From an uncultured Pelagibacteraceae bacterium (GTDB taxonomy: Bacteria > Pseudomonadota > Alphaproteobacteria > Pelagibacterales > AG-422-B15): a DNA stretch of 64,000 nt. Positions 1-64,000 of the stretch are shown here, piece by piece (position 1 is the stretch's first letter; every line of letters starts with the position of its first letter). The notes under the pieces are model-generated. The model was not told the origin of the DNA and did not search any database. It saw only the letters and a program-made list of their open reading frames with translations. The translations under genes were made by a program, and so were the position numbers. The DNA lies in assembly GCA_902547315.1 (NCBI GenBank), contig CACCND010000005.1:20841-84840 (forward strand), in the 5' to 3' direction.

Positions 1-1
1 T

Positions 2-214
2 GGACTTTTAAATGAAAAACCATCTGAATGGCTTTCCTGGAAAAAAGAAAATTTAAATATTAATACCGCTCAAGTTGAGTTGCTTATTGCTCAAAGAAAT
101 GAGGCACGATCAAACAAGAACTTTGATGATGCTGATAGGATCCGAAATGAGTTAGACAAAATGGGAGTCATCCTTGAAGATCAAGGCAGTGAAACAACTT
201 GGAAAGTTAAGTAA
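2..214 (+). CDS. cysS: cysteinyl-tRNA synthetase, C-terminal fragment (5' end outside the window)
   Basis: Frame is open from the window edge to TAA at 212-214. Translation ...LIAQRNEARSNKNFDDADRIRNELDKMGVILEDQGSETTWKVK fits the conserved CysS C-terminal helix pattern. Confidence 0.6.
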   Translation, partial: GLLNEKPSEWLSWKKENLNINTAQVELLIAQRNEARSNKNFDDADRIRNELDKMGVILEDQGSETTWKVK

Positions 215-1807
215 GTGAAAGAAAAATTATACATATTTGATACGACTCTTAGAGACGGAGCTCAAACTTACGGTGTTGATTTTAATGTTGATGAAAAAAA
301 ACTTCTCGCAAAAAAATTAGATGAGCTTGGTGTTGACTATATTGAGGGTGGATGGCCAGGAGCAAACTCAACTGATACTAAGTTTTTTAATGAAGATTTA
401 AAATTTAAAAACTCTATGTTTACTGCGTTTGGCATGACTAAAAAATCTGGTCGCAGCGCGGAAAATGATCCTGGTTTGGCTGCAATGATAAATATTAATG
501 CGCCTTCAGCATGTGTAGTTGGAAAATCTTGGGATTTCCATGTTGATCTTGCATTGGGAATTACCAATGAGGAAAATTTAGAAAATATTGGAGAGTCAGT
601 AAAATTTTTAGCAAAAACAAAAAAAGAAGTACATTTTGATGCTGAACATTTTTTTGATGGTTACAAATCTAATCCAAATTATGCAATTGAATGTCTTAAA
701 GCTGCAAAGTCAAATGGCGCACGGTGGCTTGTTCTTTGTGACACGAATGGAGGAACTCTTCCGCATGAAGTTGAAGATATCGTATCAAAAGTTTCTAGAG
801 AAATTTCAGGAGATCATCTTGGTATTCATGCACATAATGACACAGGTAATGCAGTAGCCAATACTCTTGCTGCTGTAAGGGCAGGTGCTAGACAGGTTCA
901 GGGCACGATAAATGGTTTAGGTGAGAGATGTGGGAATGCCAATCTGATTTCACTATTGCCAACATTTGCTTTTAAAAATGAATTTGAAAACAAATTTGAC
1001 TTATCAATTAATAAAGAGCAACTTAATCTTTTAACCGAGCTCTCAAGGCTTCTTGATGAAATCCTAAACAGAGTCCCAAATCGTACAGCACCTTATGTTG
1101 GCTCTTCTGCTTTTGCACATAAGGGTGGATTGCATGTTTCTGCGGTCAATAAAGATCCAAAGACTTACGAACACATCAATCCCGAACTTGTGGGCAATCA
1201 AAGACAAATTATCATTTCTGAACAATCAGGAAAATCTAATATTTTATCAAAATTAAAATCAGCAGGAATAGAAGTTGATGAAGACGATAAGACAATTCAA
1301 AAAATCTTAGATCGAGTAAAAGAAAGAGAATTTAATGGTTATTCTTACGATGGGGCCGATGCTTCTTTTGAAATTCTTGTTAACAAGGTACTTGGCAAAA
1401 TGCCAGAATATTTTGAAGTAATCAGTTTTAATGTGAATGTACAAAATTCAGGTGAAGAGGGGCAGACCATGTCAGAAGCTTCTGTGAAATTAAAAATTGA
1501 TAATGATGAACTGATCGGTACCGGTAAAGGAGTTGGTCCAGTCAATGCATTGGATAATGCTCTTCGAAATAATTTTAAGTCAAGCCGTTATGCTGAGTAC
1601 ATAAACGATTTATCGTTAATTGACTATAAAGTTCGAATTCTCAATACGGGTACCGATGCGATAACTCGAGTTTCAATTGAAAGTTCTGATGCAAATAAGA
1701 AAAGTTGGTACACAATAGGTGTTTCAGAAAATATTATCGAAGCATCCTTTAGAGCGCTAATTGATAGTGTTGAATTTAAATTAATGAAAGAACAAGTAAA
1801 AGTTTAA
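215..1807 (+). CDS. cimA: (R)-citramalate synthase / 2-isopropylmalate synthase family protein
   Basis: GTG start. N-terminus LYIFDTTLRDGAQTYGVDF...VDYIEGGWPGAN and HAHNDTG are HMGL-like/LeuA-family signatures. The ~530 aa length fits the CimA subgroup. Confidence 0.8.
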   Translation: MKEKLYIFDTTLRDGAQTYGVDFNVDEKKLLAKKLDELGVDYIEGGWPGANSTDTKFFNEDLKFKNSMFTAFGMTKKSGRSAENDPGLAAMININAPSACVVGKSWDFHVDLALGITNEENLENIGESVKFLAKTKKEVHFDAEHFFDGYKSNPNYAIECLKAAKSNGARWLVLCDTNGGTLPHEVEDIVSKVSREISGDHLGIHAHNDTGNAVANTLAAVRAGARQVQGTINGLGERCGNANLISLLPTFAFKNEFENKFDLSINKEQLNLLTELSRLLDEILNRVPNRTAPYVGSSAFAHKGGLHVSAVNKDPKTYEHINPELVGNQRQIIISEQSGKSNILSKLKSAGIEVDEDDKTIQKILDRVKEREFNGYSYDGADASFEILVNKVLGKMPEYFEVISFNVNVQNSGEEGQTMSEASVKLKIDNDELIGTGKGVGPVNALDNALRNNFKSSRYAEYINDLSLIDYKVRILNTGTDAITRVSIESSDANKKSWYTIGVSENIIEASFRALIDSVEFKLMKEQVKV

Positions 1808-1813
1808 ATTCAA

Positions 1814-2551
1814 ATGAATTTTGATAAAATTTCAATTATTCTTGTTGATACTCAATTGCCTGAAAATGTCGGTCTTGTTGCTCGGTCTATGTACAACTTT
1901 GGTTTCACTAATTTAAAACTGGTATCACCTAAACTTGAATGGCCATCAGAGAAAGCACTTGCAGTAGCTGTAGATGCTAAGAATATAGTTGAAAATATCA
2001 AAGTATTTAGCTCTCTTCGAGAGGCGTTGAGTGATTCCAATTATTCAATTGGCTATACAGCACGTCTAAGAGATATGAGTAAACAATTTAGTGACAATTC
2101 TAAAATTATCAGTGAAATAAAAGAACAGAAAATTAATGATAGTATTGGCGTTGTTTTTGGCGGCGAAGCTTCGGGACTTACAAATGATCATTTGTCACTT
2201 ATAACAAAATGTGTGACTATTGATACGCATGAAAATTTTTCATCTCTTAATTTATCTCATGCAGTCAATGTATTTTGTTATTCATTATTTTCTCAAGTAT
2301 TTAAAACTGAGCAGTTAGTTGATAAGAATTCTGAGCCTCATGGAAGTCAGAATGATCTGATGTACTTTTTTGACCATTTAGAAGAAGAGCTTGAATCTAG
2401 AGGTTTTTTTCAACCTGAAGAAAAAATGCCAAAAATGAAGCAAAACCTAAGAAATATCTTTCATCGTGCTGATCTCAGTGAACGTGAGATAGCAACACTT
2501 AGAGGGGTTGTGACAGTGCTTACAGAATATAGAAAAACTAAGGAAATTTAG
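1814..2551 (+). CDS. SpoU/TrmH-family RNA 2'-O-methyltransferase (TrmJ-like)
   Basis: [26 protein letters not shown] and GGEASGL...LNLSHAV are SPOUT-family motifs. The 245 aa length resembles TrmJ. Confidence 0.7.
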
Positions 2552-2604
2552 CTTTCAGGTTTGACATTGGTGAGGAAACCAGTATAAACCACGGATCATC
2601 AAAT

Positions 2605-3222
2605 ATGACAAAAAGAGTAGCGCAAAAACACAAAATAGACAGACGTCTGAGTGTTAACCTATGGGGCAGACCAAAAAGCCCATTCAACCTGAGAAAATAC
2701 AGACCCGGCCAACATGGACAAAAGCATACAGGCAAATTGTCTGATTATGGCGTTCAATTAAATGCCAAACAAAAGCTAAAAGGTTATTATGGAAACCTCA
2801 ACGAGAGACAATTCCGTAATTGTTATAAAGAAGCTATTAGACAAAAAGGTGACTCAGGTGAAAACCTAATTGCTATTTTAGAACGCAGACTTGATACTAT
2901 TGTTTATCGATCAAAGTTTGTACCAACTGTATTTGCTGCTAGACAATTTATTAATCATGGACATGTCAAAGTTAATGGAAAAAGAGTTAATATTGCAAGC
3001 TGTCTTCTTAAAGAAGGTGATGTTGTCGAAGTCAAAGATAAATCTAAAGAGATGGCATTAGTAGTTGAGTCAATGAAAAGCCAGGAAAGAGACATCCCAG
3101 GATATATCACAGTTGATGAAAAAAAATGTTCTTCAACTTTTGTAAGGACACCTCAGTTTGCTGAAGTTCCATATGCTACGCAAATGGATCCGAAACTAGT
3201 TATCGAGTATTATTCTCGATAA
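2605..3222 (+). CDS. rpsD: 30S ribosomal protein S4
   Basis: 205 aa with an S4 N-terminal region and S4 RNA-binding domain ([34 protein letters not shown]). Confidence 0.95.
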
Positions 3223-3229
3223 TATTAAA

Positions 3230-4333
3230 ATGAGTGCATCGCACTTTTTTTCAAAAGATTATTATCAAGCGAGAGATAAGTTCATCAAGACAATAAATGA
3301 ATTGAAGGATCGAGGTCACAAAGTTAGTCATGATATACTAAGTTTAGATTGCAAAGGACCTAATCAAGAAAATCTATCCATTGATATAGCAACCATTGGG
3401 TCAATCGATAATGATAACTTATTACTATACAGTTCGGGTATTCATGGGGTTGAGGGATTTGCAGGGTCAGCAATTCAATTATCAGTTTTAGAGCAACTCA
3501 AAAATGAGAAACCCATCAATGATTATTGTATTGTCTTCATTCATATCATTAATCCATATGGCATGGCATGGCACAGAAGAGTGAATGAAAATAATGTTGA
3601 TTTGAATAGAAATTTTTTAAATGATCATAAAGGTGAGCCTGAGGGTTATCAAAAAATTGACTCATTTTTAAATCCACAAAGTATACCAAGTAGATTTGAC
3701 TTAGTGTATCTGTCAAAAGGATTATCGTTACTGCTTAGATATGGATTTACAAATGTGAAGCAATGGATTGCTCAGGGGCAATACACAAGACCCAGAAGCT
3801 TACAATTTGGTGGGAATAAACTTCAACAAGGCCCTGAAAAAATAGTAAGTTGGTTAAAAGAAAATTTAACAAATACGAAAAATATTTTTGCAATCGACTT
3901 GCACACAGGCTTAGGCCCCTCGGGATATGATACAATTTTGATACAAGACGATATTAATCATAACAATTACTCAACTCTTCAAAGATTATTTGGATCTCAT
4001 GTTGCTGAATTAAACCCAACAAAAGGAATAGGATATAGAGTTACAGGTGATATTCATTCCGGTCTGACAAGTTTTTTATCAAATATTAACTGGCTTTGTA
4101 TCACCCAAGAATTCGGCACATTCGGTCCCACAAAAGTTTTTAAAAACTTACGAGCTGAAAATAGATGGACGCATAACAATAATTTATCAAATCAAGTAAA
4201 AGTAATGAACCATTGGTCAAGAACCAATTTACTTAAAACATTCAACCCTAAAGATAGTATTTGGCAGAAAAAACTAATTGATAGAGGTTTAACAGTATTT
4301 AAAATCTCAGAAAGATATCTCAAAAATCTCTAA
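3230..4333 (+). CDS. DUF2817 / M14-like (succinylglutamate desuccinylase-aspartoacylase type) metallopeptidase family protein
   Basis: SSGIHGVEGFAGSA and NPYGMAWHRRVNENNVDLNRNF match the M14-like DUF2817 pattern. Confidence 0.55.
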   Translation: MSASHFFSKDYYQARDKFIKTINELKDRGHKVSHDILSLDCKGPNQENLSIDIATIGSIDNDNLLLYSSGIHGVEGFAGSAIQLSVLEQLKNEKPINDYCIVFIHIINPYGMAWHRRVNENNVDLNRNFLNDHKGEPEGYQKIDSFLNPQSIPSRFDLVYLSKGLSLLLRYGFTNVKQWIAQGQYTRPRSLQFGGNKLQQGPEKIVSWLKENLTNTKNIFAIDLHTGLGPSGYDTILIQDDINHNNYSTLQRLFGSHVAELNPTKGIGYRVTGDIHSGLTSFLSNINWLCITQEFGTFGPTKVFKNLRAENRWTHNNNLSNQVKVMNHWSRTNLLKTFNPKDSIWQKKLIDRGLTVFKISERYLKNL

Positions 4334-4374
4334 ATTTTCATTGATTATTTTTTTAATCATGAAAATATTTAACT

Positions 4375-4554
4375 ATGGATTATAAAACTTTCATAGAAGC
4401 AATGGATGATCTTGCTATGGGTATAGGAGACATTGCAGATCGTTTAGAGATAACAGTTGAAGAAGTTCAGAAATGGGAGTCTTTGGAATCTGTTCCACAA
4501 GAAGCAATTGATCTTTACGAGATGGAGCAAGAAAATCAAATTATCGAAGATTAG
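4375..4554 (+). CDS. small (59 aa) HTH-like protein, missing from the ORF track (under 60 aa); paralog of 11891-12049
   Basis: ATG at 4375 to TAG at 4552-4554. Translation MDYKTFIEAMDDLAMGIGDIADRLEITVEEVQKWESLESVPQEAIDLYEMEQENQIIED. The segment DIADRLEITVEEVQKWE...VP looks like an excisionase/Cro-type helix-turn-helix. It shares a 21-nt stretch, GTTCCACAAgAAGCAATTGAT, with the 11891-12049 gene. Confidence 0.45.
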   Translation: MDYKTFIEAMDDLAMGIGDIADRLEITVEEVQKWESLESVPQEAIDLYEMEQENQIIED

Positions 4555-4555
4555 A

Positions 4556-5119
4556 TTAATTTGAGCGGTACAACTTGAATTCAGTTGATTGACCAGAAGT
4601 TGTGGCTCCCTTGTTTAAAAGTCTCTTACCCCTATAAAAAACATTCGATACAACTTCTTTACCCTCTATATCGTAATATTCAATTTTAAGTTGGTTCATT
4701 TCAAATTCTTCTTCATAAATTTTTGCAGAAAAAAAAGTACCTTTTTCAAATGACTCACCTATGAATCTATAGGTCTCATCAGAAGCTTCATTGATATAAA
4801 ATTCATGATAATCAATTTCAATTTCAAGTTCTTCCAGGGAACCTGTTTCAAGAGTGAGTTCGTGGATTGGACTTTCATCTTTTTTGATAATCAATTTATT
4901 TTTTTCTTCAAAAAATAGGTTATGCAAATGTGCTATGTCATCACATTCAAACCATGCTCCATTATCAAAGGGTTTCAATTCTTTTGGTATCTCCACATTA
5001 CCATTAATGAAATCCTGCATATCGATCTTGTTTGATAAGAAATAATTGAATGTTTCTTTACTTATTGTACCAACTACAATCTCGACCCCATACCCACTTA
5101 GCTCAAGTTGGTATGTCAT
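4556..5119 (-). CDS. hypothetical acidic protein, tightly coupled downstream of grxD
   Basis: 187-aa ORF whose start lies 5 nt after the grxD stop. No motif I recognise. Confidence 0.5.
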   Translation of the reverse strand: MTYQLELSGYGVEIVVGTISKETFNYFLSNKIDMQDFINGNVEIPKELKPFDNGAWFECDDIAHLHNLFFEEKNKLIIKKDESPIHELTLETGSLEELEIEIDYHEFYINEASDETYRFIGESFEKGTFFSAKIYEEEFEMNQLKIEYYDIEGKEVVSNVFYRGKRLLNKGATTSGQSTEFKLYRSN

Positions 5120-5124
5120 TAGTA

Positions 5125-5454
5125 TTAATCGTGAGAGATATTCTTTGAGTCAAGCACCTCAGCTAACTCACCACTTTTATGCATATCTAAAATAATGTCA
5201 CAGCCTCCTATGAACTCACCTTTAATATAGAGTTGAGGTATTGTTGGCCAGTTAGTAAAGTCTTTGATGCCTTGGCGGAGTTCATCGCTTTCAAGGATAT
5301 TAACATCCTTGTAATCAATATTCATAAAAGAAAGCGTATTTACAACCGCATTTGAGAAACCACATTGTGGCTGATCTTTAGTACCTTTCATGAATAGAAC
5401 AACATCATTTTTATCAATGATGTCTTTAATGTTGCTTTGAACCGTTTCATTCAT
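5125..5454 (-). CDS. grxD: monothiol glutaredoxin (Grx4/GrxD family)
   Basis: CGFS active site (PQCGFSN) and the [19 protein letters not shown] signature. 109 aa. Confidence 0.9.
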
Positions 5455-5502
5455 AAAATAAGAATTAACTGCTTTTTAAATTTATTCAATAAGAAAAATT
5501 AT

Positions 5503-6291
5503 ATGAAGAAAATTGCCTTTTGTTACGACTTTGATGGAACGCTATCAAGTGGAAATATGCAAGAACAAGATCTTTTACCAGACTGCAACATTACTCCAGA
5601 AAAATTTTGGGGCGAAGTAATTGAAACATCAAAAAATATCAAAGCTGATCCTGTACTTATGTACATGCATCTTTTGCTTGAAAAGATGAAGAAGGCCAAA
5701 ATACCCATTACCCCTGAAACATTTAATCAGTATGGTCAAAAATTAAAATTATTTAAGGGTGTCGATACATGGTTTGATCGCATGTCATCTTTTGGATTAT
5801 CTAAAAATATTGAAATTGAGCATTATATTATATCAGCAGGAATAACTGAGATGATCTATGGCTGTTCTTTTTCTAAAGCAATAAAACAAATCTATGCATG
5901 TTCATACTATTACCGAGAAAATGGAGTTGTGTGGCCAAAGCTTTCAGTAAATTTCACCGCGAAAACACAGTTTTTGTATCGTATTCATAAAGGGACTTTT
6001 GAAATGTCTGATCAACATTCCGTCAATGCTAAGGTTGAAGAAGAAAATATCAATATTCCATTTAACCATATGGTTTTTTTTGGTGACGGTGAAACTGATA
6101 TCCCTTCTTTTAGAATTGTAAGTGGGGGAGGTGGATGTTCAGTCTGTGTTTATGATCCCTTTAAAGAGAAATCAAAAAAAATTGCTAATCAATTGGTTCA
6201 AGATCAGCGAGTTCAACATGCTGTAAAAAATGATTATTCCGAGGGCGAGGAATTGGATACAGTAATTAAAAATTTCATTTTATCTCTCTAA
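5503..6291 (+). CDS. HAD-superfamily hydrolase (phosphatase-like)
   Basis: Motif I is YDFDGTL, motif II is IISAG, and motif IV is FFGDGETD. I chose the start at 5503 (MKKIAF...) because the 5437 start in the track overlaps the grxD 5' end. Confidence 0.65.
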   Translation: MKKIAFCYDFDGTLSSGNMQEQDLLPDCNITPEKFWGEVIETSKNIKADPVLMYMHLLLEKMKKAKIPITPETFNQYGQKLKLFKGVDTWFDRMSSFGLSKNIEIEHYIISAGITEMIYGCSFSKAIKQIYACSYYYRENGVVWPKLSVNFTAKTQFLYRIHKGTFEMSDQHSVNAKVEEENINIPFNHMVFFGDGETDIPSFRIVSGGGGCSVCVYDPFKEKSKKIANQLVQDQRVQHAVKNDYSEGEELDTVIKNFILSL

Positions 6292-6398
6292 ATAAGTATT
6301 TATCAAATATTACTTATTAAAATTAGTAATTTTAATTTCTATAAAATTATGTCAGGATATCTTCGTACAAAATTATTCAATTTATTAGGAGTTAAATT

Positions 6399-6704
6399 AT
6401 GCATGTAGACGAAGTAATTAAAAAATTAGGTGAGCACATGGAAAAGGTACTTGAAGAAGATGCAGATGCATTTAATTGGGATGTTAAGAATAAAGTTGTA
6501 AAAGATGTTGTTAAGCTTGAAAAGCTTGGAAAGATTTTTAGCGAAGAACAAATCGAAGAAATGGAATACTACGATCTTTTTGCAGAAGGGCATAATTTTG
6601 ATGAAGCAAAAAAAACTTCTATAGTAGTTTCATTAATTTTTTGGATGTGCGCTCATACAGACATTGAATTTCCAGATGACATAAGAGACTGGGATCCCCG
6701 TTAG
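6399..6704 (+). CDS. hypothetical protein (101 aa, acidic)
   Basis: ORF only; no recognisable motif. Confidence 0.4.
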   Translation: MHVDEVIKKLGEHMEKVLEEDADAFNWDVKNKVVKDVVKLEKLGKIFSEEQIEEMEYYDLFAEGHNFDEAKKTSIVVSLIFWMCAHTDIEFPDDIRDWDPR

Positions 6705-6746
6705 AGATGGGATTCTTAAGCCTTCTTAAGGCGTCAAGTTCAATAA

Positions 6747-6779
6747 ATGAAGTTAAATACGGACTTGTTTAAATTATGA
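6747..6779 (+). repeat. mini-ORF / relic MKLNTDLFKL*, homologous to the 5' end of the 7254 gene
   Basis: ATGAAGTTAAATACGGACTTGTTTAAATTATGA. A 37-nt alignment with 8088-8125 has 6 mismatches, and it aligns with 7254-7280. Confidence 0.6.
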
Positions 6780-6795
6780 ATAATAAAAGGTCAAC

Positions 6796-7242
6796 ATGGT
6801 AGGTTTTGAAATCAATGCTCAAATAAATTGTTACTCCTTTGAGGATGATAATCTTGATGACGGGCAACTAAAAATAACAACCATGTATTTTGATGATGGC
6901 ACTGTTTTATTAGACTCAAGTTATTACCAAACTAAAGCAGAAATTGAGAATGAGGGGAATAAGTGTATAGAAGGCACATTTATTCACACGAAAGATGATG
7001 GAACGGTTTTAACTGACTGGAGTTGGGATACAGTATCAGAGTTTGATGGTACTCAAAAAGACTTTATGGTAGCACCACAGGGTGAGGTATTGTTTGAAAC
7101 TGATCATGACTTAGAAGAAGTTAAAGCAATTTTGAATAAAACATGTGATGTAATATCAGTAAGCTTAGTGCTTGAGGCAGGGGGTCAAATTGATATGAGC
7201 ACAACACAACTTTCTGATTGCCAAATTAGTAAAATTAAATAG
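6796..7242 (+). CDS. hypothetical protein (148 aa, acidic)
   Basis: ORF only. It is preceded by a 10-codon mini-ORF (6747-6779) homologous to the 5' end of the next gene. Confidence 0.4.
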   Translation: MVGFEINAQINCYSFEDDNLDDGQLKITTMYFDDGTVLLDSSYYQTKAEIENEGNKCIEGTFIHTKDDGTVLTDWSWDTVSEFDGTQKDFMVAPQGEVLFETDHDLEEVKAILNKTCDVISVSLVLEAGGQIDMSTTQLSDCQISKIK

Positions 7243-7253
7243 TAGAACTGAAT

Positions 7254-8057
7254 ATGAAAGTTAAAACTGATTTATTTGCACACGTTGGTGTTGTCAAATC
7301 ACAAGAGCTGTCTGGCAATTTCACGCATGAAATGCTTTATGAATTTCCAAGTTATTCGATATATTTCTCAAGGGAGACCGGTCAGGGTTTTATTTATGTT
7401 TCCTTTGCAATATCTTCGCCCGATACTTTCAACTCACTCATATTTTTAAATTGTTCAGATATGGAAGAAGCTGATGAATATCTGAAAAGCGATGAAAACC
7501 CTGAACCTAGTATATACATGTGTTTAAATCAATTAATTAAGATGGTTTATGATCCTGATGCAAACCACTTAAAATTAAATCCTCCTCTTGTGGATCAATT
7601 TACTGAATATTTCTGTAATGATGAAGGTAGAAAATTCTCCCGTTTCTATAACACTACTACTGAAACAAATAATGATAAATTAGATGCAGACGAAGCTTTT
7701 CCGGAATTGCTTTGCGGTTACATTTCAGACTTTATATTATCTGGTAAAACAGACACTTCGGAATTTCCAAACTGGGATACTGAAGGTGTTTGGCTAAAAG
7801 GTCTTACAGAAGTATCAAATGATGGTTGGATAATTGGTAGTGATAGGGATGGTTTTTTTGTGCTCAAGAAAGATATTGAAGCTGAAATAGATACTGAGAC
7901 CAAAACAGTGACTATTAATGGCAATGTTTATGATGGCAGCACAAGTAAAACTGAATTTGATACAAATCCTGATGCACCTGAATATCTAGATGTCGTTTTA
8001 AACGACGATGTTTTTGATGTTCAATCGTTATCAGTTTTATATTTCGCTAAAAAATAA
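7254..8057 (+). CDS. hypothetical protein (267 aa, acidic)
   Basis: ORF. Its first 9 codons (MKVKTDLFA) and a C-terminal segment (KTEFDTNPD) both recur elsewhere in the island as fragments. Confidence 0.5.
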   Translation: MKVKTDLFAHVGVVKSQELSGNFTHEMLYEFPSYSIYFSRETGQGFIYVSFAISSPDTFNSLIFLNCSDMEEADEYLKSDENPEPSIYMCLNQLIKMVYDPDANHLKLNPPLVDQFTEYFCNDEGRKFSRFYNTTTETNNDKLDADEAFPELLCGYISDFILSGKTDTSEFPNWDTEGVWLKGLTEVSNDGWIIGSDRDGFFVLKKDIEAEIDTETKTVTINGNVYDGSTSKTEFDTNPDAPEYLDVVLNDDVFDVQSLSVLYFAKK

Positions 8058-8087
8058 ATAGAGGAAAAAATTATAAATAAAGTAATA

Positions 8088-8117
8088 TTGAAGTTAAATA
8101 CTGACTTGTTTGCTTAA
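8088..8117 (+). repeat. mini-ORF / relic (TTG)KLNTDLFA*, whose stop overlaps the DUF4116 start (TAATG)
   Basis: TTGAAGTTAAATACTGACTTGTTTGCTTAA. Homologous to 6747-6779 and to 7254-7280 (ATGAAAGTTAAAACTGATTTATTTGCA). Confidence 0.6.
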
Positions 8118-10165
8118 TGAATAAAGAAGAAGCTTTAAAACTTGTAGAAGAAAACGGTTTTGAATTAGAAAATTTATCTGGTGAATTAAAAAAAGATAGA
8201 GAAGTTGTCCTTGTGGCAGTTCAGCAGAATGGACTCGCTATTCAATTTGCAGAAACAAGTTTACAATGTGATAGTGAAATTGTTTTTTCTGCGATTGAAA
8301 ACTTTCCTATGTCTTTAGAGTATGTTTGTGATGATTTTAAGAAAGATCGTGAATTAGTATTAAAAGCAGTAACTATTGATGGTTATGCGCTTCAATATGC
8401 TGATCAAATACTTTTTAAGGATAAAAAGATTATCCTTGAAACACTGAAAACCGCAAGCCTATCTAATATGATTGATCACATAGATAAAAATTTACTAAGC
8501 GATTATGATATAGCATTAGCATCAGTAAAACTAAACGGTAGTGATCTGGAATATATTGACGAATCATTAAGAAAAGATGAAGAAATAGTTACTACTGCGA
8601 TTAAAGATTCATCCTTTGCATTTGAGTATGCCGATGAATATTTTAAAAAAAATACAAAATATTTATTATCTATTATTAATGAAGATAATTTTATAACCAT
8701 ACAATCACATCTTGACCAAAGCGTTTATAGCGATAGGGATTTTGTAACAAAAACTATCGATTTTGGATTAGATATATCGCTTTTAGATAAGAAATTTTTA
8801 AAGGATGAGAATATTGCTACAATTGCTGTAAAAAAAGATACAAGCTTTTTAGAATATTTTGATCAATCAATAAAAAAAAATAAAGATATAATCAAAAAAA
8901 TACTAATTGAAGATAGCTATGCTTTTGAATTTGTGGATGAAAGTATCAAAAAAGATAAGGAATTTATTTTATCTTTAATAAATGAAGACAATTATTATTC
9001 CTTTATTAATTATATAGATGAAGAGTTATTTAAAGATAAAAATTTTATTTTAAAATTAATTCCGTTCGGATTGTCAGTAGATAAAGTAGATACGTCACTT
9101 TTAGATGATCTAGAAATTGCTAAAATGTTGATTAAAAAAGATGGATACGCATTTGAAAACTTTGATGAAAACATAAGATCAAATAGAGATATCGTAATTG
9201 ATGCTGTAAAATATTCAGGATCATTAATTCAATTTACGAATGAAGAACTAAAAAATGATATTGAAATTGCTAAAACTGCATTAGAAAATGACGGCTCCTG
9301 TTTAGAATATACGGGTGATAATATTAAAAATAACAGAGAATTAGTTGAAATTGCATTGAAACAAGATGGCAGTGCCTTAGCATATGCTAATGATATATTT
9401 AAAAATGACAAAGTTCTTGTTGCATTAGCAATGAATAATTATTCAAATGCGTTTCAATATGCTAGTGATGAAATAAAAAAAGATAAAAAATTTGTTTTAG
9501 AATGTTTAGATAGTGGGAAATCTTTTTTGAGTTACGTTCCAACAGAATTACAAAAAGATAAAGATGTTGTCTACAGTGCAGTAAAAAGCAATGGATTTGA
9601 GCTTCAATATGCAGATGAACAATATAAAAAAGATAAGGAACTAGTCTTAATAGCAATTAATTCAAATTGGAGCTCTTATCAATTTGCAGATGATAAGTTA
9701 CAAAATGATAAAGATGTATTGAATATTTTAGAGAGTAATGAAGATTACATAAAAGAAAAGAATGTTAAAAAAATACATTTAAATTTAGAGAAATTTTTTG
9801 ATATGCTGATTGAAAACCATGAAGATTATTTCAGGGAAGAAAATACATTTAAAGTCAGACCTGGAGTGGCTTATGATAAATTTTATATTAATCAGATTGA
9901 AGGATCATATGATATGAGCCTACAAGGCTTAATACATCACTATTTATGGGAAAATGAATTATACCATTTATTTCTAAGCGATGAAGAATTAGAGACTTGT
10001 GAACAAGTTGTTAATGAACAACCAGAATATATTTTTGGGCCTGATAGTGGTGAAACCCAAGAAATAATTGATGAAATACAGGCAAAGGCAATAAAATTCG
10101 TAGGTAAAAAACTCATTAAGCTAGGCTTTGATGTCGAACAAGATTTTGAAAGTTATTTGAGTTAA
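8117..10165 (+). CDS. DUF4116 repeat protein (about 20 tandem ~30-aa repeats plus a unique ~135-aa C-terminal domain)
   Basis: Repeated unit of the form L/F-K-K-D-[KR]-E-[IV]-V-L-x-A-V-x-x-N-G-x-A-L-x-Y-A, for example LKKDREVVLVAVQQNGLAIQFAE, FKKDRELVLKAVTIDGYALQYAD and YKKDKELVLIAINSNWSSYQFAD. Confidence 0.7.
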   Translation: MNKEEALKLVEENGFELENLSGELKKDREVVLVAVQQNGLAIQFAETSLQCDSEIVFSAIENFPMSLEYVCDDFKKDRELVLKAVTIDGYALQYADQILFKDKKIILETLKTASLSNMIDHIDKNLLSDYDIALASVKLNGSDLEYIDESLRKDEEIVTTAIKDSSFAFEYADEYFKKNTKYLLSIINEDNFITIQSHLDQSVYSDRDFVTKTIDFGLDISLLDKKFLKDENIATIAVKKDTSFLEYFDQSIKKNKDIIKKILIEDSYAFEFVDESIKKDKEFILSLINEDNYYSFINYIDEELFKDKNFILKLIPFGLSVDKVDTSLLDDLEIAKMLIKKDGYAFENFDENIRSNRDIVIDAVKYSGSLIQFTNEELKNDIEIAKTALENDGSCLEYTGDNIKNNRELVEIALKQDGSALAYANDIFKNDKVLVALAMNNYSNAFQYASDEIKKDKKFVLECLDSGKSFLSYVPTELQKDKDVVYSAVKSNGFELQYADEQYKKDKELVLIAINSNWSSYQFADDKLQNDKDVLNILESNEDYIKEKNVKKIHLNLEKFFDMLIENHEDYFREENTFKVRPGVAYDKFYINQIEGSYDMSLQGLIHHYLWENELYHLFLSDEELETCEQVVNEQPEYIFGPDSGETQEIIDEIQAKAIKFVGKKLIKLGFDVEQDFESYLS

Positions 10166-10207
10166 ATGAGAATTAAGTGATGATGTGCTTCAGTGGCGAA
10201 AACAAAA

Positions 10208-10780
10208 TTAAGATATTATAGTTGATAAATTTTTTTTGAAATGAGCACATGCTTCATCAAGTGCTTCAACTGAATAACTCTTTTTTTCAATTATTTCTGT
10301 TTCTTTTTCCTTTGAACGAACCTGTCTTAATAGTACTTCTAAGAAAGGCTCACTATCTGCAGTGCTTTGCTTATAAGCTAATTCGCTACTTACTGCATCC
10401 ATATTTTTATAAGAGATATATGCGCACACATGACTAGTGCCGTTGATCTGGTCTCCGCCAACTTTTACGTGCGATCCAACTTTATTATTCGACCAATCGT
10501 ACTCTTCAGTCAATTCAGATAAAATACCTTTAAGTTTTTCTCTGGCCGCAGCATCTTTGCTACCAAACATCTTTTTAGCACGCTTTGGATGTTTTGCTCT
10601 TAGCGTCTTTTCAAGCTGATCAATCAAAACCTCTTTTTCGTATTCAGTAATCGTTTTGTTAGAGATAATATTGTTGTAATAATTTAAAAGTTCCCTATCA
10701 ATATAATCTTTTTCTTTTATGTTATTTAACACTCGCTTAACTATATCTGAAATTTCTTTGGAATTGTTATTGCTGTTCAT
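10208..10780 (-). CDS. hypothetical protein (190 aa)
   Basis: ORF only. Confidence 0.45.
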   Translation of the reverse strand: MNSNNNSKEISDIVKRVLNNIKEKDYIDRELLNYYNNIISNKTITEYEKEVLIDQLEKTLRAKHPKRAKKMFGSKDAAAREKLKGILSELTEEYDWSNNKVGSHVKVGGDQINGTSHVCAYISYKNMDAVSSELAYKQSTADSEPFLEVLLRQVRSKEKETEIIEKKSYSVEALDEACAHFKKNLSTIIS

Positions 10781-10859
10781 TAAAGTTATTTAATCTGGAA
10801 TGCAAATATCGTCAATCTTTTCGATAAATACTATATATATAAAGGTAGTTGGAGTATAA

Positions 10860-10916
10860 TTTTATAATGATTGTAGTGCTAGAAAAACTGAATTTGATAC
10901 AAATCCTGATGATATA
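10860..10916 (+). pseudogene. in-frame relic of a 7254-family C-terminal segment fused upstream of the 10917 ORF
   Basis: 10884-10911 is a 28-nt exact copy of 7947-7974. The translation FYNDCSARKTEFDTNPDDI aligns with VYDGSTSKTEFDTNPDAPE of the 267-aa protein. There is no start codon in the relic. Confidence 0.6.
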
Positions 10917-11831
10917 ATGAATGAAATTAATGCATACATAGAAGAAATAAAAAATTATTCTGAAAAGCATACTGAACTAAAAAAATCACATCATTTCTGT
11001 TTTAATATCCCAATTCCAATAGGTAATACTAAACCTGAACTCAAACAAGGTGATGAAATTGTTTTAATCATGGGTCAGAACCCTGGTGAGCTTGATGGGA
11101 CTTGGAATTATTTGCCTAAAAATCTGGAAAGCAAAACTAAAGATCTTTTTATTAAGATGAAATCACCTATAGAGATAAAAAAAAAAGTTGCTGAAATGGT
11201 AGATAGTAAAGATCAAATAAGCGGTTATCCTGTGGAAGAATCATTAAATAGCAAATTTTGGGATGATGACGATATTAAGAATTGGAGGGATTATAAAAAG
11301 GAGTCAGCTGATGACAGTCATAATAAATGGCAAGAAAAAATCAAAAAAATTTGTGAAGATAATTGCAAGAAAAATAATCTAACTATTGTACAAACTGAAT
11401 TTTTTTTTTGGAGTCTTAAATCATTAAATTTATTTAAAAAAAGATTTGGATTTGCTTGGAATAAAAACCCTCATAAAGAATTTTGCTCAGGTATTAATAA
11501 AAAACTTATCAACTACTATAATACTAAAATAATTATTTATTTTGGAATATCAGATGCAGATCGTATCAAGAAACCTTTTAATTTAGAGGAAGCTGAAATT
11601 TATGAAGTCCCTGAGCCCAAAAAAAATAAAAAAAATTTAGCTAAGCTGTATTACTTAAAAAGAGCAAATAAAAAAGATATCCCTTTTTTAATCTGTACAC
11701 ATATCTCAAATTATATATCAAATAAAGAATTAGAGTGCATGAAATTATTATCTGATTACATTTGTAATCATGATGGCAAAGCAATGCCACAAGATGAATA
11801 TAAAAAAGAATTAGAGAGAATAAACTCTTAG
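10917..11831 (+). CDS. hypothetical protein with collinear motifs resembling the uracil-DNA glycosylase superfamily fold; distant paralog of 12764-13558
   Basis: VLIMGQNPGE (compare UNG GQDPYH and MUG GINPGL), LTIVQTEFFFWS, KIIIYFGIS (compare UNG FLLWG) and FLICTHISNYISNKE (compare HPSPLS). The family assignment is an inference from motif order only. Confidence 0.4.
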   Translation: MNEINAYIEEIKNYSEKHTELKKSHHFCFNIPIPIGNTKPELKQGDEIVLIMGQNPGELDGTWNYLPKNLESKTKDLFIKMKSPIEIKKKVAEMVDSKDQISGYPVEESLNSKFWDDDDIKNWRDYKKESADDSHNKWQEKIKKICEDNCKKNNLTIVQTEFFFWSLKSLNLFKKRFGFAWNKNPHKEFCSGINKKLINYYNTKIIIYFGISDADRIKKPFNLEEAEIYEVPEPKKNKKNLAKLYYLKRANKKDIPFLICTHISNYISNKELECMKLLSDYICNHDGKAMPQDEYKKELERINS

Positions 11832-11890
11832 ACTAATTTACCAATTGACTAAAATAAAATGTCTTCTAATTGTTTATTTTATAAAATAGT

Positions 11891-12049
11891 CTACGAATGT
11901 GCCTTTATCCAATCAATTGCTTTTTGTGGAACTTTATCTTTTTTTTCCCATGAAAAGATTTCATCCATTGAAATATACATCGCATCAGCGACATCTTCAA
12001 GATCCAGCTCTTGTTCAGCCAGTAAATCATCCCATTCTTTAAAAGTCAT
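11891..12049 (-). CDS. small (52 aa) HTH-like protein, missing from the ORF track; paralog of 4375-4554
   Basis: The minus-strand ATG (12049) is preceded by GGAG. Translation MTFKEWDDLLAEQELDLEDVADAMYISMDEIFSWEKKDKVPQKAIDWIKAHS aligns with the 4375 protein (D[IV]AD...I[ST].[DE]E[VI]..WE....VPQ.AID). Confidence 0.45.
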   Translation of the reverse strand: MTFKEWDDLLAEQELDLEDVADAMYISMDEIFSWEKKDKVPQKAIDWIKAHS

Positions 12050-12175
12050 ATACAGTCTCCATATAATTTATTTATCATTGTTAACATATAAATGATTTTA
12101 AAAAAAATACTTTTATTAATGATAAATTTAAAAGTCTTAACACTTTTAATTATTTATCTCTGCAAATAGAAAAGA

Positions 12176-12724
12176 TTATGAAATTTCAATTGTTGATATA
12201 GCTATTGCGGTTGCAAGCTTTGAATCATCAAATAAAATATTCGGATCTTTGATCTCTATCTTGGCATTTTCCCTAGAAAAAGTATTAGATCTTATTCTTA
12301 TTTGTAATCTATTTTCAGGAAAGCCCATATCTCTATTTAATTGAATCCACTCATTGATATGTGTTTCAATCCATTTATAATTAAAAGGAGCACTATCAAT
12401 ATCTTCGGCTTCATCTTCAAAAATTCCCTGAATCATAGTCAGAGTATCCTGAGCCAAATTATCATTTATTTTCAATTTTTTTGAAATAGCTTTCCTTAAA
12501 TTGGGTACTGCTTCATTGTAAAAGTCGCCAACTTCAAACTTTTCTAAATTTTTATCAAAACTAATATATGCATTTCCGTCATTATCTTCAGCAATTATAA
12601 AGGAATAAATTGGCCCTTTAGCTCCATTCGATGGATCTTTCTCAAACCATTGTAAGTATACATTGTCCTTTGGTTTAGGTGCAAAAATATAGACTTCAGC
12701 TACAGATCCTTCTTTAATTTTCAT
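12176..12724 (-). CDS. hypothetical protein (182 aa)
   Basis: ORF only. It lies 39 nt downstream of the 12764-13558 gene on the same strand. Confidence 0.45.
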   Translation of the reverse strand: MKIKEGSVAEVYIFAPKPKDNVYLQWFEKDPSNGAKGPIYSFIIAEDNDGNAYISFDKNLEKFEVGDFYNEAVPNLRKAISKKLKINDNLAQDTLTMIQGIFEDEAEDIDSAPFNYKWIETHINEWIQLNRDMGFPENRLQIRIRSNTFSRENAKIEIKDPNILFDDSKLATAIAISTIEIS

Positions 12725-12763
12725 ATACTAAAATGTTATCAATAATCGCAAATAAATAAATAT

Positions 12764-13558
12764 TTAATTTGAATATCTATTCTTTAAGAATTCTAGTATT
12801 TCACTCGTTTCTTTTGAAGAAAAGTAACTATTACGTGCTGTATTTTTATCTCTTAATAAAACATTTTTACTTTTTGTTAAATCCCAAAAACTAGATTGAC
12901 GCCAAGAGAATATAATGATTTCACCTCTGTGAGCTTTAGGTAACAAGTACTCATGAACTAATCTTTTATTCATCCTGCTGGAAGGTAACTCTTGAGGTTT
13001 GAAGTACGGTGTTCTTGTTGAATGATATCCAATTGATTCAAGCAGACAAATACTCTTTTTGATTTTATTAAAACTTTCCACATAACTAATATCTTTTGCT
13101 AAAGAATACTGATCGATAATATTTTTAAATCTATTTTCTGTTTTCCAGTATTTATAACCACCTGTATTTTTTGATACTTCGTCTAAATATAAGAAACCAT
13201 CAGATGCAAAATTTAATTCTTGATTTAATTTTTTTATATATTTTTGATCATGATGTTCATCTTGATAATCACCCAATGCCAAACCTGGATTACCGTATAA
13301 AATAAATATTGAAGCTTGTTCAATGTTTCCTGTAAAGGGTTTACAGTACATATTTGTATGGATTGCTTTAGGATCAAATTGAGATTGAAAGTCTTGATCA
13401 TTTTCTTTATTTTTTAGATTATTTGAATATTTCTGAGTAAAAAAATTGATATCAATATTCACCAATTTTTTATCGTTAGAACCAATTTCCTTTTCATCAT
13501 CGGGATGAAGTTGATAAGGAATATACTTTTTCCAAAATTCTTTATATTCATTAAGCAT
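12764..13558 (-). CDS. hypothetical protein with UDG-superfamily-like motifs; distant paralog of 10917-11831
   Basis: IFILYGNPGLALG (compare MUG GINPGLSS), ICLLESIGYHS, EIIIFSWRQS and ARNSYFSSKE. These four motifs occur in the same order and with similar spacing as in the 304-aa protein. Confidence 0.4.
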   Translation of the reverse strand: MLNEYKEFWKKYIPYQLHPDDEKEIGSNDKKLVNIDINFFTQKYSNNLKNKENDQDFQSQFDPKAIHTNMYCKPFTGNIEQASIFILYGNPGLALGDYQDEHHDQKYIKKLNQELNFASDGFLYLDEVSKNTGGYKYWKTENRFKNIIDQYSLAKDISYVESFNKIKKSICLLESIGYHSTRTPYFKPQELPSSRMNKRLVHEYLLPKAHRGEIIIFSWRQSSFWDLTKSKNVLLRDKNTARNSYFSSKETSEILEFLKNRYSN

Positions 13559-13602
13559 TTATAGAATCTTTTTTTAAATGATTAATAAAATATCAAATTT
13601 TT

Positions 13603-14082
13603 TCAAACCTCTAATTTATACTCAATTACGATAAAAGTCCTGAAATCCTTACCTTCGGTGTAAGTTTTGTTAAAAACCACTTTGTATTGATTAATGCTTT
13701 GTTCCAAGATTTCATTACTTTCCTCTGAATTATATTTGATGTCTGTTCCTTTATCTGTTTCTTTAGAAATTTGACTTTCTTTTTTCACAATGGTCGAGCT
13801 TACAATATCAGCAACAGCAACTTTAGCATCTAATACAGCTTTCGATTTAGATAATTTAAGATCCGCACTTAATCCAATACCACAGCCATATATTTTTTTA
13901 GTGTCAGCTTTGAATTGATTGCATACTCCGTCATAAATTTTGATGATTTCTTGGTCATTATTGATCATCGTTTTGGATTGGGCAAAGTCCAAATTTTTGT
14001 CAACTGAACTGCATGCTGCTAATAGCCCAGTTATGATAAGTATAACGTTTATTTTAAGTATTTGATTAATTTTAAAATTCAT
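13603..14082 (-). CDS. lipoprotein (possibly LPP20-like)
   Basis: Signal peptide with lipobox LLAAC|SS. The Ala/Val-rich segment KAVLDAKVAVADIVSS resembles LPP20-family proteins. Confidence 0.5.
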   Translation of the reverse strand: MNFKINQILKINVILIITGLLAACSSVDKNLDFAQSKTMINNDQEIIKIYDGVCNQFKADTKKIYGCGIGLSADLKLSKSKAVLDAKVAVADIVSSTIVKKESQISKETDKGTDIKYNSEESNEILEQSINQYKVVFNKTYTEGKDFRTFIVIEYKLEV

Positions 14083-14094
14083 TTGTTTACTCCT

Positions 14095-14349
14095 TTATAT
14101 ATGTTCTAGTAGAAAAATTACTGACAAAAGAAATGCATTTTCAAATTCTTCATCTGTCATGAATTCAACTACAAAGTTTTTCTTTTTGAGATCTATGGTT
14201 TCTTCACAAGTTTTAACTTCTGTGCGTTGAACAATGACCCCATTTTCAGTAATTGTTTGGGTTCTGTAATTGCATTGATCTGCAATCGATGTTGATTGAG
14301 TAAGGATTAATACCAGAGCAATCAAAGAAGACAAAAAGTAATTCTTCAT
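14095..14349 (-). CDS. small exported or membrane protein (84 aa)
   Basis: N-terminal signal peptide (LIALVLILTQSTSIA|DQ) and a hydrophobic C-terminus. It lies 12 nt upstream of the lipoprotein gene. Confidence 0.4.
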   Translation of the reverse strand: MKNYFLSSLIALVLILTQSTSIADQCNYRTQTITENGVIVQRTEVKTCEETIDLKKKNFVVEFMTDEEFENAFLLSVIFLLEHI

Positions 14350-14423
14350 AGATTTTTGATGAATTTAATCTACCAAAATTCAATATTTAATTCTTGTCCA
14401 ATATGAAGTAAGGTTTAGACATA

Positions 14424-14909
14424 ATGTCCAAAATAAGAAACATTAATTCAATTGAAAGTGCTGTTGAATATGCAATTAAGTCTGTGGGCGTTAAAGATTG
14501 CATAGAGTCAATTAAAGATCTTACAGCTCAGAATAAGAGTGAGTCAGCAATCTATAAGTGGAGCGACCCAGATACTGATCAAAATATTCAGTATCGATTT
14601 GCAATTGCTCTAGATATAGCTTGTCTTAAAAAAGGCATCAAGCCCCCTATGCTCTCAATTCATCAGGAGATCTTAGACAGTAAAGTTATTTCTGGATCAA
14701 ATGAAAAATATGATCTTATAAATGAATTGCTAAAAGTGAATTCAGAAATAGGAGTACTTAATAATTCAGTCGAAAGCTCAACAAGAGATGATAGTGATGA
14801 AGGGGCAAAATTAAGTCCAAGAGAACTTAGTGAAATCAAAGATGTTCTTTCAAGCGTTGAAAATAAACTGAATAAACTAAAAGCTTCTTTATTTCAAGAA
14901 AGTGAATAA
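14424..14909 (+). CDS. putative DNA-binding regulator (HTH-like N-terminus, coiled-coil C-terminus; layout reminiscent of phage CII/CP76-type proteins)
   Basis: First gene of the five-gene module. ...NKSESAIYKWSDPDTDQNIQYRFAIALDIA... resembles an HTH followed by a recognition segment. Its stop overlaps the next start (TAATG). Confidence 0.3.
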   Translation: MSKIRNINSIESAVEYAIKSVGVKDCIESIKDLTAQNKSESAIYKWSDPDTDQNIQYRFAIALDIACLKKGIKPPMLSIHQEILDSKVISGSNEKYDLINELLKVNSEIGVLNNSVESSTRDDSDEGAKLSPRELSEIKDVLSSVENKLNKLKASLFQESE

Positions 14910-15601
14910 TGGCAAAACCTCAAATCAAACCTCCTTATAAACTTAGTCCGTCCGGATTCAAGTTTGGCTATGAGAACTGCAAGCGTTGTTATTATAGAGG
15001 TATCCGCGAAGGGTTGAGTGAGCCAGGGGGTTTTCCAAGTGTGTTTTCTAAATATGACGTGGTTCATAAGAAATCAACAGTTGGAATGAGAACAACAGAT
15101 CTAATTCCTGATATGCCAGAAGGAACTTTTATAAAAGGACCTGGAGATAAATTTTTAGAGTCAACGAATATTGATTGTGGGGGGAATAATGTTGGATATA
15201 TATCAGGTAAAGGAGATGCTTTTCTTGAATTGGATGATGGATCGTTTGCAGTGGTTGATTTTAAAACATCAGCATTGACACAAAAAGGTGCGCTCTCTTA
15301 TTCATCTCAACTTCATGCATATAAATATGCCTTAGAAAATAATAAAGAAGATAAACCTAGACTGAGTCCGGTAACAAAACTTGGTATCATTTCATTTGTA
15401 CCAGATATTGATTTAAGCATGAAGAAATTAAAAGATGATATTTTCTCAATAGAACATAAAGCAAGTTGGTTTGAAGTGCCAATCGATGATAAATGGTTCA
15501 TGGGTTATATCGAAAAGATTATAAAACTTGTTGCTGATGATAATACACCTGAAACGAAGCCGAATTGCAAGGCATGTGATTACCGAGAAAAAGGTAAATA
15601 A
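14909..15601 (+). CDS. RecB/Cas4-family PD-(D/E)XK nuclease with four-Cys cluster
   Basis: SPSGFKFGYENCKRC, GKGDAF (motif II Asp), VVDFKTS (D-x-K), QLHAYKY (QxxxY) and a C-terminal CKAC. The Cys arrangement is 2+2. Confidence 0.7.
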   Translation: MAKPQIKPPYKLSPSGFKFGYENCKRCYYRGIREGLSEPGGFPSVFSKYDVVHKKSTVGMRTTDLIPDMPEGTFIKGPGDKFLESTNIDCGGNNVGYISGKGDAFLELDDGSFAVVDFKTSALTQKGALSYSSQLHAYKYALENNKEDKPRLSPVTKLGIISFVPDIDLSMKKLKDDIFSIEHKASWFEVPIDDKWFMGYIEKIIKLVADDNTPETKPNCKACDYREKGK

Positions 15602-15626
15602 GAATTGAAGAATACTTTACGCAAAT

Positions 15627-15641
15627 ATCTCTTGAAGAGAT
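15627..15641. promoter_or_regulatory. perfect 15-nt palindrome ATCTCTTgAAGAGAT in the only spacer inside the five-gene module
   Basis: Read directly from the sequence. With 7-nt arms and a single central base it is too tight for a hairpin, so it looks more like a dimeric protein-binding site. Confidence 0.35.
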
Positions 15642-15683
15642 CAAAAATGATGTTGATAATGACTTATGAAATAAATTTGTCAA

Positions 15684-17042
15684 ATGTACGAAAATATAAG
15701 TAAAATTGTTCAATATAAAAATACAATAACCAGGAAATATATTTCAATCTCAGATAATGAAATAGATCCATTGCCAAAAGAAAAGTATTGGATTTCAAAA
15801 AAATATGATGGTCAACTATGGTTTTATTGCAAATCAGAGAATTCTTCTAAAATAATAAATACAAGTGAACGGGACATTTCAGATATTGTAATTGATATAA
15901 AAAATGAGCTAGACCAAAAATCAAAAAAATTAAAAAAATTAATTCTTGCTGGAGAACTTTACTCTTTAGAAAATGATCGGGAACGTTACGGTGATACTAT
16001 TTCGTGCCTAAGCAATAAATCCAAAGTAAAACAATTAAGATTTGGTATTTTTGACATTATTTTATCTGATAAATTATTATCAACCTTTGAAGATAAATAT
16101 AATTTTCTAGTTAAAAATATAGGAATTGACAGCCAGCAGCATGCTCATGTGATTGAGCATGTTCATATGGATCAAAAAGATATTAAGAAAATATTTAAGG
16201 ATAAAGTTGAAGTAAACAATGCAGAGGGGATTATAGTTCGGAATGATACTAGTATTTATAAGGTTAAAAATGAAGAAACTGCTGATTTTTTAGTCACAGG
16301 GTATACATTAGATGATAAACCCAATGAGATTAGGTCAATATCACTTGGAGTCTTTCTTAATGAGACAGAAATCGTACATGTTGGATCATGTGGAAATATA
16401 TCAAAGAACTTAAACAAAGATTTATTTAAAAAACTTACTAAAATTAAAACTAACTCTAACTTCCAAAAAATTGCATCGAATGGGTCAGCTTATAATTTCG
16501 TTAAACCAGAAGTAGTTTGTGAAATAAAATTGTTAGATTTTCAAGGCGATAAGTCAAATGATGATCCAATTAGGCACCTAAAGTTTGAATATTTAAATAA
16601 CTCGTTAAACGCTACAGGAAGAGCAAGGTCAATTTCAATATTAAATAGTACCTTGATAAATATTCGAGCAGACAAAGACGCCAGCTTTGATGACTGTGGA
16701 CTTGAACAACTATCAAAAATAACTGGAATGAATAAAGATCAATTTGAGGAACTCACAATTGATGAAATACCTAAAAGCAAATTAATCAAAAAAGAAATTT
16801 TAAAAAAAGAGAGTAAAAAAGGGATAGCAATTAAGAAGTTCATGTTTTGGAAAACAAATAAAGAGCAAGTAGCTGATTACCCATCATATCTTTGTTATTA
16901 TCTTGATTATTCTGAGGGCAGAGGTGATCCCATAAAGAGAAAAATGTATCCTTTTGAAGATGAAAAATTAGGCATAGCTTACTTTGGAAACCTAGTTGAA
17001 AGTAATTTTAAGAAAGGTTGGGAGAAACATAATGGCGCGTGA
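15684..17042 (+). CDS. ATP-dependent DNA ligase family protein with an extra C-terminal domain
   Basis: Motif I is KYDGQL, III is LAGELY, IIIa is FGIFDI, IV is EGIIVR, and V is YKVKNEETADFLVTGY. OB-fold signatures are SISLGVF...VHVGSCGN and FVKPEVVCEIK. A further ~120 aa contain no recognisable motif. Confidence 0.8.
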   Translation: MYENISKIVQYKNTITRKYISISDNEIDPLPKEKYWISKKYDGQLWFYCKSENSSKIINTSERDISDIVIDIKNELDQKSKKLKKLILAGELYSLENDRERYGDTISCLSNKSKVKQLRFGIFDIILSDKLLSTFEDKYNFLVKNIGIDSQQHAHVIEHVHMDQKDIKKIFKDKVEVNNAEGIIVRNDTSIYKVKNEETADFLVTGYTLDDKPNEIRSISLGVFLNETEIVHVGSCGNISKNLNKDLFKKLTKIKTNSNFQKIASNGSAYNFVKPEVVCEIKLLDFQGDKSNDDPIRHLKFEYLNNSLNATGRARSISILNSTLINIRADKDASFDDCGLEQLSKITGMNKDQFEELTIDEIPKSKLIKKEILKKESKKGIAIKKFMFWKTNKEQVADYPSYLCYYLDYSEGRGDPIKRKMYPFEDEKLGIAYFGNLVESNFKKGWEKHNGA

Positions 17043-17631
17043 ACTTATCCTTAGTCTCAACAGAAAAAGCTCAACTTTTGCAATCTCTAAAGTCGATAGA
17101 AAAAAATTGTATGGATATAAGAAGAGAACTTATCTTGACGAAAAAGGAATTGAATGTTCGAGGGCTAATTTAGAAGAGGAAACTGGAATTGTATTTGAAA
17201 GTGGTGATTATAATAGCTGTTATCTTGATAATAATGGTAATTTTATTGAAACAAAAAATCTAGAAGCGATAGATGACAAAGGAAAAGTCGTCAATCGCAA
17301 AGAATCTACTTTAGGAAAAGAAGTTGAGTTATCAAATTTATCTGTTGAGGATGCCCTAAATTTGAAGGTCAATTCAGTATATTTACTAGAACCGAAGGAG
17401 TTTGATAAGGATTTGAAGTCAAAGCTAGACGAAGGGGAAATATATAGTTTTCCATTTAATTACTATGCTGATTTTAAATTAGAAGATGCATTAATTCTTA
17501 AAGGTGAAAAGGATTATTATGCACTTATAGGCAGAAAAACAGAATGTACTTGGATGGGTGAAGATAATGATAATCTACCTAATGAGGTTGAAGAATTTGA
17601 AGACGATGATTTAGATTTTGAGATGATGTAA
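17032..17631 (+). CDS. hypothetical protein with an SSB-like acidic C-terminal tail
   Basis: I chose the start at 17032 (MARELIL...): it has GGGAGA upstream and overlaps the ligase stop by 11 nt. The protein ends EEFEDDDLDFEMM (compare the SSB C-terminus DDDIPF). Confidence 0.5.
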   Translation: MARELILSLNRKSSTFAISKVDRKKLYGYKKRTYLDEKGIECSRANLEEETGIVFESGDYNSCYLDNNGNFIETKNLEAIDDKGKVVNRKESTLGKEVELSNLSVEDALNLKVNSVYLLEPKEFDKDLKSKLDEGEIYSFPFNYYADFKLEDALILKGEKDYYALIGRKTECTWMGEDNDNLPNEVEEFEDDDLDFEMM

Positions 17632-18332
17632 TGACAACTGCACTTAAAGAAATACATATAGAAAATGAAAAAAAAAGAGATGCCAATGTTAAGTTTGTCT
17701 CATTGATCAGGGAAAGTGACCCAAAACTAGCCCATCAGAAAAAAGTAGTAAGAAGTAAAAGATTATTAATTGGTAGTGATCAGACTTCAGAAAATAATCT
17801 TGTGGAAAAATATAAGGACAGTTTAGTAGACAATATATTAAGTAATGATGTTGATATCGATATAGAATTAGCGGGTAAGTTTATAGGAGATACAGATAGA
17901 ATTTTATTCAATTCAAAAAATGAAATTCTCTATTATCCGCCTAAAACTAAAGAAGTGTTGTTTGATAAAGAAGGAAATGAGATAAAAAAACAAGATCCTA
18001 AGGAAATAATTCCAAATGTTAGAGATGATACACCACCCCTTAAATGGACTGGTAAATTTTTTAAAAGAAACGATGTATTAAAAAAATTTGTAATTAATAA
18101 AAGTATTCAATTAAGACATACTGATGGATTAACTTTTGAATTTTTATACGATATGGCAAAAACACTAGATGATAAACAAAGTCTGATGTTTTTAGGAGGT
18201 GGTAAATCTGGAAAGGAACCTTTGATTTTTCAAACAAATGGAAGCCCTTATCGGGGATTTTTGGATGGGAGAATAAATAAAAATAAATATCAATTAATTT
18301 TAAGATTAAGCAATATGGAATTAAAAAGGTAG
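17631..18332 (+). CDS. hypothetical protein (233 aa), last gene of the module
   Basis: Its start overlaps the preceding stop (TAATG). No recognisable catalytic motif; GGGKSGKE is not a valid Walker A. Confidence 0.5.
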   Translation: MTTALKEIHIENEKKRDANVKFVSLIRESDPKLAHQKKVVRSKRLLIGSDQTSENNLVEKYKDSLVDNILSNDVDIDIELAGKFIGDTDRILFNSKNEILYYPPKTKEVLFDKEGNEIKKQDPKEIIPNVRDDTPPLKWTGKFFKRNDVLKKFVINKSIQLRHTDGLTFEFLYDMAKTLDDKQSLMFLGGGKSGKEPLIFQTNGSPYRGFLDGRINKNKYQLILRLSNMELKR

Positions 18333-18493
18333 CTATGATTAGACGAATTAACTGACATTTTAATCTAACTATGTAAAATTTTTATATAAACAAAACAGAT
18401 AAAAAAATTTATAGAATTTTCCTTTCATTCATTAAATGTTATAGCTCCAACCCCAAGCTCAAAATTATTTCTTAGTTCTGTAAGCCCTTTAGG

Positions 18494-20692
18494 TCAAAAT
18501 TCATTGAACCATTTTGTATGGTGGTCAATTAAGCTTGATAATTCAATCTCTCCAATTGAATTAATTGAGATAGATGTTCCTCCAATTTCTCCAATTCTTT
18601 CTATTTTGACCGCACTCTTGTTTGCGTCAACTTCTATTTGTTCAAGTTTATTTTGTGAGACCTCAACCAGGTACCTAGCTTGATCCTCGCCAAAAAAGAA
18701 TCCGTGAAGAAAATCTTTTGTTATATCAATTTTTATACCTTGCATACCTGAAATGCACATTTCAGCAATTGCAACAAGGACACCGCCTTCACCAACATCA
18801 TGAACAGATTTAAGTAATTTCTTAGCGACGCAATCTAAAATGAATTTTCCATTTTTTAATTCATCATCCAAATTAATTGACGGTGTACCGCCGTCTTCTC
18901 TACTTTGTATGATTGAGAGATAATGACTATTGCCTAAATGATTGTTGCTTTCCCCAATGAGGCATAAAACATTACCCTCATTTTTAAGATCTATTGTCAT
19001 TGTATTAGATAAATCTCTAATTAGTCCAACTCCACCAATAGCGGGAGTAGGATAAATCCCTTCACCGTTAGTTTCATTATAGAGTGATACATTTCCTGAA
19101 ATGACAGGGTAATTAAGCTTACTGCAAGCATCTCCCATGCCACGAATGCATTCTACAAATTGTCCCATGATTTCTGGCTTTTCAGGATTTCCAAAATTCA
19201 TACAATCTGTAATTGCAATTGGCTCAGCTCCGGATGCAACAATATTACGCCAAGTTTCAACAACCGCATGCTTTCCTCCTTCATAGGAATTGTGTCTGCA
19301 GTAGGTGGGTGAACAGTCTGTACTGATCGCTATTCCTTTGTTGGTTCCATGCACTCTGACAACAGCTGCATCAGAACCAGGTCGTACAACTGTATCTGCC
19401 ATAACCATGTGATCATATTGTTCCCATATCCATTTTCTGCTGCATAAATTTGGATGACTGATCATTTTTAATAAATCGCTTAAGATATCTTTATCTTCAA
19501 AATCCTTACTTTCGAAACTAATTAGGGGAGAAGGGTCATTGACAATATAATCTCGCTGATACTCTGGCGCATCCTCTACCAAAATATTAATTGGTATACT
19601 TGCCTGCTCTTCACCATCCATATGCAATATTAATTTTTTTGTATCTGTAACTTCACCAATCACTTCAAATTCAAGATCCCATTTTTTAAAAATGCTTCGG
19701 GCAAGTTCCTCTTTTTTGGGCTGAATAACCATTAGCATTCTTTCCTGACTTTCTGAAAGCATGAGCTCGTAGGCAGTCATGTTAGCCGCTCGCATAGGAA
19801 CTTTAGACAAATTTATATCAATCCCTACATTTCCTTTGGATGCCATCTCAATTGATGATGAAGTTAAACCTGCAGCTCCCATATCTTGAATTGCTATAAT
19901 TGCATCCTCTTTCATGAGTTCTAGACAAGCCTCAAGTAATAGTTTTTCAGTAAAAGGATCGCCTACTTGAACAGTGGGTTTTTTTTCTTCAGAGTCATCA
20001 TCAAATTCTGCTGATGCCATAGTTGCACCATGAATACCATCTCTACCTGTTTTTGAACCAACATACACTACTGGATTTCCTATTCCTGCAGCCGCTGAAT
20101 AGAAAATTTTATCTTTTTTTGCGATGCCAACCGTCATAGCATTAACCAATATATTGCCGTTGTAGGATGGATGAAAGTTTACTTCACCTCCAACAGTTGG
20201 AATTCCAATACAATTTCCATAACCTCCGATGCCACCGACAACGCCTGAGACTAAATGCTTTGTTTTTGGATGATTGGGATCTCCAAATCGAAGTGCATTC
20301 ATATTTGCTACAGGTCTTGCACCCATAGTAAAAACATCTCTTAAAATACCACCTACACCAGTTGCAGCTCCCTGGTAAGGCTCTAGAAATGAAGGATGAT
20401 TATGACTTTCCATTTTGAAAACAGCAACATCTCCATCATCAATATCAATCACACCTGCGTTTTCACCTGGTCCTTGGATAACTCGTTCCCCTGAGGTTGG
20501 TAATTTTTTTAGCCAATATTTAGACGATTTATAGGAGCAATGTTCATTCCACATTGCACTAAATATTCCAAGTTCAGTAAGATTTGGTTCACGCCCAAGG
20601 CCCTCAACAATTTTTTCAAACTCATCAAGCTTAAGACCGTGACTTTCTACAAGTGATTTTTCTGTATCAAACTGCCAATTGGATGAGGTCAT
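18494..20692 (-). CDS. purL: phosphoribosylformylglycinamidine synthase subunit PurL
   Basis: 732 aa; [16 protein letters not shown] and other FGAM synthase II signatures. Confidence 0.95.
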
Positions 20693-21363
20693 TAACTTAG
20701 AAGACTTTCAAAAATATTTCTTCCATCATCACACCCATGAATGCTTTCAGCTGCTCTTTCGGGGTGGGGCATCATACCTAGTACATTTTTGCTTTTGTTG
20801 AACACCCCGGCAATATTATTTATTGATCCATTTGGATTTGAATGGGAATTGATATCTCCATTTTCGTCACAGTATTGGAAGGCAATTTGATCGTTATCTT
20901 CTATTTCTTTTATCTGATTACTGTTGGCAAAATAATTTCCCTCGTTGTGAGCTATTGGCATTTTCGAAATAGTGGATTTATTAGTAAATATGGTTTTCGT
21001 ATTTGTTGGTTTAATTATTATGTCGCGACATATAAAACTTAAACTACTATTTCTCATTAGTGCACCTTGAAGAAGACCACTTTCAATTAGAATTTGAAAT
21101 CCATTACAAATTCCCATTACTGGCACTCCTTTATTTGCATTTTCAATCACACTTTTCATGATAGGTGACGTTGATGCCATCGCGCCACATCGTAAATAAT
21201 CACCATAAGAAAACCCACCTGGAACAACAATCAAATCTGATTGATTTATTGTCGAGTCTTTGTGCCAAACCATTTCAGGTGAAGAGCCAATAATGTTTTG
21301 AATTGCAACAGCTACATCTCTGTCGCAGTTCGAACCTGGGAAAACAATTACATGTGTCTTCAT
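20692..21363 (-). CDS. purQ: phosphoribosylformylglycinamidine synthase glutaminase subunit PurQ
   Basis: 223 aa; GICNGFQ catalytic Cys and MMPHPER. Confidence 0.95.
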
Positions 21364-21606
21364 TTAATTTTCAATTTCTACTGAGTAGTCTTCAATAACT
21401 AAGTTAGCCAATAATTTCTCACACATATCATTACACTGCTTCTCAGCTTCCTCTTTAGTGTTACTGTTGATTTCAAGTTCTATGAATTTTCCCTGTCTGA
21501 CATCATTAACGTTGTCGAATCCAAGAGATTTCAGTGAATTTGCAATAACTGAGCCTTGAGGATCAAGTACGTCTTTTTTTAATGTGATATGAATTTTGGC
21601 AAGCAT
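21364..21606 (-). CDS. purS: phosphoribosylformylglycinamidine synthase subunit PurS
   Basis: 80 aa; VLDPQG motif and its position between purC and purQ. Confidence 0.9.
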   Translation of the reverse strand: MLAKIHITLKKDVLDPQGSVIANSLKSLGFDNVNDVRQGKFIELEINSNTKEEAEKQCNDMCEKLLANLVIEDYSVEIEN

Positions 21607-21612
21607 TAGACT

Positions 21613-22332
21613 TTAATGCACGATTCCTAATCTTGAGGCAACCTCCTCATATGCACTTAACAAACTGCCGAGGTTTCTTCTGAACACATCCTTATCAAGT
21701 TTCTTGTTAGTTTTTTTATCCCATAATCGACAAGAATCTGGACTTATTTCATCAGCTAAAACAATTTTTTTGGGGTTTGATGAGAGTCTCCCGAATTCAA
21801 TTTTAAAATCTACAAGTATGATATTCTTTTTGAGAAAAAGATTTCTTAAGTGTTTATTAATTTGAAGAGACATTTTATCTATTTTTTTCAGCTCAGAGTT
21901 TGTTGCCCAGCCAAAAGTGATAAGGTGATCTCTTGAAATCATTGGATCATCCAAACTGTCTTCTTTGTAATAATATTCTAGTAAGGGTTTTTTAAGTTTT
22001 AATCCTTCTTTAATCCCTAATTTTTTAGCAATAGAGCCAGCTGTTATATTTCTTACAACAAATTCAATCGGAATAATTTCACATTTTTTTATAAGTTGCT
22101 CACGGTCATTTAGCTTTTCTTCAAAATGTGTTGGGATGCGTTTTGACTTAAGGTACTGCATTATGTGTGCAGAAATATGATTGTTTAGTACGCCTTTGCC
22201 TTTAAAAATTTTATGTTTCTTTTTATTATAGGCTGTAGCATCGTCTTTAAAAATTTGAATGAGTGTGTTTTTTTTAGGCCCTTTAATAATTTTTTTAGCC
22301 TTACCTTCATATAAAGTTTTAGATGATCTCAT
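21613..22332 (-). CDS. purC: phosphoribosylaminoimidazole-succinocarboxamide (SAICAR) synthase
   Basis: 239 aa; LYEGKAK, IPIEFVVRN and LADEISPDSCRLWD. Confidence 0.95.
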   Translation of the reverse strand: MRSSKTLYEGKAKKIIKGPKKNTLIQIFKDDATAYNKKKHKIFKGKGVLNNHISAHIMQYLKSKRIPTHFEEKLNDREQLIKKCEIIPIEFVVRNITAGSIAKKLGIKEGLKLKKPLLEYYYKEDSLDDPMISRDHLITFGWATNSELKKIDKMSLQINKHLRNLFLKKNIILVDFKIEFGRLSSNPKKIVLADEISPDSCRLWDKKTNKKLDKDVFRRNLGSLLSAYEEVASRLGIVH

Positions 22333-22404
22333 TGCAGGTAATAAAAATATTTGTTAAGATAAGTACTTAAATTAAATTAAATTCATTCAAAAGTACAAAA
22401 AATC

Positions 22405-22734
22405 ATGAAAAAACTTGATGAGAGAAAAAAAGGTTTCGAGGGTAAGTTTGCTCGTGACCAGGAACTAGAGTTTAAAATATTAGCCCGTAGAAATAAGTAT
22501 TTAGGTGTGTGGGCAGCTGAAAAATTAGGCATATCAGGGCCGGCTGTTGAAGAGTATTTTGCAGAGGTTGTAAAATCAGATCTTGAAGAAGACGGGGATA
22601 TGGATGTTTTCAGAAAGGTTAGAAAGGACTTTGACGATAAGGGTATTTCAATTTCAGACGACGAATTAAGACAAAGTATGGATCAATTTTTACTTCAAGC
22701 AAAAGAAGAAATTATTGGTAAAGACAACATATAA
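22405..22734 (+). CDS. DUF1476 protein (alphaproteobacterial F1-ATPase inhibitor zeta-subunit family)
   Basis: DERKKGFEGKFARDQELEFKILARRNKYLGVWAAEKLG matches the DUF1476 pattern. Confidence 0.7.
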   Translation: MKKLDERKKGFEGKFARDQELEFKILARRNKYLGVWAAEKLGISGPAVEEYFAEVVKSDLEEDGDMDVFRKVRKDFDDKGISISDDELRQSMDQFLLQAKEEIIGKDNI

Positions 22735-22742
22735 GAGTTTTT

Positions 22743-22982
22743 ATGAAGTATCAGTTTGCCCAAAAAAAGAAAAAGTCGGTAAAAAAGAAAGTAACCAAAA
22801 AAAAGAAGCAAGTTACTAAAAAAAGGGTTGTTAAGAAATCAACAAAGAAAAAATCAGTTAATAAAAAGAAAGCTTCTTTAGTGGATATGATTGATCGTTC
22901 TAATTATGTCGTATTTTACTATGCAGGTGCCTATGCGCTGATTTTTGGTTTATTTGCAGTCGCAATTTATTATTCAAATTAA
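22743..22982 (+). CDS. small tail-anchored protein with an extremely Lys-rich N-terminal half
   Basis: 79 aa. About half of residues 8-44 are Lys, and there is a C-terminal TM helix (VVFYYAGAYALIFGLFAVAIYY). Confidence 0.5.
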   Translation: MKYQFAQKKKKSVKKKVTKKKKQVTKKRVVKKSTKKKSVNKKKASLVDMIDRSNYVVFYYAGAYALIFGLFAVAIYYSN

Positions 22983-22983
22983 A

Positions 22984-24276
22984 TTACTTAAAAACTTTTT
23001 TGAAAATATAGTCAGTTCTGCGAGCGGCATGTTTTAAATCTAAAATTTTTGATATTTCTTTTTTGCTTAGGTATTTTTTTAATTCTTCATCTTTGTTAAG
23101 TATTACTTCAAAATCTGTATTCGTTTTCCAAACTTCCATGGCATTACGTTGAACTATCTTGTACGCATTTTCTCGCGATAAACCTTTTTGTGTCATTGCC
23201 AGCATCAAACCCTCAGACATTGGCAATTTTTTTAATCTATCTAAATTATTTTTCATATTTTTTGGATATACAACAAGATTTGATATCACATTATTCATTC
23301 GCGAAAGTGCAAAGTCGATTATAATATTTGCATCTGGCGCCATTATTCTCTCTACACTTGAATGAGATATATCTCTTTCATGCCAAAGAGTAATATTTTC
23401 TAAAGCAGGAACCGTGTAACCTCTTATGAGTCTTGCCAGTCCGGTTAAATTTTCAGTCAGAACCGGGTTTCTTTTATGAGGCATTGCTGATGACCCTTTT
23501 TGTCCTTTTGAAAAAAATTCTTCAACTTCTAGAACTTCAGTTCTTTGTAAATGTCTTATCTCGGTAGCTAAACGTTCAATTGAACTTGCAATTACAGCAA
23601 GAGTATTAAAATATACTGCGTGACGATCTCTTGGAATTATTTGAGTTGAAATCGTTTCTGCTTTCATGCCTAACTTTTTTGCCACGTGCTGTTCAACACG
23701 TGGATCAATATTTGCATAATTGCCAACCGCACCTGAAATCGCACATATATTTATTTCTTCAATTGCTTTTAAAAAACGCTTATGGTTCCTTTGAAATTCT
23801 GCATAAAAAGATGCCATTTTAACTCCAAAGGTTGTGGGTTCCGCATGAATCCCATGACTTCTCCCAATGCAAGGTGTGTTTTTATATTTTATTGCAATCT
23901 TTTTTAATGATTTTAGTAAATTTAATATTTCCTTCTCAATAATGACGGAGGACTGTTTTAGCTGAACATTAAAAGCCGTATCTAAAATATCTGAAGAAGT
24001 TAGACCTTGGTGAAGAAATCTTGCAGGCGGACCCGCGTATTCAGAAATTGTTGTTAAAAAAGCAATTACATCGTGTTTCACTTTTTTTTCAATTTGATCA
24101 ATTCTATTTTCATTAATCTTTGCTTTTGATCTAATTTTTTTACTTGTTCCCTTTGGAACAGTTCCTAATTTCTCCATGGCTTCGCAAGCATAGAGCTCAA
24201 TATCAAGCCATATTTTAAATTTAGAGTTAGAGCTCCAAACGTCAGTCATCTCGGCTCTAGAATAACGAGGGATCAT
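22984..24276 (-). CDS. purB: adenylosuccinate lyase
   Basis: 430 aa; the SSAMPHKRNP signature of the fumarate-lyase family, PurB type. Confidence 0.95.
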   Translation of the reverse strand: MIPRYSRAEMTDVWSSNSKFKIWLDIELYACEAMEKLGTVPKGTSKKIRSKAKINENRIDQIEKKVKHDVIAFLTTISEYAGPPARFLHQGLTSSDILDTAFNVQLKQSSVIIEKEILNLLKSLKKIAIKYKNTPCIGRSHGIHAEPTTFGVKMASFYAEFQRNHKRFLKAIEEINICAISGAVGNYANIDPRVEQHVAKKLGMKAETISTQIIPRDRHAVYFNTLAVIASSIERLATEIRHLQRTEVLEVEEFFSKGQKGSSAMPHKRNPVLTENLTGLARLIRGYTVPALENITLWHERDISHSSVERIMAPDANIIIDFALSRMNNVISNLVVYPKNMKNNLDRLKKLPMSEGLMLAMTQKGLSRENAYKIVQRNAMEVWKTNTDFEVILNKDEELKKYLSKKEISKILDLKHAARRTDYIFKKVFK

Positions 24277-24300
24277 ATAAGTATGTTTTTAATCTTTAAT

Positions 24301-25071
24301 TTACGGTTTATCAAGCCCAGCAGGTGATTTTGTAAAAATTTCTACACCATCTTTGGTAATGCCAATACTATGCTCAAATTGTGCTGACAAACTTTTATCT
24401 TTTGTAACAGCCGTCCAACCATCGCCTAACATTCTAACATCATATTTCCCAAAATTTATCATCGGTTCCACTGTAAAAAACATGCCCGGTTCAATTCTTT
24501 CACCTTTGCCTTTATCCCCGTAGTGAAGAATGTTTGGAAACTCATGAAAAACTTTTCCTAGTCCGTGACCACAAAAATCACGAACAACACTATAGTTTTG
24601 TTTTTCTGCATATGTTTGAATTGCATTGCCAATATCACCTAATGTTGCATCAGGTTGAGCAGCATTGATGCCTTCATGCATTGCTTGAAAAGTGCAATCA
24701 ATTAATTTTTGTGCTTTGGCATTTATTTTTCCAACAGGAAACATGCGGCTTGTATCGCCATGCCAGCCATCAACAATTACGGTTACATCGATATTAACAA
24801 TATCTCCATTTTCTAAAATTCTTGATGAAGGAATTCCATGACATATTACGTGATTAATTGAAGTACAAACTGACTTAGGATAGCCCTTATAAAATAAAGG
24901 GGCAATAAGGCCCCCATGACGAACTATGTAATCAAATGCAATATTATCTAACTCTTCAGTGGAAACACCTGGTTTTACTTTTTCAACAAGTAGATCCAAT
25001 GTAGATGCTGCAAGATTACCTGCTTTTCGCATTCCTTCAAAATCATCAGAACTATGAATAGTGTTATTCAA
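24301..25071 (-). CDS. map: type I methionine aminopeptidase
   Basis: 256 aa; metal-ligand motifs (DVTVIVDGWHGD, HGLG, FTVEP, EH). Confidence 0.95.
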   Translation of the reverse strand: MNNTIHSSDDFEGMRKAGNLAASTLDLLVEKVKPGVSTEELDNIAFDYIVRHGGLIAPLFYKGYPKSVCTSINHVICHGIPSSRILENGDIVNIDVTVIVDGWHGDTSRMFPVGKINAKAQKLIDCTFQAMHEGINAAQPDATLGDIGNAIQTYAEKQNYSVVRDFCGHGLGKVFHEFPNILHYGDKGKGERIEPGMFFTVEPMINFGKYDVRMLGDGWTAVTKDKSLSAQFEHSIGITKDGVEIFTKSPAGLDKP

Positions 25072-25769
25072 TTTAATATCTTTATTTTTTTATTAACACT
25101 TATACCATTTTTATCAAAAGAACAGTCATAACATAAAGGCTCAACACCCATTTTTTTAACCTTCTTAAAAGTATCTGCATATTTAGTATCAATATCTGCA
25201 GCGATCTTAAACTTACTGCAATCGTCTCGTTGGACTAAGAAAAGCATGACCGCTCTTACAGATTTGGTTGGAAGAGTGGAAAGCTCATTTAAATGCTTTA
25301 ATCCTCTTTCAGTGACTGCATCAGGAAATTCTGCAATTGATTTGTCTCTCGATAAAGTAACGTTTTTAACTTCTACGTATATTTCTTCTTTTTTTGTTTG
25401 AACTAAGAAGTCAATTCTAGAATTTTGTCCATATTTAACTTCTCTTTTGAATGATAAAATTTTACCTAACTCTGAAATTTTGCCATTGCTTATTGCCTCT
25501 TCAACAATTCGATTAGCTTGATGAGTATTTACTCCGACCATTGCTCCGTTTGATTGAATTGCCTCTAAAGTAAATTTTAGTTTTCGGTTTGGGTCATCAG
25601 CTTCTGTTAAATAGACTAAATTATCTTTTTCAAGAAGTCCCATCATAGAGCCTGTATTAGGACAATGAGCTGTGACAATTTTTTTACTATCAAGTTGAAC
25701 ATCTACAAAAAATCTCTTATATCTCTTTATGAATTTGCCAGTGAGGAAATTTTTAGAGTTTTTTGACAT
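25068..25769 (-). CDS. sfsA: SfsA-family (sugar fermentation stimulation) DNA-binding / nuclease-like protein
   Basis: 233 aa; RYKRFFVDV...AHCPNTGSM and VEVKNV are SfsA signatures. Confidence 0.85.
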   Translation of the reverse strand: MSKNSKNFLTGKFIKRYKRFFVDVQLDSKKIVTAHCPNTGSMMGLLEKDNLVYLTEADDPNRKLKFTLEAIQSNGAMVGVNTHQANRIVEEAISNGKISELGKILSFKREVKYGQNSRIDFLVQTKKEEIYVEVKNVTLSRDKSIAEFPDAVTERGLKHLNELSTLPTKSVRAVMLFLVQRDDCSKFKIAADIDTKYADTFKKVKKMGVEPLCYDCSFDKNGISVNKKIKILN

Positions 25770-25775
25770 AAGATT

Positions 25776-26498
25776 ATGAAAGCATCATTAATTATTATAG
25801 GTAATGAAATTTTATCAGGTCGTACACAAGATAAGAATCTATCATATCTTGCAAATTGGTTGAATGAAATAGGTATTCAATTAACAGAAGTCAGAGTAAT
25901 TCGTGATGAAGAGGATGTAATTGTTGAGACAGTTAACCATTTAAGAAAAACTTATGACTACGTGTTTACCACTGGCGGTATTGGGCCAACGCACGACGAT
26001 ATTACATCAGAGTCAATCGCTAAAGCATTTTCTGTTGATTTAGAAGTAAATCAGGGAGCGCTCTCAATATTAAAAGAGTACTATAAAGATGGAGAGCTCA
26101 CAGAAGCTCGAATGAAGATGACTAAGATGCCTGTTGGCTCAGAGCTCATTGAAAATCCAGTCAGTAAAGCGCCAGGGTTTAAAATGGACAATGTATTTGT
26201 TTTGGCAGGTATACCAGGAATTATGCAAGGTATGTTAGAAGGAGCTCGTCAATTCCTTAAGAAGGGCGATGTAGTAAAATCTAAATCAGTCGATATTTTT
26301 ACACCTGAAAGTAATGTCGCTGAGATACTCACTAACCTTCAGGCAAAATATAGTTCTGTGGAAATAGGCAGTTATCCATTTAGCAAGGAAAATAGATTTG
26401 GAACATCAATTGTTATGCGTGCTACAAGTGACGATCAGCTGTCAAAATGCGATGCAGAATTAAAGGAATTAGTTAAAAATTATGATACAAAGTATTAG
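25776..26498 (+). CDS. CinA-like molybdopterin-binding (MoCF_biosynth) domain protein
   Basis: IIIGNEILSGRTQDKN and TTGGIGPTHDDIT. Confidence 0.8.
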   Translation: MKASLIIIGNEILSGRTQDKNLSYLANWLNEIGIQLTEVRVIRDEEDVIVETVNHLRKTYDYVFTTGGIGPTHDDITSESIAKAFSVDLEVNQGALSILKEYYKDGELTEARMKMTKMPVGSELIENPVSKAPGFKMDNVFVLAGIPGIMQGMLEGARQFLKKGDVVKSKSVDIFTPESNVAEILTNLQAKYSSVEIGSYPFSKENRFGTSIVMRATSDDQLSKCDAELKELVKNYDTKY

Positions 26499-26622
26499 TA
26501 ATTTTTATCCACAAATCTCTAAGTAACTGATTTTATTTATTATTATTATTTTTTTAATATTTACTTAAGAAGGATTCTCAATAATAATTGCCTAATTTTA
26601 TAAAATTAAGGGGAAAATAAAC

Positions 26623-27315
26623 ATGAAAGTATTAATGCTAAATCCTGGAGATCACGTTGCGATTTCGTTTTGGTTGATCTCTATGGCCATGGTTGCCGCT
26701 ACTGCTTTCTTCTTTCTTGAAAGAGATCGTGTAGCAGCTAAATGGAAAACGTCCCTCACAGTAGCTGGTTTGGTTACTGGTATTGCGGCGTGGCACTACT
26801 TCTACATGAGAGGCGTATGGGTTGCTACTGGTGACTCACCAACAGTCCTTCGTTACATTGACTGGTTGATTACTGTGCCTCTACAAATCGTAGAATTCTA
26901 TGTAATTCTTGCAGCGATGACCGCTGTTGCTTCAAGCCTTTTCTGGAGACTATTAATTGCATCAATTATTATGCTTGTCTTCGGTTACATGGGTGAAACT
27001 GGAGCGATGAATGTAACTCTAGCCTTCGTAATAGGTATGGCTGGATGGTTATATATCATCTACGAGGTTTTTGCAGGTGAAGCAAGCAAGGCAAGTGCTG
27101 GTAGTGGGAACGCTGCTGGTCAGACTGCATTTAACGCATTGAGATTAATTGTTACAGTCGGATGGGCAATTTATCCAATCGGTTATGCTGTAGGTTACTT
27201 CGGTGGCGGCGTTGACGCTGGTTCATTGAACTTAATCTATAACCTTGCAGACTTTGTTAATAAAATTGCATTTGGTATGGCTATTTATGTAGCTGCAGTA
27301 TCAGACAGCAACTAA
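26623..27315 (+). CDS. proteorhodopsin (light-driven proton pump), blue-tuned Q105 variant
   Basis: RYIDWLITVPLQIVEFY carries the proton acceptor Asp, the donor Glu, and Gln at the tuning position (codon CAA 26884-26886). The Schiff-base Lys is in NLADFVNKIAFG. Confidence 0.93.
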   Translation: MKVLMLNPGDHVAISFWLISMAMVAATAFFFLERDRVAAKWKTSLTVAGLVTGIAAWHYFYMRGVWVATGDSPTVLRYIDWLITVPLQIVEFYVILAAMTAVASSLFWRLLIASIIMLVFGYMGETGAMNVTLAFVIGMAGWLYIIYEVFAGEASKASAGSGNAAGQTAFNALRLIVTVGWAIYPIGYAVGYFGGGVDAGSLNLIYNLADFVNKIAFGMAIYVAAVSDSN

Positions 27316-27339
27316 TTAACTGCAAAGTAAATAATAAAG

Positions 27340-27367
27340 AAGGGGCCCTCGGGGCCCCTTTTTTTTA
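27340..27367 (+). terminator. rho-independent terminator after the proteorhodopsin gene
   Basis: AAGGGGCCC-tcg-GGGCCCCTT GC-rich stem followed by a T run (27359-27367), in an otherwise AT-rich context. Confidence 0.85.
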
Positions 27368-27422
27368 TCCGTTGTTAAAGTTCTGGAACTAAATTACACA
27401 TAGAGTTATAAATTATTCTATT

Positions 27423-27510
27423 GGCCTCATGGCGGAATTGGTAGACGCAAAGGACTTAAAATCCTTTGGGATTTATTCCCGTCCCGGTTCGAGTCCGGGT
27501 GAGGCCACCA
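27423..27510 (+). tRNA. tRNA-Leu (anticodon UAA), CCA encoded
   Basis: Acceptor stem GGCCTCA/TGAGGCC, D arm GCGGAATTGGTAGACGC, anticodon loop CTTAAAA, long variable arm, T loop GGTTCGAGTCC. Confidence 0.9.
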
Positions 27511-27566
27511 ATTAACAGTGATAAATGAAGTATGGCATAAATTCTAATATCAGAGTACACTATTCT

Positions 27567-28460
27567 ATGTTCAAAACTTCTATACACTTCTTTTTTATTT
27601 CTTTGATAAGTCTTTTTCTAGTGACTGTTTCTATAGCTGATGAATTAGAAAATCGTGTTACTTCATTTGTAAATAATCTTACTGACAGTGCCGCTAAAAG
27701 AATCACTTCTATTATTGGTGAAAATGAAAGGGTTAAATACCTTGACATCAACTTGGGAGTAAAAGAGCACCTAAAACCTACAATTTCAATCACTAATGTT
27801 AATAAGATAAGCGAAAAAGATCTTTCTGTTTTTTTTAATCAAAATTCACTTAGCTTGCATGATGATGATCAAACAATTAATATTGGTATTGGTCATAGAT
27901 CACTTCACAAAAATGAAACAATTATAGTTGGATTAAATGCTTTTTTTGATTATTCATTTGATGAGGCTCACCAAAGAAATGGAGCAGGACTAGAAGTTAT
28001 AAGTAGTATATTTGATTTACGCACAAACATTTATGACGCAACCTCAGGCAAACAAATTACAGGGACTGGCAAAGATGAAGAAGCCCTTGATGGCTGGGAC
28101 TTAAGATTAGATTATCATATTCCAATAAAAAGAAATCTCAGAATTTTTGCAAGTATGTTTGATTTTGAAAACGGAGCTGGCTCATTCGAATTAGAAGGTG
28201 AGAAGTACGGACTACATCTAATAAGCAATAATTTTGATTTTGAAGTGGGTTATGTCGATGATAACAAGGCGGGGGATGGTACTTTTGCTAATATAAAATA
28301 TGTTGTTCCGATTGGTAATACTCAGTCAACTAAATATAACAATACAAATGAAATGTTTGAATATGTGAATATTAAAGATAGAATTTACGAGCCAGTAAAA
28401 AGAGAGAATAAAATTAGAGTTGTAAAAACAACGTTGAATGTCAAAGCAAGCGGATTCTAA
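27567..28460 (+). CDS. outer-membrane beta-barrel protein resembling the inverse-autotransporter (intimin/invasin) beta-domain, without a passenger
   Basis: Signal peptide MFKTSIHFFFISLISLFLVTVSIA|DE (the 27525 alternative start lies only 14 nt after the tRNA). LNAFFDYSFDEAHQRNGAGLEV...EEALDGWDLRLDYHIP...ASMFDFEN parallels intimin NLFFDYD...GLGAEY...ERPANGFDIRFNGYLP. The protein ends in a terminal Phe (ASGF). Confidence 0.55.
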   Translation: MFKTSIHFFFISLISLFLVTVSIADELENRVTSFVNNLTDSAAKRITSIIGENERVKYLDINLGVKEHLKPTISITNVNKISEKDLSVFFNQNSLSLHDDDQTINIGIGHRSLHKNETIIVGLNAFFDYSFDEAHQRNGAGLEVISSIFDLRTNIYDATSGKQITGTGKDEEALDGWDLRLDYHIPIKRNLRIFASMFDFENGAGSFELEGEKYGLHLISNNFDFEVGYVDDNKAGDGTFANIKYVVPIGNTQSTKYNNTNEMFEYVNIKDRIYEPVKRENKIRVVKTTLNVKASGF

Positions 28461-29327
28461 ATGAAAAACAAGTTTATAATTATTTCAAGTATCTTACTAT
28501 TCTTTAATCTTATATTTTTAAAGAATATATTAGCAGATTCTCATGTCGATACATGCACAATTACGAGTGGGGTATTTGATACTACAGAGGTAATAACAGA
28601 TGGTTATTGTGCCAGTGCTCCAGATGCATACGAAGTTGTTGCTTATGAATTATATTTCTGCACAGCAAACCCGTCAGCTCCAACAACAACATCTGTTATG
28701 GATCTGTCTAGCTGTTTTAAAAATTGGGAATATTCAGCCGGAGCAACGCTCTCAGTTCAACAAAATGTGGCCATAGATGTTCCAGGAATACTTACAAGAC
28801 CGCCTAGTGGAACATATACTCATGGGGTAATGTTAATGGACAATACATTTGGTATCACAATGTCAGCTGAGTTTGATGAATCAATGACAGGACAAGACGG
28901 AGAATCAGGGGTTTTTTGTGCAACTGTAGCTGGTTCATCTACATTCGGAACGTCATCTCTTCCAACAGGAACGTCTACTTGTGGTGCATCTGCAATTACT
29001 GCAGGCAAATACGTTGAGACGCTGACAACTTTTAATTCAGCATCTTTCACAGGTACAGCTACGGGAAATAACCTAAATGGTACAAGTGCCTCAATTAAAG
29101 GCTATTTAATAGATACTAACAGGTATCTTGCTGTTAATGACTCAGACGTGGATAAACTCATGGGTTCAATTACTTTTGCTACACCAGTTGTTTTTACAGA
29201 AAACACAACGACGTTGACAATGTCATTTAATGTAGGTGAAGGAATGTCAATGTTTAATAGCAGTGACGGTAATAATCACATTGTGTTTGGCAGTGGTCCT
29301 TTTCAGGCAATAATAACAACTGATTAA
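28461..29327 (+). CDS. secreted Thr/Ser/Gly-rich protein (six Cys), translationally abutting the barrel gene
   Basis: Its ATG directly follows the TAA of the upstream gene. Signal peptide ...FLKNILA|DS. No recognisable domain. Confidence 0.5.
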   Translation: MKNKFIIISSILLFFNLIFLKNILADSHVDTCTITSGVFDTTEVITDGYCASAPDAYEVVAYELYFCTANPSAPTTTSVMDLSSCFKNWEYSAGATLSVQQNVAIDVPGILTRPPSGTYTHGVMLMDNTFGITMSAEFDESMTGQDGESGVFCATVAGSSTFGTSSLPTGTSTCGASAITAGKYVETLTTFNSASFTGTATGNNLNGTSASIKGYLIDTNRYLAVNDSDVDKLMGSITFATPVVFTENTTTLTMSFNVGEGMSMFNSSDGNNHIVFGSGPFQAIITTD

Positions 29328-29330
29328 TTT

Positions 29331-30101
29331 TTAAAACTTAAACTGTTCATTTAAAATTCTTTCATCAAAAGAGTGATCTTCATCAAAAAGAAGTTCGACA
29401 ATCTGTTGCTCACTTTGATGCACTTCCACTGAACTGATATCTCGAAATTCCGTGCTGTCGGCAACAACACTTACAGGTCTTTTTTTACTTTCAATGACAT
29501 CAAATTTTATATTTGATTGATTATTTAATATTGCACCTTTCCATCTCCTAGGCCTAAAAGCACTAATAGGGGTTAATGCAAGAACATCAGCATTAATTGG
29601 AAGTATTGGGCCATGAGCAGACAAATTGTAAGCTGTACTACCTGATGGCGTTGAAATTAAAACTCCATCACAAATTAGTTCATCTAACCTAACCTTTCCA
29701 TCAACTGAAATTTTTATTTTAGATGCTTGATGTGTTTCTCTTAGTAACGAAACTTCATTAATCGCAATAGCTTTATGAATAGAACCATCAATACTTATAG
29801 CTTTCATCATCAATGGAGATATTTTTATTGATTGTGATTGATTGATTCTATTTATCAAATCATTATCATTTGAAGAATTCATTAGAAACCCAACACTTCC
29901 GTAATTTAGTCCGAAAATAGGTAATTGTTTATCCATGCTAGATTTTATAGTCTCAAGCATAAAACCATCTCCCCCAAGAACAACTATTACATTTGAATTT
30001 GAAAAGTCATTCTTGCCGTATTTTTCTTCTAATTCTTTTTTTTGAGAAACTGCATCATTGCTATCAGAAGCCAAAAAAATGGGTTTATCTAAATTCATCA
30101 T
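29331..30101 (-). CDS. nadK: NAD kinase
   Basis: 256 aa; GGDGFML and STPSGSTAYNLSA. Confidence 0.9.
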   Translation of the reverse strand: MMNLDKPIFLASDSNDAVSQKKELEEKYGKNDFSNSNVIVVLGGDGFMLETIKSSMDKQLPIFGLNYGSVGFLMNSSNDNDLINRINQSQSIKISPLMMKAISIDGSIHKAIAINEVSLLRETHQASKIKISVDGKVRLDELICDGVLISTPSGSTAYNLSAHGPILPINADVLALTPISAFRPRRWKGAILNNQSNIKFDVIESKKRPVSVVADSTEFRDISSVEVHQSEQQIVELLFDEDHSFDERILNEQFKF

Positions 30102-30177
30102 TTTTACCTACAAAAAAGTATTTCTTTATCCTAAAATCTTCTCTAATTGAACATAATTAATTAATTATTATTATCTT

Positions 30178-31671
30178 ATGTCTTTAGATGGGTATTTACT
30201 CTCAATAGATCAAGGCACTACTAGCTCACGGGCCTTAATTTTAGATACTAATGGCAATATCATTAGTCAAAAAAACTATGAATTCAGTCAGTATTTCCCT
30301 AACGATGGTTGGGTTGAGCATGATCCATTAGAAATTTTAAAGACAACTCAAGACGCTATTAACTTTGTAATTAAAGAAATTAACATTAGCCCAAAAGATA
30401 TCAATATCGCAGGTATAACAAATCAAAGGGAGACGGTTGTTGCATGGAACAAAATAACAGGAAAGCCAGTTTACAATGCCATTGTATGGCAGGACAGACG
30501 TACAGAGAACTTTTGTGAGACACTAAGAGAAAAAAATTTAACAAAACTTATTCAATCAAAGACTGGTCTTGTAATTGATCCTTACTTCTCAGCAACTAAA
30601 ATTAAATGGATTATTGAAAATATTGAAGAAGCAAAAAATGCGGCGAGTGAAAATAATTTGTTGGTCGGTACTATTGACTCATGGCTGATCTGGAATTTTA
30701 CAAAAGGTGAATGTCATTACACTGATGTTACTAATGCATCAAGAACGATGCTCTATAATATAAATGAGGATTGTTGGGATGATGAATTATTAAATATTTT
30801 TAATATTAAAAAAAATATTTTGCCTGATGTAAAAAATTGCGTTGATGATTTTGGAACAATAGACCCTAGATTCTTTGGAGAAAAAATATCAATAGGTGGT
30901 GTAGCAGGTGATCAACAAGCGGCAACTATTGGACAAGCTTGTTTCAAAGAGGGAATGGTTAAATCAACTTATGGCACAGGCTGTTTTTTATTAATGAATA
31001 CTGGAAATAGACTCATAGAGTCTGATACCAAATTATTGTCCACTACAGCTTATAATATATTAGATAAAAAAGATTTTGCTTTAGAGGGCAGTATCTTTAA
31101 TGCGGGTACTGTTGTTCAATGGATGCGTGATGAAATGAATTTCATTAACGATGCAAGCAAGGTCGAAGAGCTTGCATACAAAAGTACAAACGTAATACAA
31201 TTTATTCCTGCTTTTACTGGTTTGGGTGCTCCTTATTGGAACTCTGATGTAAGGGGTCAAATTACAGGAATTACCCGAGATACTAATAAAGCTGATATTG
31301 CCATGGCTGCGTTAAAATCAATATGTTATCAAACAAGAGATCTTCTTGAATGCCTGCTTAGTGATACAAAACTAAAGAGAGATGATTTTACAATTCGAGT
31401 TGATGGAGGCATGTCTAAAAATAATCTTATGATGCAATTATTATCAGATATCACTCAAGTGAGAATCGAAAGGCCTTTGAATCAAGAATCGACTGCTCTG
31501 GGTGCAGCTTACCTAGCCGGAATGAAATCTGGGGTTTACAAAGATGTTGCAGAGGTCGAGAAATTGTGGAAGACTGATCACAAATTTGAACCTGCTATTT
31601 CGTTGGATGAGGCAGATCAACAATATAATAGATGGTTAAAAGCTGTAAAAGGACTGATTAATAATGGTTGA
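30178..31671 (+). CDS. glpK: glycerol kinase
   Basis: 497 aa; IDQGTTSSR, ITNQRETVVAW and other FGGY-family GlpK signatures. Confidence 0.95.
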   Translation: MSLDGYLLSIDQGTTSSRALILDTNGNIISQKNYEFSQYFPNDGWVEHDPLEILKTTQDAINFVIKEINISPKDINIAGITNQRETVVAWNKITGKPVYNAIVWQDRRTENFCETLREKNLTKLIQSKTGLVIDPYFSATKIKWIIENIEEAKNAASENNLLVGTIDSWLIWNFTKGECHYTDVTNASRTMLYNINEDCWDDELLNIFNIKKNILPDVKNCVDDFGTIDPRFFGEKISIGGVAGDQQAATIGQACFKEGMVKSTYGTGCFLLMNTGNRLIESDTKLLSTTAYNILDKKDFALEGSIFNAGTVVQWMRDEMNFINDASKVEELAYKSTNVIQFIPAFTGLGAPYWNSDVRGQITGITRDTNKADIAMAALKSICYQTRDLLECLLSDTKLKRDDFTIRVDGGMSKNNLMMQLLSDITQVRIERPLNQESTALGAAYLAGMKSGVYKDVAEVEKLWKTDHKFEPAISLDEADQQYNRWLKAVKGLINNG

Positions 31672-32410
31672 TGTAAAAAATAGTGTTTCAAAAGAAGAAT
31701 GGGAAACAAGGCAAGACTTGGCGGCATTCTATAGAACAATTCCATATTTTGGTTGGGATGATTTAATCTTCACACATATCTCCGCTAAAGTTCCTGGAGC
31801 TGATGATGAATTTCTAATTAACCCTTATGGATTTTTATTTGATGAAATAAGTGCGTCAAACTTGGTGAAAGTTAATTTGAAGGGAAAAATACTTAGTGAC
31901 ACAAATAATTTTATAAATCCTGCAGGATTTACTATTCATAGTGCAATACATGAGTCAAGAGAGGATGCACATTGTATTGTTCACCTTCACTCGAATGACG
32001 GTGTGGCAGTAGCCTCGCTGAAAGATGGTTTGTTGCCTCTATCTCAAACAGGTATGCTAGTGAGAAGTCAAATCGCATACCACGATTATGAAGGAGTTGC
32101 ACTTTTTGAAGAAGAAAAAGAAAGATTGGTAAAGGACCTTGGTGAGGCGCGTTTAATGATACTCAGAAATCATGGAACATTGGCTATAGGTAAAAATGTT
32201 GCTGAAGCATTCACTAACATATATTTCTTAGAGAAAGCATGTTCTTATCAAGTGAGAGCTCTTTCTGGAAATCTTGAATTGAACTATCCCTCAGAGGAAT
32301 CAATTGAAACAACAAGACAACAAGGTGAGGGACGAGAAATGGCTGCGGCTTTGCTATGGCCCGCAGTTAAAAGAAAGATGGAGCGACTAGACTCATCTTT
32401 TCTTAATTAA
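31664..32410 (+). CDS. class II aldolase/adducin-family protein
   Basis: 248 aa; HSAIHE...HCIVHLHS and RNHGTLAIG. It overlaps glpK by 8 nt. Confidence 0.8.
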   Translation: MVDVKNSVSKEEWETRQDLAAFYRTIPYFGWDDLIFTHISAKVPGADDEFLINPYGFLFDEISASNLVKVNLKGKILSDTNNFINPAGFTIHSAIHESREDAHCIVHLHSNDGVAVASLKDGLLPLSQTGMLVRSQIAYHDYEGVALFEEEKERLVKDLGEARLMILRNHGTLAIGKNVAEAFTNIYFLEKACSYQVRALSGNLELNYPSEESIETTRQQGEGREMAAALLWPAVKRKMERLDSSFLN

Positions 32411-32433
32411 TCAAAATAAATAAGGAGATATAG

Positions 32434-33633
32434 ATGAAAGTATTGTGTATTTTATACGATGATCCAAAAGGGGGAATGCCGTCAAGTTATCCTGTCGAAA
32501 ATTTGCCAAAAATAGAAAAGTATCCAGATGGACAGACATTACCAACACCAAAAGGGATAGATTTTAATCCAGGGGAATTGCTTGGGTGTGTTTCTGGTGA
32601 ATTAGGCCTTAGAAAATTTCTTGAAGATGCAGGCCATACATTGGTGGTTACTAATGATAAAGATGCTCCTGGATGCGTTGCGGAAAAAGAGCTTGTTGAT
32701 GCTGATGTAGTAATATCGCAACCTTTCTTTCCATTTTATTTAACAAAAGAACGTATTGCTATGGCTAAGAATTTAAAAATGGCAATAACTGCTGGTATTG
32801 GTTCAGACCATGTTGATTTACAAGCTGCTATGGATAATAAAATTGATGTTATGGAAGTTACTTTTTGTAATTCAAGGTCCGTTGCTGAGCATATTGTGAT
32901 GATGATATTATCTTTAGTGAGAGATTATCATAATCAATACCGAATTATTAATGAGGGCGGATGGAATATTGCAGATGCAGTACAAAGATCATACGACCTT
33001 GAGGGCATGCATGTAGGAACAGTTGCAGCTGGAAGAATAGGCTTAGATGCATTAAGAAAACTTAAGCATTTTGATGTTCATATGCATTATTTTGACAGAC
33101 ATAGATTACCAGAGTCAGTAGAAAAAGAGCTGGATTTGACTTTTCATGACTCTGTTGAGTCAATGGTTGCAGTATGCGATGTTGTAACAATCAACTGTCC
33201 ACTTCACCCTGAAACTGAAAATCTCTTTGACGATGAGATGATCGGAAAAATGAAAAAAGGAGCATACATTGTAAATACTGCGCGTGGTAAAATTTGTAAC
33301 CGTGATGCAATTGCACGTGCCTTAGAGTCAGGTCAATTAAGTGGTTATGCTGGCGATGTATGGTTTCCACAACCTGCTCCAAATGATCACGTATGGAGAA
33401 CGATGCCAAATCATGGAATGACGCCACATACTTCAGGAACTTCGCTTTCAGCTCAGGCAAGATACGCAGCTGGTGTTAGAGAAATTCTTGAATGTTTATT
33501 TGCTGGAGAAGATCAAAGAACAGAATATACAATTGTTAAAGATGGCGCACTTGCTGGAACAGGCGCGCACTCCTATAGCGAAGGTTCTGCCACAAGTGGT
33601 TCTGAAGAAGCTGCAAAATATCAAAGAAAATAG
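32434..33633 (+). CDS. fdh: NAD-dependent formate dehydrogenase
   Basis: 399 aa; MKVLCILYDDP..., GTVAAGRIG Rossmann motif, PLHPETE and TPHTSGTSLSAQ. Confidence 0.9.
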   Translation: MKVLCILYDDPKGGMPSSYPVENLPKIEKYPDGQTLPTPKGIDFNPGELLGCVSGELGLRKFLEDAGHTLVVTNDKDAPGCVAEKELVDADVVISQPFFPFYLTKERIAMAKNLKMAITAGIGSDHVDLQAAMDNKIDVMEVTFCNSRSVAEHIVMMILSLVRDYHNQYRIINEGGWNIADAVQRSYDLEGMHVGTVAAGRIGLDALRKLKHFDVHMHYFDRHRLPESVEKELDLTFHDSVESMVAVCDVVTINCPLHPETENLFDDEMIGKMKKGAYIVNTARGKICNRDAIARALESGQLSGYAGDVWFPQPAPNDHVWRTMPNHGMTPHTSGTSLSAQARYAAGVREILECLFAGEDQRTEYTIVKDGALAGTGAHSYSEGSATSGSEEAAKYQRK

Positions 33634-33683
33634 TATAAATTTTATATTGGGACGGAGTAAAATCTGTCCTATATAATATAAAT

Positions 33684-34304
33684 ATGCTTAGCGTATTTAA
33701 AAACTATTTTTCACACTCAACCATTTATGGCTTTTTCATAATGGCAGTTATTGGAATTTACTACATTCTTTCTAACGGATTATTATCTGAGTATTTACTT
33801 TGGTTTTTTATACCAATCATTCTGGCGCCTTTTTATGAGTGGTATGTTCATAAATATCAATTACACAGAGAGCTTACAAAAAAAGATGGTTGGTACAGAA
33901 GATATCAAATTGTATTACATCACGGACACCACAAAGATCCTGACAATATCAAGCTTCAATTTGCTCCTTGGAGATATCTTATCTATACATATGGACAAGT
34001 GTATCTTCTATATTCACTTATACTATGGAGCTTTCCTGCAGCAATGGTACCCTTTACGGGTCACCTAGTCTATCACTTATGGTATGAATGGATTCATTTG
34101 GCGCATCACTCCAAAGAGTATAAACCCCTTTCAGCAATTGGAAAAAAATTAAGAGATGCTCATATGAGTCATCATTTTCATAATGAGAATTACAACTGGG
34201 GTATAACAAATATGATCGGTGATTATTTCTTTGGAACTCTAAAGGATAATAAATCTATAAGAAAAAGTACTACTGTAAAGTCGATAGCGGGATATACAGA
34301 TTAA
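33684..34304 (+). CDS. fatty acid hydroxylase / sterol desaturase superfamily membrane protein
   Basis: Histidine boxes HKYQLH, HHGHH, HLAHH and HMSHHFH, with TM segments. Confidence 0.7.
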   Translation: MLSVFKNYFSHSTIYGFFIMAVIGIYYILSNGLLSEYLLWFFIPIILAPFYEWYVHKYQLHRELTKKDGWYRRYQIVLHHGHHKDPDNIKLQFAPWRYLIYTYGQVYLLYSLILWSFPAAMVPFTGHLVYHLWYEWIHLAHHSKEYKPLSAIGKKLRDAHMSHHFHNENYNWGITNMIGDYFFGTLKDNKSIRKSTTVKSIAGYTD

Positions 34305-34309
34305 ATTAG

Positions 34310-34361
34310 TGGTGCCCCAAATCGGACTTGAATCGCGAACCTATTGATTACAAATCAATTG
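34310..34361 (-). pseudogene. degenerate partial copy of tRNA-Thr (3' two-thirds: CCA end through the anticodon stem)
   Basis: 48 of 52 nt are identical to 34708-34759. The 5' acceptor strand and D arm are missing or scrambled, so it cannot fold as a tRNA. Confidence 0.75.
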
Positions 34362-34379
34362 GTGTATAAACTATCCTCG

Positions 34380-34703
34380 ATGAGCTATCTAATCTTTGTA
34401 ATTTGTGTTTTAACTTTTACATCAAGCAACTTATTTGCTCTCGATTCTTCAATTAAAAATAAGATAATAAATACGATTGAGAAAAATGAGATGGTTGATA
34501 GAGCTATATTTGGACAAGATGAAGTTGGTTGGGGAGGTTATGATATCTTTTGGATTTTTATGCCTAAGATATCTGGTAAGGATTACGATAGTATAGCAGA
34601 ATTCTTTTGTCCCGTTTTCAAAACAAACGGTTTAAGTAAGATAGTTGTCTCCATTAAAAAATCTGGTACTTACGACACATTAGGAAGAGGTTATTGCAGC
34701 TAA
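34380..34703 (+). CDS. small secreted protein (107 aa from the internal ATG)
   Basis: MSYLIFVICVLTFTSSNLFA|LD signal peptide. The track's start at 34344 lies inside the tRNA-derived repeat. Confidence 0.45.
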   Translation: MSYLIFVICVLTFTSSNLFALDSSIKNKIINTIEKNEMVDRAIFGQDEVGWGGYDIFWIFMPKISGKDYDSIAEFFCPVFKTNGLSKIVVSIKKSGTYDTLGRGYCS

Positions 34704-34707
34704 CAAG

Positions 34708-34783
34708 TGGTGCCCCCACACGGACTTGAACCGCGAACCTATTGATTACAAATCAATTGCTCTACCAATTGAGCTATAGGGGC
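34708..34783 (-). tRNA. tRNA-Thr (anticodon UGU), CCA encoded
   Basis: The reverse complement GCCCCTATAGCTCAATTGGTAGAGCAATTGATTTGTAATCAATAGGTTCGCGGTTCAAGTCCGTGTGGGGGCACCA folds as a 76-nt cloverleaf with anticodon loop TTTGTAA. Confidence 0.9.
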
Positions 34784-34932
34784 AACTAATGAAACTTTTA
34801 AATTTTTAAGTTTTAATTGTCTATAATTATTTGTAAAATGGGAGTATGAAAAAATTCTTAGATTTTATCGGTGGCCAAATAGCTTTAGCCTATTTAGTAG
34901 TTTTCTTTATTTTAGTTATCTCAATGATAGCT

Positions 34933-35706
34933 CTAGCTTTTTAAATTTATATTTGAAATATAGAACATCATTATAGCTGCCGTATTTGATACATTTAGAC
35001 TTTCAAGATTATCACTCATTTTAATCTTAAGACTTTCGTCACATAGTGATTCCGTAATTTTTCTCATTCCCTTGTTCTCTGAACCTAAAACAAAAACAAT
35101 TTTATTTGGAAATTTTATATTTGTTATTAAGCTTTTAGCTTTCATGTCTAAGCCATAAATCCAATAACCATTTTCTTTTAACATCTTTATACAAGAGCTT
35201 ATATTTTGGATTTTAGTAAATGGTACTTTATCGATGGCACTGGATGCTGTTTTTGCTAAAAATGAATTTTCAGTTACTGAATTATTGTTTGTTAATATTA
35301 TACCATCAATGTTAAATGCAAGAGCAGATCTAAAAATTGCACCAACATTTTGTGGATCATCCAGCTGATCTAATAAAAAGATAATAGACCTCTCCTTATT
35401 TAAATTTTGTATAAAATCTGAAAGTTGGGGTGTCTGTATTTTTTCAACTCTTAGACAAATACCCTGATGATTTGATATACCCTTTAAGAGTAAGTCAATT
35501 TCATCTCTAGTTTTTTTAATGGATATGACATTCATATTTTCTAGTTTTATTTCATTTTTCAGTTTTTTTTCAGCTTCAGAAGTGAAATAAACTTCGTATT
35601 TAACTCTATTCTCATTCATTAGAGCCCCAACCACAGCATGATGGCCGTATATCCAGTAATCAGAATTTTGCCTTTTTTTTGGGAGTTTTTTTGATCTCTT
35701 ACTCAT
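34933..35706 (-). CDS. rlmB: 23S rRNA (guanosine-2'-O-)-methyltransferase RlmB-like (SpoU family)
   Basis: 257 aa; N-terminal substrate-binding domain (YGHHAVVGAL) and SPOUT motifs (DPQNVGAIFRSA, VLGSENKG, LNVSNTAAI). Confidence 0.8.
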   Translation of the reverse strand: MSKRSKKLPKKRQNSDYWIYGHHAVVGALMNENRVKYEVYFTSEAEKKLKNEIKLENMNVISIKKTRDEIDLLLKGISNHQGICLRVEKIQTPQLSDFIQNLNKERSIIFLLDQLDDPQNVGAIFRSALAFNIDGIILTNNNSVTENSFLAKTASSAIDKVPFTKIQNISSCIKMLKENGYWIYGLDMKAKSLITNIKFPNKIVFVLGSENKGMRKITESLCDESLKIKMSDNLESLNVSNTAAIMMFYISNINLKS

Positions 35707-35761
35707 TACCTCAATAATTTAACATTTATAATTTAATTAGGTTCAAAAATATTAATATTTA

Positions 35762-35790
35762 TTGATTTAGGGTCTTTTTTTCCATATAAG
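35762..35790 (+). promoter_or_regulatory. candidate sigma70-type promoter for tRNA-Tyr/tRNA-Gly/tuf
   Basis: TTGATT, 17-nt spacer, TATAAG, located ~65 nt upstream of tRNA-Tyr. Confidence 0.35.
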
Positions 35791-35856
35791 TCACCCCTTA
35801 AGGTTCTATAGACTAAGTCTAGGGAAACTTATCTTGAGATGTTGAAAACTATCTCG

Positions 35857-35941
35857 GGAGGGGTGCCCGAGTGGTTAAAGGGGACGGGCTGTAAACCCGT
35901 TAGCTATGCTTACGTTGGTTCGAATCCAACCCCCTCCACCA
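35857..35941 (+). tRNA. tRNA-Tyr (anticodon GUA)
   Basis: Acceptor stem GGAGGGG/CCCCTCC, anticodon loop CTGTAAA, long variable arm, T loop GGTTCGAATCC, CCA encoded. Confidence 0.9.
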
Positions 35942-35975
35942 CGTAAAGGTACCTTAGGGTAGCTTGAAGGAATAA

Positions 35976-36049
35976 GCGGGTGTAGCTTAGTGGTAAAGCT
36001 CCAGCCTTCCAAGCTGATTACGAGGGTTCGATTCCCTTCACCCGCTCCA
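35976..36049 (+). tRNA. tRNA-Gly (anticodon UCC)
   Basis: Acceptor stem GCGGGTG/CACCCGC, anticodon loop CTTCCAA, T loop GGTTCGATTCC, CCA encoded. Confidence 0.9.
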
Positions 36050-36086
36050 AAACAACGAAGACTAAAAACTGAGAGGAACAAAAAAA

Positions 36087-37277
36087 ATGGCTAAAGAAAA
36101 ATTCGATCGAAGTAAACCACACTGTAACGTAGGAACTATCGGTCACGTGGATCACGGTAAAACAACTTTGACCGCGGCAATAACAAAAGTATTATCAGAA
36201 TCAGGTGGAGCAGAATTTACTGCATATGATGCAATTGATAAGGCTCCCGAAGAAAAAGAACGTGGAATTACAATTTCAACAGCTCACGTTGAATACACAA
36301 CAGACGCAAGACACTATGCGCACGTTGATTGTCCAGGACACGCTGACTATGTAAAAAACATGATTACAGGTGCTGCGCAAATGGATGGAGCAATATTAGT
36401 TGTTAACGCTGCAGATGGACCAATGCCACAAACTAGAGAGCATATACTTCTTGCACGTCAGGTTGGTGTTCCTGCAATAGTTGTTTACTTGAATAAAGTT
36501 GATCAAGTCGACGATGCAGAATTATTAGAGCTTGTTGAAGTTGAGATCAGAGATATTCTCAATGAATATGAGTTTCCAGGTGATACTACTCCAATAGTTA
36601 AAGGTTCAGCTTTAGCAGCAGTTGAGAGTAGAGACGATGAAATTGGAAAAAATTCAATTGTGGAACTTATGAAAGCTGTAGACGATCATATCCCTCAACC
36701 TGAGCGTGATAAGGATAAGCCATTCCTTATGCCGATTGAGGATGTATTTTCAATATCTGGACGTGGCACTGTTTGTACAGGAAGAGTTGAAAGCGGTATT
36801 GTTAAAGTAGGTGAAGAGCTTGAAATAGTGGGTATTAAAGAAACTCAAAAAACAACCTGTACTGGAGTTGAGATGTTCCGAAAACTACTAGATACTGGTG
36901 AAGCAGGTGATAATATCGGTGCACTTTTAAGAGGCATTGAGAGAGACCAAGTTGAAAGAGGTCAAGTTCTTGCGCATGTTGGTTCTATTACGCCACATAC
37001 TAAATTCAAATGTGAAGCTTATGTATTGAAAAAAGAAGAAGGTGGTAGACACACTCCTTTCTTTACAAATTATCGTCCGCAGTTTTATTTTAGAACTACT
37101 GACGTTACTGGAGTTTGTAAGCTTCCTGATGGAACTGAGATGGTTATGCCTGGTGATAATATTGCAATGGAGATAGAACTCATAGCTCCAATTGCTATGG
37201 ATAAAGGTGTACGTTTTGCAATACGAGAAGGTGGACGTACAGTTGGATCAGGTGTTGTAACAGAAATTATCTCATAA
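36087..37277 (+). CDS. tuf: elongation factor Tu
   Basis: 396 aa; [15 protein letters not shown] and NKVD. Confidence 0.98.
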
Positions 37278-37281
37278 CTGG

Positions 37282-37357
37282 AGGAGTGTAGCTCAACTGG
37301 TAGAGCACCGGTCTCCAAAACCGGGGGTTGGGGGTTCGAGTCCCTTCGCTCCTGCCA
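37282..37357 (+). tRNA. tRNA-Trp (anticodon CCA)
   Basis: AGGAGTGTAGCTCAACTGGTAGAGC..., anticodon loop CTCCAAA, and the classic position between tuf and secE. Confidence 0.9.
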
Positions 37358-37375
37358 ATAAAAGGTGAATTCTTT

Positions 37376-37564
37376 ATGAAACCATTTAAGTTCATTCAAG
37401 AAGTAAGAAGAGAAGGAGGTAAGGTTACTTGGCCAACTTCAAGGGAAACTCTCACAGGATCAATTATGGTTCTAATAATCACTGCATTTGCAGCAATATT
37501 TTTTTTAATTATAGACCAGATATTTAGCTTTGGTCTTGATAAACTTATAGGGATAGCAGTATAA
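37376..37564 (+). CDS. secE: preprotein translocase subunit SecE
   Basis: 62 aa starting at the internal ATG (MKPFKFIQEVRREGGKVTWPT...), with a single TM helix. The track's 37328 start overlaps tRNA-Trp. Confidence 0.9.
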   Translation: MKPFKFIQEVRREGGKVTWPTSRETLTGSIMVLIITAFAAIFFLIIDQIFSFGLDKLIGIAV

Positions 37565-37566
37565 CA

Positions 37567-38100
37567 ATGACCCATAAATGGTATATAGTTCATGCCTATT
37601 CGGGTTTTGAAAAAAAAGTAGCAGCAGCAATATCTGAAAAGGCTAAATCTAAAAACATTGAATCCTTTTTCAGTGATATAATTGTTCCAACTGAAGAAGT
37701 TGTGGAAGTAAAGAAAGGAAAAAAAAGGAATGCTGAAAGAAAATTTTTTCCTGGCTACGTTCTAACGAGAATGGAAATGACCGATGAAACATATCATATG
37801 GTTAAAAGTTTGCCAAAAGTTAGTGGTTTTCTTGGGCATACCCAAGGTAAGCCATCGGCAGTGCCCGAAAGTGAAATAAATAAGATTTTACAAGACATCG
37901 AAGAGGGTGTAACTAGTCCTAAGCCGTCAGTGACGTTTGAGGTTGGGGAGCAAGTAAGAGTGAGTGATGGACCATTCGCATCATTTAATGGTCTTATTGA
38001 AGAAATTGATGAAGAAAGAGCGAGAGTGAAAGTTTCGGTGTCAATTTTTGGAAGATCAACACCAGTTGAATTAGAATATACACAAGTTGAAAAAGCATAA
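37567..38100 (+). CDS. nusG: transcription termination/antitermination factor NusG
   Basis: 177 aa; [14 protein letters not shown] and a KOW motif. Confidence 0.95.
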
Positions 38101-38528
38101 TGGCAAAAGAAGTTGAAGGAACATTAAAATTACAAGTACCCGCGGGACAAGCTAACCCTTCACCCCCAGTAGGTCCAGCATTGGGGCAAAGAGGTATTAA
38201 TATAATGGATTTTTGTAAAATGTTTAATGACAAATCTAAGAGTGAGCAACCAGGAGTGATGCTTCCTGTTGTTGTTACTTACTATACTGATAAAAGTTTC
38301 ACTATGGAGATAAAACTTCCTCCTGCCTCTTTTTTTATTAAAGAAGCTCTGAAGATAAAAAAAGGCTCTAAAGAACCTGGAAGAGATATGATTGCTTCAA
38401 TTTCAATAAAGCAATGTGAAGAAATAGCTGAAAAAAAACTAAAAGATTTAAATGCAAATACCATTGAGCAAGGCGTTAAAATAATTGTTGGATCAGCAAG
38501 GTCAATGGGAATTGAGGTTGTAAGCTAA
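38100..38528 (+). CDS. rplK: 50S ribosomal protein L11
   Basis: [26 protein letters not shown]. Confidence 0.97.
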
Positions 38529-39211
38529 TGGGAAAAAGGTTGAAAATGATCGAAGAAAAGAATGATTACTCTAGTTATTTTAGTTTAGAGGAAGCTGTAG
38601 AGTTAGCGATAAAATCGTCCACGACTAAATTTATTGAGACAATTGATATTTGTATGAATTTGAATATTGACCCTAAAAATGGAGAACAAAATGTTAGGGG
38701 TAAGGTTAAACTTCCCATTGGACTAGGTAAGCAAATTAAAGTTTGTGTTTTTGCAAATGAAGATAAACAACAAGAGGCAAAAGATGCTGGGGCAGATATC
38801 GTAGGCGCTGATGAACTTATAAGTAAAGTTGAGAACGGTTTTGTTGATTTTGATAAGTGTATATCGACACCGGATATGATGTCAAAAGTTGGGAAGTTAG
38901 GAAAAGTCTTGGGGCCAAGAAATTTAATGCCAAATCCAAAGTTAGGAAGTGTAACTAATGATTTAAAAAAAGCAGTAGATGATGCAAAGGCAGGTGAAAT
39001 AGAATTTAGAAATAATGATACTCTTATTCATGCTGCTATCGCTAAAGCAAACTTTCAAAATCAAGATATAATGAATAATATTAAATACTTCTTCAACACA
39101 ATCTTAAAAGAACGCCCATCAGGTGTTAAGGGTGATTTTGTAAAAAAAGTCACTATAAGTCCCACTATGGGCCCGGGTATCAATATTGATTTAGGATCAC
39201 TAGGAGCATAG
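38528..39211 (+). CDS. rplA: 50S ribosomal protein L1
   Basis: 227 aa, L1 signature region and operon position. Confidence 0.95.
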   Translation: MGKRLKMIEEKNDYSSYFSLEEAVELAIKSSTTKFIETIDICMNLNIDPKNGEQNVRGKVKLPIGLGKQIKVCVFANEDKQQEAKDAGADIVGADELISKVENGFVDFDKCISTPDMMSKVGKLGKVLGPRNLMPNPKLGSVTNDLKKAVDDAKAGEIEFRNNDTLIHAAIAKANFQNQDIMNNIKYFFNTILKERPSGVKGDFVKKVTISPTMGPGINIDLGSLGA

Positions 39212-39213
39212 TT

Positions 39214-39720
39214 GTGAATAGAGAGCAAAAAGAAACATTTATAAATAATTTAAAATCTATTTTAAATGAAAATAATCTCGTCTTAGTATTCCATTACCGG
39301 GGAATGTCTATGAGTGAAATGACTGATTTAAGAGTTAAGTCATTTAACATGGGGTGTAATATAAAGGTTACAAAAAATAGACTCACCAAGTTAGCTTTAT
39401 CCGGTACAGAAAAAGAGGCACTAACTAACTTCTTTGACGGACCTACTGCAATAGCCTATTCAAATGATCCAGTACAGCTAACGAAGCTTTTGACTAATTT
39501 TGCCAAGAATAACAGCAACTTAGTTATTATTGGAGGCATAATGGATAATGAAATTTTAAGTGTTGAAAAAATTGAAATTTTATCTAAATTGCCATCTCTC
39601 GAGGAAATAAGGGCACAATTAATAGGTTTGATTAGTTCACCGGCACAAAAAATTGCTTCAATCTTAACTACGCCGTCTGGTGACCTGGCAAGAGTACTTA
39701 ATGCTTATAGCGTAAAATAA
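39214..39720 (+). CDS. rplJ: 50S ribosomal protein L10
   Basis: GTG start, 168 aa, located between rplA and rplL. Confidence 0.9.
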   Translation: MNREQKETFINNLKSILNENNLVLVFHYRGMSMSEMTDLRVKSFNMGCNIKVTKNRLTKLALSGTEKEALTNFFDGPTAIAYSNDPVQLTKLLTNFAKNNSNLVIIGGIMDNEILSVEKIEILSKLPSLEEIRAQLIGLISSPAQKIASILTTPSGDLARVLNAYSVK

Positions 39721-39753
39721 TATTAAAGAGATTAAAAAAGAAAGGGAATAAAT

Positions 39754-40134
39754 ATGGCTGACCTCCAACAAATAGTTGACCAATTATCTGACTTAACGGT
39801 TATTGAAGCTGCTGAGTTATCTAAAATGCTTGAAGAAAAGTGGGGCGTTTCTGCTGCCGCACCAGTTGCTGTTGCTGCTGCAGGTGCATCACCAGCTGGG
39901 GAATCAGCTGCTGCTGAGGAAAAAGATGAGTTTACAATTGTACTTGCTGCTGCAGGCGATAAAAAAATTAATGTCATTAAAGAAGTTAGAACTATTACTG
40001 GTCTTGGACTAAAAGAGGCAAAAGATTTAGTTGAAGGTGCTCCAAAAGAATTAAAGACTGGTGTATCAAAAGATGAAGCTAATGGTTTTAAAGAAAAGCT
40101 AGAAGCCGCAGGTGCAACTGTAGAACTTAAATAA
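39754..40134 (+). CDS. rplL: 50S ribosomal protein L7/L12
   Basis: Ala-rich hinge and C-terminal domain [24 protein letters not shown]. Confidence 0.97.
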
Positions 40135-40181
40135 TTAACAATATTTTTTAAACTAATAGTTTGTAAATCAAGCTGTTAGTA

Positions 40182-43100
40182 ATGGGCAAATATACATTGA
40201 TGGCTAATTTATTATCTTTCACCGAGCGAAAAAGAGTTCGAAAAAACTTTGGTAAGCTAAAAGAAGTTTCAAAATTTCCAAATCTAATTGAAATACAAAA
40301 AAAATCTTATGAAGATTTCTTACTCGAGGACTACAACACACCAGAAAGACCAGATAGGGGCTTGCAAAAAGTTTTTAAAAGCGTCTTTCCATTAGAAGAT
40401 TTTTCTGGTTCAGCTAGAATTGAGTATATTGAGTATGACTTTCAGTCCCCTAAGTTTGACGTTGATGAATGTCGTCAAAGAGATAAAACTTACGCAGCTC
40501 CGCTAAACGTAAAACTAAGATTAATTGTTTTTGATATCGATGAGGAAACTGAATCTAGAACAGTGAAAGATATAAAAGAACAAGAAATATACCTTTGCGA
40601 CCTACCTTTGATGACCCAGAAAGGAACATTCATTACTAATGGAACGGAGAGAGTCGTTGTCAGCCAAATGCATAGAAGCCCTGGTGTATTTTTTGACCAT
40701 GATAATGGAAAAACTCACTCTAGTGGTAAGCTGCTTTTCGGAGCAAGAGTAATACCTTACAGGGGTTCTTGGCTGGATATAGAATTTGATCATAAGGATA
40801 TTATCCATTGTAGGATTGATAGAAAGAAAAAAATTCCCATAACAACTTTCCTCATGGCAATGGGAGTAAAAAGAGATGAGATACTATCAATGTTTTATAA
40901 TACTGAAACCTATTCTCTAGACACAAAAAATAATAAATGGAAAGTTAGCTTTAACCCAAAGAATATTAAGACTGGAAAATTACAAAAAAGTTTGGTTAAT
41001 GCTGCAAATGGTAAAGTTGCGGTAAAGCAAGGAACTAAAATAAATCCCGCCATAGCAAAAAAACTCTTTAATGACGGCTTAAAATCCTTGCTAATAGATA
41101 GTGATGATATTTTAGGCAAATTTATTGCTGAGGATATTATTAATGAAAAAACTGGTGAAATATATTTTGAGTCATCGGACGAAATTACTCTTGAGGCATT
41201 AGAAAAGCTAAAAGAACTTAAAATAAATAAAATACCTGTCTTAGAGATTGATGGAATTAATATTGGGTCATTTATCAGAGATACTCTTAGGGTTGACAAA
41301 AATCAAAGTCCGGAGGAAGCAGTTGTTGAGATATATAAAGTATTACGTCCAGGTGAGCCTCCTAATTTAGAAACTGCATTTGAAGTCTTTAATTCATTAT
41401 TTTTTAAATCAGAAAAGTATGACTTATCAGATGTTGGAAGAGTTAAAATGAATTATAGATTAAATATTGACTGCGAAGATACAGTCACTGTATTGAGAAG
41501 TGAAGATGTAATTGAAGTAATAAAAACAGTTATGGATTTGAGAACTGGCAAAGGTGAGGTTGATGATATTGATCACCTTGGTAATCGAAGAGTTAGGTCA
41601 GTAGGAGAGTTAGTCGAAAATCAATTCAGAATGGGTCTTATTAGAATGGAAAGGTCTATAAAAGAAAGAATGAATTCTTTAGAAGTTGATGCTGCTACTC
41701 CTCAAGACATTATTAATGCTAAGCCACTTGTTGCATCTCTAAAAGAATTTTTTGGTACATCGCAACTATCTCAGTTTATGGATCAGACTAACCCATTGGC
41801 AGAAATTACTCATAAGAGAAGACTCTCAGCTCTTGGTCCTGGAGGTCTAAGTAGAGAAAGAGCGGGGTTTGAAGTAAGAGATGTTCATCCAACGCACTAC
41901 GGACGCATATGTCCAATCGAAACACCGGAAGGTCCTAATATTGGATTGATTAATAGCCTGGCCTCGCATGCACGCGTGAATCAATATGGATTTATTGAGA
42001 GTCCTTATAGAAAGGTTGTAAAAGGTAAGGTTACTAATGATGTGGAATATCTACCCGCAATGGAAGAAGCAGATTATACAATTGCCCAGGCAAACAGCGA
42101 GTTAGATGATAAGGGAGCATTTATAACAAAATTAGTTTCTTGCAGAAGAAATGGTGATTTTGTGATGACCGTTCCTGAAGAAATTGACTACATGGACGTA
42201 TCACCAAAGCAAGTCGTATCCTGCGCTGCATCTTTAATACCATTTTTAGAAAATGACGACGCGAACAGGGCACTAATGGGGTCTAATATGATGAGGCAGG
42301 CTGTTCCATTAATACAAGCTGAATCTCCACTTGTAGGAACAGGTGTTGAAAAAGTAGTTGCAGTTGATTCTGGTGTAACTATCGTCGCAAATCGAGATGG
42401 TATTGTCGATAAAATAGACGGCAAGAGAATTGTTGTAAGAGTTACTGAAAAAATTAAAACTACAGAGTCAGGAGTTGACATTTATACTCTTCAGAAATTT
42501 CAAAGATCTAATCAAAGTACATGTATAAATCAAAGACCTCTTGTTAAAGTTGGAGATAAGGTTGCTAAGGGCGATATTATTGCTGATGGACCTTCTACTC
42601 ATTTTGGTGAACTTGGCTTAGGTCGCAATGTTGTTGTGGCATTTATGCCTTGGAGAGGGTACAACTTTGAAGACTCAATTCTTATTTCAGAGAAAATTGT
42701 TCAGGAAGATAAATTTACATCAATCCACATTGAAGAATTTGAGGTCATGTCAAGAGATACAAAATTAGGATCAGAAGAAATTACAAGAGATATACCAAAT
42801 GCCGGTGATGAGATGTTAAGAAATCTTGATGAAGCAGGAATTGTATATGTCGGTGCAGATGTTAACCCTGGTGATATTTTAGTTGGTAAAGTCACTCCAA
42901 AAGGAGAGAGCCCAGTCACACCAGAGGAAAAGCTATTAAGAGCAATTTTTGGTGAAAAAGCAACTGATGTTAAAGATACATCTTTAAGATTACCGCCTGG
43001 TTCAAGTGGTATTGTTGTAGATGTAAAAGTATTCAATAGATATGGAATTGAAAAAGATGATAGGGCACTATCTATTGAAAGAGACGAAATAGAAAAGCTT

Positions 43101-44303
43101 GCAAACGATAGAGAGGCTGAATTAGGAATCTTAAACAGAAATATCAAAGAAAGACTTGATACACTTATCGTAGGTAAGTCAGTATCAGAAACACCAGAAA
43201 ATATAGAAAAGAAAAACAGTTATAATGAACCTGATCTAGCAAATATAAAATTAGACTCACTTTGGAAAATTAAGCTACAGAATACTAACGATCAGGTAGA
43301 GGTCGATAATTTAAAAAAACAGTACGATATAGCTAGAGGTGCGATACAGTCTAGATTTGATAATAAGGTTGATAAAGTTCAACGGGGTGATGAACTCCTA
43401 CCAGGTGTTATGAAAATGGTTAAAGTATTTGTGGCTGTTAAGAGAAAACTGCAACCTGGAGATAAAATGGCTGGTAGACACGGCAATAAAGGTGTGATCA
43501 GTAAAATCGCGCCTGTTGAGGATATGCCATATTTGGAAGATGGAAGAACTGTAGATATAGTATTAAATCCTCTTGGTGTGCCAAGTAGAATGAATGTTGG
43601 TCAAATTTTAGAGACCCACTTAGGTTGGGCATGCGCAGGGATTGGTGAAATAATTAACAAATCCCTTAATCAGTATAAATCTACCAACGATCATTCAGTG
43701 ATCGGACAGTCCCTAGAGAAAGTTTATGGCAAGGAGCAATTCAAGAATGAGATTTCATCTTTAAGTAAGGATGAACAACGCGAACTTGCTATTAATATCG
43801 CATCAGGTGTTCCAATTAAAACTCCAGTATTTGACGGAGCATCAGAGTCAGAAATATCTGATATGCTCGGTGAAGCAGGGTTTGATACAAGTGGTCAAAC
43901 ACAGCTTTGGGACGGCTTAACTGGTGAAAAATTTGAGCGTAAAGTTACGGTAGGATATATTTATATGCTTAAGTTACATCATCTTGTTGATGATAAAATT
44001 CATGCAAGATCTATAGGCCCTTATAGTCTGGTAACTCAACAGCCGTTGGGAGGTAAGGCTCAGTTTGGTGGACAAAGATTTGGGGAAATGGAGGTGTGGG
44101 CATTAGAAGCGTATGGTGCTGCATATACTTTACAAGAAATATTGACAGTTAAATCAGACGATGTGGCTGGAAGAACAAAGGTTTATGAAACCATAATAAG
44201 AGGAGAGGATGTATTTCAATCAGGCACACCAGAATCATTTAATGTGCTGATCAAGGAAATAAGATCTTTAGGTCTAAATATTGAACTATCAAATCTAAGT
44301 TAG
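40182..44303 (+). CDS. rpoB: DNA-directed RNA polymerase subunit beta
   Basis: 1373 aa with canonical RpoB motifs. An alternative start at 40200 ([18 protein letters not shown]) would align better with other RpoB N-termini. Confidence 0.97.
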
Positions 44304-44310
44304 GAATTTT

Positions 44311-47300
44311 ATGAGTCAATCTTTAATGAATATATTTAATCCTGCGGCATCACGAGATGATTTCAATCAGGTTAAGATTTCAATCGCAAGTCCTGAACGA
44401 ATCCTTTCTTGGTCTTACGGTGAAATCAAAAAGCCAGAAACAATAAATTATAGAACGTTCAAACCTGAAAGGGACGGCTTATTTTGCGCGCGTATATTTG
44501 GTCCAATAAAAGATTATGAGTGTCTTTGTGGTAAATACAAAAGAATGAAATTCAAAGGCATTATTTGCGAAAAGTGTGGAGTTGAAGTCACAAAAAAAGA
44601 CGTTAGACGTGAAAGAATGGGTCACATACAACTCGCAGCTCCAGTTGCACATATATGGTTCTTAAAATCCCTTCCAAGTCGCATTGCGCTTATGATGGAT
44701 ATGAAACTAAAAGATTTGGAAAAGGTTCTTTACTTTGAAAAATTTATGGTCACTGAGCCTGGCCTTACCCCATTAATTCAAAATCAATTACTTGATGAAG
44801 AAGAATTAGAAAAAGCACGCGAAGAATATGGAGAAGACTCATTTTCTGCCGGCATTGGTGCAGAGGCAGTCAGAAAAGTCCTTGAACGTATTGAGCTTGT
44901 TCCGGAATTAGAGCTTTTACGTTCAAAGCTATCAGAAACAAAGGCTGTTGCTCTCTCAGAAAAATTAGTAAAAAGAATAAAAATATTTGAGGCATTTATT
45001 AACTCTGGAAATAGACCTGAGTGGATGATACTCACGTCTGTGCCTGTGATTCCACCTGAACTGAGGCCGTTAGTTCCTTTGGATGGTGGAAGATTTGCTT
45101 CTTCTGATTTAAATGATTTGTACAGAAGGGTAATAAATAGAAATAATAGATTATCAAGATTAATTGAACTCAAAGCCCCTGATATCATCATTAGAAATGA
45201 AAAGAGAATGCTGCAAGAGTCAGTTGATGCACTGTTCGACAATGGTCGAAGAGGAAGAGTAATTACAGGTACAAATAAAAGACCTTTAAAGTCCCTAGCA
45301 GAAATGTTGAAAGGTAAGCAGGGACGATTTAGACAAAACTTACTGGGCAAAAGGGTCGACTATTCAGGCAGATCAGTAATTGTTGTTGGTCCAGAACTAA
45401 AGCTTCATCAGTGTGGTTTGCCTAAAAAGATGGCAATAGAACTATTTAAACCTTTTATCTACGCTAGATTAGAATCTCTTGGATTAGCTACCACTTTAAA
45501 GCAGGCAAAAAAAATGGTTGAGAAAGAAAGACCTGAGGTATGGGATGTCTTGGATAGAGTAATAAGAGAACATCCAGTAATTCTAAACAGAGCTCCCACT
45601 CTTCATAGATTAGGAGTTCAAGCCTTTGAACCAGTTTTAATTGAGGGAAAAGCAATTCAACTTCACCCACTTGTTTGTACTGCATTTAATGCTGATTTTG
45701 ATGGCGATCAAATGGCTGTGCATGTTCCCCTCAGCTTGGAGGCTCAGTTAGAGGCAAGAGTTCTAATGATGTCTACTAATAATATTTTAAATCCAGCTAA
45801 TGGAAAACCAGTTATTGTACCTAGCCAGGATATTGTTTTAGGTATTTATTATTTATCGCAGGACAAAGAAAATGAGCCAGGACAAGGCGCTGTTTACAAA
45901 GATATATTTGAAGTGCAACAAGCTTTAGAAAATAATGTAACGACTGTGCATGCGAAGATACACGCAAGGATTACCTATGTAGATCAGAATAACAATGAAA
46001 GCATTAAAAGAATTGAAACTACTCCTGGTAGAATGCTTTTATGGAATTTAATTCCACAACATAAAGATCTAGATCCAAAACTAGTTAACAGGTTGCTTGG
46101 AAAAAAAGAAATTTCAAATTTAATTGATACCGTTTATAGGTATTGCGGTCAAAAGGATACTGTAATATTTGCTGATAAATTAATGGCTCTTGGATTTCAT
46201 TTTGCCTATAAGGCAGGTATTTCTTTTGGTAAAGATGATATGATTATACCTGCGTCAAAGGAAAATTTAGTATCAGAAACAGCTGAGCAAATTGAAAAAT
46301 ATGAGAAGCAATATAATGATGGATTAATAACCAATAGGGAAAAATATAATAAAGTTATAGATGCCTGGGCTAAATGTACTGATAGAGTGGCACAAGAAAT
46401 GATGAATGAAATTTCATCAAGAAAAGTTGATGAAACTACAAATAGGGAAAAGCCAATTAACTCAATTTATATGATGGCAAATTCTGGTGCACGAGGATCC
46501 GCTGCACAAATGAAACAACTATCAGGAATGAGGGGGCTAATGGCTAAACCATCAGGGGATATTATTGAAACACCTATAATTTCAAATTTCAAAGAGGGTC
46601 TTAATGTACTTGAATATTTTAATTCAACTCATGGAGCTAGAAAGGGACTAGCTGACACCGCATTAAAAACTGCAAACTCTGGTTATTTGACCAGACGTCT
46701 CTGTGACGTTGCACAGGACTGTACAATCTCTGAAAAGGATTGCGGCACCGAAAAAGGTGTATGGATTTCTGATGTAGTTGAAGGTGGTGAAGTTATTATA
46801 TCAATTGCTGATAGATTATTGGGCAGATACTTGCAGAATGAAATAAATCATCCTGTAACAGGCGAAAATATTGCAAAAAAAGGTGACTATATAGATGAAA
46901 CTCTAGCTGATAAAATTGAAACAGCTGGAGTTCAAAGTGCTTACATTAGGTCCCCACTTACTTGTGATAGCAAAAGGGGTATTTGCGTTAAATGTTATGG
47001 TCGCGATCTAGCTAGAGGTTTTATTGTTAATGAGGGTGAAGCTGTTGGAATGATTGCTGCACAGTCAATTGGTGAGCCAGGAACACAGCTTACAATGAGA
47101 ACTTTTCATATAGGGGGTGCCGCACAAATTAATGACCAGTCATTTATTGAAATTAATACAGATGGAATTTTTAAAATTTTAAACAAAAATACTGTAGAAG
47201 ATAGCAATAAAGATCTGATTGTTATGGGAAGAAATTGTCAGCTTGCTATTCAAGATGAAAATGGCAGAGAGTTAGCAAATTATAAAGTTCCTTATGGTAC

Positions 47301-48498
47301 AAAAATTTTAGTTGAAGAGGAACAATCTGTCAAAAAAGGAACTAAAATATGTGAATGGGATCCATTTACTAATCCGGTCATTTCAGAAAAATCAGGTATA
47401 GCTAATTATGTAGATATGGAAGAAGGCATTTCTTTAATTGAAGAAACTGAAGAAAAAACTGGATTAACTTATACAAAAGTTAAAGACTGGAAGAGTGATG
47501 TTAAAGGAAACGATTTAAAACCTAGAATTACGCTTAGAGATAAAAAAGGGGAAGTAATACTGCTGGCAAATGGAAATGAAGCTAGGTATTTTCTTCCTCC
47601 AGACTCAATACTTTCTGTTGCCGATGGTTCTGAAGTTCATGCTGGAGATGTTTTAGCCAGGACACCAAAGGCTGCATCGAAAACTAAAGATATTACAGGA
47701 GGACTACCAAGAGTTGCAGAATTATTTGAAGCAAGAAAACCAAAAGATCATGCAATTATATCTGAAACATCAGGCATTATTTCATTTGGTAAAGATATGA
47801 GAGGTAAACAAAAAGTCATCATAACTCCAAATGATAAATCTGAGCCAGTTGAAGTATTGATTCCAAAAGGAAAACATATTGCCTATCAGGAGGGAGAAAG
47901 CATCGAAAAAGGTGATTATTTACTAGACGGCAACCCAGACCCCCACGATATATTAGAAATTTTGGGCATAGAAGCACTAGCAGACTACCTGATTAACGAA
48001 GTGCAAGAAGTTTATAGACTTCAGGGAGTATTAATAAATGATAAACACATAGAAGTCTTGTGTAGACAAATGTTACAGAAGGTACATATCACTGAAATCG
48101 GGGACGGGCCATTTATTAAAGGAGAAGAATTAGATAGATTTGAGTTTTTAACAATCAATGAGCAATTAAAAAATGAGGGTAAAGTTATCGCCGAAGCAAA
48201 GCCAGTCTTACTTGGCATAACCAAAGCTTCATTGCAAACCAGATCATTTATATCAGCGGCATCTTTTCAAGAAACTACTAGAATTTTGACTGATGCATCA
48301 ATAAAAGGCAAGATGGATAGGTTAGAAGGGCTTAAAGAAAATGTTATCGTCGGTAGACTTATTCCTGCGGGCACTGGTCGTACATTTAATCAAATTGAAA
48401 ATACTGCTAAATTGCAGGATAAAGAGGCTAAAATTGAAATTGAGGCAATTCAGGCCAAGAAAGAACAAGAAACAGCAGAAATCAAAGAAAATTCCTGA
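44311..48498 (+). CDS. rpoC: DNA-directed RNA polymerase subunit beta'
   Basis: 1395 aa; [12 protein letters not shown] catalytic motif and a zinc-binding CxC...CxxC N-terminus. Confidence 0.98.
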
Positions 48499-48507
48499 TT
48501 AATTTTG

Positions 48508-48535
48508 TTGACCAAGTTAAACTATTCAGTATTAT
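48508..48535 (+). promoter_or_regulatory. candidate sigma70 promoter of the str operon (rpsL-rpsG-fusA)
   Basis: TTGACC (48508-48513), 16-nt spacer, TATTAT (48530-48535). The TTGACCAA -35 context is shared with the rpsM promoter. Confidence 0.5.
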
Positions 48536-48636
48536 GCGGCAATCTTAAATAGTAGGCGGTAGAGAAATCTAAACGCTACTTTTTAATAGTTTTTTTAACA
48601 GATAACTTTTTTAGTATTTTATACTGGAGAATACTT

Positions 48637-49480
<844 letters not shown>

Positions 49481-49481
49481 T

Positions 49482-51557
49482 ATGACTAGAGAATATACAT
49501 TGCAGAAATATCGAAATATAGGAATTATGGCTCATATTGATGCAGGCAAAACAACTACTACAGAGAGAATTCTTTATTACACTGGTAAAAGTCATAAAAT
49601 TGGAGAAGTTCATGATGGTGCGGCTACTATGGACTGGATGGAACAAGAGCAAGAAAGAGGAATTACAATTACCTCAGCTGCAACTACATGTTTTTGGAAT
49701 GATCATAGAATTAATATAATTGATACTCCAGGCCACGTTGACTTTACCATTGAAGTTGAGAGATCACTTAGAGTTCTTGACGGTGCAGTTGCAGTATTTG
49801 ATGGTGTTGCTGGCGTTGAGCCTCAGACAGAAACTGTATGGAGACAGGCCAATAGATACAAGGTTCCAAGAATGTGCTTTGTCAATAAGATGGATCGTAC
49901 TGGGGCCGATTTCTATAAGTGTCTTGATATGATTAAAGACAGACTTCAAGCAAATGCTTTAGTTTTACAAATTCCCTTTGGAAGTGAGTCTGATCTGAAG
50001 GGTGTTATCGATCTTGTAAAAAATAAAGCAATTGTTTGGGCAAACGAAGACCTTGGAGCTAAATATGAATACACAGAGATCCCAGAAGAATTAAAAGAGA
50101 CTGCTGAAAAGTATCGATCTGAGATGGTTGAAATGGCGGTTGAACAGGATGAAGAGGTTTTAGAAAAATATTTAGATGGGGAAGAGCCTAATGAAGAAAC
50201 TCTCAATCGTTGCATTAGAAAAGGTACAATCAATTTTGAGTTCGTTCCAATCTTAACAGGTAGTGCTTTTAAAAATAAGGGTGTACAACCACTTTTAGAC
50301 GCCATTGTAAACTTTATGCCAGATCCCAGTGAGGTACAACAAGCTACAGGCAACATACCGGGCAAAGAAGAAGAAGAAATAAGAAAAGCATCAGATGAGG
50401 AACCTTTTTCTGCATTAGCATTTAAAGTTGCAAACGATCCTTTCGTAGGCTCTCTTACATTTACAAGAATCTATTCAGGAAAGTTAGAAGCTGGTTCAAC
50501 AATTATGAATTCTGTTAAAGGTGATAAGGAAAGAATTGGAAGAATGCTACTTATGCATGCAAATAACAGAGAAGATATTAAAACTGCGTATGCTGGTGAT
50601 ATTGTTGCGATAGCAGGGCTGAAAGACACTATAACTGGTGAAACTTTATGTGATTCTCAGAAGCCAATCATATTAGAGTCAATGGATTTTCCTGATCCAG
50701 TGATTGAAATTGCCGTTGAGCCAAAAACAAAAGCTGACCAAGAAAAAATGGGTGAAGCGCTTGCACGTCTTGCAAAAGAAGACCCCTCTTTCAGAGTAAC
50801 GTCTGATGAAGAATCTGGACAAACTGTTATTAAAGGAATGGGCGAGCTTCATTTGGATATTATTGTTGACCGAATGAAACGAGAGTTCAAGGTTGAAGCT
50901 AATGTAGGAGCTCCACAGGTTGCTTACAGAGAAACAATATCTAGAGAGGTTGAGGTAACATATACCCATAAAAAACAAAGTGGAGGAGCCGGTCAATTCG
51001 CTGAAGTAAAAATCGTTGTTGAGGGATGTGAACCGGGGACAGGAAGACTATTTGAAGATAAAATTAAGGGAGGTAATATACCTAAAGAGTATATCCCTGG
51101 AGTTGAAAAAGGAATTGAGGGTGTTGCTGATACTGGCGTCATAGCCGGCTTCCCTATAATTGATTATAAAGTAACATTAATCGATGGAAAATATCACGAT
51201 GTAGACTCTAGTAGTTTAGCTTTTGAGATAGCTGGAAGGATGGCATTCAAAGACGCTTGTCAAAAAGCAAGCCCAAAACTTCTTGAGCCTGTTATGAGAG
51301 TTGAGGTGGTAACTCCTGAAGAGTTTATGGGAGATGTTATAGGCGATTTGAGCAGTCGAAGGGGTCAAGTTAGCGGAAGTGAAGCTAGAGGCAATACAAC
51401 AGCAATTAGTTCAATGGTGCCTCTTGCCAATATGTTTGGCTATGTTAATACATTACGGTCTATGACTCAGGGAAGAGCTCAGTATTCAATGTTTTTTGAT
51501 CATTATGAGCAAGTACCTCAAAACGTTCAAGATGAGGTAAAAGCAAAATTTGCATAA
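49482..51557 (+). CDS. fusA: elongation factor G
   Basis: Starts [28 protein letters not shown] at 49482. Confidence 0.97.
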
Positions 51558-51566
51558 GTAATTAAA

Positions 51567-51875
51567 ATGGAAAATCAAAATATCAAAATAAGATTGAAGG
51601 CTTTTGACCACGGTGTACTCGATAAATCATCAGTAGAAATCGTTGATACAGCTAAAAGAACTGGGGCAATGGTGAAAGGTCCAATACCATTACCCACAAA
51701 TAATGAGAAGTTTACAGTTCTTCGATCTCCACATGTTAACAAAAAAAGCAGAGAGCAATTCGAGATTAGGACTCATAAGAGATTAATAGAGATAGTCGAC
51801 CCAACACCACAAACAGTCGATGCGCTAATGAAATTAGATTTAGCTTCAGGAGTTGATGTAGAAATCAAATTATAA
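51567..51875 (+). CDS. rpsJ: 30S ribosomal protein S10
   Basis: IRLKAFDH..., 102 aa. Confidence 0.97.
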
Positions 51876-51878
51876 GAT

Positions 51879-52568
51879 ATGAGATCAGGTATTATAGCAA
51901 AAAAGATTGGAATGAGTAATTTGTACACACAAAGTGGAACAAACATTCCTGTTACTGTTCTTCACGTTGAAAATTGCAAAATTATTGATCGAATTACGTC
52001 AGAAAATGAAAATTCAGACAAGGTATTAGTTGGTGCTTGCAAGTTAAAAAAAACATCAAAATCACAGAAAGGCTTCTTTGATAAAAAAAAATCAGATGCT
52101 TATAAATATCTTAGAGAGTTTGAAATTAGTAAAGACCAAGAGATTCAAAGTGGAGATGAATTGAAAGCAAGTTATTTTAAGGAAGGTCAATTTATTGATG
52201 TGTCTGGTTACACGAAAGGCAAAGGATTCGCTGGAGTAATGAAACGTCATAATTTCTCAGGCTTGAGAGCCTCTCACGGTGTTTCAGTTTCACATCGAAG
52301 TCATGGATCCACAGGTCAGTGCCAAGACCCTGGTAAAGTTTTCAAAGGAAAAAAGATGGCGGGACAATACGGAGATGTTCACAAAACCCTTCAAAGCTTA
52401 CAGGTTGTAAAGGTTGATGAACAAAAAAATCTAATCTGTGTAAAAGGAGCTACACCTGGCTCAAGAGGAGCTTGGTTAGTTGTTGAGGACTCGATTAAAA
52501 AAGATGGCATCAAAGAAATCGAAGTCACACCAGTAAAATCAGAAAAAGAAGTAAAGAAGGAAAAATAA
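51879..52568 (+). CDS. rplC: 50S ribosomal protein L3
   Basis: GIIAKKIGMS...; operon order. Confidence 0.95.
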   Translation: MRSGIIAKKIGMSNLYTQSGTNIPVTVLHVENCKIIDRITSENENSDKVLVGACKLKKTSKSQKGFFDKKKSDAYKYLREFEISKDQEIQSGDELKASYFKEGQFIDVSGYTKGKGFAGVMKRHNFSGLRASHGVSVSHRSHGSTGQCQDPGKVFKGKKMAGQYGDVHKTLQSLQVVKVDEQKNLICVKGATPGSRGAWLVVEDSIKKDGIKEIEVTPVKSEKEVKKEK

Positions 52569-52572
52569 GTAA

Positions 52573-53193
52573 ATGCAAATTGACATGCATAAAATAGATG
52601 GAAAAAAGAGCGGGTCGGTTGATTTGAAAGATAAATTATTCAATAGTAAGTCCGATTTAAGTTTAATTGGTTCTTTAGTTAGATGGAATGAGTCTAACCA
52701 GAAACCTCTTAGAGCTAAAACTAAAAACAGATCAGAAGTAAAAGGAACAACACAAAAGCTAGGAAGGCAAAAGGGAAGTGGAGGAGCTAGGCACGGTTCC
52801 AAAAAGGCAAATATATTTAGAAGTGGTGGAATGGCTCATAACTTAAGAGGAGTTCGTTCATTAAAAAAGATGCCAAAACGCACTAGACAGGAGGCTTTAA
52901 AACATATTCTTGCTGATAAACTCAAGAATAAAAATTTGATAATTGTTGAAGAGCTCAAAATTGCAGAGCCAAAGACAAAAACACTAGTTAAAAGCCTCAA
53001 AGATTTAAATGCTCACTCTGCGCTGATATTAGAGGGCGAGAAACCTGATAATAATTTTGCATTAGCTTCAAGAAACTTAAAAAATATAAAGTTCTCAAGC
53101 ATAAATAATTTTAATGCACTGGATTTACTTGGATTTGAAAAATTAATCATGAGTAAAAATGCCTTAGAAATACTTGAAAGTAGGATTAGTTAA
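52573..53193 (+). CDS. rplD: 50S ribosomal protein L4
   Basis: GTTQKLGRQKGSGGARHGS; operon order. Confidence 0.95.
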   Translation: MQIDMHKIDGKKSGSVDLKDKLFNSKSDLSLIGSLVRWNESNQKPLRAKTKNRSEVKGTTQKLGRQKGSGGARHGSKKANIFRSGGMAHNLRGVRSLKKMPKRTRQEALKHILADKLKNKNLIIVEELKIAEPKTKTLVKSLKDLNAHSALILEGEKPDNNFALASRNLKNIKFSSINNFNALDLLGFEKLIMSKNALEILESRIS

Positions 53194-53194
53194 G

Positions 53195-53488
53195 ATGGCT
53201 ACAATTAAAGATTTTAAAACAATAATCAAACCTATCATAACAGAGAAGTCCTCAATGGGTTCAGAGTATAATCAAGTTACATTCCAGGTTCAGAAAACAA
53301 CTTCAAAGAAAGAAATTAAGTTAGCAATTGAAAATATTTTTAAAGTTAAAGTAAAAAAAGTAAATACTTCAATCGTTAAGGGTAAGCTTAAATCATTTAG
53401 GGGTTCTCTTGGCAAAAGGTCGGATTACAAGAAGGCATTTGTTACCCTTGAAGATGGTCAAACAATTGATATTAATGCGGGAGTATAA
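53195..53488 (+). CDS. rplW: 50S ribosomal protein L23
   Basis: Internal ATG at 53195 (MATIKDFKTIIKPIITEKS). Confidence 0.93.
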   Translation: MATIKDFKTIIKPIITEKSSMGSEYNQVTFQVQKTTSKKEIKLAIENIFKVKVKKVNTSIVKGKLKSFRGSLGKRSDYKKAFVTLEDGQTIDINAGV

Positions 53489-53492
53489 ATAA

Positions 53493-54338
53493 ATGGCACT
53501 TAAAAAATTCAGACCTAACACGCCCGGAACTAGAGGACTTACTCTAGTTGATAAAAAAGGATTATGGAACGGAAAACCAGTAAAATCTCTTACTACTGGC
53601 ATCTCTAAAAAAGGTGGACGGAATAATACAGGCAGGATCACTATGAGAAGAAAAGGTGGCGGGCATAAATCAAAATATAGAATAATTGATTTCAAAAGAA
53701 ATAAGATAGATATAAGTGCGACCGTAGAAAGAATAGAATACGATCCAAACAGATCTTCATATATTGCGTTGATTAGATATGATGACGGTATTCAAAGCTA
53801 TATATTGGCCCCAAAAGATATAAAGGTTGGAGATAAAGTAATTTCTGGATCAAAAAAAGAAATTAGAAATGGAAATTGTATGCCCATGTCTGACATACCT
53901 GTAGGCATTGACATACATAACATTGAATTAAAATCAGGAAGCGGCGCACAATTGGCAAGGTCAGCAGGTACATCAACCCAAATAGTTGGAAAATCTAATG
54001 GTTATGTCGCTATTAAGTTACCCTCTGGAGAACAAAGAAAAATTAGAGAAGAATGTCGTGCTACGATAGGTGTATTGTCAAATATTGATAAAAAAAACCA
54101 AAAACTTGGCAAGGCTGGGAGGAATAGGTGGCTTGGTATAAGACCATCTGTCAGAGGAGTTGCGATGAATCCTATCGATCATCCACACGGTGGTGGTGAA
54201 GGTAAAACGTCTGGTGGAAGAGACCCTGTAACTCCATGGGGTAAACCGACAAAGGGAAAGAAGACAAGAAATAATAAAAGAACTGATAAATTTATTATTA
54301 AAAGAAAAACGGATAAGAAAGCAAGAATAGAGGTATAA
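53493..54338 (+). CDS. rplB: 50S ribosomal protein L2
   Basis: [15 protein letters not shown]...HPHGGGEGK. Confidence 0.98.
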
Positions 54339-54611
54339 ATGACAAGATCTGTTTGGAAGGGACCATTTGTTGATAGCCATTTATTAAAAAAAGTAAAAGC
54401 GGCATCTGATTCTGGTGGCAATAGCGTTATTAAGACTTGGTCTAGAAGATCAACTATACTGCCTGAATTTGTGGGTGTAAATTTTGCAGTTCACAACGGC
54501 AAAAGATTTATACCTGTAAACGTAACTGAAGACATGGTTGGCCATAAACTTGGAGAGTTTTCTCCTACTAGAACTTTTAATGGCCACACAGGTGATAAGA
54601 AAACGAAATAA
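54339..54611 (+). CDS. rpsS: 30S ribosomal protein S19
   Basis: [12 protein letters not shown]... Confidence 0.97.
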
Positions 54612-54613
54612 AT

Positions 54614-55003
54614 ATGAGACAACTTGTAAGAAAAGATAACGAAGCATATGCAATTCAAAGGAACATGAGAGTGAGTCCGTCAAAAGCTAATGCAGTACTT
54701 GAAATGATTAGAGGCAAAAAGGCATCTGAAGCACTTAATTTATTAAAGTTTTCTTCTAAAGGAGTTGCTAAAAATATTTCTAAAGTTTTAAACAGTGCAA
54801 TTGCTAATGCTGAAAACAATCATCAGTTGGATATTGATATATTAAAAGTTACTGAAGCATACTGCGGTAAAGGTATGGTGATGAAAAGATGGAGAGCAAG
54901 AGCAAAGGGAAGGCCGGGAAGAATTAATAAATTTCTGACTAACGTCACAATAAAAGTTTCTGAAGATCAAGTTAAAGAAGTAGAGAAAGAGAAGGCAAAA
55001 TAG
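54614..55003 (+). CDS. rplV: 50S ribosomal protein L22
   Basis: 129 aa; operon order and L22 signature. Confidence 0.95.
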   Translation: MRQLVRKDNEAYAIQRNMRVSPSKANAVLEMIRGKKASEALNLLKFSSKGVAKNISKVLNSAIANAENNHQLDIDILKVTEAYCGKGMVMKRWRARAKGRPGRINKFLTNVTIKVSEDQVKEVEKEKAK

Positions 55004-55006
55004 TAT

Positions 55007-55678
55007 ATGGGTCAAAAAGTAAATCCAATTGGTCTTAGATTAATTCTTAATAAGAAGTGGCAATCTAGATGGTATGCTGGAAAGAAAGAATTTGGATCGT
55101 TCTTGCAGGAAGATTTAAAGATTAGATCTTATCTAGAGAAAAAACTCAAAAATTGTGCTGTAGCAAAAATACAGATTGAACGGCCTGCAAAGAAAGCGCA
55201 GGTTACAATATATTCAGCGCGTCCAGGTCTTATTATTGGAAAAAAAGGGAGTGATATTGAGAGATTGAAGAAAAAAATCTCTGAATTTACTTCTGATGAA
55301 GTTTCTATAAATCTTGTGGAGATTAGAAAACCAGAAGTAGAAGCACAATTAATTGCTGATGGCATAGCCGAACAATTAGAAAGACGCGTTTCATTCCGAA
55401 GAGCGATGAAACGTTCAGTTCAGTCAGCAATGCGTTTGGGAGCGGACGGTATTAGAGTTAATTGTGGAGGTAGACTTGGGGGAACTGAAATAGCAAGAAC
55501 TGAGTGGTATAGGGAAGGTAGAGTGCCTTTGCATACTTTCAGAGCAAATGTAGATTACGCTGTCGCAACAGCACAAACTACATATGGTTCATGCGGAATA
55601 AAAGTTTGGATATATAAAGGCGATATAGATGATAATGCGCCTCATGAATTAGATAAAAACCCAAATAAATTAGGATAG
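55007..55678 (+). CDS. rpsC: 30S ribosomal protein S3
   Basis: [12 protein letters not shown]..., KH domain. Confidence 0.97.
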
Positions 55679-55680
55679 AA

Positions 55681-56094
55681 ATGTTACAGCCAAAGAAAAC
55701 AAAATATAGAAAAGCACACAAGGGTAGAATTAAGGGAGTTGCAACGTCAGCGACAACGCTTAATTATGGGACATATGGCCTGAAAGCTTTAGAAGCTGAA
55801 AGAGTCACAGCCCGTCAAATTGAGGCTGCCCGTGTTGCAATGACAAGATTCATGAAAAGAGCTGGAAGAGTGTGGGTTAGAATATTTCCTGATGTTCCAG
55901 TTTCAAAAAAACCTACAGAAGTAAGAATGGGTAAAGGCAAAGGATCACCAGAGTATTGGGCATGCAGGGTAAAACCAGGAAAAATTTTATTTGAAGTAGA
56001 TGGCGTTTCTCAAGCAATTGCAACAGAAGCTTTTGGACGCGCTTCATCTAAACTGCCTATTAAAACTAAGGTAGTGGAACAGTTAATTAAATAG
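55681..56094 (+). CDS. rplP: 50S ribosomal protein L16
   Basis: [16 protein letters not shown]. Confidence 0.97.
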
Positions 56095-56101
56095 AGTCTT
56101 T

Positions 56102-56293
56102 ATGAAAGCAGAAGAAATAAGAAAAAAAACAATTGATCAACTAAAGACTGAGTTACAAAATTTATATAAGGAGTCCTTTAACTTGAGATTTCAAAAGTCT
56201 TCTGGCCAGCTGGAGAATACGTCTCGAATTTTTAAGGTAAGAAAGTTAATTGCAAGAATAAAAACAATAATGAAGGAAAAAACGGTTAATTAA
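56102..56293 (+). CDS. rpmC: 50S ribosomal protein L29
   Basis: 63 aa; operon order. Confidence 0.9.
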
Positions 56294-56294
56294 T

Positions 56295-56522
56295 ATGCCA
56301 AAAAAGATATTACAAGGAACTGTTATTAGTAATAAACAAAATAAAACAATAACAGTTTTAGTTGAAAGAAAGTTTAAACACCCAGTGTTAAAAAAAGTGA
56401 TTAGAAGATCGAAAAAATACAGCGCACATGATCCCGATAATCAATTTAACACAGGTGATAAAGTAAGAATTATGGAGTCTAAGCCAATTTCTAAACTAAA
56501 AAGATGGGTTGCGATTAGTTAA
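56295..56522 (+). CDS. rpsQ: 30S ribosomal protein S17
   Basis: 75 aa; [18 protein letters not shown]. Confidence 0.93.
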
Positions 56523-56891
56523 ATGATACAAGTTGAATCTCGATTAAATGTTGCAGACAACTCAGGAGCCAAAGAGGTTTTATGTGTTAAAGTTCTTGGT
56601 GGATCAAAACGTCGTTTTGCATCTGTAGGAGATATTATTGTAGTAACTGTTAAAGACGCAATACCTAAAGGGAAAGTTAAAAAAGGAACTGTTCATAAAG
56701 CTGTAATCGTAAGAACTAGAAAAGAGTTGAAAAGAGTAGATGGAAGCACAATTAAGTTTGATACGAACGCCGCTGTATTAATTAATAACCAGGGTGAACC
56801 GGTAGGGACAAGAATATTTGGCCCTGTTTGTAGAGAGTTACGATCAAAAAAACAAATGAAAATCATTTCACTAGCACCGGAGGTCCTGTAA
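56523..56891 (+). CDS. rplN: 50S ribosomal protein L14
   Basis: [17 protein letters not shown]. Confidence 0.98.
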
Positions 56892-57202
56892 TGAGTATGA
56901 GATTAAAAAAAGGTGATCAAGTTGCTGTTAATACAGGCAAGGATAAGGGAAAAGTTGGTGAAGTAATGAAAATATTAGGCATGAAAGCAATTGTTAAAGG
57001 TGTGAACATTTCGAAGAAACATCAAAAACAAGATCAGAAAAACGAAGGTGGAGTTTTAAATAAAGAGATGCCAATAATGCTCTCCAATTTAATGCCGGTT
57101 GATAAAAAGACCAACAAAGGTGTTAGAGTTGGTTATAAATACTTGAAAGATAATAAAAAAGTGAGAATTAACATCAAAACGGGAGATCAAATCGATGGAT
57201 AA
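56891..57202 (+). CDS. rplX: 50S ribosomal protein L24
   Basis: KOW motif [17 protein letters not shown]. Confidence 0.95.
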
Positions 57203-57746
57203 TTATACTCCACGTTTAAAAGAAATGTATGTAAATACTATTGTGCCAAAGCTAAAGAATGAGCTTTCCACAAAGAATGATCTTGCACTACCTAAGTTGG
57301 TAAAAGTTTCATTAAATATGGGCCTCGGAGAAGCAGTGAATGACACTAAAGTAATTCAACTAGCTTCAGATCAACTAGCTTCGATAGCAGGTCAACAACC
57401 TTTAGTCACAAAAGCAAGAAAATCGATCGCTACTTTTAAAATCAGAATTGGTATGCCTTTAGGAGTAAAGGTTACTTTAAGAGGTAACAGAATGTACGAG
57501 TTTATTGATAGACTCGTTACTATTGCTCTTCCTCGTATTAGAGACTTTAGAGGCTTGAAAAAAAATTGTTTTGATGGAAGAGGTAATTACTCTTTCGGAA
57601 TTAAGGAATGCACAGTTTTTCCTGAAATTAATGTTGATAAACTTGATAAGGTGCGTGGGTTAGATATTACAATAAATACTACAGCTACAAATGATGAGCA
57701 GGCATACTTGTTATTAAAATCTCTAAATTTTCCAATTAATGATTAG
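57195..57746 (+). CDS. rplE: 50S ribosomal protein L5
   Basis: 183 aa; operon order and L5 signature. Confidence 0.95.
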
Positions 57747-57754
57747 GTAAGAAT

Positions 57755-58060
57755 ATGGCTAAAAAAAGTTCGATAGAAAAAAATAAAAGAAGAATCAAGC
57801 TTTCTGAAAAAGATCTGCAGAAGAGAAGTAAACTTAAATCTCTTATCATGGACAAAAAAACATCTATTGATGATAGGTTTCAAGCTCAATTAAAACTATC
57901 TAAACTAAGAAGGAATGGTGCGAGAACAAGAGTTAGAAATAGATGTGAACTAACAGGCCGTCCAAGGGGTTACCATAAGAGAGTGAGATTATCTAGAATT
58001 GCCTTGAGGGATCTTGCATCTAAAGGTCAAATCCCCGGAATGAATAAATCAAGCTGGTAG
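57755..58060 (+). CDS. rpsN: 30S ribosomal protein S14 (long, non-zinc type)
   Basis: 101 aa; ...[26 protein letters not shown], with no CxxC pairs. Confidence 0.95.
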
Positions 58061-58072
58061 AAAGGAAGAAAT

Positions 58073-58471
58073 ATGTCATTACAAGATCCGTTGTCCGATT
58101 TATTTAGTAGAATTAGAAATGCACAAATGAGGTATAAACCAATTGTTAGTTCCCCTGTATCAAAGTTAAGGGAAAATATTTTAGAGGTACTTAAAAAAGA
58201 AGGTTACATAAGAGGATATGCCCGAACAAAACACTCATCAGGCAGGGAAGAGCTTGATATTGAATTAAAATATGATGAAAAAGGTCCAGTAATTTCAGAA
58301 ATTACAAGAATTTCAAAGCCAGGTAGGCGTGTTTATTCTGGCGCTGGAAGAATCCCATATGTACATAATGGCCTTGGAATTTCAATTATCTCAACTTCTA
58401 AAGGTGTGATGACGGATGCGGACGCAAGAGATCAAAAAGTAGGCGGGGAAATTATTTGTAGAGTATTTTAA
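58073..58471 (+). CDS. rpsH: 30S ribosomal protein S8
   Basis: [13 protein letters not shown]... Confidence 0.97.
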
Positions 58472-58473
58472 TT

Positions 58474-59007
58474 ATGTCTAGAGTTGGATCAAAAGAAATA
58501 AATATACCAGAAAGCGTAAAAATTAATCTTCAAGATGGATTAATTTCAGCTGAGGGCCCATTAGGTAAACTTGAATCTAAGTTAAATTCTCAAATCGAAG
58601 TAATTGTTGAGGGTCAAAAAATTACAATGAAACCCAAATCTGATGACAAAACTTTAGTTTCTTTCTGGGGATTACAGAGAAATTTAGTTAATAATTTAAT
58701 TATTGGTGTAAGTGAGGGTTTTACAAAAAAATTAGAGATGAATGGCGTTGGATATCGAGCTGCTTTAAAAGGTAAAACCCTTGAATTATTGCTTGGGTAT
58801 AGTCATCCGATAAACTACGATATTCCAGAAAATATTACAGTAACAGTTGATAAACAAAATAATATTGAGATTAAGGGTCCCGATAAGCAACTAGTGGGGC
58901 AAACTGCTGCTGAAATTCGAAATTTCAGAGGACCAGAACCTTATAAAGGAAAGGGCATAAAGTATGCTGATGAATATATAAACAGAAAAGAAGGTAAGAA
59001 AAAATAA
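58474..59007 (+). CDS. rplF: 50S ribosomal protein L6
   Basis: MSRVGSKEINIP... Confidence 0.96.
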   Translation: MSRVGSKEINIPESVKINLQDGLISAEGPLGKLESKLNSQIEVIVEGQKITMKPKSDDKTLVSFWGLQRNLVNNLIIGVSEGFTKKLEMNGVGYRAALKGKTLELLLGYSHPINYDIPENITVTVDKQNNIEIKGPDKQLVGQTAAEIRNFRGPEPYKGKGIKYADEYINRKEGKKK

Positions 59008-59354
59008 TGCTATCTCCAAAGAAACAAAAAAGATCAAGTAGGGTCAGGTTTAAACTAAAGAAAAATAATAAATCTCGCATGAGACTTACTCTTTATAAGT
59101 CATCACAGCACTTGTATGCTCAAATCGTTGACGATAATAAAGGTATTACTATTTGCAGTGCATCAACTCTGAAATCAGAAAAAAGTAAAAATTCATGTAA
59201 TATTGCAAATGCAAAAATATTAGGCAGTGAACTTGCAAAGTCAGCAGTTGGGAAGGGTATTAAAGATGTTTACTTGGATCGTGGTTCAAATTTGTATCAT
59301 GGAATAGTAAAAACGATTACTGATGAAGTAAGATCTGGAGGTATAAATTTATAG
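59007..59354 (+). CDS. rplR: 50S ribosomal protein L18
   Basis: 115 aa; operon order. Confidence 0.93.
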
Positions 59355-59362
59355 GAAATTTT

Positions 59363-59893
59363 ATGGCAAAAGAAAACAACAACAAAGATCAAAACGGTGT
59401 TGATATTAAAGATAAACTTGTAGCAATTAATCGTGTTACAAAAGTCGTTAAGGGAGGAAGACGATTTGGATTTGCAGCATTAGTTGTTGCTGGTGATGAA
59501 TCTGGAAAAGTTGGCTTTGGTCATGGAAAAGCAAAAGAGGTTCCTGAGGCTATTAAAAAAGCTACAGACTCAGCAAAAAAAAGTATGATTAGAATCCCAC
59601 TGAGAGAGGGTAGAACATTACACCATGATATAATTGGAATACACGGATCATCACGTGTTGTAATGAGATCTGCGCCTTCAGGTACAGGTATTATTGCTGG
59701 TGGATCCGTTAGGGCAGTATTTGAATTGCTAGGTATACAAGATATTGTTGCAAAGTCAGTTGGTAGCTCAAATCCCTATAATATTATCAGAGCGGCTGTT
59801 GACGGACTTAAACAACAAAAATCACCAAAGATTATTGCAGCAAGAAGATCTAAAAAAGTTGGTAACATTACTTCAGCAAGAGAAACGACATGA
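59363..59893 (+). CDS. rpsE: 30S ribosomal protein S5
   Basis: [20 protein letters not shown]. Confidence 0.97.
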
Positions 59894-60072
59894 CGCAAAA
59901 ATTAAAAATTACATTGAAAAAAAGTACAATTGGTTCTCAAAAGCGACAAATAGCAACGGTAAAAGGGCTGGGACTTAAAAAAATTAATAGCAGCGTGATA
60001 AGAGAAGCATCGCCAGAAACATTAGGCATGATTAAAAAAATAAAACATTTAGTAATTACGGAAAGTAGTTAA
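59890..60072 (+). CDS. rpmD: 50S ribosomal protein L30
   Basis: 60 aa; [11 protein letters not shown]...TVKGLGL. Confidence 0.92.
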
Positions 60073-60537
60073 ATGAAATTAAATCAGATAGTTAAAAACA
60101 AAGCTTATAAATCAAAAAAGAGAATTGGTAGAGGTATAGGCTCAGGTAAAGGTAAAACCTCTGGAAGTGGTCATAAAGGACAAAAAGCTCGTTCCGGTGT
60201 TGCTATCCATGGTTTTGAAGGTGGACAGATGCCCTTACATAGAAGATTGCCTAAATTTGGATTTTCAAATTTTACAAAGAAACAATATTTTGAATTAAAC
60301 CTCTCTACACTACAAAAATTGATAGATAAAAACTCTATTAATGAGTCAGAGATCATTAATATTTCACTCTTAAAAAAGTTACGTATTTTAAAAAATAAAG
60401 ATAAAAAACTTCTAAAAATTCTTGGCACAGGTGAATTAAAATCAAAAAATATTATTGAATGCAGTAAAGTAACTAAGTCTGCAGAAGCAAAACTTCAAAA
60501 ACTTGGAGTTGAATTAAAAATAAGTAAAGCAATCTAG
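60073..60537 (+). CDS. rplO: 50S ribosomal protein L15
   Basis: RIGRGIGSGKGKTSGSGHKGQKARSG. Confidence 0.96.
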   Translation: MKLNQIVKNKAYKSKKRIGRGIGSGKGKTSGSGHKGQKARSGVAIHGFEGGQMPLHRRLPKFGFSNFTKKQYFELNLSTLQKLIDKNSINESEIINISLLKKLRILKNKDKKLLKILGTGELKSKNIIECSKVTKSAEAKLQKLGVELKISKAI

Positions 60538-60541
60538 CGAA

Positions 60542-61873
60542 ATGGCTTCAGCAGCTGAAAAATTAGCATCAAACTTTAACTTTAGTGTCTTTTCCAAGGC
60601 TACTGAATTAAAGAAAAGGATTTGGTTCACTTTAGGTGCTTTAATAATTTACAGATTTGGCACATATATCCCTTTACCCGGAATAGATATTGAGCAGTTA
60701 AAACTACTTGTTGAGACAAATCAAAGTGGAATTCTAGGAATGTTTGATGTTTTTGCAGGTGGAGCCATAAGCCGAATGGCTATTTTCGCATTAGGTATCA
60801 TGCCATACATATCTTCATCAATTATTATGCAACTTATGACAAGTGTATCGCCTCATCTGGCAAGCTTAAAGAAGGAAGGTGAGCCTGGTAGAAGAAAAAT
60901 AACACAATACACAAGATACGGAACAGTAATACTAGCATTACTTCAAGGCTATGGAATTTCTGTTGGCTTGGAGTCAGCAGGAAAAGTTGTAACGGATCCG
61001 GGGATATTTTTTAGGTTATCAACCACAATTACCCTTACTGGTGGAACAGTTTTCTTAATGTGGCTTGGAGAGCAAATTACTAGTAGGGGAATAGGCAATG
61101 GTATCTCATTAATTATCTTTTCTGGTATTGTTGCAGAGATACCCAGTGCTCTGATCAATACCCTCACGTTAGGAAGACAGGGTACGATTTCTACGATCAC
61201 TTTGGTCTTTTTATTAATTATGATAATAGCGATTGTTGTCTTTATTGTATTTATGGAAAGAGCCCAAAGAAGGTTAATCGTTCAGTATCCAAAAAGACAA
61301 ATGGGCAACAAAATGTTTGCTGGAGACAGCACCCATCTTCCTCTAAAACTAAATACAGCGGGAGTAATACCTGCAATATTTGCATCATCCATTCTCTTGT
61401 TGCCAATCACAATTGCAAATTTCAATGTTTCTGGCGAACCAGGTCTTTTGAATGATGTTGCTGCATTACTTGGACGAGGACAGCCTGCCTATATGATTTT
61501 ATATGCTAGCGCTATCATATTTTTTGCTTTTTTTTATACTTCGATTGTATTCAATCCAACAGAAACTGCAGACAACCTAAAAAGACAAGGTGGGTTCATC
61601 CCAGGTATTAGACCAGGCGAAAAAACTGCGGAGTATATTGATTTCGTTCTATCTCGAATAACAACAATCGGAGCTATGTATCTTGCATTTGTTTGTATAC
61701 TTCCTGAAATACTGATCGCTCAATATTCAATTCCGTTTTATCTAGGGGGTACTTCATTATTAATTGTAGTAGTGGTAGGAATGGATACAGTTGGTCAAAT
61801 TCAAAGTCATTTATTTGCTTACCAATATGAGGCTTTAATTAAAAAATCTAAGCTTCGAGGCGCACGTAGATGA
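60542..61873 (+). CDS. secY: preprotein translocase subunit SecY
   Basis: 443 aa, 10 TM segments, SecY signatures. Confidence 0.97.
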   Translation: MASAAEKLASNFNFSVFSKATELKKRIWFTLGALIIYRFGTYIPLPGIDIEQLKLLVETNQSGILGMFDVFAGGAISRMAIFALGIMPYISSSIIMQLMTSVSPHLASLKKEGEPGRRKITQYTRYGTVILALLQGYGISVGLESAGKVVTDPGIFFRLSTTITLTGGTVFLMWLGEQITSRGIGNGISLIIFSGIVAEIPSALINTLTLGRQGTISTITLVFLLIMIIAIVVFIVFMERAQRRLIVQYPKRQMGNKMFAGDSTHLPLKLNTAGVIPAIFASSILLLPITIANFNVSGEPGLLNDVAALLGRGQPAYMILYASAIIFFAFFYTSIVFNPTETADNLKRQGGFIPGIRPGEKTAEYIDFVLSRITTIGAMYLAFVCILPEILIAQYSIPFYLGGTSLLIVVVVGMDTVGQIQSHLFAYQYEALIKKSKLRGARR

Positions 61874-62436
61874 ATTTAGTTTTACTTGGTCCGCCAGGAG
61901 CAGGAAAAGGTACTCAAGCTAAATTAATATGTGAAAGATATGAGTTAATTCATTTATCTACAGGCGATCTTCTAAGAGCTGAAATAACCAAAGGTGGAGA
62001 TTTAGGAATAAAATTAGAGGAAATAATTAATGCAGGTAAGTTAGTTTCGAATGAGATAATTATTGAGGTGATAAAAAAATTTATAAATTCAAACAAAAAA
62101 AAGAAAGGATATTTGTTTGATGGTTTTCCTCGAAATATTGAACAGGCTGAATTACTTCATACTCTGCTGAAAAGTATAAATCAAGTAATTAAGTGTGTTT
62201 TACTAATAGACGTTAGTAATGATATATTAAAACAAAGAATTTTGTCGCGACGTGAAAAAGAAGGAAGATCAGATGATAATGAAGAAACTCTTCTTAATAG
62301 ACTTAACACATATATAACTGAGACTACGCCTTTAATTAATTATTACGAGCAAATAGATTTGCTAAAAAAAATTGTTGGCGAAGGAGAAATTAGTCATATA
62401 AATCAAAGAATTAACGACGCTGTCGAGGAAATTTAA
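61870..62436 (+). CDS. adk: adenylate kinase (short-LID type)
   Basis: LLGPPGAGKGTQA P-loop. At 188 aa it has no zinc-lid insertion. It overlaps secY by 4 nt. Confidence 0.93.
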   Translation: MNLVLLGPPGAGKGTQAKLICERYELIHLSTGDLLRAEITKGGDLGIKLEEIINAGKLVSNEIIIEVIKKFINSNKKKKGYLFDGFPRNIEQAELLHTLLKSINQVIKCVLLIDVSNDILKQRILSRREKEGRSDDNEETLLNRLNTYITETTPLINYYEQIDLLKKIVGEGEISHINQRINDAVEEI

Positions 62437-62441
62437 TATGC

Positions 62442-62469
62442 TTGACCAATTAATGAATAATTCTATAAT
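62442..62469 (+). promoter_or_regulatory. consensus sigma70 promoter upstream of rpsM-rpsK-rpoA
   Basis: TTGACC (62442-62447), 16-nt spacer, TATAAT (62464-62469). Confidence 0.6.
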
Positions 62470-62507
62470 CCCGCAATCTTTCAAATCAAATAAAATAGGT
62501 TACGTAA

Positions 62508-62885
62508 ATGGCTAGAATCGCTGGAGTTAATATTCCAACTCAAAAGAAATTGGGTGTTGCTCTAACTTACGTATATGGCATAGGCAACAAAATCTCTAAA
62601 GATGTTTGTGCCCAAGCCAACGTTGATGCGACTATCAAGGTTCAAGATTTATCAGAGTCTGAAATTAAAAAAGTATCTGATGTTATTTCCTCTTCTTTTC
62701 TTATAGAAGGAGATCTAAGAAGAGAAGTTTCTGGTAACATCAAAAGATTAAAAGATCTTGGAACATATAGAGGTGTAAGGCATAGAAAAAATCTGCCGTG
62801 TAGAGGTCAAAGAACACATACAAATGCTAGAACGAAAAAAGGCAAAGCTATTGCAATTGCAGGCAAAAAAAAGGTAACTAAATAA
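62508..62885 (+). CDS. rpsM: 30S ribosomal protein S13
   Basis: [10 protein letters not shown]... Confidence 0.97.
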
Positions 62886-63274
62886 TGGCAGAAGCAAAAA
62901 CGTTTAAGAAGAAAAAGCAGAAAAAAAGTATTGTATCTGGGTTAGCTTATATTAATGCAACTTTTAATAATACTATGATTACTATTACCGATGAGCAAGG
63001 CAATAGCATTGCGTGGTCATCAGCTGGCGTAAAAGGATTTAAAGGATCTAGAAAATCGACACCTTATGCAGCACAAATTGCAGCAGAGGATGCAGGGACT
63101 AAAGCTAAAGAGTATGGACTTAAAAATTTACAAGTATTTGTTAAAGGTCCTGGTGGCGGAAGAGAGTCAGCTTTAAGAGCTTTGCAGGCAGTTGGCTTTT
63201 ATATTACCTCAATAAAAGACACTACACCAATACCCCATAATGGTTGTCGACCACCTAAAAAAAGAAGAGTTTAA
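62885..63274 (+). CDS. rpsK: 30S ribosomal protein S11
   Basis: 129 aa; ...[15 protein letters not shown]... Confidence 0.97.
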
Positions 63275-63297
63275 TTATATAGTTAAAGGAAAAAAAT

Positions 63298-64000
63298 ATG
63301 AGTATTATTAATAATTGGCAATCATTAATCAAGCCGTCTAAACTTAAGTTGATTAATAATGAAGACTCTCAATACAAAGCTACATTGATAGCTGAGCCTT
63401 TAGAGAGAGGCTTCGGACTAACAATAGGAAATGCTTTAAGAAGAGTCTTATTGTCTTCTTTGCAAGGAACAGCTGTTACAGCAATTAAAATCGATAATGT
63501 ACTACATGAATTTTCTTCTATTGATGGCGTTAGAGAAGATGTTACAGATATTGTATTAAATATTAAGTCATTATCACTAAATATGCATTCTGAGGGTGTT
63601 AGAAAAATGTCTCTCAATGTCACTGGTCCTGGAGAGATTACTGCTGGAATGATAAATACACCTTCAGAAATTGATATTATAAACCCTGAACTTGTAATCT
63701 GTAACCTTGATGATAATACTGAATTTAATATGGAGCTAACTGTTGCGAAGGGAAAAGGCTACGTTTCAGCAGAAAACAATAAACCTGAAGATTCAGCAAT
63801 AGGACTTATTCCAATCGACTCTATTTTTAGTCCTGTTAAGCAAGTATCTTATAGCATTGAAAATACTCGTGAAGGTAAAGTTCTTGATTATGATAAACTT
63901 ACAATGAGCATTGAGACCAATGGATCAGTTACACCAGATGACGCAATTGCATTTGCAGCTAGAATAATCCAGGATCAATTGCAATCTTTTATAAATTTTG
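63298..64000 (+). CDS. rpoA: DNA-directed RNA polymerase subunit alpha, N-terminal part (runs off the window)
   Basis: ATG at 63298. The frame stays open to the window end, so it is absent from the ORF track. [16 protein letters not shown]...[26 protein letters not shown] is the RpoA N-terminal domain. Confidence 0.93.

Follow-up and report, generated by a model that had tools for sequence, protein, structure and literature searches.

Several described systems are built around an accessory ATP-dependent ligase. Such an enzyme is central to the Lhr-Core/MPE/exonuclease 'DNA ligase-associated' (LigB) operon and to the LigC-PrimPolC base-excision hub, and in Ku-LigD NHEJ it is paired with a small non-catalytic protein. 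Acidic C-terminal tails such as those of SSB and T7 gp2.5 provide docking sites for partner enzymes, and they also compete with DNA. Besides, bacterial NT-OB ligases carrying a WGR domain have been noted, with no function assigned to them (Williamson & Leiros 2020, PMC7470946).

The locus described here lies in a window of 64,000 nucleotides (the whole stretch of DNA analysed) from an uncultured Pelagibacteraceae bacterium. It comprises five open reading frames on one strand, all found where the initial annotation had placed them:

14424 to 14909, + strand: P1, 161 aa
14909 to 15601, + strand: Cas4/RecB-like PD-(D/E)XK nuclease (P2), 230 aa
15602 to 15683, + strand: spacer between nuclease and ligase, 82 bp
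15684 to 17042, + strand: ATP-dependent DNA ligase (LIG), 452 aa
17032 to 17631, + strand: P4, an acidic protein of 199 aa, pI 4.5
17631 to 18332, + strand: P5, a basic protein of 233 aa, pI 9.4

The junctions were likewise read in the sequence: TAATG at 14907-14911 (P1/nuclease) and at 17629-17633 (P4/P5), an 11-nt overlap between the ligase stop and the P4 start (ATGGCGCGTGA), and a divergent 74-bp spacer before the first gene. The GC content of the five-gene region is 0.27-0.31 against about 0.34, which agrees with the earlier description of the locus as an island. On the other hand, the adjoining genes at 12176-12724 and 12764-13558, proposed to be 'UDG-fold-like', gave no such match in Pfam or NCBIfam.

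The five genes had been regarded as a single module. A survey of 103 related loci revealed that the recurring unit is formed by three genes (LIG, P4 and P5) instead of five. These three are adjacent in all of the 39 loci with enough flanking DNA to be tested, in the order LIG-P4-P5 in 21 of them (SAR11-like) and P4-P5-LIG in 17 found elsewhere. The trio is present in SAR11 and in many other uncultured bacteria, its loci span 25-74% GC and its neighbours vary from one locus to another; many of the SAR11 loci are close relatives, and the lineages that contribute independent contexts are modest in number. The Cas4-like nuclease was found in 7 of the 103 loci and the CII-like P1 in 14 (at variable positions and on either strand), and no second locus among the 103 has all five genes adjacent. 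The module claim is consequently kept for the LIG/P4/P5 cassette and given up for P1 and the nuclease, which are not constant; narrowed in this way, it is much stronger than could be known when it was made.

It is thus highly improbable that the five genes are one co-adapted operon whose obligate members include the nuclease and the CII-like protein, and the survey largely refutes this reading. P1/P2 and LIG/P4/P5 are indeed translationally coupled on the same strand, the nuclease is immediately 5' of the ligase in four of the six other loci that contain it (L006, L009, L010 and L012, all SAR11), and P1 is fused in register with the ligase start in L030-L032. Nevertheless, both extra genes are missing from most trios, and the nuclease has diverged much further, since five of its homologues are only about 28% identical to the window protein at loci where the trio shows 66-83% identity. 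Moreover, the two blocks are divided by the 82-bp spacer, which is the border between the optional P1/P2 pair and the trio. It holds a 15-nt palindrome (ATCTCTTGAAGAGAT, 15627-15641) plus sigma-70-like hexamers, promoter-like matches of this kind being no more frequent there than expected by chance.

The nuclease matches PF12705 PDDEXK_1 (32.6 bits, cut-off 22) and is matched by PADLOC Cas4 models down to 3e-10. It resembles Cas4/AddB-type nucleases in its RecB-like motifs (D, DxK, QxxxY) and flanking cysteines, but it differs from Cas4 in a 2+2 instead of a 1+3 cysteine arrangement and in a score below the Cas4 equivalog cut-off (TIGR00372, 31 against 65 bits). The motifs and cysteines pointed out initially (CxxC...CxxC, GKxDA, DFK and QLxxY) are kept in 7 homologues. 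In L008 one gene separates nuclease and ligase, in L051 the nuclease is two genes upstream of P4 and reads from the other strand, and no cas genes were identified among the ORFs adjoining the five window genes. Some SAR11 lineages have this nuclease as an optional accessory to the trio. P1 is an acidic protein that had been described as HTH/coiled-coil and CII-like. The coiled coil (at the C-terminus) stands, together with a weak Phage_CP76 (CII) signal in three of eight family members (best E 0.0055), but the HTH was not borne out. P1 also matches phrog_38866 (2.6e-9), whose function is unassigned in PHROGs, and it has relatives on two IMG/VR contigs. Its homologues adjoin the ligase on the 5' side in L030-L032; the others are found on either strand at a distance of 2-8 kb. 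P1 is an island gene whose loose tie to the trio is seen in SAR11 only.

The identity of the ligase was supported by Pfam (DNA_ligase_A_M, 6.4e-11; DNA_ligase_A_C, 3.1e-6). A nucleotidyltransferase domain (residues ~30-200) is followed by an OB domain that contains motif VI (R328-x-D330-K331). The enzyme is predicted to be catalytically competent because motifs I, III, IIIa, IV, V and VI, most of them cited earlier, are kept in at least 55 of 58 family members. The leucine remarked upon in motif I is family-wide (KxDGxL, not KxDGxR). The motif I lysine is lost in one lineage (L022/L023), and therefore sealing may not be the sole role of the protein. The best NCBIfam resemblance is to the LigD ligase domain (TIGR02779, 5.6e-19; 68.5 bits against a cut-off of 227.75), and the window ligase is below the cut-off of every curated NCBIfam ligase model. 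As for the extra C-terminal domain of about 120 residues, a conserved basic domain of about 85 residues (~365-450, median pI 9.6) does exist, with W389-K-T-N-K393, D408-x-S410-x-x-R413 and K443-K-G445-W446, but the remainder corresponds to OB motif VI followed by a linker. This domain is possibly WGR-like, the evidence being only suggestive: local hhalign gave a probability of 51% (E 1.5e-4) against 11 WGR sequences and 8.6% against a single WGR protein, and Pfam WGR was matched by only one of 19 family members (E 0.17) and was not detected in the window ligase.

Pfam RNA_ligase also matches the nucleotidyltransferase domain just below its cut-off (9.9e-6). Related to this, the ligase might act on RNA, which would make the trio a module for repairing or modifying RNA, such as one that reseals cleaved tRNAs. 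A separate RNA_ligase gene with PTH2 lies within the L106 cassette, and WGR domains of other proteins bind RNA, according to PMC7470946. However, the strongest hits, that of the LigD ligase domain among them, are to families of DNA ligases, for which an OB domain carrying motif VI is characteristic. The genes alongside encode enzymes acting on DNA (UmuDC, SbcCD, RecBC), and the trio is accompanied by no conserved kinase/phosphatase or healing enzyme of the Hen1 type, so that an RNA substrate is scarcely probable.

P4 (226 close homologues) is a two-halved acidic protein that ends in ...EEFEDDDLDFEMM in the window and in ...DDLDFEMF in the family consensus (motif D-[LFI]-D-F-[EDG]-M-[FML]). The acidic tail noticed in the single sequence proved to be a family trait: D-F-x-M is invariant across 23 diverse homologues, the invariants of whose alignment are R23, Y27, G28, D36 and D195-F196-x-M198, and the last 25 residues have a median charge of -11.5. 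In the homologue from L104 a whole FGE-sulfatase domain is inserted between the two halves. P5 (385 close homologues; 427 clusters at 50% identity among 1.84 billion representatives searched) carries the consensus motifs PLxWTG, QLxHxDGLTYDFL and PYRGFLEGR...LHLSNLELK. Neither protein matched Pfam, NCBIfam, PHROGs, PADLOC or PDB sequences; P4 gave no detectable match to SSB or OB folds, and the P5 core no family match among 49 diverse members. Ku was rejected as the identity of either protein, with Pfam Ku hits in 0 of 23 P4 and 0 of 49 P5 sequences and hhalign probabilities below 1%. AlphaFold2 models of the two were unusable (pLDDT 45 and 34).

Since invariant polar residues are very scarce in P4 and P5, both are read as non-enzymatic, and P4 is probably a non-catalytic adaptor. 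The P5 family has a median pI of 8.9, and about 10 of its 15 longer members carry H1-like Lys/Ala/Pro-rich tails (one of the 15 has a SAM domain); mycobacterial Ku has a like basic appendage (PF07382 next to PF02735). The basic pI and these tails suggest that P5 probably binds DNA. One protein, P0289, is a fusion of P5 with the C-terminal domain of the ligase alone. This fusion, together with the complementary charges of the P4 tail and the ligase C-terminal domain, points to a physical link between P4, P5 and the ligase.

Within SAR11 the trio is patchy, sits in hypervariable low-GC islands and occupies differing chromosomal sites (beside purL in this window, beside lpxB in L004). These changes of site, the two gene orders, the PHROG and weak CII matches of P1, a distant trio on one IMG/VR contig (L021) and a phage-like set of small ORFs with the RNA ligase inserted in L106 could be expected if the cassette served a mobile element or prophage remnant in genome circularisation, end protection or recombination, as phage ligase/SSB modules do. 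This reading is nevertheless very unlikely. Tblastn of P4 and P5 against 50,697 phage records and 72,556 plasmids gave no match; a scan with the P5 alignment recovered no viral contig, though more than 519 metagenome loci were retrieved; neither integrase, structural gene nor att-like flanking repeats were found in this window, and the other loci are flanked by ordinary chromosomal genes. The suggestion of a domesticated phage recombination module is accordingly not supported, the trio being almost absent from phage, plasmid and viral collections apart from the one distant IMG/VR hit.

The recurrent neighbours are of the following kinds: i) umuD-umuC-nuclease-LIG-P4-P5 in L006, L010 and L012, ii) an RNase_H_2 and SF1-helicase fusion after P4-P5-LIG in L085, L092, L095 and L110, iii) P4-P5-LIG-SbcCD-RecC-RecB in L104 and L105, iv) small WGR proteins, present at 10 loci and abutting the trio in three, v) DUF2779 and RNase_T genes in the SAR11 islands. 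In L018 a separate gene near the trio encodes a canonical SSB ending in DDDIPF, and no SOS box was found upstream of 63 cassettes. Because of UmuDC, the Cas4-like nucleases, the nuclease-helicase fusion, SbcCD-RecC-RecB and the WGR proteins, the trio is read as a self-contained, Ku-independent module for sealing or joining DNA breaks, a reading on which our confidence and our doubt are evenly balanced and which fits the end-processing and resealing role guessed in the initial annotation. Many neighbours are of the type also found in defence islands: Cas4-like and DUF2779 nucleases, the SF1 helicase-nuclease fusion, a McrB-like ATPase, a WYL/WCX regulator and, nearby, a weak Colicin_Pyocin immunity match. 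With the patchy distribution in hypervariable islands, they would suit a trio that acts in anti-phage or anti-plasmid defence, or as a companion repairing the damage that such a system inflicts on its own cell, instead of in general DNA repair. In that case host DNA would be resealed by the ligase, or foreign DNA ends sensed by P4 and P5. This is unlikely, however, in view of the following: the three proteins match no PADLOC model, no toxin or abortive-infection effector is kept with them (the ligase is the only invariant enzyme), and UmuDC, SbcCD and RecBC are housekeeping repair genes. Defence systems built around a ligase have not been described, to our knowledge.

In the break-sealing module, P5 would bind DNA at or close to the break, and P4 would act as adaptor or regulator, its tail docking on the ligase C-terminal domain or on P5 through a basic surface of either. 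Alternatively, the tail may mimic DNA until a break is engaged. The ligase, whose motifs are seen, is predicted to seal the break. Upstream of the trio, the locus in this window would have recruited a Cas4-like nuclease and a putative regulator of CII type, which would make it a lineage-specific 'trim, then seal' operon in a flexible genomic island of Pelagibacteraceae.

No description of the trio as a system was found in the literature searched, and comparisons with NCBIfam, PADLOC and Ku profiles agree with the earlier view that the locus is not Ku/LigD, an Lhr-ligase cluster or a listed defence system. It shares a central accessory ligase with the LigB and LigC operons, but the window ligase is below the curated cut-offs and, unlike LigB-type enzymes, has no N-terminal DNA-binding domain; besides, the five genes and their immediate neighbours in the window encode neither an Lhr-type helicase nor a metallophosphoesterase or PrimPol domain. 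The NT-OB-WGR ligases are comparable in having a minimal NTase and OB core with a small appended domain, which the trio ligase resembles in the last strand, the helix and the ...KKG[WY] ending, and WGR proteins recur next to the trio. The differences are the undetected Pfam WGR and an OB domain of the DNA_ligase_A_C type, whereas the available text of PMC7470946 ascribes the OB_2 type and mentions no P4- or P5-like partners. Like the tails of SSB (DDDIPF) and T7 gp2.5, the P4 tail is a short, invariant, acidic and aromatic-containing C-terminus; on the other hand, it has its own motif in place of D-D-D-I-P-F, and it is attached to a body that is itself acidic and has no SSB or OB-fold match. 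With Ku-LigD NHEJ the trio has in common the pairing of an accessory ligase with small non-catalytic proteins, a ligase core nearest to that of LigD, the H1-like basic tail type shared by P5 homologues and mycobacterial Ku, and the association with end-processing enzymes. It differs in the absence of Ku and of PrimPol or phosphoesterase domains, in a score far below the LigD cut-off, in having two partner proteins instead of one, and in the unique basic C-terminal domain of its ligase.

The five open reading frames of the initial annotation were recovered by ORF calling, and the TAATG junctions (14907-14911 and 17629-17633) and the 11-nt overlap between the ligase and P4 genes can be read directly in the sequence. 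These genes stand at the right-hand edge of around 12 kb of low GC (0.27-0.31, against about 0.34 around it), which is bounded by a HAD-like gene and a glutaredoxin gene on the left and by purL-purQ-purS-purC on the right. The window matches contig CACMYK010000001.1 of NCBI assembly GCA_902617845.1. The nearest relatives of the genes come from Pelagibacteraceae single-cell genomes and one 'Candidatus Pelagibacter sp.' MAG, so that a SAR11 host is almost certain. The genes are arranged as follows:

14424-14909 (+), P1, CII-like protein of 161 aa
14909-15601 (+), Cas4/RecB-like nuclease of 230 aa
82-bp spacer between nuclease and ligase, dividing P1 and the nuclease from the next three genes, with a 15-nt perfect palindrome, ATCTCTTGAAGAGAT, at 15627-15641
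15684-17042 (+), ligase
17032-17631 (+), P4
17631-18332 (+), P5

The palindrome could be an operator or a hairpin. Promoter and terminator scans gave nothing better than shuffled sequence, and the SOS box GTTC-N7-GTTC was found neither near the operon nor upstream of 63 cassettes carrying the last three genes (the trio).

The conservation of these genes was surveyed by searching, with iterated profiles, all ORFs of 16 loci from species-representative genomes and 80 from metagenomes (individual loci carry L numbers below). The counts were 103 loci for P5, 88 for P4 and 85 for the ligase, the absences of the latter two being due to contigs that end there: of the loci whose contig reaches at least 2.1 kb left and at least 1.5 kb right of P5, all 39 have the full trio. 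The order is ligase-P4-P5 in SAR11-like low-GC loci and P4-P5-ligase elsewhere, on contigs ranging from 28% to 74% GC. On the long contigs L002, L003 and L004 the ligase, P4 and P5 are kept at 58-76% identity and the nuclease does not adjoin the cassette; a P1 homologue lies around 3-4 kb off on the opposite strand in L002 and L003 and none is found in L004, where the cassette stands at a different chromosomal site, beside lpxB. The three genes are strictly co-inherited, and their greatly varying flanks indicate that the trio is autonomous. The initial annotation had treated all five genes as one module. This does not hold, as the nuclease family occurs in 7 and the P1 family in 14 loci; a tighter module of ligase, P4 and P5 emerges instead. 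What stands of that interpretation is an unnamed ligase module, likely for end processing and resealing, and what falls is the unit of five genes.

Close homologues of P5 (385) and P4 (226) come almost entirely from marine metagenomes and are labelled hypothetical; an exhaustive HMM search with P5 gave 427 clusters at 50% identity, of which 294 fall below 1e-10. The P4 and P5 proteins of the window have no match in Pfam, NCBIfam, PHROGs, PADLOC or PDB sequences. A variant cassette is found on a 59% GC contig (L106:9356-15736), in which P4-P5 is followed by a gene for a 180-aa protein, an RNA_ligase-family gene, PTH2, a radical SAM gene and two small genes, and then by a trio-type ligase 3.5 kb downstream of P5.

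Several other elements of the island were observed. The HAD-like gene at its left edge (5437-6291, +) has homologues, 49-56% identical, within or next to islands that carry the trio in other SAR11 genomes (L002-L004, L007, L014, L017 and L019). This recurrence suggests that such islands share a related chromosomal setting even though rearrangements have taken place. Two small proteins (14095-14349 and 13603-14082, both on the minus strand) show apparent signal or lipoprotein-like N-termini, the larger with a weak LPP20 match (E 0.0017), and keep the same order in at least nine other SAR11 islands at 29-44% identity. A 190-aa protein (10208-10780, -) matches Colicin_Pyocin immunity weakly, just under the cut-off (E 7e-4). 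There are also two pairs of direct repeats, 7930-7974/10867-10911 (45 nt, 87%) and 6748-6783/8089-8124 (36 nt, 86%), the latter placed shortly before the starts of two genes, as a promoter or RBS segment used twice would be. The two neighbours formerly described as UDG-fold-like have no family match of that kind in Pfam or NCBIfam, and this identity was discarded.

With regard to the genes upstream of the spacer, the nuclease belongs to the PD-(D/E)XK superfamily (PF12705, 32.6 bits against a cut-off of 22), and the motifs first noticed by eye, GKxDA and DFK of the catalytic D...D/ExK core and a QLxxY of the RecB type (QxxxY), together with the 2+2 cysteines (CxxC...CxxC), are kept in seven homologues. 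It is Cas4-like, but with 31.2 bits it stays below the cut-off (65) of the Cas4 equivalog TIGR00372, CRISPR-associated Cas4 has instead a 1+3 cysteine pattern for its Fe-S cluster, and no cas gene was identified among the ORFs neighbouring the five genes; the enzyme is thus not considered a CRISPR-associated Cas4. Among the 103 P5-bearing loci, the six others with this nuclease have it directly upstream of the ligase in four (L006, L009, L010 and L012), and separated from it by one gene in L008, while in L051 the nuclease gene precedes P4 by two genes and is encoded on the other strand; five of these six nucleases are only around 28% identical to that of the window. P1 has a single library match, phrog_38866 (function unknown; 2.6e-9). 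The CII family Phage_CP76 (PF06892) is matched by three of eight P1 family members (best E 0.0055) and not by the window protein, and the loci with P1 homologues all show SAR11-type gene order, with varying distance and strand. The nuclease and this CII-like putative regulator would have been added upstream of the trio in this window, across the spacer.

The ligase of the window passes the Pfam cut-offs for DNA_ligase_A_M and DNA_ligase_A_C, which places it in the ATP-dependent DNA ligase superfamily; RNA ligation by this enzyme is regarded as very improbable. At least 55 of 58 full-length members keep K40, D42, G43, E91, F123-D124, E181-G182...R186, K193-x-K195 and R328-x-D330-K331, which cover motifs I, III, IIIa, IV and V and the OB motif VI (RxDK), so that the family is predicted to be catalytically competent. 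Motif I reads KxDGx[LIT] family-wide, the usual Arg being missing. A 72% GC version of the trio (L022:7465-8922 and L023:7331-8788) has lost the motif I lysine (PLVAG for KxDG); its ligase homologue can be aligned over the full length, C-terminal domain included, and its P5 bears a 275-aa PAAKK-type tail.

After motif VI, a variable linker leads to a C-terminal domain of around 85 aa, strongly basic (pI 9.6), with invariant K393, D408, S410, R413, K443, G445 and W446 and the consensus ...WKTNKE...YVVHWTDYSxGRKDPLxREVR...IKKGWE. In its terminal strand, helix and KKG[YW] ending it resembles the WGR domain, with moderate support. PF05406 (WGR) is not matched by the window ligase and is matched by 1 of 19 members of the C-terminal domain (E 0.17); hhalign gave 8.6% against one WGR protein and 51% (E 1.5e-4, 59 columns) when 58 C-terminal domains were aligned with 11 WGR sequences. 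Williamson & Leiros (2020, PMC7470946) mention that many minimal ligases of bacteria, forming a large group of unknown function, bear WGR domains. Sequence and profile searches of PDB chains with the ligase, its C-terminal domain, P4 and P5 returned nothing significant.

P4 is an acidic protein with few invariant residues (R23, Y27, G28, D36 and a C-terminal D-F-x-M). The acidic tail noted in the initial annotation is borne out by the invariance of this ending and by a charge of about -11.5 over the last 25 residues. No SSB or OB family was found for 23 P4 members at E values up to 10, nor in PDB sequences, so that sequence searches give no OB fold before the tail and do not favour a canonical SSB or T7 gp2.5-like protein. 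The P4 homologue L104:8777-9988 carries an FGE-sulfatase domain inserted between residues 1-101 and 305-403, which indicates that P4 consists of two separable halves. P5 is basic, and its few invariant polar residues (D73, Q160, H163 and E230) argue against an enzyme; neither protein shows enzyme-like conservation. Around 10 of 15 longer P5 members have Lys/Ala/Pro-rich, H1-like DNA-binding tails (for instance PAAKK or KKKASKKK repeats), and one longer member carries a SAM domain. In P0289, a 381-aa member of the P5 family from the representative search, P5 is fused directly to the C-terminal domain of the ligase (...AVRKLLVWCTHK...HWTDYSPGRKEPL...VKGW), the nucleotidyltransferase and OB core being absent. 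The protein may be a Rosetta-stone fusion, or else an artefact of deletion or assembly; it gives a hint that P5 and that domain work together. P4 and P5 do not appear to be mutual paralogues (hhalign 4%). AlphaFold2 models from close SAR11 homologue alignments (pLDDT 45 for P5 and 34 for P4) are too low in confidence for folds to be read. SSB or OB, RecT/Erf and Gam families gave no match to either protein; the hits to Ku, RecT/Erf or canonical SSB that the initial annotation had allowed for did not appear.

In L006, L010 and L012, umuD (3e-21 to E. coli UmuD) and umuC (with IMS domains) stand directly upstream of nuclease-ligase-P4-P5, and in L007 they precede the ligase with a DUF4116 gene in the place of the nuclease. 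These translesion polymerase V genes lie on the strand of the array in one SAR11 sublineage (L006:1111-2764, L010:5480-7133, L012 and L007). In L085, L092 and L095 the next gene after the ligase encodes a protein of 1,160-1,190 aa that combines an RNase_H_2 domain with an SF1 helicase and has a weakly Cas4-like N-terminus; in L110 its gene lies two genes downstream of the ligase. In L104 and L105 (67% GC) P4, P5, the ligase, an SbcCD fusion, RecC and RecB are encoded in this order on one strand, and SAR11 islands contain DUF2779 (PD-(D/E)XK-like) and RNase_T genes. Neighbours concerned with DNA damage and break processing thus recur around the trio in separate lineages. Stand-alone WGR proteins (69-110 aa; nearest PDB entry 2ra8, 1.7e-11) occur in ten trio loci, being divergent and immediately beside the trio in L039, L085 and L095. 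The most frequent immediate neighbours are DUF4116-repeat proteins (neighbour cluster c3, 72 genes in 35 loci). They stand beside the trio in distant lineages too, high-GC and others (L104 and L111), which suggests that the DUF4116 family, of unknown function, is functionally linked to it. The neighbour families, together with cluster c12, are located as follows:

WGR proteins: L004:6687-6896 (-), L039:387-596 (-), L085:1979-2209 (-), L095:6061-6291 (-) and 6 other loci
DUF4116 proteins: window 8117-10165 (+), 16 repeats, E 3e-133; L104:7049-8512; L111:4511-5524; many SAR11 loci
c12 proteins: L002:7663-8028 (-), L003, L005, L008, L014, L034, L036, L038

Cluster c12 comprises acidic proteins of 121-128 aa with no family match, encoded divergently and starting only around 25 nt from the ligase start, so that the ligase promoter must lie inside the c12 gene.

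In L110 a McrB-like ATPase and a WYL/WCX regulator are found near the trio and point to defence islands, but PADLOC 2.0 placed Cas4 models on the nuclease only and had none for the ligase, P4, P5 or P1, which agrees with the earlier opinion that this is not a described defence system; a role of the trio linked to defence is considered unlikely. A domesticated phage recombination module had also been proposed. However, tblastn with P4 and P5 gave no match in 50,697 phage records and 72,556 plasmids, the 2.9 million contigs of IMG/VR contained one distant trio match, and a viral scan with the P5 alignment that had found more than 519 metagenome loci returned no viral contig. A phage or plasmid origin was therefore rejected, and since integrase, att-like direct repeats and an adjacent tRNA were also not found here as mobile-element boundaries, a mobile-element function is judged improbable.

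It is an even matter whether the trio serves to seal or join DNA breaks. The tails of SSB and T7 gp2.5 dock on partners and are displaced by DNA, and they offer a model for the tail of P4. P5 would bind DNA at breaks, the basic, possibly WGR-like domain of the ligase may sense the break or anchor the complex, and the P4 tail may dock on this domain or on P5. By analogy, the docked tail would either bring the ligase in or keep it back until the tail is displaced by DNA, and the ligase would then seal the break. In loci that have them, the Cas4-like nuclease, the helicase-nuclease fusion or RecBC/SbcCD might trim the ends beforehand. The more specific proposal, which is put forward tentatively and is somewhat doubtful as a whole, is that the trio constitutes an unrecognised Ku-independent bacterial break-joining system, made up of a ligase with a WGR-like, break-sensing domain and two proteins of new families, a DNA binder and an adaptor with an SSB-like acidic tail, and spread horizontally in uncultured aquatic bacteria including SAR11.

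SAR11 is the most abundant marine bacterium, with streamlined genomes in which, to our knowledge, no end-joining pathway is known. Accessory ATP-dependent ligases are common in bacteria, most of them lacking an assigned pathway. The pathway of most of these ligases is named as an open question by Williamson & Leiros (2020, PMC7470946). The trio offers a defined set, compact and strictly co-inherited, two of whose proteins have no annotation in the libraries searched, and it is abundant in ocean and lake metagenomes as well as present in SAR11. If it joins or seals breaks, it would be a second bacterial end-joining route besides Ku-LigD, would matter for the question of how plankton with streamlined genomes withstand UV and oxidative damage, and could become a small three-protein tool for genome engineering; if its function lay in defence or mobile elements, such a system built around a ligase would be new as well. 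Because the cassette is small (about 2.6 kb) and each part carries a clear prediction, the question is directly testable.

Regarding known ligase systems, Ku/LigD end joining encodes Ku and a LigD-type ligase, whereas the trio has neither Ku nor a ligase at LigD level, as the initial annotation had held. A Ku identity for P4 or P5, suggested by a likeness of pattern seen by eye and by the H1-like tails, was abandoned: Pfam Ku (PF02735) matched no window protein and none of 23 diverse P4 and 49 diverse P5 members, and hhalign gave 0.3% for P4 and 0.5% for P5 against a Ku alignment of limited sensitivity, being mycobacterial only. P5 is like Ku in one respect, its PF07382-type tail, which is common among the mycobacterial Ku proteins used for comparison. 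Scanned against NCBIfam, the window ligase hit only four models, all far below their cut-offs, the best curated match being the LigD ligase domain TIGR02779 (68.5 bits against 227.75), with TIGR02776 at 61 bits against 373, and Pfam found no PrimPol or LigD_N domain in the window proteins. The Lhr/MPE ligase-associated operon combines a LigB-type ligase with a DEXH helicase, a metallophosphoesterase and an exonuclease; Pfam and NCBIfam found no helicase or metallophosphoesterase domain in the five genes and the scanned island neighbours, and the trio is, as previously stated, not an Lhr-ligase cluster. The cassette is likewise undescribed in the literature searched on SAR11 ligases, ligase-containing defence, WGR ligases, DUF4116 and Ku-independent end joining. 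The trio is to be grouped with the repair operons already known to centre on a ligase (Ku-LigD, Lhr/MPE-LigB and LigC-PrimPolC), but its partners are unrelated to theirs, and with P4, P5 and the cassette new to the libraries and literature searched, there is a real chance that it may prove more than an operon variant.
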